From positions 1-43,564 of the forward strand of contig JAVCCJ010000058.1 of assembly GCA_030765585.1 (NCBI GenBank): DNA of 43,564 bases. Direction: 5' to 3'. Positions 1-43,564 of this stretch are shown here, one piece after another. A program made the position numbers and the translations under genes. Position 1 is the stretch's first letter; each line of letters opens with the position of its first letter. A model generated the notes under the pieces. That model worked only from the letters and a program-made list of their open reading frames with translations. It had not been told where the DNA came from and made no database searches. This DNA comes from Candidatus Zapsychrus exili. Its GTDB lineage: Bacteria; Omnitrophota; Gorgyraeia; Zapsychrales; Zapsychraceae.

Positions 1-957
1 ACCTATTTTCTCTGCTGATTGGGCTACTTCATCTATTTTTGCTATACATGGATTTGCGTTTGGCTCAATTATATAAACCTTTCCTTCAGATGTCACTCTT
101 ATATCAAAGCGTAAATAGCTTTTAACATTAAGTGCTCTATACGCACGTTTACATATATCCTTAATTTCGTCAAAAACCCCATCAGCTAATTTTGAAGCAT
201 AAACACTTTTGATACCCCACTTGTCCCGATAGTTATCATCCCATTTAGCCTTATAAGTTGCAATACGAGAATCTTCTGGGAGCTCCCCAAACTTCATTTC
301 TCTTGGAGGCAACACAGTAAGCTTCTTATTTCCCATAACAGTAATATACAGCTCTCTTCCTTCGATATATTCTTCAGCTATCGCATCCATATTCATATTT
401 TCATGTATAAACTTTACTCTTTGTAAAAATGCATCTTCAGTCTCGACTATAGATGCCTGAGAAATTCCACGAGAAGCTTCTTCACATAATGGCTTTATTA
501 TAAGAGGCAATTTTAATTTCTTTGGTAACCAAAGTCTTCTTCCTCTATAAAAAGCATAAAAATTAGGAATTTTTATCTTATGGAAACTTAATATTTTTTT
601 TGTCAAACCCTTATTATTACAAACAAAAATGTTTTCTGAAGTTGCTCCGGTGTAAGGAATTTCCAGCATCTCTAAAAGCGCTGCTACATTCTTTTCAAAA
701 TAAGACCTATCATTAAATACTTCAGCTAAATTAAAAATTACATCAGGCCTATTTTCTTTTATTTCTTCGAACAAAGGATTAATTGTATTACATATACCCA
801 AAAGACTTATCTCATAGCCATTGCTCTTAAGAGCATCATATACATCATTTTCCGTATACATATTATCAGAATCAGCAAACTCTTCTTTATAATCATAGCC
901 ACGTGGCTTGTTATATGGACTGCTAAAAAGCATCAGAACTTTAAGTTTTTTACGCAT
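1..957 (-). CDS. ATP-grasp ligase, D-Ala-D-Ala ligase-like (3'-truncated by window edge)
   Basis: Not in ORF track. Manual translation from ATG at 957: MRKKLKVLMLF...PDVIFNLAE...LEIPYTG...NKGLTKKIL...LPLIIKPLCEEASRGIS...IAEEYIEGRELY...RFDIRV...YIIEPNANP. Overlaps the upstream stop codon. Confidence 0.88.
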   Translation of the reverse strand, partial: MRKKLKVLMLFSSPYNKPRGYDYKEEFADSDNMYTENDVYDALKSNGYEISLLGICNTINPLFEEIKENRPDVIFNLAEVFNDRSYFEKNVAALLEMLEIPYTGATSENIFVCNNKGLTKKILSFHKIKIPNFYAFYRGRRLWLPKKLKLPLIIKPLCEEASRGISQASIVETEDAFLQRVKFIHENMNMDAIAEEYIEGRELYITVMGNKKLTVLPPREMKFGELPEDSRIATYKAKWDDNYRDKWGIKSVYASKLADGVFDEIKDICKRAYRALNVKSYLRFDIRVTSEGKVYIIEPNANPCIAKIDEVAQSAEKIG

Positions 958-2014
958 CAATTTTACCTTTTTTCTTTTTCTTATCCCCTCTAAAACTTCC
1001 TGTATACAAATAATTCATAATCAAAGCAGATGTATACACCGACAAGTTCATCGCAATTACAAAATCATCTTGCACTGAAACAAGATTTAATTCTTTACTT
1101 CTTTTTTGTATATCTTTTAAAAAGTCATTTATTACATATTTTTTCTCTCCTGAATATTTTGAAACACTATTTAATACGCTTGTTCTATATTTCCTTATAA
1201 CATCCCTTGCTTTTATACTTTTCTTATTCTCTTTTGTTTGATCTGCAAAATTCTTTCTTAAAAAATCATCATGGAAATCTGGAAATTCTTCCTCCCAAGA
1301 ATGTCTCTTGCGCTTATAATGATTCTTTAATGTTGAACGTAGAGTTGATAAACTCCAATACTTATTGCTACTTTTAACCATGGTCTCTTTTTCACTTAGC
1401 TCATCCATCAGGGAATCAACGTATTTTATTTTTTTTAAAGCACCCCATCCCTTATAATGCATTCTCCAATCTAAATGAGGAGTAAGCCAAACAGCAAAAG
1501 TTTCAACAAAATCCTCATCAGGATGATATTGCGCATAGTAGCCATCTAAGTGTTGTACATAATTTTTACTATACGGTCTATATTTGTACGTGTCCTTATA
1601 TTCTTTATCTGACGGACCAAAAAGTCTTTGCCATATTTTTCTTTTATGGAGCTTATATGCATGAGAAATAGCATGACCTGCTTCATGTCTTAAAAGTTTC
1701 ATGCACCATTGTTTTATTCCGCCTTCTACTTCTAACATAAACTTCTTCTCAAGCTTCATAAGAGATGGATGTGCCAAATAAAATGGAATACCTATGCATG
1801 TTTCACCCTCTGGAGTCAGCCATTCATCCGCCAAATAACATTTTGGCCTAAAAGATATGCCCTTATTTTCCAGTTCTTTATATAATTCATCTATACATTC
1901 CTCTAGCCACGTACCTTCTATTCTTATTGGAAGATCGCATATGCGAAGATCTAACAATTCTTCTTCTAATATTATATCTAAATTAATTTTATTTTTTTTT
2001 GCTTTTAAAATCAT
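950..2014 (-). CDS. putative zinc-binding metallopeptidase (Peptidase_Mx-like)
   Basis: HEAGH zincin motif plus YAQYHPDEDFVETFAVWL. Confidence 0.8.
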   Translation of the reverse strand: MILKAKKNKINLDIILEEELLDLRICDLPIRIEGTWLEECIDELYKELENKGISFRPKCYLADEWLTPEGETCIGIPFYLAHPSLMKLEKKFMLEVEGGIKQWCMKLLRHEAGHAISHAYKLHKRKIWQRLFGPSDKEYKDTYKYRPYSKNYVQHLDGYYAQYHPDEDFVETFAVWLTPHLDWRMHYKGWGALKKIKYVDSLMDELSEKETMVKSSNKYWSLSTLRSTLKNHYKRKRHSWEEEFPDFHDDFLRKNFADQTKENKKSIKARDVIRKYRTSVLNSVSKYSGEKKYVINDFLKDIQKRSKELNLVSVQDDFVIAMNLSVYTSALIMNYLYTGSFRGDKKKKKGKIDA

Positions 2015-2247
2015 TTTACTTTTTCTTTTAAAACCTTTTTATAATCACCTGTCCTATTACAGACAATACCGTAATCGCAATAAAATGTTCCAAATTTTGA
2101 CATAAATTTAATAGCACAACTTGCATTTTCAACAACTAAATCATATTTTTCTAGCTTTAAATATATTTAAGGAAAAGAATAATAATTGATTTCTTATTCG
2201 TAATTAATTAAATCAAAAAATAATATCAGGAAGGAATTTAATTTTTT

Positions 2248-2763
2248 TTAGTATAAATAACTTTCTAACTGAGACCAGGTCTTTTTACCGACAATACCAT
2301 CGCTTTTAAGCCCATGATCACTTTGAAAATCTTTTATAGCCTGCTTAGTTTGTGTTCCGATATTTCCGTCTATTGTTCCATAATAATATCCTGCATTTTG
2401 CAATGCTTTTTGAATATCTTTAAGACTAGCCGTAACAAGAACAATGCCTTTCTTTGTTGGCTCTTTCTTGAAGCTTTCGTAAGAAGTCGATACCTCTACA
2501 ACTGTTGGTTTTTCAATAGAAACTTTATCTTTTTTAGGTAACTCTTCTTTTTTGCTAACACCAGCTTTAACTCTAAGTTCTTCAACAATATCTTTCAACT
2601 CATCTATTTCTCTATCTTTCTCTTGAAGCTCACCTTCTATCGCAACAATCCTTCTCTGTATCTTAGGCAAATAATAAACGCTCTCCGCATTTTGCTGTGT
2701 AGTAGTAAAGCAACCCGAAAAAGACAACACAATGATAAAACATAAAAATAATCTCAAAAACAC
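2248..2763 (-). CDS. lipoprotein with coiled coil and C-terminal peptidoglycan-binding domain
   Basis: Lipobox FSGC; IQKALQNAGYY.GTIDG.IG.QT..AIKDFQ..HGL..DGIVGKKTW. Confidence 0.85.
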   Translation of the reverse strand: MFLRLFLCFIIVLSFSGCFTTTQQNAESVYYLPKIQRRIVAIEGELQEKDREIDELKDIVEELRVKAGVSKKEELPKKDKVSIEKPTVVEVSTSYESFKKEPTKKGIVLVTASLKDIQKALQNAGYYYGTIDGNIGTQTKQAIKDFQSDHGLKSDGIVGKKTWSQLESYLY

Positions 2764-2774
2764 CCATACCTCCT

Positions 2775-3473
2775 CTATTCTAAATCTTTGACTTTCATAA
2801 GCTCAATTAAAATTTTTTCTATTATATTTGGATACCTTTTGTGAAACATTTCTATACCTTCTTTTTCTTCATCAAGTATTTCTATAACATATTCAAAACC
2901 AGGTCTTATAACAGGGACACCTCCGAGTTTTATTTTTTCTTTAGTGCCTAAGACATTTAAAGTTCCTATATATGTAATTTTATTTGGTGTAACCTTAAAA
3001 CCTACATCAATAAGCTCTGTGGCCATTGTTGATCCAATAGGAATCGAAATAGATGAAATGCTATATTCTCCTACTGGAAGCTCTACATAAAAATATCCAG
3101 GCTTAACGGTTTTTACATCCCAAGGGAATGGTGTCTCTTTTTCTTTATCTCCCCCTATGTAAAGTTGAAATCTTTTTTTTTCATCTTCTGTATTTTGAAA
3201 AAGCAACTTAACAAAACTCGCTTTTAATACTCCTTGAAAATTAGTCTTACCAAAAACAATTCCTCTTTGTTCTTTGTATTCCTCTATTTTTTCATCTTTG
3301 ACATTTTCAAGTTCAGCGGAAGCTTGCACCTCTTCCTTATCTAGTTTAATGTTTTTTTGATCTTCTTCAATTATAGATTCCTGAACAACTTTATAGGCAG
3401 GAGTTGTTTTATTCAAAGAAGCGCAACCAGATATAAATACAAGTACAACTAAGAATATTAGAGTTCTTTTCAT
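2775..3473 (-). CDS. hypothetical lipoprotein
   Basis: Signal peptide with lipobox ISGC; beta-rich body; GGAGG between this gene and the next. Confidence 0.7.
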   Translation of the reverse strand: MKRTLIFLVVLVFISGCASLNKTTPAYKVVQESIIEEDQKNIKLDKEEVQASAELENVKDEKIEEYKEQRGIVFGKTNFQGVLKASFVKLLFQNTEDEKKRFQLYIGGDKEKETPFPWDVKTVKPGYFYVELPVGEYSISSISIPIGSTMATELIDVGFKVTPNKITYIGTLNVLGTKEKIKLGGVPVIRPGFEYVIEILDEEKEGIEMFHKRYPNIIEKILIELMKVKDLE

Positions 3474-3603
3474 AATTATAAAAATTAAATTTATCTTAAT
3501 AGAAAGATATATATTATTAGGATTTAGCTAAAAAATAGAAATATTAAATTTTAAGCTTATTTAGCTTAACAAATAAGAGGGTGTTTTTGCAAGCAAATTA
3601 AAT

Positions 3604-3641
3604 AAAAAAATGGCGTAAGGTTTATCAAGCCTTACGCCATT
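3604..3641 (-). terminator. intrinsic terminator
   Basis: ATGGCGTAAGG...CCTTACGCCAT stem, followed by a T7 run on the minus strand. Confidence 0.8.
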
Positions 3642-3671
3642 CATAAGTAAACGCGCTTAAAGCGCATCTAC

Positions 3672-4073
3672 TCAAGTCAGAATCGCTGACTTTTTGGGGG
3701 AGAAGATATTCTTTTTCCAGAAAATCTGTATATTTAAAGTGTGCTGAAAGCTCACATTTAAAACCACTCTATTGTGTGTCATATAGAAATCCCCTACGCA
3801 ACGTAAATTAACTCTTTCTATTTGCTTTTTTGTATCAAATGACTTTGTTATATATATTTGAGGTGTATCCGTTTGTCCCTCTATCTTCTTTGTTTCAGAT
3901 ACATTGTATAAAAACCCCTTACGAACATGAGTAATGCACTCTTTATCTTCCATTTTCTGGATTATAGAAAGCTCTTTTGTTCCTTTTTCATAATTTTTCT
4001 TTTTTCTAAATATTACTCTTTTCATCTCTTTATCCCCTGTGTTTATTATCTCTTTATAGTAAAAGTATATCAT
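3672..4073 (-). CDS. hypothetical basic protein (alternative start 4025)
   Basis: ORF with GGGG(A)-type RBS before both ATGs and a downstream terminator; no recognised motif. Confidence 0.6.
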   Translation of the reverse strand: MIYFYYKEIINTGDKEMKRVIFRKKKNYEKGTKELSIIQKMEDKECITHVRKGFLYNVSETKKIEGQTDTPQIYITKSFDTKKQIERVNLRCVGDFYMTHNRVVLNVSFQHTLNIQIFWKKNIFSPKKSAILT

Positions 4074-4224
4074 CTGTCACTCCCCTAACAAGACGATACG
4101 GCGTATAATAGGAAACCGCTTTCTTTATAAAGTCTCCGACGATAAACTAAAGAGTTGGATATAAAGCTTAAATAAAAAGATTCTATTTTAAACTAACAAA
4201 AGGTAAGAATTTGGGACATCTAGA

Positions 4225-4869
4225 CTAGCTTTTAGAAGGATTCTGACCTCTTTTTCTCCTAAAATGAAGAGGTACTCGAGGTTCTTCTTTGGCAAGAAGC
4301 CTCTTTATATTAGCTTTATGTCGTATTACTACAAATACGCAAAAAGCAACACCAAGCAATTCTATTTGAAAAGGCTGGTCTGTTAAAAGCATGTAGATTG
4401 GCAGAGATATAGCAGCTATTATTGAAGAAAATGACACAAATCTCGTAATAAGAAAGATTGTTATCCAGGTAAGCAATGTAAGTCCCAAAACAGGCCTTAT
4501 TGTTGAAACTTTTATCGTAAGACCTATAAGTACTCCTAAACTTGTAGCAACGCCTTTTCCGCCCTTAAATTGAAGAAAACATGTCCAATTGTGACCAATT
4601 ACAACAAATATAGCCGCTATTATGCGCATAATTACCTGAGGAATGCCTAAAATATCGGGAATAAGAGCAACAACAAATACGCCCTTAAATATGTCCAGCA
4701 AAAGAACAATTGAACCTGGCCCTTTCCCTAGCACTCTAAAAACATTTGTTGCTCCTATGTTACCAGAGCCATGCTGACGTATATCGATATTTTTATACAT
4801 TTTGCCAAAAATATACGCACTAGGAATAGAACCTATTAAATAGCTTAAAATTATATTAAAGACAATCAC
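4225..4869 (-). CDS. plsY: glycerol-3-phosphate acyltransferase
   Basis: YLIGSIP, DIRQHGSGNIGATNVFR, GHNW..F..FKGGKGVAT, RHKANIKRL. Confidence 0.96.
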   Translation of the reverse strand: MIVFNIILSYLIGSIPSAYIFGKMYKNIDIRQHGSGNIGATNVFRVLGKGPGSIVLLLDIFKGVFVVALIPDILGIPQVIMRIIAAIFVVIGHNWTCFLQFKGGKGVATSLGVLIGLTIKVSTIRPVLGLTLLTWITIFLITRFVSFSSIIAAISLPIYMLLTDQPFQIELLGVAFCVFVVIRHKANIKRLLAKEEPRVPLHFRRKRGQNPSKS

Positions 4870-5432
4870 AATCTTCCTCCAGCGTTAATCAATTTAATGC
4901 CCTTTCTAATATAATCAATTCCAGATATAACTATAAAAAACAACATAACATACCAAACTACAAAAGAAAAAGACCATTGAAGTAATATGCTTATAATAGC
5001 CAATATTTCTACAAATGTTGTTGCCTTGCCCCAAATTGTTGGCTCAACCTCTAATCTGCCATTTACCACATAAAGTATCATTGCTCCAAGTATGAGTATT
5101 ATGTCTCTGCTTATTACTGCAATCACAACCCAACCAGGAAATCTTATAACATCAGCCCAAAAATTACCTTTATAGAAAAGACATACAAAAGCGCTTATCA
5201 AAAGAAATTTATCTGCTAAAGGATCTAAAATTGCTCCTGCTTTTGTCTTTTGGTTTCTTGTTCTTGCAATATATCCATCAAAGACATCCGAAATTACTGC
5301 AAATAAGAAAACTCCCAACGACACAAAACGTAAAAAATCATTTTGTTTAGAATAATAAAGAACAGTTCCTATAAAAATAGGCACTGCAATAATTCTTGCA
5401 ATTGTAATTTTATTAGCAAAATTTAATGACAC
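4866..5432 (-). CDS. pgsA: CDP-alcohol phosphatidyltransferase (PgsA-like)
   Basis: ANKITIAR, SDVFDGYIAR...GAILDPLADK; GTG start at 5432 after GGAGG. Confidence 0.85.
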   Translation of the reverse strand: MSLNFANKITIARIIAVPIFIGTVLYYSKQNDFLRFVSLGVFLFAVISDVFDGYIARTRNQKTKAGAILDPLADKFLLISAFVCLFYKGNFWADVIRFPGWVVIAVISRDIILILGAMILYVVNGRLEVEPTIWGKATTFVEILAIISILLQWSFSFVVWYVMLFFIVISGIDYIRKGIKLINAGGRL

Positions 5433-5812
5433 TAATCCTCCACCCATTCCAATCTAACACCTGTATCTGGGCAAATCTCTAAATGAGAAGCATAACGCTT
5501 ACCTGTAGCCGGAGAATACTTAAAACGTAACACTTGTCCATCTTTAGAATTTGTAATTGACTCTATCGCAGATTTTGCCTGCTCATCGTTTCTGACATCG
5601 CTTGCTATTTTTCTTAATTCTTCATCATCTACTACGTCTCCCTTTAACGCTTCTGCTACAGACAAAAGAGCAGTCGAGACATCTTCTGCTGTTTCTTCAT
5701 CACTTCTATTTATAATGGATGTTTTATTATTTTTTACAGAAGCTGTTTGGCATCCGATAAAACAAAAAATAATAAGGAAGAAAAAAAATGCTTTTTTCAT
5801 AGAATGTTTCAA
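5432..5812 (-). CDS. hypothetical lipoprotein with degenerate C-terminal zinc-ribbon-like motif
   Basis: Lipobox FIGC; KYSPATGKRY...CPDTG. Confidence 0.7.
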   Translation of the reverse strand: MKHSMKKAFFFFLIIFCFIGCQTASVKNNKTSIINRSDEETAEDVSTALLSVAEALKGDVVDDEELRKIASDVRNDEQAKSAIESITNSKDGQVLRFKYSPATGKRYASHLEICPDTGVRLEWVED

Positions 5813-6393
5813 TGAAGTGTTTTTATTCTATTAGGTGGCCAGTAGATAAATTCAGCACAGCCAACAATATTTTTAATAGGAACAAATCCCCAATACCTGC
5901 TATCATGACTTGATGCACTATTATCTCCTAAAACAAACACGTATCCTTCTGGTACCATCACTTTATTTCTTGCTAAGCCGTATTGACCTCGGTTGTAATA
6001 ATATATATCTTTTATTTTTGAATTTAATATAAGCTCACCGTCAATATATATATCACCATTTCTTATTTCAACAGTTTCGTTTTCAAACGCTATCAATCTT
6101 TTTATGAAGTCTTTCTTTGGGTCATCAGGAAATTCAAATACAATTATATCGCCTCTTTTCGGCTCTGAAAATCCTAAGATACGCTTTCTTGTGATAGGGA
6201 TATTCGGTCCATATCTGAGCTTATTAACCATAAGCCTGTCTCCCTCAATCAAAATTGTGCGCATTGATCCGCTTGGTATTTTAAAAGCCTGAATAAAAAA
6301 CGTACGAATAAACATAGCTAGCACAAATGCTATTAAAATAGACTCCGCCCATTCACGTATTGCTGGTTTATTTTTTTCTATCCAATTTCTCAT
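5809..6393 (-). CDS. lepB: signal peptidase I
   Basis: FKIPSGSM, FIKRLIA, GDNSASSHDSRYWG; start trimmed to ATG 6393. Confidence 0.95.
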   Translation of the reverse strand: MRNWIEKNKPAIREWAESILIAFVLAMFIRTFFIQAFKIPSGSMRTILIEGDRLMVNKLRYGPNIPITRKRILGFSEPKRGDIIVFEFPDDPKKDFIKRLIAFENETVEIRNGDIYIDGELILNSKIKDIYYYNRGQYGLARNKVMVPEGYVFVLGDNSASSHDSRYWGFVPIKNIVGCAEFIYWPPNRIKTLH

Positions 6394-6445
6394 ATTTAAA
6401 TTATAAATTAAAGTCCACGTTTTACAAACAAACTTTATTTTTTGT

Positions 6446-8236
6446 TTAAAGTTTAAGTGCTGCTGAAAAAGCTTCCTGCGGTATTTCAACATTACCTATT
6501 TGTTTTAATTTTTTCTTACCTTCTTTTTGTTTTTCCCATAGCTTTCTTTTTCTCGTAATATCTCCACCATAACATTTAGCTGTTACGTTTTTGCCAACTG
6601 ACTTTACTCTAGCACTTGATATAATGCGACCGTCGCATGTTGCTTGTATTCGTATTTCAAATAATTGTTGTGGAATAAGCTCTTTAAGCTTTGTAACTAA
6701 TGCTAATCCCTTTTCGTATGCATTATCTTTATGTATTAAAAAAGAAAACGCATCACAAACCTTATCATTAATTAAGATATCAAGCTTGGATATCTTAGTT
6801 GGTAAATATCCTTTAAATTTATAATCTATAGAACCATATCCGCGAGTTATTGATTTTACCGTATCATTAAAATCAACGATAACCTCAGAAAGCGGAATAT
6901 CAAAAATGATTTTCATTCTATCTGACACATATTCACTTGATACAAATATCCCTCTTTTTCTTTTACTTAATTCCATTACTCCATCCATATGCTCGACAGG
7001 AGTGAATATTGATACGGTCAGATACGGCTCTTTGGCTTCTTTTATAATAGAACCATCTGGCAGTTCTGCAGGATTTTCTAAATCTATAATTTCGCCATCT
7101 TTTTTCTCTATCTGAAACCGAACATTAGGCGTAGTTAGAATAAGATTTAAATCATATTCTCTCTGCAAACGTTCTTGCACTATATCCATATGAAGCAAAC
7201 CTAAAAAGCCACACCTAAAACCATTACCAAAAGATTGGGATGTCTCTGGTTCAAAAACAAAACTAGGATCACTCAAACGTAATTTATCAATTGCTTCTCT
7301 TAAGTCCATAAAATCTTTTGTATTAACAGGATAAACTCCGCAAAATACAAGAGGATTTAAACGCCTATATCCTTCTAGCGGCGCGTGACAAGGCCTTGCG
7401 CTTTCGGTAATAGTATCTCCGACTCTAATTTCTTTTGGTTCATGAATATTGCATGTTATGTATCCTACTTCTCCAGCTGTCAGCTGTTTTACTTTAATTG
7501 CTTCAGGAGCAAAAATACCAATCTCTTCGACATTATGCTCTTTATTCATATGCATCATTTTTATTCGAGTATTTCCTTTTATCGTACCATTAACAATACG
7601 AACATAAACTATAATACCTTTATATATATCATATTTCATATCAAAAATAAGGGCGGAAAGTGGCTCATTGTCATCACCTTCTGGATACGGCATAAACTTT
7701 ACAACTTTTTCAAATAATTCTTTTATTCCAATGCCTTCCTTTGCAGATACGCATTGTATATCTTGGTCATCAAAATTTAACATCTCCATCAATTGAAGCT
7801 TGGCATGATCTAAATCAATAGTCGATATATCAATTTTATTTAAAACAGGTAAGATTTCTAAATTATTATCAATTGCTAAATAAAAATTAGCAACTGTTTG
7901 TGACTCTACTCCCTGAGAAGAATCTACAACCAACAAAGCACCCTCACAAGCTCTTAAAGACTTTTCTACCTCATAAGAAAAGTCAACATGACCTGGAGTA
8001 TCAATCAAATTAAATAAATATTCTTTGCCATCATCAGCTTTATATTTAAGACGAACAGCAGAAGCTTTAATGGTAATACCGCGCTCACGCTCTAAATCCA
8101 TATCATCTAAAAGTTGATTCTTAAATTTTCTCTCATCAATTGCTCCTGCAAAAAGCAAAAACCTATCAGCCAAAGTAGACTTGCCATGATCAATATGGGC
8201 AATTATAGAAAAGTTTCTAATTAATTTTTTATCCAT
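6446..8236 (-). CDS. lepA: elongation factor 4
   Basis: IRNFSIIAHIDHGKSTLADR, GFRCGFLGLLH, KCYGGDITRKRKL. Confidence 0.99.
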   Translation of the reverse strand: MDKKLIRNFSIIAHIDHGKSTLADRFLLFAGAIDERKFKNQLLDDMDLERERGITIKASAVRLKYKADDGKEYLFNLIDTPGHVDFSYEVEKSLRACEGALLVVDSSQGVESQTVANFYLAIDNNLEILPVLNKIDISTIDLDHAKLQLMEMLNFDDQDIQCVSAKEGIGIKELFEKVVKFMPYPEGDDNEPLSALIFDMKYDIYKGIIVYVRIVNGTIKGNTRIKMMHMNKEHNVEEIGIFAPEAIKVKQLTAGEVGYITCNIHEPKEIRVGDTITESARPCHAPLEGYRRLNPLVFCGVYPVNTKDFMDLREAIDKLRLSDPSFVFEPETSQSFGNGFRCGFLGLLHMDIVQERLQREYDLNLILTTPNVRFQIEKKDGEIIDLENPAELPDGSIIKEAKEPYLTVSIFTPVEHMDGVMELSKRKRGIFVSSEYVSDRMKIIFDIPLSEVIVDFNDTVKSITRGYGSIDYKFKGYLPTKISKLDILINDKVCDAFSFLIHKDNAYEKGLALVTKLKELIPQQLFEIRIQATCDGRIISSARVKSVGKNVTAKCYGGDITRKRKLWEKQKEGKKKLKQIGNVEIPQEAFSAALKL

Positions 8237-8263
8237 TTTATTAAAAAAATAAGATAGAGATTA

Positions 8264-8297
8264 CCTCTACTCTCTACCCTCTATTTTTATCCTCTAT
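8264..8297. repeat. heptamer tandem repeat (CCTCTAY)
   Basis: CCTCTAC TCTCTAC CCTCTAT ttttat CCTCTAT between cmk and lepA. Confidence 0.5.
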
Positions 8298-8299
8298 AT

Positions 8300-8986
8300 T
8301 TATTGATTAATGTATCCAAGCATCTTATTAACTACTTCTTCAATAGATAAATCCGTAGAATCTATAACAATCGCATCTTCTGCTTTTTTTAAAGCTCCAA
8401 CTTCTCTTGTTAAATCTTTATTATCACGATCCTTAACTTCTTCTAAAAGCTTTACAGGATCTACCTGATTTTGCTTTGCTTGCCACTCTTTGAATCGTCT
8501 TTTAGCTCGTTCGTCAACATTGCCATCAAGATAAAACTTTTTAAATGCATTTGGAAAAACAACTGTTGTTACATCACGACCTTCAACAACAACGCTTTTT
8601 GTATTCCCAATATCTTTCTGCAAAGAAACCATAACTTCACGAACTTTAGGAACACGTGCAATATAAAATGTATTATTTGTGACCTCTAAAGTTCTTATCT
8701 CCTGAGTTACGTCTTCTCTATCTAAAAATACTTTAGATGACTGACCTCCACCCTCTAAATCAATTTTAGTATTGTTAGCCAATTTAGCTAAATCTTCTTC
8801 GTTTTCTAAATTAACTCCAAGACGTAGAGCTTTAAGCGTAATTGCCCTATACATTGCACCAGTATCTAAATATGAAAACCCTAAAAGATCTGCCAGCCTC
8901 TTTGCAACCGTACTTTTTCCAGCACCTGCAGGACCATCAATAGCAATAACTTTTATATTTTTACAATTATCCTTGTTGCAATGCAT
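8300..8986 (-). CDS. cmk: cytidylate kinase
   Basis: IAIDGPAGAGKST, YLDTGAMYRA, VVEGRD. Confidence 0.97.
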   Translation of the reverse strand: MHCNKDNCKNIKVIAIDGPAGAGKSTVAKRLADLLGFSYLDTGAMYRAITLKALRLGVNLENEEDLAKLANNTKIDLEGGGQSSKVFLDREDVTQEIRTLEVTNNTFYIARVPKVREVMVSLQKDIGNTKSVVVEGRDVTTVVFPNAFKKFYLDGNVDERAKRRFKEWQAKQNQVDPVKLLEEVKDRDNKDLTREVGALKKAEDAIVIDSTDLSIEEVVNKMLGYINQ

Positions 8987-9827
8987 CTCTTTTTTCTTTT
9001 GCTCTAGTAAAATATTCGGTTACTTTTTTTTGATTACGACTAATAATAGCTGCTCTAAAATCAGAAAGCGATTTAACAAGCTCATCGAGGGATTTTATAA
9101 CATTCTTGTCATTAGATAAACAAATATCATTCCACATCTGTGGAGATGATGCTGCAACTCTAGTTGTATCGCGAAGCCCACTTGACGCATATTGTAAGAA
9201 TTCCTTAGGTACTGTGTTTATCAAGCCAGAAGCAACCAAATGAGGCAAATGACTAATATAAGAAAGAATTGTATCATGCTCGTCAGGAGGCAAATATTTA
9301 ACTTTTGCTCCAATTTTAGTCCATAAAGACTTAACTCTTTCCTTCGCACCTTTATTTGTTTTATCAACAGGAGTCATTATACACAAGGAGTCGTTGTATA
9401 AGTCTGCTGTAGCATAATCTACTCCTTTTTTCTCAGAACCTACTATGGGATGAGATCCGACAAAACAATTAGTAGATGTTAATAATTTATCAGATGCAGC
9501 TACTATACTTGCTTTTACAGATCCAATATCAGTTACAATACAGTTTCTTTTAATATAAGGATTCACTGCTGACATTAATTTTATGATAGATTCAACAGGA
9601 GCCGCTAAAACAACTAGGTCTGCATTATTCACTGCTTTTTTAACATCTAGATAACCTACATCAATTGCTTTTTTCTTTATTGCAGTTACTATTGTTGATT
9701 GTTTTTTAGATAAGCCTACTACTTCTTTTGCCAATTTGTTCTTTTTTATAGCCATTCCCAATGAACCGCCCATCAATCCAACACCAACAATTGTGACCTT
9801 CCTAAACAAGCGAGTGTTTAAAATCAT
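8967..9827 (-). CDS. tyrA: prephenate/arogenate dehydrogenase
   Basis: GVGLMGGS, HPIVGSEKKG, SHLPHL, RDTTRVA. Confidence 0.93.
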   Translation of the reverse strand: MILNTRLFRKVTIVGVGLMGGSLGMAIKKNKLAKEVVGLSKKQSTIVTAIKKKAIDVGYLDVKKAVNNADLVVLAAPVESIIKLMSAVNPYIKRNCIVTDIGSVKASIVAASDKLLTSTNCFVGSHPIVGSEKKGVDYATADLYNDSLCIMTPVDKTNKGAKERVKSLWTKIGAKVKYLPPDEHDTILSYISHLPHLVASGLINTVPKEFLQYASSGLRDTTRVAASSPQMWNDICLSNDKNVIKSLDELVKSLSDFRAAIISRNQKKVTEYFTRAKEKRDALQQG

Positions 9828-9828
9828 A

Positions 9829-10851
9829 TTATGCCTTTATCTTTCTGCCCACAGAGTTTGCGACTTTTTCTAACTCTTCCATAAGGCTTGTAAAATTCTC
9901 AGGTAGAAGCGATTGTTGTCCATCACTCATCGCCTCTTCTGGATTAGGATGAACTTCTATCATCAAGCCATCACACCCAGCAGCTACAGCAGCTTTTGCA
10001 ACGCCAGGTACTATTCCCCACTTTCCTGTTCCATGGCTTGGATCAGCTATAACAGGCAAATGAGACAATTGTTTAACAACAGGTATTGCATTTATATCAA
10101 AAGTATTTCTTGTGGCTGTTTCAAAAGTTCTAATTCCACGCTCACATAAAATTACATCAAAATTTCCATTTGATAAAATATATTCTGCTGACATAAGCCA
10201 TTCTTTTATTGTTGCAGATGGCCCTCTCTTAAGCATTACAGGTTTTTTCGTTTTTCCTATTTCATTAAGAAGAGAAAAATTTTGCATATTACGCGCACCT
10301 ATTTGCAATATATCAATATATTTTGACACAAGCTCAACATGACGAGGGTCCACAACTTCACTTATTGTTGCCATACCAAATTCTTTTCCTACATCATATA
10401 AATACTTCAAGCCTTCTTCTCCAAGACCCTGAAAGTCATATGGAGATGTTCTTGGTTTAAACGCTCCCCCACGAAGTATATTAGATCCTGCCTTTTTAGA
10501 GTTCTCAGCAATTGAACGAAGCAGTTCAAAACTTTCCACAGAACAAGGTCCAGACATTACAACAATCTCTTTTCCTCCAATTTTAATATCATCATTAATT
10601 TTAACTATAGTGTCTTCTTTTTTAAACTCTCTTGATACAAGCTTATACGGTGCTAAAACTGGTATTACTTGCTCTACTCCAGGGTAGACTTCTAAAGGAG
10701 TTACTCTAAGAACATCTTCAGGACCTATAAAACCTATAACTGTTCTTTCAGCTCCGCGAGATATATTTGCTTTAAGACCCAAATTTTCGGTCTTCTCAAC
10801 TATATGGGCTATTTGATCTTCTGTTGCATCAGGGCTTAATACCACTATCAT
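9829..10851 (-). CDS. aroF: DAHP synthase class I-beta with N-terminal regulatory domain
   Basis: [34 protein letters not shown]. Confidence 0.96.
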
Positions 10852-11933
10852 AATATTTCCTCCAAAGATTTAATAAATCTTCTATTTTCTTTTTCTTTTC
10901 CAATTGAAACACGAATGAATCCTTTCATCTTCCAAAATTTCATATCGCGAACAATAACACCTTTCTTGAGTAACTTTTCAACTACCAAAGATGAATCTTG
11001 TTTTGTATCTATAGGTATAAAGTTAGTAGGTGTTTCTATAAAACTTAAATTTAATCTTTTTAAATTCTTATAAAGAAACTTCCTTTGACATTCAATTTCT
11101 TTCAATATTTTCCCATAATACTTTTTATCTTTTAAAACTGCTATTGAAGCCGCTTGTGCAATTGAGTTAATATTAAACGGTTCTCGAATCCGATTTAAAA
11201 GACCAATAAGCTCACTATTTGCTATTCCGTATCCTATGCGAAGTCCGGCTAGTCCATATAGCTTAGAGAAAGTTCTTGTAACGATAACATTTTTGTTTTT
11301 CTTTAAAAGTACTATTGAATCTGGATAATCAGCTGATTTTACATATTCAAAATATGCTTCATCTAAAAATACAAGAATATCCCGACGTACAGACCTTAAA
11401 AGAAAATCCAACTCTTTTTTATTTAAACATGCACCACTTGGATTGTCTGGATTACCTAAAAATATAATCTTAGTTTTTTTGGTAACCGCATTCTTTATTT
11501 GCTTAACGTCATATTTAAAATCTTTTAACTTAACCGCCTTTACTTTTGCTCCTTCAATTTTAGATGCAATTTCGTACACTAAAAATGACGGATCAGCTAT
11601 AATTACTTCATCACCTGCATTAACAAAACTACGTATGACAAGAATGATTATCTCGTCAGATCCATTACCAAATATAAGTTGATCTTCTTTTACTTTTAAA
11701 TGTTTAGCTACTGCTTTTCTTAAATAAAAACATCCACCATCTGGATAGCGATTAACGCTTAAAGATGCCTTCTTCATGGCATCTAAAACCATCTTAGATG
11801 GTCCATAAGAATTCTCATTAGACGCCAATTTTATTATGTCCTTTATTTTATATTCTCTCTGGACTTCCTCAATTGGCTTACCAGGAACATAAGGCTTAGC
11901 AGAAAGTATTGTTTTTTTAACTGTTTTTCTCAT
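10848..11933 (-). CDS. hisC: histidinol-phosphate/aromatic aminotransferase
   Basis: [32 protein letters not shown]. Confidence 0.95.
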
Positions 11934-11936
11934 TTT

Positions 11937-12998
11937 TTATTCTGACATTGGATAAGAACCAACAACTTTTAAATATTTACACATTACTTCAAGTTGTTCT
12001 AAAGCTTTTTTTACGTTTTCATCCTCTCTATGACCTTTAAAATCTACAAAAAAGTAATAATCCCAAGCTCGTTTTTTCGAAGGTCTAGATTCTATTTTTG
12101 TTAAATTAATTCCATTATTACTAAAAGGCATAAGCATATCATGCAAAGCCCCTACTTTATCTTTTATAGAAAACAAGATAGATGTCTTGTCGTCACCTGT
12201 AGTAGGAACATCTTGTTTAGATATTATAAAAAATCTAGTCCTATTATGAGCTACGTCTTGAATATTAGCTTTTATTATAGGTACTTCATAAACACGCGCT
12301 GCCATACTTGATGCAATAGCGGCTGAATAACGCTGCTTTGCAACCTTTTGTGCTGCCTCTGTTGTCGATGCAACCCAAATCTGACCCACATCTGGCATAT
12401 TAGTGCTAAGCCAATTTCTGCATTGCCCAAATACTTGTGGATTTGAATATATAGTTTTAATATCTTTTAAGTTTTCTTTAGACAAAAGATTATGTTCAAT
12501 CTTTAAAGTAGTTTGTGCACAAATTTTAAGCTCAGAATCTACCAACAAATCAAATGTGTGTGTTACAGCTCCTTCAACAGAATTCTCAATAGGCACAACA
12601 CCATAATCACATTCGCCATGTTCAACCTTTTGAAATACCTCTAAAATACTACTGCATGATCCATAGCTTACTTGTGAGCCAAACTTTTTGTTAGCTGCCA
12701 TATGAGTAAACGACCCTTCTGTGCCTAAATATGCTATTTGCAATTGTTTCTCTAAAGACAATGATCCTGACATAATCTCTCTATAAACAGCCTCCAAGGC
12801 ATCATCTCCTATGGGGCCATTATTTAATGCCTTTACACCATCTAAAACTTCTTTTTCTCTATTAGGCGCATAAATACTCTTATTGTTTTCTATCTTATCT
12901 TTTCCAATCGCAAGGCTTACGCCCGCGCGATCATTGATCAGTGAAACTATTTTCTTGTCTATTTCATTAATCTTTTTTCTTAATTCTTCTAGACTCAT
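11937..12998 (-). CDS. pheA: chorismate mutase/prephenate dehydratase
   Basis: N-terminal CM domain; GVVPIENSVEG, NRTRF, NLTKIESRPS; ATG 12998 after AGGAG. Confidence 0.95.
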   Translation of the reverse strand: MSLEELRKKINEIDKKIVSLINDRAGVSLAIGKDKIENNKSIYAPNREKEVLDGVKALNNGPIGDDALEAVYREIMSGSLSLEKQLQIAYLGTEGSFTHMAANKKFGSQVSYGSCSSILEVFQKVEHGECDYGVVPIENSVEGAVTHTFDLLVDSELKICAQTTLKIEHNLLSKENLKDIKTIYSNPQVFGQCRNWLSTNMPDVGQIWVASTTEAAQKVAKQRYSAAIASSMAARVYEVPIIKANIQDVAHNRTRFFIISKQDVPTTGDDKTSILFSIKDKVGALHDMLMPFSNNGINLTKIESRPSKKRAWDYYFFVDFKGHREDENVKKALEQLEVMCKYLKVVGSYPMSE

Positions 12999-13003
12999 AT
13001 ATA

Positions 13004-13735
13004 TCACTCCTTCTCTTCTTCGTTATTTTCTTCAACATTTTCTATAACATCGGATTCTTCTGCCTGCTTTTCTTCTGTTTGCTCAGTCGCTTTTTCTATT
13101 TCTTCAATTCTTGATTCCTCGTCTTTTGGTTCTTCAATATTTGTCAAATCTTTTTCTTCTTCTGGCAGAAGATCAGAAAATTCTTCTAATTTTGGCAAAT
13201 CTTCTAATGACTTAAGTCCAAAATATTCCAAAAACTGTCTTGTAGTTCCATAAAGATACGGCTTACCTGGTACATCTTTACGACCAACAATTTTAATAAG
13301 CTCTTTATCTAATAAATTTACAACAACTCCATCAGAATTAACGCTTCTTATATTCTCTATGTCAGATCTCGTAACAGGCTGCTTATATGAAATGATGGCT
13401 AAAGCTTCTAACGCTGGCTTTGACAATTTTTCTTTATGTTTCGTTTTATAAAAGTCTTTTATATAAGAAGCATAGCTCGAATTACTTAACATTTGATATC
13501 CGCCTGCTATTTCCACTATTGTCATTCCAGCATTTTTTTGTTCATATTCATCCTGCAATACTTTAATAGTTTTCTTTATCTCAGATGGAGTGACTGTCTT
13601 AATAACTTTCTTAAATTGATCTAAAGTTATAGATTTCTCGTTAACAAACATTAACGCTTCAATGGCACCTCTTACATAATTAGACTGTTGTTGATCTGTA
13701 TTAGCAGCTGTGTTATCAATTGTTTGATTTTCCAT
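13004..13735 (-). CDS. scpB: SMC-Scp subunit ScpB
   Basis: IEALMF, LSKPALEALAIISYKQPVTR, YGTTRQFLEYFGL; acidic tail. Confidence 0.96.
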   Translation of the reverse strand: MENQTIDNTAANTDQQQSNYVRGAIEALMFVNEKSITLDQFKKVIKTVTPSEIKKTIKVLQDEYEQKNAGMTIVEIAGGYQMLSNSSYASYIKDFYKTKHKEKLSKPALEALAIISYKQPVTRSDIENIRSVNSDGVVVNLLDKELIKIVGRKDVPGKPYLYGTTRQFLEYFGLKSLEDLPKLEEFSDLLPEEEKDLTNIEEPKDEESRIEEIEKATEQTEEKQAEESDVIENVEENNEEEKE

Positions 13736-13740
13736 TAAAC

Positions 13741-14364
13741 TTATACCCTTTGTTTATAGATTTCGTTTAATAATTCTTCTGTTGTTTTAATATCTGGTCC
13801 TCTTTCAATTGCCTTTTTAATCATCGCATTAGCTTCTTGCTTCTTATACTGAAGCTGAATAAGAACATTAAGCGCTTCTTCTTGCCAATCTATTGAAACT
13901 GGACTTAAATCAGAGGCTAACTTTTCGTCGCGAATCAAACCAAAACGACCCACTTTACCTTGCAGCTTTGCAACTATTTCCTTTGCACGTTGCAAGCCTA
14001 TTCCAGGCAATGTTTTTAAATAGCTAAAATCTTCTCTATCAATAGCGCGAGTTATTTCACTAATTGGTTTGTTCAACGCTTTGATTGCTGCTCTTGGACC
14101 TATGCCAGACACTTTAATAAATTGCAAAAAGAAATCTTTTTCAATTTCATTTATAAAGCCTATTAGAATAGGATTCCCGCTTGATTGATTAAGTTGAAAA
14201 TAATGATAAACTATCAGTCCTATATTATTGTTTTCATCTAACGTCTCTTCTATCCTATTTAAAACAGAAGCTGATACAACGATTTCATAAAATAACCCCG
14301 AAACATCAACCACTACAGACTGTTCTTTTTTCTCAACAAGCTTACCCTTTATTTTAACTATCAT
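13741..14364 (-). CDS. ruvA: Holliday junction binding protein RuvA
   Basis: VSGIGPRAA, LPGIGLQRAKEIV. Confidence 0.93.
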   Translation of the reverse strand: MIVKIKGKLVEKKEQSVVVDVSGLFYEIVVSASVLNRIEETLDENNNIGLIVYHYFQLNQSSGNPILIGFINEIEKDFFLQFIKVSGIGPRAAIKALNKPISEITRAIDREDFSYLKTLPGIGLQRAKEIVAKLQGKVGRFGLIRDEKLASDLSPVSIDWQEEALNVLIQLQYKKQEANAMIKKAIERGPDIKTTEELLNEIYKQRV

Positions 14365-14843
14365 ATATTTCTACTCTCAATCTGTGCATAACCTAAAGCA
14401 AGCGCCAAAGCATCGCTTGCATCTAATGTAAGCTTTTCTTCATTAACTTTAAAATAGTTTGAGACAGCTCTTCTTGTCTGTATTTTAGTTGCACTACCAT
14501 TTCCAAGAAGGGCTTTTCTAATTCTTTTTACGCTATATTCTACAAGCTCAATTTTTCTTTGTGCACATAGCAAGCAAACAGCGCCTCGAACATGCCCTAA
14601 AATACTTGCAGTCATAGGATGTTTATGGTGTGCATATAACTTTTCAAGGATAAGGACATCAGGATTGTGCTTAGAAAGTAACTCATTTAGAATTGTATAG
14701 ACCTTATTAATTCGATTTTGAATTAAATCTTTTTGTTTAGGATTAATGGTCCCTACTTCAACTAGGCTAACGCCTGAAGGAATAGTTTCAATAAAACCAT
14801 AACCGGTTGTTTTCATGCCCGGATCAATTCCTAATATTTTCAT
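14361..14843 (-). CDS. ruvC: Holliday junction resolvase RuvC
   Basis: ILGIDPG..TTGYG, GHVRG, DASDALALAL. Confidence 0.96.
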   Translation of the reverse strand: MKILGIDPGMKTTGYGFIETIPSGVSLVEVGTINPKQKDLIQNRINKVYTILNELLSKHNPDVLILEKLYAHHKHPMTASILGHVRGAVCLLCAQRKIELVEYSVKRIRKALLGNGSATKIQTRRAVSNYFKVNEEKLTLDASDALALALGYAQIESRNI

Positions 14844-14846
14844 TTT

Positions 14847-15599
14847 TTATTCTTCAGCAAGTCTTTCCATTTCTTCATCAGAAATATCAAAATTTGCATA
14901 AACATTCTGCACGTCTTCTTGTTCTTCTAAAGATTCCATAAGCGCTAAAAGTTGTTTAGCGTCATTTCCAACAATTTTTACAATAGTGCTTGGCAACATT
15001 GTCATCTCAGCAGTTACCATTGGTATTTCTTTTGCCTTAATCGCATCTTTAACAGCCTCAAGAGTAGATATCTCGCATGTAATTTCATGTTGATCTCCAT
15101 CTGAAGCTATATCTTCTGCTCCAGCATCAAGCGCGATTTCCATAAGTTCATCTTCGCCTACTTTGTCTTTTTCAATGGCAATAAAGCCTTTTTTTGCAAA
15201 TAGAAACGATGTGCTTCCTGGACCAGCTAAACTTCCATTTTTCTTAGACAAAATATTTCTAATTTCAGCTGTTGTACGATTTTTATTATCAGTTAAACCT
15301 GTAATATACAGAGCAACTCCTCCTGGCCCATAAGCATCAAATGTAACCTCTTCATAAGTTACACCAGGAAGCTCTCCAGTACCTTTCTTAATAGCATTAT
15401 CAATGTTATTAGAAGGCATGTTTATTAATCTCGCCCTATCCATAGCAGAACGTAACGCTGCATTTGTTTCTGGGTTTCCTCCACCAGATTTTGCTATAGC
15501 AGTAATTTCTCTAATCATTTTAGTAAAAGCCGCACCTCTTTTAGCATCAGTAGCAGCTTTCTTGTGTTTAATACTTGCCCATTTAGAATGACCTGACAT
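14847..15599 (-). CDS. yebC: YebC/PmpR family protein
   Basis: MSGHSKWASIKHKK, YGPGGVA, TDNKNRT; ATG 15599 after GGAGG. Confidence 0.96.
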   Translation of the reverse strand: MSGHSKWASIKHKKAATDAKRGAAFTKMIREITAIAKSGGGNPETNAALRSAMDRARLINMPSNNIDNAIKKGTGELPGVTYEEVTFDAYGPGGVALYITGLTDNKNRTTAEIRNILSKKNGSLAGPGSTSFLFAKKGFIAIEKDKVGEDELMEIALDAGAEDIASDGDQHEITCEISTLEAVKDAIKAKEIPMVTAEMTMLPSTIVKIVGNDAKQLLALMESLEEQEDVQNVYANFDISDEEMERLAEE

Positions 15600-15617
15600 T
15601 TTTAATCCTCCAATTTT

Positions 15618-15676
15618 CGTAGTGGCAACCCATATGATTACCAATTATTCTGGCGAATACAAAATTCGCCCCTACG
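15618..15676. repeat. GTAG-type REP doublet
   Basis: CGTAGTGGCAACC...TTACC and inverted GGCGAAT-ACAAA-ATTCGCCCCTACG. Confidence 0.6.
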
Positions 15677-15700
15677 GTTTTATTTATTAATTATAATAAT

Positions 15701-16075
15701 AAAGCAAGACAATAAGCCGAGTTCTGTAAGTCTTCATAAAATTTTGCATTTAGTTTTTCCTTAATGCAAAATTATAGAAGACAGATGATCATTCCACTAA
15801 CTTTAAAGATTGCTCTTTAAACTCTTGCAGCCTACCCGGAAATACAAACGAAGCGAGTAACTTCGTATTAATCGTTAAGATTAATTCTTCCCCTATTTGG
15901 CATTGCTCCATGTAGAGATTGCTCGTTTCACTCCTCATAATGAGGCATCGTCACTGTAGCTCTAATCCTACCCGTAAACGGATGTCCTGAAATTAACAGG
16001 ATACATTACTCTTTGGAGCTCGGACTTTCCTCCTCAACGTACTTAAACGTCGAGGTAATCATCTCGTCTTGCTTT
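15701..16075 (-). ncRNA. rnpB: RNase P RNA
   Basis: GAGGAAAGTCCGAGCT near the 5' end and ACAGAACTCGGCTTA near the 3' end (P4); P1 AAAGCAAGAC/GTCTTGCTTT; GGAGCAA. Confidence 0.97.
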
Positions 16076-16470
16076 TTTTTCAAAGAATTTCTCGCTAAAC
16101 TATCAGCTTCCTTATTTTTCTCTCTAGGAATATGAGTAATTTCTACTAATTTAAAATTTCCTAAAAGTGCCTTTAGCTTTCGAAAAAGAACAATTAACTT
16201 CTTATTTTTTATCTTATATTGACCAGTAACTTGTTTAGCCACCAATTCACTATCCGTATAAATCCTTAACTCTTCTGCCTTAAGAACAGCTGCTTCTTCT
16301 AAGGCACAAATTAAACTCGAATACTCAGCAATATTATTTGTAGCAAAACCTATTGGTTTAGATATCTCTTTTATAATATCATCACCTTTTTTTATAACAA
16401 CACCAACGCCAGCCTCGCCCGGATTTCCGCTACAAGCTCCATCAACAAATATCGTAAGTTTATCGCTCAA
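16006..16470 (-). CDS. rnhA: ribonuclease HI family protein
   Basis: FVDGACSGNPG, ATNNIAEY, TDSELV, HIPREKNKEADSLA. Confidence 0.93.
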   Translation of the reverse strand: MSDKLTIFVDGACSGNPGEAGVGVVIKKGDDIIKEISKPIGFATNNIAEYSSLICALEEAAVLKAEELRIYTDSELVAKQVTGQYKIKNKKLIVLFRKLKALLGNFKLVEITHIPREKNKEADSLARNSLKKKQDEMITSTFKYVEEESPSSKE

Positions 16471-17192
16471 TCTTGATCCTCAAAATACAAAATCCTAGAA
16501 CACATATCACATTCAACTATTGTATCAGCTATTTTAACCTCATTTATCGTTTGAGGCTTTAAATTCATATAACAACCTCCACAAACCTGACCATTAACAG
16601 AAACAACAGCAAGGCCTTCCTTATGTCTCAATATTCTCTCATATCTTAACAACGAATCTTTATCTATTTCAGGGACTATGACTTCTTTTTCAGCCTCAAG
16701 TTCAGAGACCTTGGATTTTATCTCTACAACATAATATTCGACTTCTTTTTTCTTATTTAAATAATTCTTCTCTTCTTGATCTACATTTTGCTTTTCTTTT
16801 TCAATTTCAACACTTGCTGCATCCGCCTCATCATATGATAGCAAAATATCCTCTTCAATTATAGACTTATCAGCTTTAATACTTTCTATCTCTGTAATTT
16901 TCGCTGTATACTCTTTGTTAGTTTTTATTTGCGAAAGCTGCGTATTCGATTTTGTTATCTCATCTTCTTTGCCTTGTAAATCTAACTCTTTCTGTTTGCG
17001 ATGAAGTTGAATATTTTTAAACTTTTCCTCTAAATTTTTAAGAGTTTCTTTTTTAAGCTCAAATTGCTCTTTTAACTCTTCAATAAATGCAGGCTTTACT
17101 TCTAACTCTTTCTTAAAATTATAAATCTTTCCATCAATTTTTTGTAACTTTACTAACTTTTTAACTTGATCTTTTATAGAGATTTCAGACAC
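16467..17192 (-). CDS. coiled-coil C4 zinc-ribbon protein (DUF164/CdsZ-like)
   Basis: LQKID N-terminus, long coiled coil, CGGC...CDMCSRILY. Confidence 0.9.
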   Translation of the reverse strand: MSEISIKDQVKKLVKLQKIDGKIYNFKKELEVKPAFIEELKEQFELKKETLKNLEEKFKNIQLHRKQKELDLQGKEDEITKSNTQLSQIKTNKEYTAKITEIESIKADKSIIEEDILLSYDEADAASVEIEKEKQNVDQEEKNYLNKKKEVEYYVVEIKSKVSELEAEKEVIVPEIDKDSLLRYERILRHKEGLAVVSVNGQVCGGCYMNLKPQTINEVKIADTIVECDMCSRILYFEDQD

Positions 17193-17236
17193 TGTTAATA
17201 ATCCTTTTTATATGAAGTTTTATTTTTATATTAAAC

Positions 17237-17310
17237 TGGGCCCACAGGGACTCGAACCCCGGACCAATTGATTATGAGTCAACTGCTCTAACCGACTGAG
17301 CTATGGGCCC
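17237..17310 (-). tRNA. tRNA with CAT anticodon, most likely tRNA-Ile2 (lysidine); CCA not encoded
   Basis: GGGCCCATAGCTCAGTCGGTTAGAGCAGTTGACTCATAATCAATTGGTCCGGGGTTCGAGTCCCTGTGGGCCCA; paired G1-C72, resembles ileX-type tRNAs. Confidence 0.93.
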
Positions 17311-17355
17311 TAGAAAAACAACAAAATGTGCTAAAGAAGAGCAAATTTGAATTAC

Positions 17356-17384
17356 AGCATAACATAACAATCTTTAACTTTCAA
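17356..17384 (-). promoter_or_regulatory. sigma70 promoter for tRNA-zinc ribbon-rnhA-rnpB unit
   Basis: TTGAAA-17bp-TATGCT with TG extension. Confidence 0.65.
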
Positions 17385-17549
17385 CACATTTAAGGCTTCT
17401 TGAAAAAATATCAGAAACTCAAAAAAAATGACTGTTTTTGGCAAAAATAAAGCACAAAAAACAGTCATTTATTATAATATAATTTGTATATAAATATTAC
17501 TATTAAAAGAACTCTACTTTTAAACATAGCTCTTTAAGCAACAAGAGAG

Positions 17550-19139
17550 CTAAATAATCTCATCTCCCTTAGCTGCCATATCTAAAAACTGCTTTACTCT
17601 GCGAGATCTTGTAGGATGACGCAATTTGCGAAGTGCCTTAGATTCAATTTGGCGAACACGTTCGCGAGTAACATTAAATTCGCTTCCTACTTCTTCAAGC
17701 GTACGAGTAGTACCATCATGGATACCAAAGCGTAATTCTAATATTCTACGCTCTCTATCTTCTAACGTATTTAAAACACTGGTAATTTCATCTTTAAGCA
17801 TTGACTGCAAAGTAGCATTTGCAGGAGATACTGCCTTCTTATCCTCGATAAAATCTCCAAAATGAGTATCTCCTTCATCTCCAATAGGAGTCTGAAGAGA
17901 AATAGGAACTTGCGAGATTTTTAAAATCTCCTTAACCTTTCCTACTGGTATTCTCATTTGTTTAGCAATTTCTTGAGCTGTTGGTTCTCTACCGTATTCC
18001 TGAACAAAAAGACGTGAAACACGAATAATCTTGTTAATGGTTTCTGTCATATGGACAGGGATTCGTATAGTTCTTGCTTGATCAGCAATTGAACGAGTGA
18101 TGGCTTGTCTAATCCACCAAGTTGCGTAAGTTGAAAACTTATATCCTCTTGCATATTCAAACTTTTCAACAGCACGAATAAGACCCATGTTTCCTTCCTG
18201 TATAAGATCCAAGAAAGAAAGGCCCCTATTTATATATTTCTTTGCAATACTAACAACCAATCGAAGATTAGCTTCAACCAACAATTTTTTTGCTTTGTTA
18301 AACTTTGATTGACGCACACGAATTACTCGCAATTGATCCTTAACAACAGCAACTGTTTGCCCCAACTCCTTAAGAAGCTTCGTTTTGTCCTTACGAAGTT
18401 GTACTACATCTATATTCTTCTTTTTAGACTTTAATGTTTTTTCAATCTTTTCAATCTTAGAAATTATTTTCTTAAGACCAGCTACACGACCTTCATTAAA
18501 AGCTGCAGTAAGCTTAAACTTTGCCAATATAACTGCTGACTTATCAGAACCAACTCTTGTATTGCTAACATCTCTTCTAATCTTATCAAGTTCATTAATA
18601 AGTTTCGGACGCCTTTCAAGCTCATCTTTTACAACATCTTCAACATTTATCTCTTCATTTAATACTCTACCTATCATTTTAAGCGCTTCTCTTCGAGCAT
18701 AGGCGGTCTTATAAAGAGACTCTGCAAACTTAATTTCAGCTTCTTCAATTCTTTTAGCCAAACTTATTTCATTTTCTCTTGATAGTAGAGGAATTGACCC
18801 CATCTGCTTTAAATACATCTTAACAGGATCGTCTAATGGAATAAACTTGTCAGAATAAACATCATCTTCTTTGTTTTCTCCCCTTATACGTTTTATCTCT
18901 TGCTCTCTAGATTCCTTGTCTACTTTTTTAGACTCTCCAGCTTCTTCATCAGACTCTATTATTTTGATATCTTTTCCATCTAAGATATCAAAAACTTTAT
19001 CGATTTCTTCTGACGATTCTGCAGTAGCAGAAAGAGCCTCGTTGACTTCGTCATAAGTAAGAAAACCTTTTTTCTTCCCTAGAACAAGTAGCTTATCGAC
19101 ATCTTTTTTTAATTCGTCTTTTTTAGTGACTTGTTTCAT
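17550..19139 (-). CDS. rpoD: primary sigma factor
   Basis: [47 protein letters not shown]. Confidence 0.98.
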
Positions 19140-19152
19140 ACATTCTCCCAAT

Positions 19153-20934
19153 TTATTTCTTAATTAAAGTATTAAATTCTCTTGTTAACTCATCGAGCCT
19201 TGAAGTATTGCCAGCGCTTTCAGCTTCGCGAATCTTTTCTAATAGATCCTGTCTTTTTAATTTAACTTTATCGCTTTTAATACGGTTTACACAATCTCGA
19301 TACATTTTTTCTTTATCGCCTATCATCATTTCGTCTTGATTCATTAGAGCAGAGATCATTTCTTGTGTGTTTTGATCATCATATTTGTTGATCAAACTTG
19401 CGAAACTTATCTTCTTACCCTTAGAATACAAATCATAAATCTCAGATATAACATTTCTTATTCTTACATCCTGAAAATCGTCTAAAGAGATATCATCTTT
19501 TATTCCTTTGATGTAGCTCTCCTCTTCTAACAATAATCTTAAAATATTTGTCTCGACCGCCCTTAAATTCTCATTCTTTTCTTTACTTTTTTGTTCTCTA
19601 TTCTTAAAACCTACATCGTTGGGCGTTTTACTTATTTTCTTCAATTCTAATAATAAAGACGATTCAGGTACTCCTAAAATCTTACTAAGCTTACTCACGT
19701 AAGTTGAACGCACGACCTCATTATCAAACTTACTTATAGTTATAAGCATCTCTGATGAGATATGCGCCTTACCTTCAATTTCTTTTATATTATAACTTTC
19801 AGATAAAGTGTTTAACTTATAATCAAACAATTCTACTGCATTAGTTATCTGCTCTTTAAAAGAATCCGCTCCATATTTTCTTATAAAAGAATCAGGATCA
19901 TCATTTTCGCTTAATTTCACTACCTTAACAAACATACCCTCTTCAACAAGCGCATCAAGACTACGCATCATAGCAGCTTGTCCGGCCTTATCTGTATCAA
20001 AAAGCATGACAACGTTTTTAGTATATCGTCTAATCAATCTAATTTGATCAGTTGTAAGCGCTGTTCCTAAAGAAGCTACAATATTGTTTATACCATTTTG
20101 ATATGGCATAAGACAATCTAAATAGCCTTCAGTTATAATTACAGAATCTTGCTGACCTATAGCTTGTTTCGCCAAATGAAAACCATATAGATGATGCCCT
20201 TTTGTATAGACAATTGTTTCTGGCGAATTTATATATTTAGCTCCCTTTTCGTCGCTTTCTAAAGCCCTTGCACCAAACGCTCTGCAATGTCCTCTGGTAT
20301 CAAAAATAGGAAAAATAATCCTGTTTCTGAACCTATCATAATATCCTTCTCTATTTTCCCTAGAGATAATTAATCCGGCCTTTTCTATAAGACCTAAAGT
20401 AATTCCTTTTTCTTTTAAATGTTCTAATAAACCATCCCAACTATCAGCAGCAAAACCTAATTTAAATTGTTTTACAGCATCTAAACTTATATCCCTATCT
20501 TTTAAATATGCTCTAACTTTCTCTATTTCCTTCGATTTGTCAGAAAGCAAAATTTTATGAAAATAATCAGCTGCTAAATCATTTACTTCAAAAATCTCTT
20601 GGCGAACATTACTGCTGCCCTGATCTTTTGAATAAGAATTTTCAGGAACAGAAATACCTACTTTTTTTGCTAATATTCTTATAGCCTCAGGAAAATCAAT
20701 TCTTTCCTGTTGCATAACAAACGATACCGAATTGCCTCCTACGCCACAACCAAAACAATGAAAAATTTGTTTATCAGGATTCACAACAAAAGATGGTGTC
20801 TTTTCATTATGAAATGGACAATTAGTCTTAAAATTTCTACCAGCTCTTTTTAATGGAACATACGCTGATATAACTTCGACTATGTCGCTACGATCAATTA
20901 CTCTTGCAACAATATCTTCAGGAATAAGACCCAT
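19153..20934 (-). CDS. dnaG: DNA primase
   Basis: [35 protein letters not shown]. Confidence 0.98.
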
Positions 20935-21887
20935 TATCGCTTAAACCTCCTGTAGCCAGAACATTCTAAAATATCAAGTTTTTCTTTTTTTGTCACTTTG
21001 TCTAAAAGCAAATTAATACCTAAATTATCACTTGCTATATGACCTGCAATTATAACGTTTAAATATTCAGATTTAGCTTTCTTAAAATGCTCTTCTGATA
21101 AATGCATACATACAAGCGTTTTTATACCAAGTTGTGACATCCTTGGGAAAATATCCTTAGACCCTTCTGTGCCACCTGTCATATCGACAAAAACTTTCCC
21201 CGCCTTATCTTTAGGATTTCCTATAAGAATTTTTGGTCCAGCATTATTAAAAGCAGCTTCTTTATATTCTGGTTCTTTTAACAAAAAACTTACAACAGCT
21301 TTTAAAGTCATTGGCTTTGTTTTATCCATCATCTTTTGTAGGAAAGAAGCTACATGATTATCTGCTGGAGTATGGCAACACATAAAAGGCATTTTAAGAA
21401 GCCTTGCTACATCTGTGCTTCTTTGATGATTTGAACCATGCACTCTTCGCGAAACTTTATCAATTCTCTTATCCATTAAGTCCTTTGCAACATCAAGTTC
21501 AATACCTAAGTTAGACAACACATCTGTTTGCAGATTCATAACATCATAAAAACTAGCCCATGCCCGACCTTCAGGATGGTGTGCTAAAACCAAATCGACA
21601 GTCTTACCTTTTTGAGCAAGTCTGTCTGCCAAGAGTATCTCGCTTGGATCTATATCTATACCCACCAACACCCTCTTTATGTCTTTGGTCAAACTACCAA
21701 ATAATATTCGAGTATCAGAATATGGATTAGTTAAACTTTCTTTGTCAAAGAACTTTTTTAAATTTGATTCTAAACTTTTATATTCTTTTTTCTTATTTAA
21801 AAGATATTTGTTTATCTGGTCTTTTTTTCTTAAATCTGTTTTTATGCCTTCATCAATACAAATCTTATAAATATCTTTTAATTTCAA
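20934..21887 (-). CDS. NIF3 (NGG1p-interacting factor)-like metal-binding protein
   Basis: AHHPEG, HTPADN, DMTGGTEG, GHIASDNLG. Confidence 0.85.
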   Translation of the reverse strand: MKLKDIYKICIDEGIKTDLRKKDQINKYLLNKKKEYKSLESNLKKFFDKESLTNPYSDTRILFGSLTKDIKRVLVGIDIDPSEILLADRLAQKGKTVDLVLAHHPEGRAWASFYDVMNLQTDVLSNLGIELDVAKDLMDKRIDKVSRRVHGSNHQRSTDVARLLKMPFMCCHTPADNHVASFLQKMMDKTKPMTLKAVVSFLLKEPEYKEAAFNNAGPKILIGNPKDKAGKVFVDMTGGTEGSKDIFPRMSQLGIKTLVCMHLSEEHFKKAKSEYLNVIIAGHIASDNLGINLLLDKVTKKEKLDILECSGYRRFKR

Positions 21888-21909
21888 TCTCTAAATCCTT
21901 TATTAATTT

Positions 21910-22521
21910 CTATTTTGGATACACTACAACATCTATTGTTCTAAGCTCTTCTGGTTTCTCTGTCTGTTTTGGCGGAGTTTCTGCCATTACTTCAAAAACT
22001 TTTTCATTAACAATTTCCCCTGGCGTAACTTTACCAATAAACTTATCATAAGAAAATCTATAAATTGCAGGAGAAAAACCCTTTATAAAACGTCCGCTAA
22101 AAGAACCTTGTGCAGCGCCTGCCAAAAAAGATATATCTGACAACATAAAACCAACTATAACAATACTGCAAACAAGAATACCTCTTATTGAAGCAAAAAA
22201 CAAGCTTCCGTACTTGCTTAAGACAGCAAAACCTTCTGGCCTTATAATAGATTTCCACCCGCTAGATAACAATAAAAACAAGAAATAAACCCAAAATATC
22301 AAGATTAAGAACGATATAATCTCAGGTGTAGCATCTGGAAAAAGAATACTACGCGTAATAATACTATAAAATTGTAAATAATAGTGTAATGATACCACTA
22401 TTCCAAAGAAAATACCTAGGAGTTTAAAAAGCTCAATAGCAATATCACTCTTTTTTCCGACGTATATACACCGAAAAATGATGGCAACCATTAATAGGTC
22501 TACCCAGCTAAATTTCAACAT
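21910..22521 (-). CDS. CvpA family membrane protein
   Basis: SWVDL start, 4 hydrophobic helices, G..F..IRG. Confidence 0.7.
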   Translation of the reverse strand: MLKFSWVDLLMVAIIFRCIYVGKKSDIAIELFKLLGIFFGIVVSLHYYLQFYSIITRSILFPDATPEIISFLILIFWVYFLFLLLSSGWKSIIRPEGFAVLSKYGSLFFASIRGILVCSIVIVGFMLSDISFLAGAAQGSFSGRFIKGFSPAIYRFSYDKFIGKVTPGEIVNEKVFEVMAETPPKQTEKPEELRTIDVVVYPK

Positions 22522-22565
22522 ATAATGTTCCTAATTTAGGGAAAGTTTATGTGTAGAGTGGTGAA

Positions 22566-22594
22566 AGTATAACACACGAAAAACCCGATGTCAA
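22566..22594 (-). promoter_or_regulatory. sigma70 promoter of cvpA-nif3-dnaG-rpoD
   Basis: TTGACA-17bp-TATACT with TG extension. Confidence 0.8.
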
Positions 22595-22603
22595 GGGAGC
22601 TTC

Positions 22604-22634
22604 TAGGGCTTTAAAAAAATACTTTAAAGCCCTA
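22604..22634. repeat. inverted repeat between divergent promoters
   Basis: TAGGGCTTTAAA...TTTAAAGCCCTA. Confidence 0.55.
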
Positions 22635-22686
22635 AATTATTGACAAATAGTAACTTATAGAAAAACCTCTACCATTACAGTTTATC

Positions 22687-22715
22687 TTGACAAGTGAGCT
22701 TTTAAATGTTATCTT
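22687..22715 (+). promoter_or_regulatory. sigma70 promoter of diguanylate cyclase gene
   Basis: TTGACA-17bp-TATCTT with TG extension. Confidence 0.7.
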
Positions 22716-22786
22716 TCATCGCATAGAAGTTAATCCTATTTATATTAAAATATTTTATAAAATAATTAGTATTAATAGACAAGGTT

Positions 22787-23962
22787 ATGGAAGAAAGTAT
22801 TTACACAGATAAAGAGTCTTATCAAGAAAAGTTTCAGAGAGCTCAAAGAGACCTAGCAGTTCTTTATGAAGTCAGCAACGCTATGCGAACGACTCTTGAC
22901 CTTAATCATGTACTATATATCATTCTTACTGGCGTAACAGCTCATACTGGTCTAGGCTTTAATAGGGCTACATTATTTCTAGTTAATGAAAAAGATCAAC
23001 ATTTAGAGCCAAGGATGGCGATAGGTCCTGAATCAGGCGAAGATGCACAAAGAATCTGGTATAACATTCACGAGTACAATCATGGGCTTGATGACCTGAT
23101 TAAAAAAGAAAAACTTAACGAAAATATAAACCAGTCAACACTATACAAATCTATCAAGCAATTAAAGATACCTCTCTCTGAGGACAATCTTCTATCAAAA
23201 GCATATCATTCAGGAGTTCCAACACACATAACTCAAGACCAAATTTATCAATACTCAAGCGATAGATTTTTACAAGTATTTCAAACAAATGCTCTTGTTA
23301 TTATGCCTCTTAAAAGAAAAAACAAGGTAAACGGGCTTATTGTTGCTGACAACCTTTACACTCAAAAACCTATCTCTGAAGACGATCTTAAAATATTTGT
23401 TATGCTTGCAAACCAAGCTGGACTAGCCATTGAAAACTCAAGACTATACGAAATGACCATTCACAAAAGTCGGACTGACTCTTTGACATCATTATGGAAC
23501 CATGGGTATTTTCAAGAAGAGCTTACTAAACAAATAGAGATACATAATAACAATAAAAATCAACTAAGCCTTCTTATGATAGATATGGATAACTTTAAGG
23601 GCTTAAATGATGAGTATGGACATCAATACGGAGATACCATACTAAAAGAAATTGCTATGATTTTAAAAGACTCTTCTAGGGATGATGATTTCGTCTGTAG
23701 GTATGGTGGTGAAGAATTCTCTATAATCTTGACACAAACAAACAAAGAACAAGGATATGCTATTTCTGAAAGAATTAGACGAAAAATAGAAAAAAAAGAG
23801 TTTAATAAACCAAACTCGGAAGAAAAACTTCATGTATCTGTTAGTATTGGACTATCTACTCTTCCCGATGATGCAAGCAACAAAGAAAATCTAATATCCA
23901 GATCAGATAAAGCAATGTATATCGCAAAATTTAGCGGAAAGAATCAGACAATTACAGCTTAA
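22787..23962 (+). CDS. GAF-GGDEF diguanylate cyclase
   Basis: DMDNFKGLNDEYGHQYGD, I-site RDDD, RYGGEEF; N-terminal GAF. Confidence 0.93.
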   Translation: MEESIYTDKESYQEKFQRAQRDLAVLYEVSNAMRTTLDLNHVLYIILTGVTAHTGLGFNRATLFLVNEKDQHLEPRMAIGPESGEDAQRIWYNIHEYNHGLDDLIKKEKLNENINQSTLYKSIKQLKIPLSEDNLLSKAYHSGVPTHITQDQIYQYSSDRFLQVFQTNALVIMPLKRKNKVNGLIVADNLYTQKPISEDDLKIFVMLANQAGLAIENSRLYEMTIHKSRTDSLTSLWNHGYFQEELTKQIEIHNNNKNQLSLLMIDMDNFKGLNDEYGHQYGDTILKEIAMILKDSSRDDDFVCRYGGEEFSIILTQTNKEQGYAISERIRRKIEKKEFNKPNSEEKLHVSVSIGLSTLPDDASNKENLISRSDKAMYIAKFSGKNQTITA

Positions 23963-23967
23963 AATTT

Positions 23968-24011
23968 AGCCCCGTCAGAAAATAAAATTTATTCTATTTT
24001 CTGACGGGGCT
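23968..24011. terminator. 17-bp inverted repeat between convergent genes (bidirectional terminator or REP-like)
   Basis: AGCCCCGTCAGAAAATA-N10-TATTTTCTGACGGGGCT. Confidence 0.7.
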
Positions 24012-24044
24012 CTCTCAATCTTTTGTGGATAGTAATACCCTATT

Positions 24045-27000
24045 TTAAACTCCTACTGCCACTTCTTCTTTCTTTCCCTGTTTTTTATCCTCAGAAAACT
24101 TAACAGAAACAATTCTGGAAATTCCTGTTTCTGGCATAGTAATTCCATACATAACATCAGAGATAGCTATTGTCTTTTTATTATGTGTTATCACTATAAA
24201 CTGTGCTATTTTTGCAAAGTCTTTTAAAAGATAGCTAAACCTATCTACATTTGCCTCATCTAATGCAGCATCAATTTCATCAAGCACACAGAATGGGCTT
24301 GGATTAACCTTAAACACCCCAAAAATAAGTGCTATCGCTGTAAGAGTCTTTTCTCCACCAGAAAGCAAACTAATGCTTTGTGGTTTCTTCCCAGGAGGTC
24401 TTGCTACGATATCAATACCGGACTCCAAGACATTGTCTGGGTCGAGCAAGACCAACTGGGCTTCTCCTCCTCCAAAGAGCATTCTAAAATAAATTCTAAA
24501 CTCTTCGCCAACCTTAGTGAATGTATCCATAAACATTCTTCTAGTTGAACGATTTATTTTGTTTATAGTACTCATCAATTGTGATTTCGCTTCTATCAAA
24601 TCACTTTGTTGCTTCGTTAAAAATTCAAATCTCTCTTTTAATTCTTCATATTCTTCAATAGCAACTAAGTTAACACTTCCATAAGAATCACATCTTTTCT
24701 TAAGTTTTATAAGACCATTACTAGCTTCTTCTATGTCTATGTCGTCTTCTTCTAGCAAAAACTCGCAATTAAACACTTCTTCTTTTTTAACAGGCGCTTG
24801 TGTTTCTTCTTGTAGCTCCCCCTGTGATTCCAGTTGTGGACCCTCTAAAGGTCTTAGATGAGGTCCATATTCTGGTCCTAGTTCAGCATCGCTTACTTCT
24901 TTCAATTGCTTATCTTGAGCAGCAACCTCTTCCTGCGATTCTTCTCCCTTAGCTTCTTGCAAGACATCTAAAGCAACCTGCCTTTCTGACTCTTCTCTTT
25001 CTAATCTTTGCTGTTTAGCTTTTTCTAGAGCTTCATCAAAATCCATTTTATATGTCTGAACAAGACGATCTTTTATACTCTGAGACTTAAATGAAAATTC
25101 TTGTTCATTAAGCTCCTGACCATGTCTTTCTTGTTTTAGTTCATCTAATTTAGTTTCTAGTTCTTTCATTCTAGAACGAGAATTATTTATACTTCTTCCA
25201 ACTTCTTCCTTTTGAATTTCTTGCTCAGATAAAACAACTCTTAAAGAGTCCTTCTTTATTTTTACTTCTTCGTTTTCAACGCTTAATTTTTCTATCTCTC
25301 TTCGATATTCTTCGTTCTTCGCACCATAACCTGAATACTCATCCTCTATTTTCTTTATTTCTTCAAGCCAACTATCTAAGGACTCCGAAAATGTTGTTTC
25401 ATTATCTTGATTTACTCTCAATTTATCTCTTTGAGAGTTAAGCTCTGTTTCAAGCTGAGCAATAGACACCGTAACGTCTTCTTTTTCTTTCATCTTTTGA
25501 TTAATAGATTCTTGCCCGCCCTTAATTGCATTCTGCCCTGAACCTATGTCTTGATTGACGGTATCAAGCTGATAATTTATTTCTTCTTCTTTCTTTCTTG
25601 TGCTAGAAAGAAGTTCTCTTACTTCTTCGGTTTCAGAATCAACTAACTCTAATTCTCCTGATAATTTATTAATTTCTTCTAATACATCTATTTTTTGAGA
25701 TTCTAAAATTGAATAATCTTTTTCTTTATTCTGAAGATCCTCTATTATTCTTCTTAAGATATTCATTTCATCTTCAATTCGTGCCTTAAGATTCTCTGCT
25801 TGTGATAATAATTGAACTATTTCTCTTTCGATTTCTTCCATTTGAGAAGATATATTCTGAGGGTCTAGTTCAATAAACTTTGTTTCACAAATAACCTCAA
25901 ATAAACCCGACAAATTACTAATCTCTTCTACTCTATAACTTAAGCTCTTTTTAAGAGTCTCGAATTTTTCGGAGCTGAGGGGCAAAACTTCTTTGACCTT
26001 ACCAATAATCCCGGTATGATGCTCCAAAGGTGGTGCTTGCGTTATGAATCGCCCCTCAACTACTGGATCCGGCATGTCTTGATACTGGACATGCAGCTTC
26101 TCTATAAACTCTTTCTGCGACTTAAGAAAGAGTTTCTTTTTATCTAATGTATCAATTGATTCTTCTACCCTAGCTAAATCTTCTCTCAATCCATCTATTT
26201 GACTTCCCTTGTTTTCTTTTTCTAAATCTAACTCACCTACAACAATCTTTAATCCATTAATTTGACCTTCAACGCTTTCAAATTTTTCATTTATATCTCT
26301 TTTTTCATCTAAGACCTTTTGATTTTCTATTTCTAATCTCTTCTTTCTTGCTAAAGCACCCTGCATTTCTTTAATAACGTCAGTAAGCTCATTACGAAGG
26401 TTGACTTGTTTAGATGTTAAAACAAAAATTCTTTCTTCAGTTTCTTTTATTCTTGATCTTTCGCTCTCTATAGCTCTTTCTATTCTAGATAAATTATCTC
26501 TTTTATTAAAAAGTACACTCTCATCTTCCAAAATTTTTTCATTTAAGAAAATAGTATCTTGCCTTAACTCTTCAATCTTTGTTTGTTGATTTTTGCAGCG
26601 CTCTATTAGTTGCTCTTTTTGTTCCTCCAACTTCTCTGCGTTCTTAATCAAATTGTCAATACGCTCTTCATTAAACCCAATCTGCCTACTATTTAAATCA
26701 ATTTGACTCTCAAGCTTTATATCCTCAGATCTAATATCACCTATTTTTTCATCAATCTCACCTAGATGATTAATTTCATTCGTCAAAGTCTCTGAAACTT
26801 CATCAATACCCAAATCAAATTGAGATTCTTTCTCTCTAATAGACGACAACCTTTCGCCTAAAGTGCTTTTTTGTCTTTGTATACCACCTAATTGATTCTT
26901 TGCTACTCTTAACTCAAGTGTCTTTAATTTCTCAAATTCACCTTTATATTTTCTTGCCTTATTAGCTTGACGCTCTATTGAACCTATTTGCCTTTTTACT

Positions 27001-27590
27001 TCAACAGCTATATCATTTATTCTAAGAAGATTGTTCTCAGTGTCCTTAAGCTTATTCAACGCTTCTCTCTTCTTTGCCTTATATCTTGTAATTCCAGAAG
27101 CTTCATCAAAAATCATTCGTCTTTCTTCTGGTTTAGCACTTACAACCAAATCAACTTTTCCTTGTTGAATCATAGAATATGCTTCAGCTCCAATTCCTGT
27201 ACCCATTAAAAGCTGTTGTATGTCTTTAAGTCGCGCTGTTTTCTTATTAAGCAAATATTCGCTTTCGCCAGAACGATGCAGTCTTCTTGTAATAATTACT
27301 TCTTTCTCATCAATATCAAATGCGCCTGTCTTATTAGAGAAGTGCAAACTAACTTCAGCAAGATTAACGGGAGGCCTCTTATCAGTTCCACTGAATATTA
27401 CATCTTCTCTTGCTGATGCTCTCAGCTCTTTTATGCTTTGTTCTCCTAATACCCAACGTATCGCATCAAAGACATTGCTTTTGCCGCATCCGTTAGGACC
27501 AACAACAGCTGTAATTCCAGATTCAAAATTAAGGACAGTCTTGTCAGCGAATGATTTGAATCCAAATATCTCTAATTTTCTAAGGTACAT
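24045..27590 (-). CDS. smc: chromosome partition protein Smc (atypical hinge)
   Basis: GFKSF, GPNGCGKSN, LSGGEK, LDEIDAALD, VITH; long coiled coils. Confidence 0.93.
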   Translation of the reverse strand: MYLRKLEIFGFKSFADKTVLNFESGITAVVGPNGCGKSNVFDAIRWVLGEQSIKELRASAREDVIFSGTDKRPPVNLAEVSLHFSNKTGAFDIDEKEVIITRRLHRSGESEYLLNKKTARLKDIQQLLMGTGIGAEAYSMIQQGKVDLVVSAKPEERRMIFDEASGITRYKAKKREALNKLKDTENNLLRINDIAVEVKRQIGSIERQANKARKYKGEFEKLKTLELRVAKNQLGGIQRQKSTLGERLSSIREKESQFDLGIDEVSETLTNEINHLGEIDEKIGDIRSEDIKLESQIDLNSRQIGFNEERIDNLIKNAEKLEEQKEQLIERCKNQQTKIEELRQDTIFLNEKILEDESVLFNKRDNLSRIERAIESERSRIKETEERIFVLTSKQVNLRNELTDVIKEMQGALARKKRLEIENQKVLDEKRDINEKFESVEGQINGLKIVVGELDLEKENKGSQIDGLREDLARVEESIDTLDKKKLFLKSQKEFIEKLHVQYQDMPDPVVEGRFITQAPPLEHHTGIIGKVKEVLPLSSEKFETLKKSLSYRVEEISNLSGLFEVICETKFIELDPQNISSQMEEIEREIVQLLSQAENLKARIEDEMNILRRIIEDLQNKEKDYSILESQKIDVLEEINKLSGELELVDSETEEVRELLSSTRKKEEEINYQLDTVNQDIGSGQNAIKGGQESINQKMKEKEDVTVSIAQLETELNSQRDKLRVNQDNETTFSESLDSWLEEIKKIEDEYSGYGAKNEEYRREIEKLSVENEEVKIKKDSLRVVLSEQEIQKEEVGRSINNSRSRMKELETKLDELKQERHGQELNEQEFSFKSQSIKDRLVQTYKMDFDEALEKAKQQRLEREESERQVALDVLQEAKGEESQEEVAAQDKQLKEVSDAELGPEYGPHLRPLEGPQLESQGELQEETQAPVKKEEVFNCEFLLEEDDIDIEEASNGLIKLKKRCDSYGSVNLVAIEEYEELKERFEFLTKQQSDLIEAKSQLMSTINKINRSTRRMFMDTFTKVGEEFRIYFRMLFGGGEAQLVLLDPDNVLESGIDIVARPPGKKPQSISLLSGGEKTLTAIALIFGVFKVNPSPFCVLDEIDAALDEANVDRFSYLLKDFAKIAQFIVITHNKKTIAISDVMYGITMPETGISRIVSVKFSEDKKQGKKEEVAVGV

Positions 27591-27599
27591 AAAATTCTC

Positions 27600-27773
27600 C
27601 TATTCCTGGTTGCTATCAAGCCAAGCATCTATTTTTTCTTTCTTAAATCTCCATTGACCAACAGTTTTAATGGCAGGGATCTTTCTCATCTTTACCCATT
27701 CGTAAATAGTTCTCCTCTTTACGCGTAGGTAATCAGCAACTTCGTCTATTGTCATTAGTTCTTGAAATTGCAT
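27600..27773 (-). CDS. 57-aa excisionase/BldC-like HTH (HTH_17) DNA-binding protein
   Basis: Not in ORF track: MQFQELMTIDEVADYLRVKRRTIYEWVKMRKIPAIKTVGQWRFKKEKIDAWLDSNQE; AGGAG RBS; stop 9 nt before smc ATG. Confidence 0.92.
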   Translation of the reverse strand: MQFQELMTIDEVADYLRVKRRTIYEWVKMRKIPAIKTVGQWRFKKEKIDAWLDSNQE

Positions 27774-27845
27774 TTCTGTGTTTCTTCTCCTCTGGTAAGT
27801 AAGCGTTAAGTTCTGACATTCAAGTTTCGCAACGTCGCAATAAAC

Positions 27846-27874
27846 AATTTATTACATATCTTTACACTTGTCAA
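27846..27874 (-). promoter_or_regulatory. sigma70 promoter of HTH-smc
   Basis: TTGACA-17bp-TAAATT. Confidence 0.65.
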
Positions 27875-27980
27875 CACTTTTGTCACTTTTTTTCTGTATT
27901 AGCCTAGATTAGACTATTATCGACTATTTACATCAACATCATATCGTTTAAATCACTTTAAATCAATTGTAATTCTTTGT

Positions 27981-28080
27981 TTTACATTTACTTACATTTA
28001 TTACCATATATAGCTTATCTTTGCATATACTTACATAAAGTTACATATACTAACATATGATGACATATTATGACATTAAA
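27981..28080. repeat. 10-bp-period direct repeat array (core ACAT)
   Basis: tttACATtta cttACATtta ttacCATata tagcttatct ttgCATatac ttACATaaag ttACATatac taACATatga tgACATatta tgACATtaaa. Confidence 0.85.
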
Positions 28081-28288
28081 ATAACGCTTTTAGGTGAGAA
28101 ATTGAATAAAGACAGTGTTTATTACGGGATTTATTAGTTACCTATATATTAAGGAAGGGACTGTTGAAGTTTTCTGTAGAGCTAAAATTGCTTATTGTAC
28201 TTCTAAATTAAGAAAAAGCTTCCTATTGCCATAGTCCACAAGATAGACTACAGGATTATTGCAATTTTTTATCAAAAATTACAATCGC

Positions 28289-29485
28289 TTATTTATTTAA
28301 AGCTTCTTTGAATTTGCGCGTCAAAAGAGGAACGACTTGGAAGACATCTCCGACTATACCAAAAGTCGCAACACCAAATATAGGTGCATGAGGATCTTGA
28401 TTGATTGCTATAATAATATCAGCAGACTGCATTCCAACTAAATGCTGAATTTGTCCTGATATTCCACAAGCAATATATATCTTAGGACAAACTGTCTTAC
28501 CAGTTTGACCAACTTGATGAGAATATGGTATCCAACCCGCATCAACTGCAGCACGAGATGAACCAACAGCGCCACCTAAAACCTTAGCCAATTCTTCTAT
28601 CATCGCAAAGTTTTCAGGAGCTTTTATTCCACGACCACCTGAGACAATAATATCGGCTTCAGTTAAGTTAACTGTTGAAGTCACTTCTTCTACGATATCT
28701 AAAATCTTTGTTCTAGATTTATAAAGACTTTTACTAAGCGTTTCTTCTATTATCTCACCCTTGCGAGTAGTATCTAATTCACTTTCTTTAAAAACTTTAT
28801 GACGAACCGTTGCCATTTGTGGTCTATGATTCTTACTAAGAATCGTTGCCATAATGTTTCCACCAAAAGCAGGTCTAGTTTGAAGCAAAAATCTTTCTTT
28901 TTCATCAACATCTAAAGCAGTACGATCAGCAGTCAAACCAGTATGAAGTTTAACCGCAACACGCGATACAAGTGATCTACCAATAAAAGTAGCGCCACAT
29001 AATAAAATTTCAGGCCTATATTTTCTGACCAAATTAACTAAAGCATTTGTATACGGCTCGTCGAGAAAATGTTCTAACTCGGGTGCGTCTATTAAATAAA
29101 CCTTATCTGCTCCGCGATGAATCAATTCTTTCGCTTTATCTTTTACATCTTTTCCTAATAATACACAACAAAGTTCAGTCTTTAGTTTGTCAGCAAGCTC
29201 GCGACCTTTTCCTAATAGTTCATAAACAACAGGTTGAACAGCACCTCGCTTTTGTTCGCCAAATACCCAAACACCTTTATATTCTTCTAAGTGAGGAGTT
29301 TTAGACGCTTCTCTTTTAATTTCAATTGCATCGAAATTACAAGACTCTTCACAAGCGCTACATAAAGTACATTTATCATAATCAATAACTGCTTTTTTTG
29401 ACACCATTGATATTGCTGCAAATGGACACGCCTTGACACAAAGTGAACAGCCGGTACATTTATTTTTTATAATTTTAATGCTCAT
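28289..29485 (-). CDS. etfA: electron transfer flavoprotein alpha with N-terminal 2x[4Fe-4S] domain
   Basis: CTGCSLCVKACP/CTLCSACEESC; QTRPAFGG; QVGQTGKTV; GISGQIQH. Confidence 0.95.
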   Translation of the reverse strand: MSIKIIKNKCTGCSLCVKACPFAAISMVSKKAVIDYDKCTLCSACEESCNFDAIEIKREASKTPHLEEYKGVWVFGEQKRGAVQPVVYELLGKGRELADKLKTELCCVLLGKDVKDKAKELIHRGADKVYLIDAPELEHFLDEPYTNALVNLVRKYRPEILLCGATFIGRSLVSRVAVKLHTGLTADRTALDVDEKERFLLQTRPAFGGNIMATILSKNHRPQMATVRHKVFKESELDTTRKGEIIEETLSKSLYKSRTKILDIVEEVTSTVNLTEADIIVSGGRGIKAPENFAMIEELAKVLGGAVGSSRAAVDAGWIPYSHQVGQTGKTVCPKIYIACGISGQIQHLVGMQSADIIIAINQDPHAPIFGVATFGIVGDVFQVVPLLTRKFKEALNK

Positions 29486-30267
29486 TGTAATATTCTATCC
29501 TTTAATTCATTAACTAATTTTGTTGTGGCTTCTTCTGGTTCTGTTTCATAAATTTCGCCTCTTGGTCTTGCAGGTGGAGTGAAAACTTTAGAAACCCATG
29601 TCGGAGAACCTGTTAATCCTAAACGATCTTCTTCTGTATCTAAATCAATTGCATTAAGCGTTTTTATTTGTAATTTTTTAGCTGCCATACGTCCTTTTAG
29701 AGAAGGTATTCTTGGTTCATTTATTTCTTTTACAACCGTGATAAGACAAGGTAATGAAGTCTCAAGTATTTCAAAGCCTTCTTCTGTGCTTCTTTCAATA
29801 ACTGCTGTTTTTTCTTTTACATCTTCTATTTTTTTAACATAAGTAGCTTGTGGAATGTCTAGCTGAGTTGCTATTCCAGGACCAACCTGAGCAGTATCTC
29901 CGTCGGAAGCCTGCTTTCCACAAATTATAATGTCGTATTCTCCAATTTTTTTAATAGCGGCCGCTAAAGTATAGCCTGTTGCAAGAGTATCTGACCCTGC
30001 AAAAGCTCTGTCACTTACAAGATAAGCCTCATCGCACCCCATAGATACTGCTTCTTTTAAAGCAGACTCTGCTTGAGGGGGTCCCATAGTAAGAACAGAT
30101 ACCTTTCCACCATGTTTTTCTTTCAAGCGTACGCCTTCTTCTATGGCATACATATCAAAAGGATTTATGACTGAATCAACCCCTTCACGAATCAACGTAT
30201 TTGTTTCTGGATCAATTTTTACCTGAGTCGTATCAGGAACTTGTTTTATACATACAATTATATTCAT
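29482..30267 (-). CDS. etfB: electron transfer flavoprotein beta
   Basis: CIKQVPD, FAGSDTLAT, GKQASDGDTAQVG. Confidence 0.96.
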   Translation of the reverse strand: MNIIVCIKQVPDTTQVKIDPETNTLIREGVDSVINPFDMYAIEEGVRLKEKHGGKVSVLTMGPPQAESALKEAVSMGCDEAYLVSDRAFAGSDTLATGYTLAAAIKKIGEYDIIICGKQASDGDTAQVGPGIATQLDIPQATYVKKIEDVKEKTAVIERSTEEGFEILETSLPCLITVVKEINEPRIPSLKGRMAAKKLQIKTLNAIDLDTEEDRLGLTGSPTWVSKVFTPPARPRGEIYETEPEEATTKLVNELKDRILQ

Positions 30268-30347
30268 TGTTTCTACTCCAAATTATATTTAAGTGATCGG
30301 CGATCTGTTGTCGGTCATCGATAAAAATTTTTACTAATTACCTATGT

Positions 30348-31493
30348 TTAAAACCCCTTCTTGATCATATCTAAGGCGATAATGCTTCTTTGAATTTGAT
30401 TTGTTCCTTCATAAATTTGAGTAATCTTTGCATCACGCATAAACTTCTCTGCTGGATACTCTTTAATATATCCGTATCCACCAAAAATTTGAACTGCATC
30501 AGTTGTTACTTTCATAGCTACATCAGATGCAAACATTTTTGCCATTGACGATGTTCTTGTAACATCTTTTACTCCTGCATCAATTTGACGAGCAGAAGCA
30601 TAAACTAAGGCACGTGCTGCTTGTACTTGAGTTGCCATATCAGCTAACATAAATTGAAGCCCTTGAAAGCTTGAAACTGGCTTACCAAACTGAACTCTTT
30701 CTTTTGAATATTGTAAAGCTGCCTCCAATGCTCCTTGAGCAATTCCAACAGCTTGAGCACCAATTCCTGGACGAGACATATCGAAAGTTTTCATTGCGGT
30801 TATAAAACCTTGTCCTTCTTTGCCTAGTAAGTTTTTTGCAGGAACTTTACAATCTTGAAAGATAAGTTCTCTTGTAGCAGATGCTCTGATACCAAGCTTT
30901 TCTTCTTTTTTACCATATGTAAAACCAGGTGTGTCAGCATCAACTATGAACATACTTGCTCCACGAGCACCCTTAGATTTATTTGTCATGGCTACAATTG
31001 TATAAATTTCAGCTTCACCACCATTTGTGATAAAACATTTTGTTCCATTTAAAATATAATTATCACCATCTTTTTTAGCAGTTGTTGCAATAGCGCTTGC
31101 ATCAGAACCAGCTCCTGGCTCTGTGATTCCATATGCACATAAAGCACCTTTTACTATTCTAGGTAAATATCTTTCCTTTTGCTCATCGTTTGCAGCAACT
31201 AAGATTGGATCAACGCCAAGTGCAGTACCTGCAAAAGCAAGAGCTATGCCAGCACAACCTCGAGACAATTCTTCAACCACTATACATAAATCTAAAATTC
31301 CACCACCCATTCCGCCATATTTCTCGTCAATATAAACACCAAAAAGATCAGACTCTTTCATGACTTTAACAATGTCATGCGGAAATTCTTCTGATTCGTC
31401 TAGCTCAGCTCTAACAGGAATAATTTTTTCTTCTACAATCTCTCTACATAGATCTCTAATCATAACCTGTTCTTCTGTAAGTAAATAATCCAT
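30348..31493 (-). CDS. acyl-CoA (butyryl-CoA-like) dehydrogenase
   Basis: TEPGAGSDA, GTKCFITNG, RVQFGKP, RDAKITQIYEGTNQIQR. Confidence 0.94.
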   Translation of the reverse strand: MDYLLTEEQVMIRDLCREIVEEKIIPVRAELDESEEFPHDIVKVMKESDLFGVYIDEKYGGMGGGILDLCIVVEELSRGCAGIALAFAGTALGVDPILVAANDEQKERYLPRIVKGALCAYGITEPGAGSDASAIATTAKKDGDNYILNGTKCFITNGGEAEIYTIVAMTNKSKGARGASMFIVDADTPGFTYGKKEEKLGIRASATRELIFQDCKVPAKNLLGKEGQGFITAMKTFDMSRPGIGAQAVGIAQGALEAALQYSKERVQFGKPVSSFQGLQFMLADMATQVQAARALVYASARQIDAGVKDVTRTSSMAKMFASDVAMKVTTDAVQIFGGYGYIKEYPAEKFMRDAKITQIYEGTNQIQRSIIALDMIKKGF

Positions 31494-31643
31494 TGTTGTC
31501 TCCCTAAAATATCTTTATATTATTAAATTATTAGTATTTAAAGTTCCAAAACTGTCACATATTACCATAACACTCATAAAAAAGGCAATATTTTTTTACT
31601 ATATTTTAAATTCTGTCTTTTAGCCACTTTTTGCACTATAATT

Positions 31644-32852
31644 TTAAGAAACAGATGCTCTTTTAGGAACAATAACTATTCCAGATGCGGTCAGAATAAA
31701 TCTCTTTTTATCTAACGCCAAATCGTAGCCTATGGTAGTGTTAGGAGGAACGGTTACCTCTTTATCTATAATAGCATTCTTTATCTTAGACCCCTCACCA
31801 ATAGTAACGCCTTCCATTATTACAGAATTCTTAATTTCTGCCTTATCTCCAATTACAACGTTCTGCGACAAAACAGATTTTTCAACCTTGCCGCCTCTTA
31901 CAACGCATCCTCCAGATACCATAGAATTTATAACGCAACCTCTACTTGACTCTGTATTTGACATTTTAATAGGCGGGTATTGTTCATGAAACGTTCTTAC
32001 AGGCCATGTTTTATCATAAAGATTAAACTCTGGCTTATTTTCTAACAAGTCCATATTTGCTTCATAATAAGCGTCTCTTGTCCCAATATCTCTCCAATAT
32101 TCAGGAGTACCTTCTTCATCGGTAAAATTATAAACATAAACATTCTTTTTATCTTGAAGCATTTGCGGAATAATATTCTTTCCAAAATCGTGGCTAGATA
32201 AAGGCTTTTTAGCGTCTGTTCGAAGTTCATCTAAAAGAGAATCCTTACTAAACACATAGATACCCATTGATGCAAATATTTCATCAGGATCAGCAGGTAT
32301 GACTTTAGGATTTTTTGGCTTTTCTTGAAATCCTAAGACTTGATTATTTTTATTTACCTCTATTACACCAAAATCGGTAGATGTTTCTTTTGGCATAGGT
32401 ATACAAGCAACTGTCATATCTGCGCCATTTTCTTTATGAAAATCTATCATTTTGCCATAATCCATCTTATAAATATGATCACCAGCTAATACAAGAATCT
32501 GCTCTGGGTCACACTCCTCAATAGCATATATATTTTGATAAATTGCATCTGCGGTGCCTTTATACCAATCATCACCTATTCTCTGTTGTGCGGGAATAAT
32601 ATCAATAAATTCTCCTAACTGATTTGAAACAACGTTCCAACCAGCCAAAAGATGCTTTTGAAGAGAAAATGATTTGTATTGAGTTAAGATGTAAATCCTT
32701 CTGAGACCAGAGTTTATGCAATTACTTAGAGTAAAATCAATAATACGATATATTCCTCCAAAAGGTACGGCAGGCTTTGTTCTGTCGCGAGTAAGTGGGT
32801 CTAATCTCTCGCCTCTTCCTCCAGCTAGTATAAACGTTAAAATATCGCGCAT
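31644..32852 (-). CDS. glgC: glucose-1-phosphate adenylyltransferase
   Basis: LAGGRGERL, KPAVPFGG, WYKGTADA, GDHIYKMDY, ASMGIY, YWRDIGT. Confidence 0.97.
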   Translation of the reverse strand: MRDILTFILAGGRGERLDPLTRDRTKPAVPFGGIYRIIDFTLSNCINSGLRRIYILTQYKSFSLQKHLLAGWNVVSNQLGEFIDIIPAQQRIGDDWYKGTADAIYQNIYAIEECDPEQILVLAGDHIYKMDYGKMIDFHKENGADMTVACIPMPKETSTDFGVIEVNKNNQVLGFQEKPKNPKVIPADPDEIFASMGIYVFSKDSLLDELRTDAKKPLSSHDFGKNIIPQMLQDKKNVYVYNFTDEEGTPEYWRDIGTRDAYYEANMDLLENKPEFNLYDKTWPVRTFHEQYPPIKMSNTESSRGCVINSMVSGGCVVRGGKVEKSVLSQNVVIGDKAEIKNSVIMEGVTIGEGSKIKNAIIDKEVTVPPNTTIGYDLALDKKRFILTASGIVIVPKRASVS

Positions 32853-32899
32853 ATGGTTCCTTTTATTAGTAGTATTATTATTTAAATATATGAAGGGGT

Positions 32900-32928
32900 A
32901 TTATACACACGGACAGATAGATTTGCAA
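32900..32928 (-). promoter_or_regulatory. sigma70 promoter of glgC
   Basis: TTGCAA-17bp-TATAAT with TG extension. Confidence 0.75.
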
Positions 32929-32959
32929 CACTATTTAAGCCAGAAGAATTATTTGTCTT

Positions 32960-35272
32960 CTAGTCTAATTTATCTAGCTTCTTCTGCACTTCTTTATTTC
33001 TAGGATTAATCTCTAAAGACTTCTTGTAATTAGCCTTAGCTTCAGCAACATCTCCTGCCGCATCCGAAACATCGCCTAACTTATAATAAACAATATCAAG
33101 CTTTTTTTTGGAAGATAACAATATTTTATATATTTCTTGCGCCTTTAAGTAGGCTTCTTGGTCATAGACGATGTCTCCAATATCTATTATGTCCACAAAT
33201 GCTTCTGGGGCAACAATATGCACTCTTTTTAATACCACAATAACCTCATCTAACTTATCATTTTCTGCATATGCTTTTGCCAAGAAAAAGTAAGCTTTTG
33301 GGTCTTTTGGCCACATTTCTATTATTTTCCTATATTCCTTAATAGCATACTCGTATTCTTTCATCTCTAAATAGGCCAATGCCAAATTATGCCTATCTTT
33401 TTTCTTACCACCAGATAAAGAAGCTGCTATTCGAAAACTTTCGAACGCCCTATCGTAATCCTTTTTCTTTGAATATATCTTCCCCATTATTCTGTAAAGC
33501 TCTGGATAATTAGGTGCCATTTTAAGAGCCTCTTTAATCTCTGCCATTGCAGCATCATATAAGCCCAAACTTTCTAAAGTAAACGCTCTATAATATTGAT
33601 GGCTAGGTTTTACCTGCTCAACGCCTATTTTAAACAAATCTATTTCTGGCGGCTTATACCTGGAAAGTTTTATGCGAAATTTTTTAATAATCTCTCTATT
33701 CTCTTTTACATTCTTTAAAAAGATAACCGCATCATAATCAAAATAAACAATGACCCAATCTTTGTTATTATAAAAATAATTTACTATTGGCTTAGGTATT
33801 CTTTGACGTATTGAATTTAAAAAAGCTCCTGTTATGTTGTATTTCTTTATAACGCTGTCAGTTAATTCTTTTGGACCGTTTTTCCAAATATTACGATACA
33901 TCTTAAAGAATTTTGCACCATGAACTTCTGTTCTGCCGTCAATAAATACCTTAATATCTGGATAAGTTCTTCCCAACAGATATGCTCCCGAATTAAAATC
34001 ATTAAAGAAATTTCCTCTTATATTGTTATCAACCAAGAAATCAGCTGCCTTATGAGGAAGTCCTAATCTTGATATACCTCCAAACTCGCTTTTGCGCTGA
34101 TATTTATCAAAATCATAATATGAATTTCGAGAAACATTTTCAGAATATTGCATAATCCAAGCTAAAAGAGCAATATTTAAAGCTATCAAGGTTACATATT
34201 GAAACTTTTTATGCGAGAATTTTATTGGAAATATATCATTAAAAGATACATTTGTAGAATTAGTTACAAAAACAAGATAAGCGGCAAAAGCAAAAAACGA
34301 AATATTTCTAACAGCTCCCAGAGAAAACACAAGAAATATAATCCAAAGTAATAATGCACTAATATCGATTTTTCTTCTATTGATAACAAAAGAAAAGAAA
34401 GATAATATTATTGTAAGCTTATAATATCCAAAGCGATTCATATCAAACAGGGTTGCTCTTGTTATAGGTTTTTGCAACTCTTGAATGAAATCAAAAAATA
34501 TTTTATTTTCTCCAGATAATGAGAAAAATACTTTAACTGGATACAATGCACCAGCGACAACACAAGGATTAAAAAAGCATGCGAAAATTGTTATTATAAA
34601 AAGTATTTTAAGCCTGCCATATTCAACATTTGTCAAACGTCCTGATTCATTCCATTCTGCGGGAAGTTTAACATGTCTTTTAATAAATTCAGAGAATATA
34701 CCTACAAAAATAAATAGCGGACCAAAAAAGAAAAACCCATGAATATTCGACCAAAGAACCTGAACAATAAACAAAACTGGCAGAGACCATTTTTTATCTA
34801 TATGCAAAGATAAAATAAAAATATATATTGTAAAAAATAAAAGACTAAAAAGATCTGGTCGCGTAGTAAACCTATGCTGATAAACTAAAAATACTATAAG
34901 TAAGAAAAATGTTGTAATAAATTGTCTATTTTTATTGTATCCGACTAAAAGAAGCATAAACATTGTCATTGTGACAACTGCAATCTGCATCTTTATAACA
35001 CCGTCGGGACCCCAGGTATTAAAAATATTGTAAACAATTACCTGAAATAACCATTCATGATTAATCCATGATTTACCAGCAATCGAAAAAGACAAAACAT
35101 CAAAATCAGGAACAAAATGATTTATTGTTATAAATTTCCCCATGGCTAGATGAAGCCATATATCTAGATCTTTTATCTCTACCCCCGCAACATAAACAAG
35201 CAAACCAAATAAAGCGCCTAAAGGTAATAGCCCAAAAAAATAGTTTGTTTTTTGCCAGAACTTATTATTCAT
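32960..35272 (-). CDS. multi-pass membrane protein with C-terminal TPRs (GT-C-like), paralog 1
   Basis: DLDIWLHL..G, W.NHEWLFQ, RPD, WSNIHGFF, FIDGRTE; about 10 TM helices; TPRs. Confidence 0.75.
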   Translation of the reverse strand: MNNKFWQKTNYFFGLLPLGALFGLLVYVAGVEIKDLDIWLHLAMGKFITINHFVPDFDVLSFSIAGKSWINHEWLFQVIVYNIFNTWGPDGVIKMQIAVVTMTMFMLLLVGYNKNRQFITTFFLLIVFLVYQHRFTTRPDLFSLLFFTIYIFILSLHIDKKWSLPVLFIVQVLWSNIHGFFFFGPLFIFVGIFSEFIKRHVKLPAEWNESGRLTNVEYGRLKILFIITIFACFFNPCVVAGALYPVKVFFSLSGENKIFFDFIQELQKPITRATLFDMNRFGYYKLTIILSFFSFVINRRKIDISALLLWIIFLVFSLGAVRNISFFAFAAYLVFVTNSTNVSFNDIFPIKFSHKKFQYVTLIALNIALLAWIMQYSENVSRNSYYDFDKYQRKSEFGGISRLGLPHKAADFLVDNNIRGNFFNDFNSGAYLLGRTYPDIKVFIDGRTEVHGAKFFKMYRNIWKNGPKELTDSVIKKYNITGAFLNSIRQRIPKPIVNYFYNNKDWVIVYFDYDAVIFLKNVKENREIIKKFRIKLSRYKPPEIDLFKIGVEQVKPSHQYYRAFTLESLGLYDAAMAEIKEALKMAPNYPELYRIMGKIYSKKKDYDRAFESFRIAASLSGGKKKDRHNLALAYLEMKEYEYAIKEYRKIIEMWPKDPKAYFFLAKAYAENDKLDEVIVVLKRVHIVAPEAFVDIIDIGDIVYDQEAYLKAQEIYKILLSSKKKLDIVYYKLGDVSDAAGDVAEAKANYKKSLEINPRNKEVQKKLDKLD

Positions 35273-37481
35273 TGTTTTTAATCTCTTCTAATTTTTTAAC
35301 TACATCAATATTATCTGAATCTGATTCAATTATAAGATTATAAATTTCTTTCGCATAAGAAATTTCACCATTCTCTAAAAATAAATCTGCAACTTCAACC
35401 ATCTCATCAATCATACGAGAGGTGATGTCGTACGCCTCTTTAAATGTTTCGTATGCTTTCTCGTACTCTTTTTCCTTAATATAAAGCAGGGCCCTAAGAA
35501 ACAGTCCTTTTGCATTTTTAGGATTGCTATCTAATACTATCTGGCACTGTTTCTTAGCCTCTTCTATTTTGTCTAATTTATAAAAACATAACGCCAAATA
35601 ATATCTAATTTCTCTGCTATTCACATTAAGAAGCTTTGCTTTCCTTAAATTCTCAAATGCACTTTGTAACTTATTTTCTTTTAAATCAATTTTTCCTAAA
35701 AGCTTATATGCTGCTGAATAACGAGGTTCAATACGAAGAGCTTCTTTTATTTCAGACCTTGTGTGATCATACAATTTAAGACCATAATAGGCGGCTGCTC
35801 TATTTACATACCTAAATGGCGTAACATTCTTCGCTCCCAAACGAATCAAGTCAGCTGGCTCTGTGTTTGCTTTGCTCAGATCTATTTTATGGACTTTAAT
35901 CCATTCTTTGTTTTCTTCTATATCCTTTAAAAATACCGCACCATCATAATCAAAATAAACTAAAACCCAATCTTCACTTTTATAAATATAATATAATATT
36001 TTTTCAGGAACAGGATCGTATATCCACGTAAAAAATACTCCTGTTATACTATGCTTTTCAACCAACTGATCAAATAATTCTCCATCTCCTCTTTTTACAT
36101 CTCTGTATTCCTTAAAAAACTCCGTGCCATACATTTCAGTTCTGCCGTCAATAAATACCTTAATATTAGGATAAACCCTACCAATGAGATATGCACCTGC
36201 GTTAAAATCATTAAAGAAGTTTCCTTTTATATTATTTTTCTTTAAAAAATCAACAGCCTTTGTTGGAAAGATTCGTAAAGATACTCCGCCAAATTCACTT
36301 TTACGCTGATATTTATCAAAATCAAAATATCCCCTCAATGATAAAGTTTGAAAATACAACATAATCCAAAATATTAAAGAAACTTTTAGAATTATAATCA
36401 GAATTTCTTTAAATTTATCATTTCTCTTTAATGCAGGAAATAAAATATTAAAAGTTAAATCATGCGTATTTGCAAGAAACGCAAAATATGCCATTATGGC
36501 AAAAAATACTAAATTACGAATTGCACTTAAAGAAATAACTAAGAAGATTATCCACATAAAAAGAACTGTTATGTCAATCTTGCGACGATTATACACAAAA
36601 GATAATGCAGAAAGAACAATCGTCATCTTAAAGAATGGATATGATCTTAAAGAAAAAATATTGCTCAAAAGAATTGGACGAGCCAACTCCCTTATGCTTT
36701 CAAAGAATATCTTAGATTCTCCTGGTACAGAGCTAAGTATTCCAAAAGGATACAGCGCCCCTTTTATCCCATAAGGATTAATAAGGCATGCGAGATAAAC
36801 TGCTAAAAATATTTTCTTAAGTAAATTATACTCGTCATCATCAAGCCTTCCAATATTATTCCACTCAAACGGAAGCTTCACTCTTCTCTTTATAAATTCT
36901 GATACTATTGCCAATAGAACTATTGCAGGTCCAAGAATAAAAAATCCATGAATATTGCTCCATAAAATTTGAATAATAACAAGAATGAATAAAGAGCTTT
37001 TCTTACCCAATGAAGATGACAAAATGCATACATACAAAACAAAGAAAAGAAAGCTAAAGATATCAGGTCTTATTGTAAGACGTGTTTCGTATACAAGAAG
37101 CACCAGAAGAAGGAAAAAAGTTGGTAGGAATTGCTTGTCCCGATTGTATCCTAAAAGCAGCAAAAATGTAAAGGTCAGAACAACTACAATTACCTGAAGA
37201 TTGATTAACCCGTCTATTCCACCTAAGCCGTGGGCAAAATGAAGAACAGTCTGAAACAACCACTCATGATTAACCCAAGGCTTACCTGCTATCGAACAAG
37301 AAAAAATATCAACCTTTGGAATTGATAAATTCTCGACTATATGTTTGCCTGAAGATAAGTGAAGCCAGAGATCCATATCCTTGATTTCAATATTGGCCTC
37401 AAAAACAATAAGCCCGAATAACAAAAGAATAGCCAAAAGCCCCACAAAAAAGCTAATTTTTTTAAAAAACCAATCACTCAT
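35265..37481 (-). CDS. multi-pass membrane protein with C-terminal TPRs (GT-C-like), paralog 2
   Basis: Same motif set as adjacent paralog. Confidence 0.75.
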   Translation of the reverse strand: MSDWFFKKISFFVGLLAILLLFGLIVFEANIEIKDMDLWLHLSSGKHIVENLSIPKVDIFSCSIAGKPWVNHEWLFQTVLHFAHGLGGIDGLINLQVIVVVLTFTFLLLLGYNRDKQFLPTFFLLLVLLVYETRLTIRPDIFSFLFFVLYVCILSSSLGKKSSLFILVIIQILWSNIHGFFILGPAIVLLAIVSEFIKRRVKLPFEWNNIGRLDDDEYNLLKKIFLAVYLACLINPYGIKGALYPFGILSSVPGESKIFFESIRELARPILLSNIFSLRSYPFFKMTIVLSALSFVYNRRKIDITVLFMWIIFLVISLSAIRNLVFFAIMAYFAFLANTHDLTFNILFPALKRNDKFKEILIIILKVSLIFWIMLYFQTLSLRGYFDFDKYQRKSEFGGVSLRIFPTKAVDFLKKNNIKGNFFNDFNAGAYLIGRVYPNIKVFIDGRTEMYGTEFFKEYRDVKRGDGELFDQLVEKHSITGVFFTWIYDPVPEKILYYIYKSEDWVLVYFDYDGAVFLKDIEENKEWIKVHKIDLSKANTEPADLIRLGAKNVTPFRYVNRAAAYYGLKLYDHTRSEIKEALRIEPRYSAAYKLLGKIDLKENKLQSAFENLRKAKLLNVNSREIRYYLALCFYKLDKIEEAKKQCQIVLDSNPKNAKGLFLRALLYIKEKEYEKAYETFKEAYDITSRMIDEMVEVADLFLENGEISYAKEIYNLIIESDSDNIDVVKKLEEIKNNE

Positions 37482-37689
37482 TTTTTATCTTCTATCTGCT
37501 TGCTATTAAGAATCTACTGTTTTAATAATGTACTTTAAATCTTTTTTATCATATAATATATTTACTTATATATCTAGCGGTTTAATAAATTAATATTCTT
37601 ATTATTTATTGCTAGAGATTGCGACCCTATCTAATAAAAGAATTTGTTGATCGCAATACTATAAAAAATAAAAATTATTAATAATATTA

Positions 37690-38091
37690 ATGGAGAATAT
37701 TATGCCAATAGAAGCGAACACTGACGCCCTTATCCAAGAATTAGAACAATTTAAAAAAGAAAAAGAACAAATACGCAAATTGATAGGTCAAATTGGTGGG
37801 TCGAAAGCAAACAACTTAGACAAAATAACAAATATTATCTTTATTGTCGCGCTTTGCAGCTTATTTAGTTTAGATCTTCTTAGACATGTTTTTGGTGTAC
37901 ACGTCCCTATTCCGTCGATGCTTTCTTTAGAAATGGGACTTCTTCTAATATCAATTAAAATCATCTGGATGATACACAAACAAACTAAAGTAGAACATTT
38001 TCAATTCTGGATTCTTAATTCAATAGAATTTAGATTAAATGAGATTTCAAAAGAGATAAGAAGCATTGAAAAGAAGCCGGAGCAAAACTAA
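37690..38091 (+). CDS. hypothetical 2-TM membrane protein
   Basis: Coiled N-terminus, two hydrophobic helices, HFQFWILNSIEFRLN. Confidence 0.75.
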   Translation: MENIMPIEANTDALIQELEQFKKEKEQIRKLIGQIGGSKANNLDKITNIIFIVALCSLFSLDLLRHVFGVHVPIPSMLSLEMGLLLISIKIIWMIHKQTKVEHFQFWILNSIEFRLNEISKEIRSIEKKPEQN

Positions 38092-38105
38092 TAGCAACTT
38101 TGCTT

Positions 38106-38645
38106 TTATAAAACCTGAGATATTTCATCTAGCGATTTACGTATTTTCTCACAGTCTACATCTTCAGCAGGATATCCCATACTTAAAATAGTATCTACCC
38201 TCTTGCCTCGTGGTATTTTAAACATCTTTTTAACCGCACGTTCATTAAACCATCCTAGCCAACAAGTCCCTACTCCATCCTCGGCTGCTTGTAAAACAAA
38301 ATGCTCTGTCGCAATGGCGCTGTCAATTAGACTAAAACGAATACCGCGGAAGAATGCACCTAATTGAGCCACAAATTTAGAAGATTCACGCACAACCACT
38401 ACCAAAACAGACGCATCATTTGCAAAGGTATTCATTTTATAAATACCGGTGAAGGCTTTACTTACCAACTCTTCCTTTAGTTTTGGAGTTTTGACAACAA
38501 TAAATTTCCAAGGCTGAGAATTACAAGCTGATGGCGCAAGGCGTGCGGCCTCAAGGCACCTACTAATTACTTCATCTGATACAGGGCGCGCAGAGTCATA
38601 TTTGCGGCAACTGTATCTTTTTTTAACTAAATCTAAGAAATTCAT
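38106..38645 (-). CDS. nitroreductase family protein
   Basis: RYSCRKY, APSACNSQPWKF, GVGTCWLG. Confidence 0.93.
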   Translation of the reverse strand: MNFLDLVKKRYSCRKYDSARPVSDEVISRCLEAARLAPSACNSQPWKFIVVKTPKLKEELVSKAFTGIYKMNTFANDASVLVVVVRESSKFVAQLGAFFRGIRFSLIDSAIATEHFVLQAAEDGVGTCWLGWFNERAVKKMFKIPRGKRVDTILSMGYPAEDVDCEKIRKSLDEISQVL

Positions 38646-38738
38646 CTTATTTTACCACTTTTTTGTTGTAAGTTGTTTACTCTCAATATCTTAAGCTATT
38701 GTATTTTGCCACCATTCCTTCCAATCGACGTCCTTTAA

Positions 38739-38812
38739 AAACACTCGCCACAGTAGCAAGTGTGGCGAGTAGCGACTTCAGAAACACTGGCCACAGTGGC
38801 CAGTGTTTCTGA
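38739..38812. repeat. tandem palindromic repeat pair
   Basis: AAACACTCGCCACAGTAGCAAGTGT then perfect palindrome TCAGAAACACTGGCCAC-A-GTGGCCAGTGTTTCTGA. Confidence 0.75.
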
Positions 38813-38820
38813 GAATACAA

Positions 38821-39813
38821 TTACTCTAGCACAAAATGCCCTTCAGTGCACTCGATCAGCTTAGAACCTAGACTTAAAACAATCTCTTTTTCGCGTTTAA
38901 TTGCCTTGTAGTCAATAGCAGCTGACAGGAGTTCTTTGGTGTAATCGTGCATTGGATTATTGAATATCTCATCTGAGTTTGAATACTCAACAATTTTACC
39001 TTTGTACATTACAGCAATTCTGTCACATATTTTTCTAATAACCCTTAAATTATGAGATACAAACAGATACGTAACATTAAATTGCTTTTGCAAATCTAGC
39101 AATAAATCCAAAATCTGTTGTTGAATAATAACATCTAAAGATGATACTGCTTCATCTAAAATAAGCAGCTTTGGATTCATTACAAGCGCACGCGCGATTG
39201 CAATCCTTTGACGCTCACCACCTGAAAATTCGTGAGGATAACGATCTAAAATATCTGTTGGCAATTTAACGGCCTTTAGCATCTCAATTATCTTCTTCTC
39301 TACAACCTCTTTGTTTGTCATCTCTGTACCCGCGCTTGTCATCCCTGTACCCGCGCTTGTCATCCCTGCGAAGGCAGGGATCTCCTTCAGAGAATCAGCA
39401 GGCTTAATTTCTGAGATTCCTGCTCGCCTCGAGTCGAAGCCGCGGGCCTTCACAGGAATGACAAATGTATTATTCACCGCGCTTAATCCTTCAGAGATAA
39501 TATTTCTAACAGTAAACCTTGGATCAAGACTACTGTAGGGGTCTTGAAAAACCATTTGAACATTTGAGCGAAAATTCTTAAGCTCAGCACGTTTAGCGTT
39601 TGTCAAATTCTCTCCATCAAAAATAATTTCTCCAGCGTCCAAAGACAAAAGTTTAATTATTACTTTTGATAAAGTTGTCTTGCCGCATCCAGACTCACCA
39701 ACAAGACCTAGATTCTCCCCTTCTTTTATTGAAACAGTAACATCGTCAACAGCCTTTATCGTAGACTTTTGTTCCTTAAAATATTTTTTTATGTTTTTAA
39801 GCTCTAGTAACAT
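38821..39813 (-). CDS. oppF: oligopeptide ABC transporter ATPase (OppF/DppF-like) with in-frame repeat insertion
   Basis: GESGCGKTT, QMVFQDP, FSGGERQR, ILDEAVSSLD, SHNL. Confidence 0.9.
   Translation of the reverse strand: MLLELKNIKKYFKEQKSTIKAVDDVTVSIKEGENLGLVGESGCGKTTLSKVIIKLLSLDAGEIIFDGENLTNAKRAELKNFRSNVQMVFQDPYSSLDPRFTVRNIISEGLSAVNNTFVIPVKARGFDSRRAGISEIKPADSLKEIPAFAGMTSAGTGMTSAGTEMTNKEVVEKKIIEMLKAVKLPTDILDRYPHEFSGGERQRIAIARALVMNPKLLILDEAVSSLDVIIQQQILDLLLDLQKQFNVTYLFVSHNLRVIRKICDRIAVMYKGKIVEYSNSDEIFNNPMHDYTKELLSAAIDYKAIKREKEIVLSLGSKLIECTEGHFVLE
39315..39465. repeat. GTCAT-type palindromic element with 21-bp tandem units inside oppF
   Basis: (TTGTCATCYCTGTACCCGCGC)x2, TTGTCATCCCTGCGAAGGCAGGGATCTC, and inverted GAGATTCCTGC...CAGGAATGACAA. 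Confidence 0.9.
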
Positions 39814-39950
39814 TTTAATAAATCCCAACCTCAAAATTCAAATATCCACCGTTCATCTTACGATGAATGGCGAGACCTCAACAAAATTTACAAATTTTGG
39901 CGGGCCACTTTATCACCCTACCTGACGGCAGCGGACTTACCACTAGCTTT

Positions 39951-40023
39951 TCCTTCTCCCTCTTGGGGAGAAGGTTGGGATGAGGGGCCCCTCACCTTAG
40001 TCCTCTCCTCGAAAGGGAGAGGA
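39951..40023. repeat. CCCCTCACC..TCCTCTCC-type REP doublet
   Basis: CCTTCTCCC-TCTTG-GGGAGAAGG..TGAGGGG / CCCCTCACC..TCCTCTCC..GGGAGAGGA. Confidence 0.8.
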
Positions 40024-40139
40024 AAACTTTTCATTGAACCACACCTACTACAACAACAGTTCCTTCTTTTATTCTTTTCTTACCACCTGTCTGATTGCAT
40101 TAGGCAAGCAAAAATTTTACAATATCTAAATCTTAGATT

Positions 40140-40919
40140 TTACTTTATTGCGTTTAAAAGTTCCTTTGTGTATTGTTGTTGTGGGTTGTTAAGCAATTCT
40201 ACAACGGACGCCTTCTCAACTATTTTACCTTCTTTCATTACAATTGCCTCGTCTGCCAAATGCTCAACCAATCCCAAATCATGTGTAATTAAAATAATTG
40301 AAAAATTAAGCTTTACTTTTAAATCTTTAAAGAGCTCAATAATTCTCGCCTGAAGAGTTACATCTAAATTACTTGTCGGCTCATCTGCTATTAATAGCTT
40401 TGGATTAGACGCAATTGCAACTGCTATCATCGCACGCTGACGCATTCCACCGCTTAACTGATGCGGATAATTTTTTGATACTCGCACTACATCTTCAATG
40501 CCAACTACATCAAGCAATTCTAAAACTCGTGCTTGTCTCTGTTTCTTATTTAAATTTGTGTGGTATTGCAGCACCTCATTAATTTGAAAACTTATTGTAA
40601 AAAGCGGGTTAAACGCATTTAACGGCTCTTGAAAAACCATCCCTATTTCTTTACCACGAATGTTTTGCATTTGTTTTAGCGAAAGTTTAAGGAGAGGTTG
40701 AGATTCGAACTCAAGGGTACCAGACTCTATTTTTAATGCATCTGAAAGCAAACGCAAAATAGACAACGCGCAAGTTGTTTTCCCTGAGCCAGACTCTCCA
40801 ACCAAAGCAGTAATAGTGTCTTTTTTAATATCAACACTGATATCGTCTAAGATGCGTCTTTTCTTATCTTTATCTTGTACAGAAACTATTAAATTTTTAA
40901 TGCTAATAATATTTTCCAT
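40140..40919 (-). CDS. oppD: oligopeptide ABC transporter ATPase (OppD-like)
   Basis: GESGSGKT, YPHQLSGGMRQR, IADEPT, ITHDL. Confidence 0.92.
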   Translation of the reverse strand: MENIISIKNLIVSVQDKDKKRRILDDISVDIKKDTITALVGESGSGKTTCALSILRLLSDALKIESGTLEFESQPLLKLSLKQMQNIRGKEIGMVFQEPLNAFNPLFTISFQINEVLQYHTNLNKKQRQARVLELLDVVGIEDVVRVSKNYPHQLSGGMRQRAMIAVAIASNPKLLIADEPTSNLDVTLQARIIELFKDLKVKLNFSIILITHDLGLVEHLADEAIVMKEGKIVEKASVVELLNNPQQQYTKELLNAIK

Positions 40920-40920
40920 C

Positions 40921-42015
40921 TTAACTTTTAGTTCCTTTCATTAATGGGTCAAGGCAATCTCGTAAAACATCACCTACTACATTGAAGCTCATGACGGTCA
41001 TAAAAATAAAGAAACCTGGCACCAAAACCCAAGGATGAAATTTAATGTGTGCAATTCCCATTGAGTCTGAGAGCATGTTTCCCCAACTAGCAATTGGATC
41101 TTGAATACCTAAGCCGATCAAACTAAGAGCTGCCTCACCTAAAATATAGCCCGGAATCGAAAGCATTATTGCAACAATCGAGTAGGACACTGTGTGAGGT
41201 AAAATATGTCTTACAATTATTTTAAAATCTGAAACACCAATGGCACGTGCCGCCAAAACATATTCACGCTCTCGTAAAGAAATTGCCATTCCTCGAATAA
41301 TACGCGCTAGTCCTGCCCAACCAATAAAAGACAAAATTACTACAATTGATAAATAAACTTGAAAAGAATTAAAATTGTCAGGTACCGCTGATCGAAGTGC
41401 CAACATCAAATAAAAACCTGGAACCATCATAAACATTTCACACACGCGCATTATGATATTATCAATCTTGCCGCCGTAATACCCAGCGATACCGCCGACA
41501 AGAAGCCCCAAAGTAAATGATATTGCAACGCCAATAAGTCCTATTGATAAAGATATCCTAGCGCCGTAAAGCAAGCGCGAGAAAAGATCGCGGCCCCTAG
41601 AGTCAGCTCCAAGCAAATACAATCTTCCAGGAGATTCAACTCCAAATAAACGTCTATTAATTGGAACAATACCTAAGAACTTGTGTTGATCAGATTTCAC
41701 AAATATCTTTAAAGAATACTTAACTTTTTTATCTTGCTCGTAAACACGCTTATGAAACTTATCAAAACTAAATGTTTGTCCGTAGACAAATGGCGGGTTA
41801 AGTTTTCCATCGTGCACAACGTGAATCTTAGTAGGCGGTGCATAAGAATGATTTCTATTTTCATCCGCGTAATGATAAGGAGACAGAAAATCTGCAGAGA
41901 ACGCAGAAGAATAAAGAACTATCAAAATCCAAAGGCAAATTAAACCTCTCTTTGATCTCTTAAACTCTCCTAAAGCGAGCTGAAACTGACTTAAATGTTT
42001 TGTTTTATTTTTCAT
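40921..42015 (-). CDS. oppC: oligopeptide ABC permease (OppC-like)
   Basis: LGADSRGRDLFSRLLYGARISL, EYVLAARAIG, HILP. Confidence 0.92.
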   Translation of the reverse strand: MKNKTKHLSQFQLALGEFKRSKRGLICLWILIVLYSSAFSADFLSPYHYADENRNHSYAPPTKIHVVHDGKLNPPFVYGQTFSFDKFHKRVYEQDKKVKYSLKIFVKSDQHKFLGIVPINRRLFGVESPGRLYLLGADSRGRDLFSRLLYGARISLSIGLIGVAISFTLGLLVGGIAGYYGGKIDNIIMRVCEMFMMVPGFYLMLALRSAVPDNFNSFQVYLSIVVILSFIGWAGLARIIRGMAISLREREYVLAARAIGVSDFKIIVRHILPHTVSYSIVAIMLSIPGYILGEAALSLIGLGIQDPIASWGNMLSDSMGIAHIKFHPWVLVPGFFIFMTVMSFNVVGDVLRDCLDPLMKGTKS

Positions 42016-42973
42016 AACGAATTCTTGGATCAGATGCTGCAAGCAAGCAATCTGATATTAAATTTCCTAATAAAAGTAAAGTACCTCCCATTAACATACT
42101 AGACATCACTAAATAAATATCTTTTGAACGAACAGCTGTTAACATCAGCGACCCTAACCCCGGCCAATTACAAATAATTTCAATGAGTGCCGCTCCTCCA
42201 AGCAAGCTTGAAAGCTCGTATCCAAAAAGTGTAATCAAAGGATTAATTGCGTTACGAAGCGCGTGGCGATAGTAAACAACATTTTCAGGTAGACCTTTAG
42301 CGCGTGCAGTTAAAATATATTGTTGTCTCAATGTTTCTAAAAAGTTTCCTCTCATAATTCGCTGCAACGCACAAATAGAACCTAGGGAAATAACAACTGT
42401 TGGTATTGCTAAATGTTTAAGTAAGTCAACAAACTTACCTATTGCTGAAAACTCTTGATAGTGTGCAGAATGCATTCCTCCTAAAGGCAAGACTCCGATT
42501 CTGCTAGCAGCATACAAAAGAAGAATTGCCAAAAAGAAGCTAGGAATTGACAATCCCGCAAAAGACATAAATGATAAAACTTTATCAACAAGCTTACCTC
42601 GTCGAACAGCTGCCCAAATTCCCAAAGGAATTGCAAACATCCAAGTCAAAAGCATACTTGATAGCGACAAGATAAAAGTATTTATCAGTCTAGTCTTTAG
42701 TATTCGAGATACTGGGACGTTGTAGAAAAACGAATATCCAAACTCGAGTTTAAATATATTCTTGACCCAAATAAAATACTGTACCAACATTGGTTTATCA
42801 AGACTGTAAAGTTCTTGATAGCGCTCTATTGTCTCGCTTGACACCTGAGGATCAAGTTTTAGCGAATCAAAGAAATTACCAGGTGTCATCTGCATCAATA
42901 CAAATGTCAAAAGTGACATTGCAAGTAGCAATGGAATGGCAATTAATATTCTTTTTAAAATATATTTAATCAT
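42005..42973 (-). CDS. oppB: oligopeptide ABC permease (OppB-like)
   Basis: YILKR, YILTARAKGL, HALRNA, WPGLG, DPRIR. Confidence 0.93.
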   Translation of the reverse strand: MIKYILKRILIAIPLLLAMSLLTFVLMQMTPGNFFDSLKLDPQVSSETIERYQELYSLDKPMLVQYFIWVKNIFKLEFGYSFFYNVPVSRILKTRLINTFILSLSSMLLTWMFAIPLGIWAAVRRGKLVDKVLSFMSFAGLSIPSFFLAILLLYAASRIGVLPLGGMHSAHYQEFSAIGKFVDLLKHLAIPTVVISLGSICALQRIMRGNFLETLRQQYILTARAKGLPENVVYYRHALRNAINPLITLFGYELSSLLGGAALIEIICNWPGLGSLMLTAVRSKDIYLVMSSMLMGGTLLLLGNLISDCLLAASDPRIRYEK

Positions 42974-42982
42974 TTTATTTCT

Positions 42983-43282
42983 CTGTCATTTCTGTATTCA
43001 TATTTTTCATCCCTACGTCCACATTTGTCATCCTTGGCGAAGGCACGTAAAGTCCCGTTGGGACCACGTCCCTTTACGGGCAGGGATCTCCGCTTTTTAT
43101 TAACTGTTTTCACGCCATTCTGAGATTCCTGTATTTTTGGCTCACGCCAAAAAAACTGGAATGACAGTAAAGAAGCGGGAATGGCAGAATCATTTTATTC
43201 TTTTGCCTTCATCGCTTCGCTCGCCACGGCGCAAGCCTTACGGATTTCGCTACGGCGAAGCAGAGCTCCTCGCAATGACAAA
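42983..43282. repeat. composite GTCAT-type palindromic elements with nested insertions
   Basis: Degenerate 21-bp units, TTGTCATCC..GCGAAGGCA[insert]GGCAGGGATCTC, GAGATTCCTG..GGAATGAC, CTCCTCGCAATGACA. Confidence 0.8.
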
Positions 43283-43291
43283 TCCTTTTTA

Positions 43292-43564
43292 TCACTTATC
43301 ATTAATCTTAATATAAATCTCCTCTAAATTATGAAATGCACCGCCGTAATTGGTTGGGTCGAGATTACCAAACTTATTTCTAACTGCAAAGATATTGCTA
43401 GACAAAACAGTGTAGATTAAAGGCAAGTTGTCTGAGACAATATACTGAAACTCATCATAAAACACTTTTCGTTTATCCTCATCTAACTCTTGAACAGCCA
43501 AATTAAATATTTCGTCAATCCGCCTCTCCCACTCTGTCGCGGGTTCTTTTTGCCCTGGGTTCCA
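43292..43564 (-). CDS. oppA: peptide ABC substrate-binding protein, C-terminal fragment (5'-truncated)
   Basis: ...WERRIDEIFNLAVQELDEDKRKVFYDEFQYIVSDNLPLIY; directly upstream of oppB. Confidence 0.85.
   Translation of the reverse strand, partial: WNPGQKEPATEWERRIDEIFNLAVQELDEDKRKVFYDEFQYIVSDNLPLIYTVLSSNIFAVRNKFGNLDPTNYGGAFHNLEEIYIKINDK

Follow-up and report, generated by a model that had tools for sequence, protein, structure and literature searches.

We found that the smc gene of Candidatus Zapsychrus exili stands directly behind a small gene, hth, whose product resembles the winged helix-turn-helix (wHTH) protein BldC. Comparison of related genomes makes it probable that a BldC-like head-to-tail filament on the operator of hth itself sets the transcription of the hth-(acp)-smc operon, ahead of a condensin with a strongly reduced hinge (mini-hinge). 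The window, 43,564 nt long, is the whole of contig C85 in a 2.04-Mb assembly of 129 contigs that is 96% complete.

On the minus strand, the genes for an acyl-CoA dehydrogenase, etfB and etfA are followed by a 515-bp spacer (71% AT), hth and smc (Table 1). A preliminary description of this DNA had placed a 57-aa HTH_17 gene 9 nt ahead of smc, and this was confirmed, with 9 nt to the smc ATG and a PF12728 match at E=1.7e-18. The terminator scan found 0 sites between etfA and hth. Rfam gave no credible structured RNA match on the locus (one at E=0.42), and the leader RNA folded no better than its shuffles (z=+1.17). A GAF-GGDEF diguanylate cyclase gene (22787-23962, plus strand) converges on the 3' end of smc, likewise in many relatives. 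Elsewhere in the window, a 21-bp tandem repeat (2.6 copies, 96% match) lies inside an ABC-transporter gene (39315-39368).

Table 1. Features of the hth-smc locus and of scpB in the window
Feature	Position	Strand	Remarks
HTH_17 gene (hth), first gene of the operon	27600..27773	-	57-aa BldC/Xis-like winged HTH; PF12728
smc, 1181 aa	24045..27590	-	TIGR02168, 828 bits versus cut-off 567
scpB, Smc partner subunit	13004..13735	-	10 kb from smc, outside the operon
Distal array block 1, six 10-bp direct repeats, coding-strand core ATGT	28020..28079	-	-202 to -152 from the start of the -35 hexamer; PWM 6.6-9.4 per unit
Distal array block 2, a degenerate pair of units and then a strong pair (-123, -113)	27981..28019	-	1-bp shift versus block 1
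Promoter-overlapping phased units, at -12/-3, +7, +17 and +27 from the -35 start	27841..27889	-	second-best site of the genome
Predicted sigma-70-type promoter of the hth-smc operon, TTGACA-17-TAAATT	27846..27874	-	10/12 consensus match
Smc mini-hinge, about residues 505-577	25860..26078	-	three beta-strands, with a helical loop that is dispensable; GX6GX3GG-type motif absent
Acidic variable insertion in the C-terminal arm, joint position	24666..25055	-	130 residues versus 39-54 in canonical relatives

The linkage of hth to smc is kept in relatives. HTH orthologues of at least 65% identity were found in 43 of 61 related genomes, and smc lay downstream of hth in 30 of 30 fetched loci, 17 of which have an acyl carrier protein (ACP) gene in between. 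Among 80 Omnitrophota database loci, a set that overlaps with the 30, smc follows hth in 78 and the remaining two end within 302 nt. The gene upstream of hth in relatives is usually fabV or etfA. At 96 bits or more, orthologues occurred in 35 of 201 genomes sampled over the phylum, all from a single class, within which they are confined to this order and to a second group of families. The gene therefore does not belong to the core set of the phylum; its named relatives come mostly from Candidatus Omnitrophota. Orthologues share 65-85% identity, and the synteny is fixed across two orders. One contig titled as a Woesearchaeota bin (L060) has an hth promoter, ATGT offsets and a gap that match an Omnitrophota locus (L059), and by this likeness it is probably mis-binned. 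The hth-less locus of another relative (L153, G038) retains the promoter and an apparent decayed ACP gene ahead of smc.

The ACP is a distinct one (GMDSMMALE, serine kept). It is encoded between hth and smc in 38 of the 80 loci (L003, L006, L207 and others), is still found beside smc in some hth-less genomes, and is absent from the present genome. In most of the 21 other-order loci listed, the ACP family sits among fab-like genes of a second such cluster, as read from N-terminal sequences, and 7 of the 9 genomes with the ACP beside smc keep a KAS of 53-60% identity elsewhere. The pair AcpP-MukB is a precedent for an ACP as an SMC cofactor (PMC9449133, in the part available), and our sequence comparisons did not support such a role for this ACP.

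The HTH protein is a MerR-like wHTH alone, with neither a coiled coil nor an effector domain. It scored above the cut-off of TIGR01764 and below that of the BldC family NF033787 (30.3 versus 77 bits), and 22 columns are invariant across 30 orthologues. The structure model was a wHTH (pLDDT 86.8). Its top Foldseek rows were BldC (6AMA/6AMK, TM ~0.74, E 2e-3), followed by RacA (5I44), the Pukovnik Xis and RdfS (8DGL at TM 0.82, 4J2N at TM 0.73); no row of this search reached E ≤0.001. According to the accessible portion of PMC5859096, the BldC dimer involves L11, E16, F21, R22, V23, W31, I40, T42, L43 and G44. These align to L6, E11, L16, R17, V18, W26, I35, T37, V38 and G39 of the HTH protein, so mapped that the residues of the hydrophobic head-to-tail interface with its Glu-Arg bridge are present; five of the mapped residues are invariant in the 30 orthologues and three are at least 90% conserved. 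From this mapping and the model, the protein appears capable of BldC-like polymerisation. The BldC readout residues Arg30 and His46 correspond to E25 and W41, and because the base-reading Arg30 is E or D here, the DNA motif is not derivable from BldC. With this replacement and a score far below the cut-off, the protein is not a BldC orthologue, though it probably works like BldC. MAD1 of the MADS defence system (NF047737) was rejected as an identity, at 75 versus a cut-off of 80 bits, with smc and etfA as neighbours and no mad cluster.

About 10 units of 10-bp period had been described at 27981-28080. The periodicity was borne out: lag-10 identity was 0.67 (z=6.5, 0 of 2000 dinucleotide shuffles), the z at lag 20 was 3.9, and TRF returned period 10 with 7.8 copies (27982-28058). 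The stretch ranks first of 6 windows with 10/11-bp periodicity in the 2.04-Mb genome. The number of units had to be revised to eight good ones (six at 28020-28079, two at 27981-28000) and two degenerate ones, the two blocks being out of step by 1 bp. The coding-strand unit is WWWATGTHAW. When the genome was ranked by a matrix built without this window, the distal array was the top site, with a score of 48.1 against 12.6-18.3 for the tops of the wrong-spacing nulls (six units). The promoter units came second; the distal array was the only site clearly above the null, and the scan for further arrays yielded no other such locus. Tandem arrays of 10 or 11 bp with unrelated units, away from HTH_17 paralogues, were observed at C49:21314, C121:2117 and C7:1094.

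Four phased ACA units had also been reported over the promoter. They are present at 27844, 27854, 27864 and 27874, and only one of them is an ACAT. Taken alone, their 40-bp stretch, which was picked after the fact, gave z=3.0 (9 of 2000 shuffles), so the support for these units comes from conservation and not from their own periodicity. The evidence for the promoter is likewise its conservation, because the promoter scan found 3 sites where 4.4 were expected.

A promoter of the form TTGACA-17-TAnnnT was found in 30 loci (one call doubtful), with T,T,G,A,C of the -35 hexamer in 29-30 of 30 and T,A,T of the -10 hexamer in 30 of 30, the anchor being chosen by the same consensus whose conservation is counted. 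In 29 loci (L027 dropped), 92 of 142 upstream ATGT words had an offset of 7 or 8 (mod 10) from the -35, with a best period of 10.0. None of 10000 random-offset trials reached this lock, and the same was true of sites beyond 90 bp, in a test that kinship among the genomes inflates. In a second, overlapping set, 149 of 231 ATGT had these offsets. The array offsets most used in relatives are -123/-122, -113/-112 and -103/-102.

The array is also lost together with hth. We compared hth-bearing loci with a set of 30 genomes without an orthologue or outside its range, 23 of which yielded an smc locus. At least two phased units were found in 45 of 76 hth-bearing loci versus 0 of 21 hth-less smc loci, where kinship again inflates the test, four hth-bearing and two hth-less loci were dropped as too short, and the spacer median is 190 nt with hth and 66 nt without. 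By a strict count, 26 of the 76 hth-bearing loci have no phased pair. The best three-unit score was 5.6-27.4 in 28 hth-bearing and at most 4.5 in 16 hth-less loci, with a PWM whose hth-bearing training loci overlap the test set and two promoter calls of hth-less loci falling in coding DNA. A motif-free test separated the groups less well (lag-10 p ≤0.05 in 13 of 25 hth-bearing versus 2 of 7 hth-less loci). In the second order, or group of families, the array consists of 2-3 units at -25/-15, just outside the -35 and the spacer. Units at these places fit activation as well as repression, and the sign of control may differ in that group.

A second conserved chromosomal HTH_17 gene, a paralogue with 46% identity (C48:52164-52322), heads a pilM operon and served as an independent control. 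Over its TTGACA-17-TCTAAT promoter lie TAAG-type units with a phase of 10 bp, at offsets 9, 19, 29 and 39 (L197, L296-L315), and the ATGT array is absent from 21 of 21 pilM-linked loci. TAA-type units at offsets 9/29/39 were present in 19/16/17 of the 21 paralogue promoters versus 0 of 29 smc-linked promoters. Conversely, TG[TC] at offsets 8/18/28 was present in 12/19/16 of the 29 smc-linked promoters versus 0/0/0 of the 21. This double dissociation indicates that each paralogue has its own phased motif over its own promoter. Operon-leading autoregulators of BldC type may be a lineage-wide design.

The preliminary description had proposed a filament on the phased repeats with autoregulation. 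Comparison of genomes lent this support, through gene order, the promoter and the register locked to it, array loss with hth loss, the paralogue's own motif and the conserved BldC interface. We infer that the HTH protein binds the array and that hth and smc are co-transcribed. The small wHTH protein would then be an operon-leading autoregulator of BldC type. Its monomers would line up head to tail on the 10-bp ATGT repeats, one for each helical turn, and the distal block would nucleate a cooperative filament in register with the promoter. This filament would reach, or loop to, the units across the -35/-10 spacer and thereby set hth-(acp)-smc transcription, most simply by a negative feedback that buffers the Smc dose.

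Binding of the HTH protein to the array is a prediction from comparison, and an unlinked factor might bind there instead, with hth merely the regulated first gene. The genome holds 8 further HTH_17-like matches, and by eye a relative without hth (G052) keeps a few phased ATGT-like units. However, the array is lost with hth while the promoter and smc remain, and in the same genomes the paralogue's promoter carries another motif, which makes this reading very improbable.

The HTH protein may instead be a broader BldC/Fis-like regulator or architectural protein, for which the array is only the strongest site and which also controls lineage-variable genes for surface and secreted proteins. This reading is compatible with autoregulation, and we consider it unlikely. 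Among 30 fetched loci with the pattern, 20 contain hth, one stops at a contig end after fabV, and the other 9 (8 sites) are located elsewhere. In relative G207, an ATGT array with a shared flank recurs at least four times before genes for very large proteins, and several other off-locus sites precede secreted or autotransporter-like genes. BldC sites, too, escaped bioinformatic prediction (PMC6428758, as far as excerpted). On the other side, no other site in the present genome exceeded the wrong-spacing null. Intergenic two-unit sites were in slight excess (10 of 18 versus 1-7 at other spacings), and two of them are this locus while some were mis-masked. A conserved second array after pgpA was rejected, since no more than 2 of 30 genomes had a high score at the site beside pgpA. 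A small and variable HTH regulon is possible on these comparisons. The modules of G207 (L241 and L244, on its contigs C11 and C6; at least four) consist of three ATGT units and then the shared flank AAACAATTCTGTGTGTC, between tandem genes for very large proteins. They may be either secondary targets or cassettes resembling recombination sites.

The autoregulatory reading was also weighed against a decayed prophage or ICE attachment site, part of a replication origin, and mere noise in AT-rich DNA. The nearest PHROG to the HTH protein is an excisionase family, one off-locus pattern match lies near smpB and an integrase fragment, and the spacer is rich in AT. Nevertheless, these readings are hardly tenable and largely refuted. 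The absence of an integrase nearby, as described earlier, was upheld: there was none among the 26+17 window ORFs scanned, and the 10 genomic PF00589 matches are all off this contig, while three HTH_17 paralogues adjoin integrases. The identity of the orthologues and their fixed synteny over two orders also speak against a mobile element, and the location of dnaA on C77 against an origin. Shuffle and reversed-pattern controls were negative; across the order, the three-unit pattern matched 33 times, in 26 of 168 genomes, versus 3 times for the reversed control. An Xis or recombination directionality factor was rejected from the lack of a PF00589 match on C85 and the constant position of smc, and an oriC at the array because dnaA, parB and parS are all on C77.

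The smc gene had been called atypical, and our results agreed. The Walker A, LSGGE, Walker B/D-loop and H-loop motifs of the head are intact, and this Smc has no match to the hinge family PF06470. Of the 201 phylum genomes, 125 gave such a match, whereas just one of the 35 with an HTH orthologue did, there on another contig; none of the 120 homologues listed carried it. Between fixed anchors, the hinge measures 63-89 residues in 32 sequences versus 179-196 in 12 canonical ones, whereas both groups have arms of 326 and 263 aligned residues (327 in one case). The variable insertion of the C-terminal arm adds about 90 extra acidic residues in this Smc and, inferred from its position, lies at the Smc joint. 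In a head-only tree (45 rows, midpoint root), the 32 mini-hinge Smc formed one clade (98/99). Because hth-less members are scattered within this clade, the hinge change does not depend on hth.

In the monomer model the arm apex forms three strands, placed with moderate confidence (pLDDT 53-79 in this part). A two-copy hinge model scored 0.54, the best control 0.00, and the mark of 0.54 was reached with 20 of the 30 solved pairs and with 1 of the 23 single chains; its runs shared at least 53% of contacts with pLDDT of at least 66, and the best-placed contacts lay between the three strands, at residues 513-517, 527-532 and 564-569. The modelling supports a new dimer interface through the mini-hinge strands. 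Foldseek with the hinge fragment gave no match at E ≤0.001, its results being dominated by coiled coils, and the VIA rows for this fragment spanned the arms. We lean towards a Smc-ScpAB whose hinge is of a new kind, about 60-80 residues with intertwined beta-strands and without the canonical hinge surface. A 981-aa Smc in another genome (L250, G092:C10:34300-38000) has about 27 apex residues and shorter arms. In the tree it is sister to canonical-hinge Smc, and a PF06470 match is absent in 5 of the 7 genomes of its family; by sequence it is a separate hinge loss. Smc proteins of about 1630 aa from the second order (L095, L127, L129) have a long insertion just after Walker A, the end of which presumably resembles an intein C-terminus motif.

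The preliminary description had alternatively suggested a centromere-like or Smc-loading site, at which the HTH filament recruits or organises the mini-hinge Smc. Each genome has one dominant array, all 35 orthologue-bearing genomes of the phylum sample come from reduced-hinge families, with the PF06470 pattern given above, and RacA is among the fold neighbours of the HTH protein. RacA has an anchoring domain, and the 57-aa protein is without a spare domain. The proposal was not supported and is improbable. A canonical parB (C77:7992), two matches to the parS consensus (C77:6954 and 6989) and dnaA (C77:3408) are clustered on a contig other than that of the array, and scpA is on contig C87. The array follows hth and not smc: a mini-hinge-type smc locus is kept without hth in 14 genomes of the same order, and in at least 7 aligned genomes the mini-hinge Smc persists without hth where the array is gone. 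A centromere role is disfavoured because parB, parS, scpA and scpB lie elsewhere and smc persists without the array. Moreover, one would expect an operator, and not a centromere, to keep a fixed register with the -35. Several origin-clustered, promoter-independent sites would mark a centromere, and we found one promoter-locked locus above the null, on a contig other than that of dnaA and parB in this 129-contig assembly.

Both ScpA and ScpB are encoded, and this smc is the sole one found in the genome. The protein is the genome's Smc-ScpAB condensin, it is probably loaded by ParB/parS, and its reduced hinge is predicted from the models still to dimerise. In B. subtilis, ParB recruits Smc through the joint, according to the sections of PMC9449133 seen. 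Further still, the HTH filament and the mini-hinge Smc might be one evolved module, in which the BldC-like protein sets the Smc dose and acts as a life-cycle switch or as a DNA-side partner that couples the condensin to surface and giant-protein genes. We give this only a small chance, and the coupling is speculative.

Several elements of this picture are known already, in the portions of the literature available to us: wHTH filaments on phased repeats (BldC), self-repression by HTH_17 proteins (RdfS) and hinge-less SMC variants (marine Actinomycetes). Streptomyces BldC (PDB 6AMA/6AMK) has the chromosome-segregation operon smeA-sffA as a target (PMC5859096, PMC6428758, both in excerpt). Like BldC, the HTH protein appears as a stand-alone MerR-like wHTH with the head-to-tail interface kept and direct repeats one turn apart over a promoter. 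Unlike BldC as excerpted there, it has a 10-bp ATGT unit in place of the 9-bp AATT-N4-C, and one dominant site at its own operon, where it leads smc, in place of a large regulon. RdfS is an HTH_17 head-to-tail oligomer that binds and represses its own promoter (PMC11963761, partial text). The HTH protein shares the HTH_17 fold with RdfS and Xis, which form such oligomers; in contrast to what that text describes, its gene is chromosomal and vertically inherited, without an integrase or element, and it lacks the N-terminal helix of RdfS. The available part of PMC5859096 has RacA binding GC-rich palindromes as a symmetric dimer. The wHTH fold and the link to chromosome segregation recall RacA-ram, whereas the repeats here are AT-rich and direct and occur at one locus, and the protein has no extra domain. 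A paper on histones (PMC11390915), judged from the part seen, was unrelated.

As in the Smc-ScpAB systems with ParB/parS outlined in the parts read of PMC9449133 and PMC5526789, the head motifs, arm lengths, scpA, scpB, parB and parS are present. It differs from canonical Smc-ScpAB in its shortened hinge without a glycine motif, the variable insertion at the joint position and the dedicated regulator ahead. A 'hinge-less' SMC clade has been reported from marine Actinomycetes (PMC12153180, consulted in part). Both are SMC-family proteins with no recognisable hinge domain or zinc hook; compared by description, ours is from another phylum and has a conserved three-strand remnant and a predicted dimer. 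An engineered hinge-less Smc still dimerises through its arms (PMC5526789, in excerpt). We found no account of an hth-smc operon or a mini-hinge in the literature searched, which took in few subscription papers. Nor was a dedicated transcriptional control of smc described in that literature, and our sequence comparisons suggest such a control here.

The significance of the locus rests as much on the hinge as on the array. The two BldC-like paralogues with different predicted 10-bp operators are a ready pair for the DNA-reading rules of a large, mostly unannotated family. A natural condensin with only a third of the usual hinge, but with unchanged arm length and head motifs, allows the part of the canonical hinge in DNA loading and loop extrusion to be tested directly.
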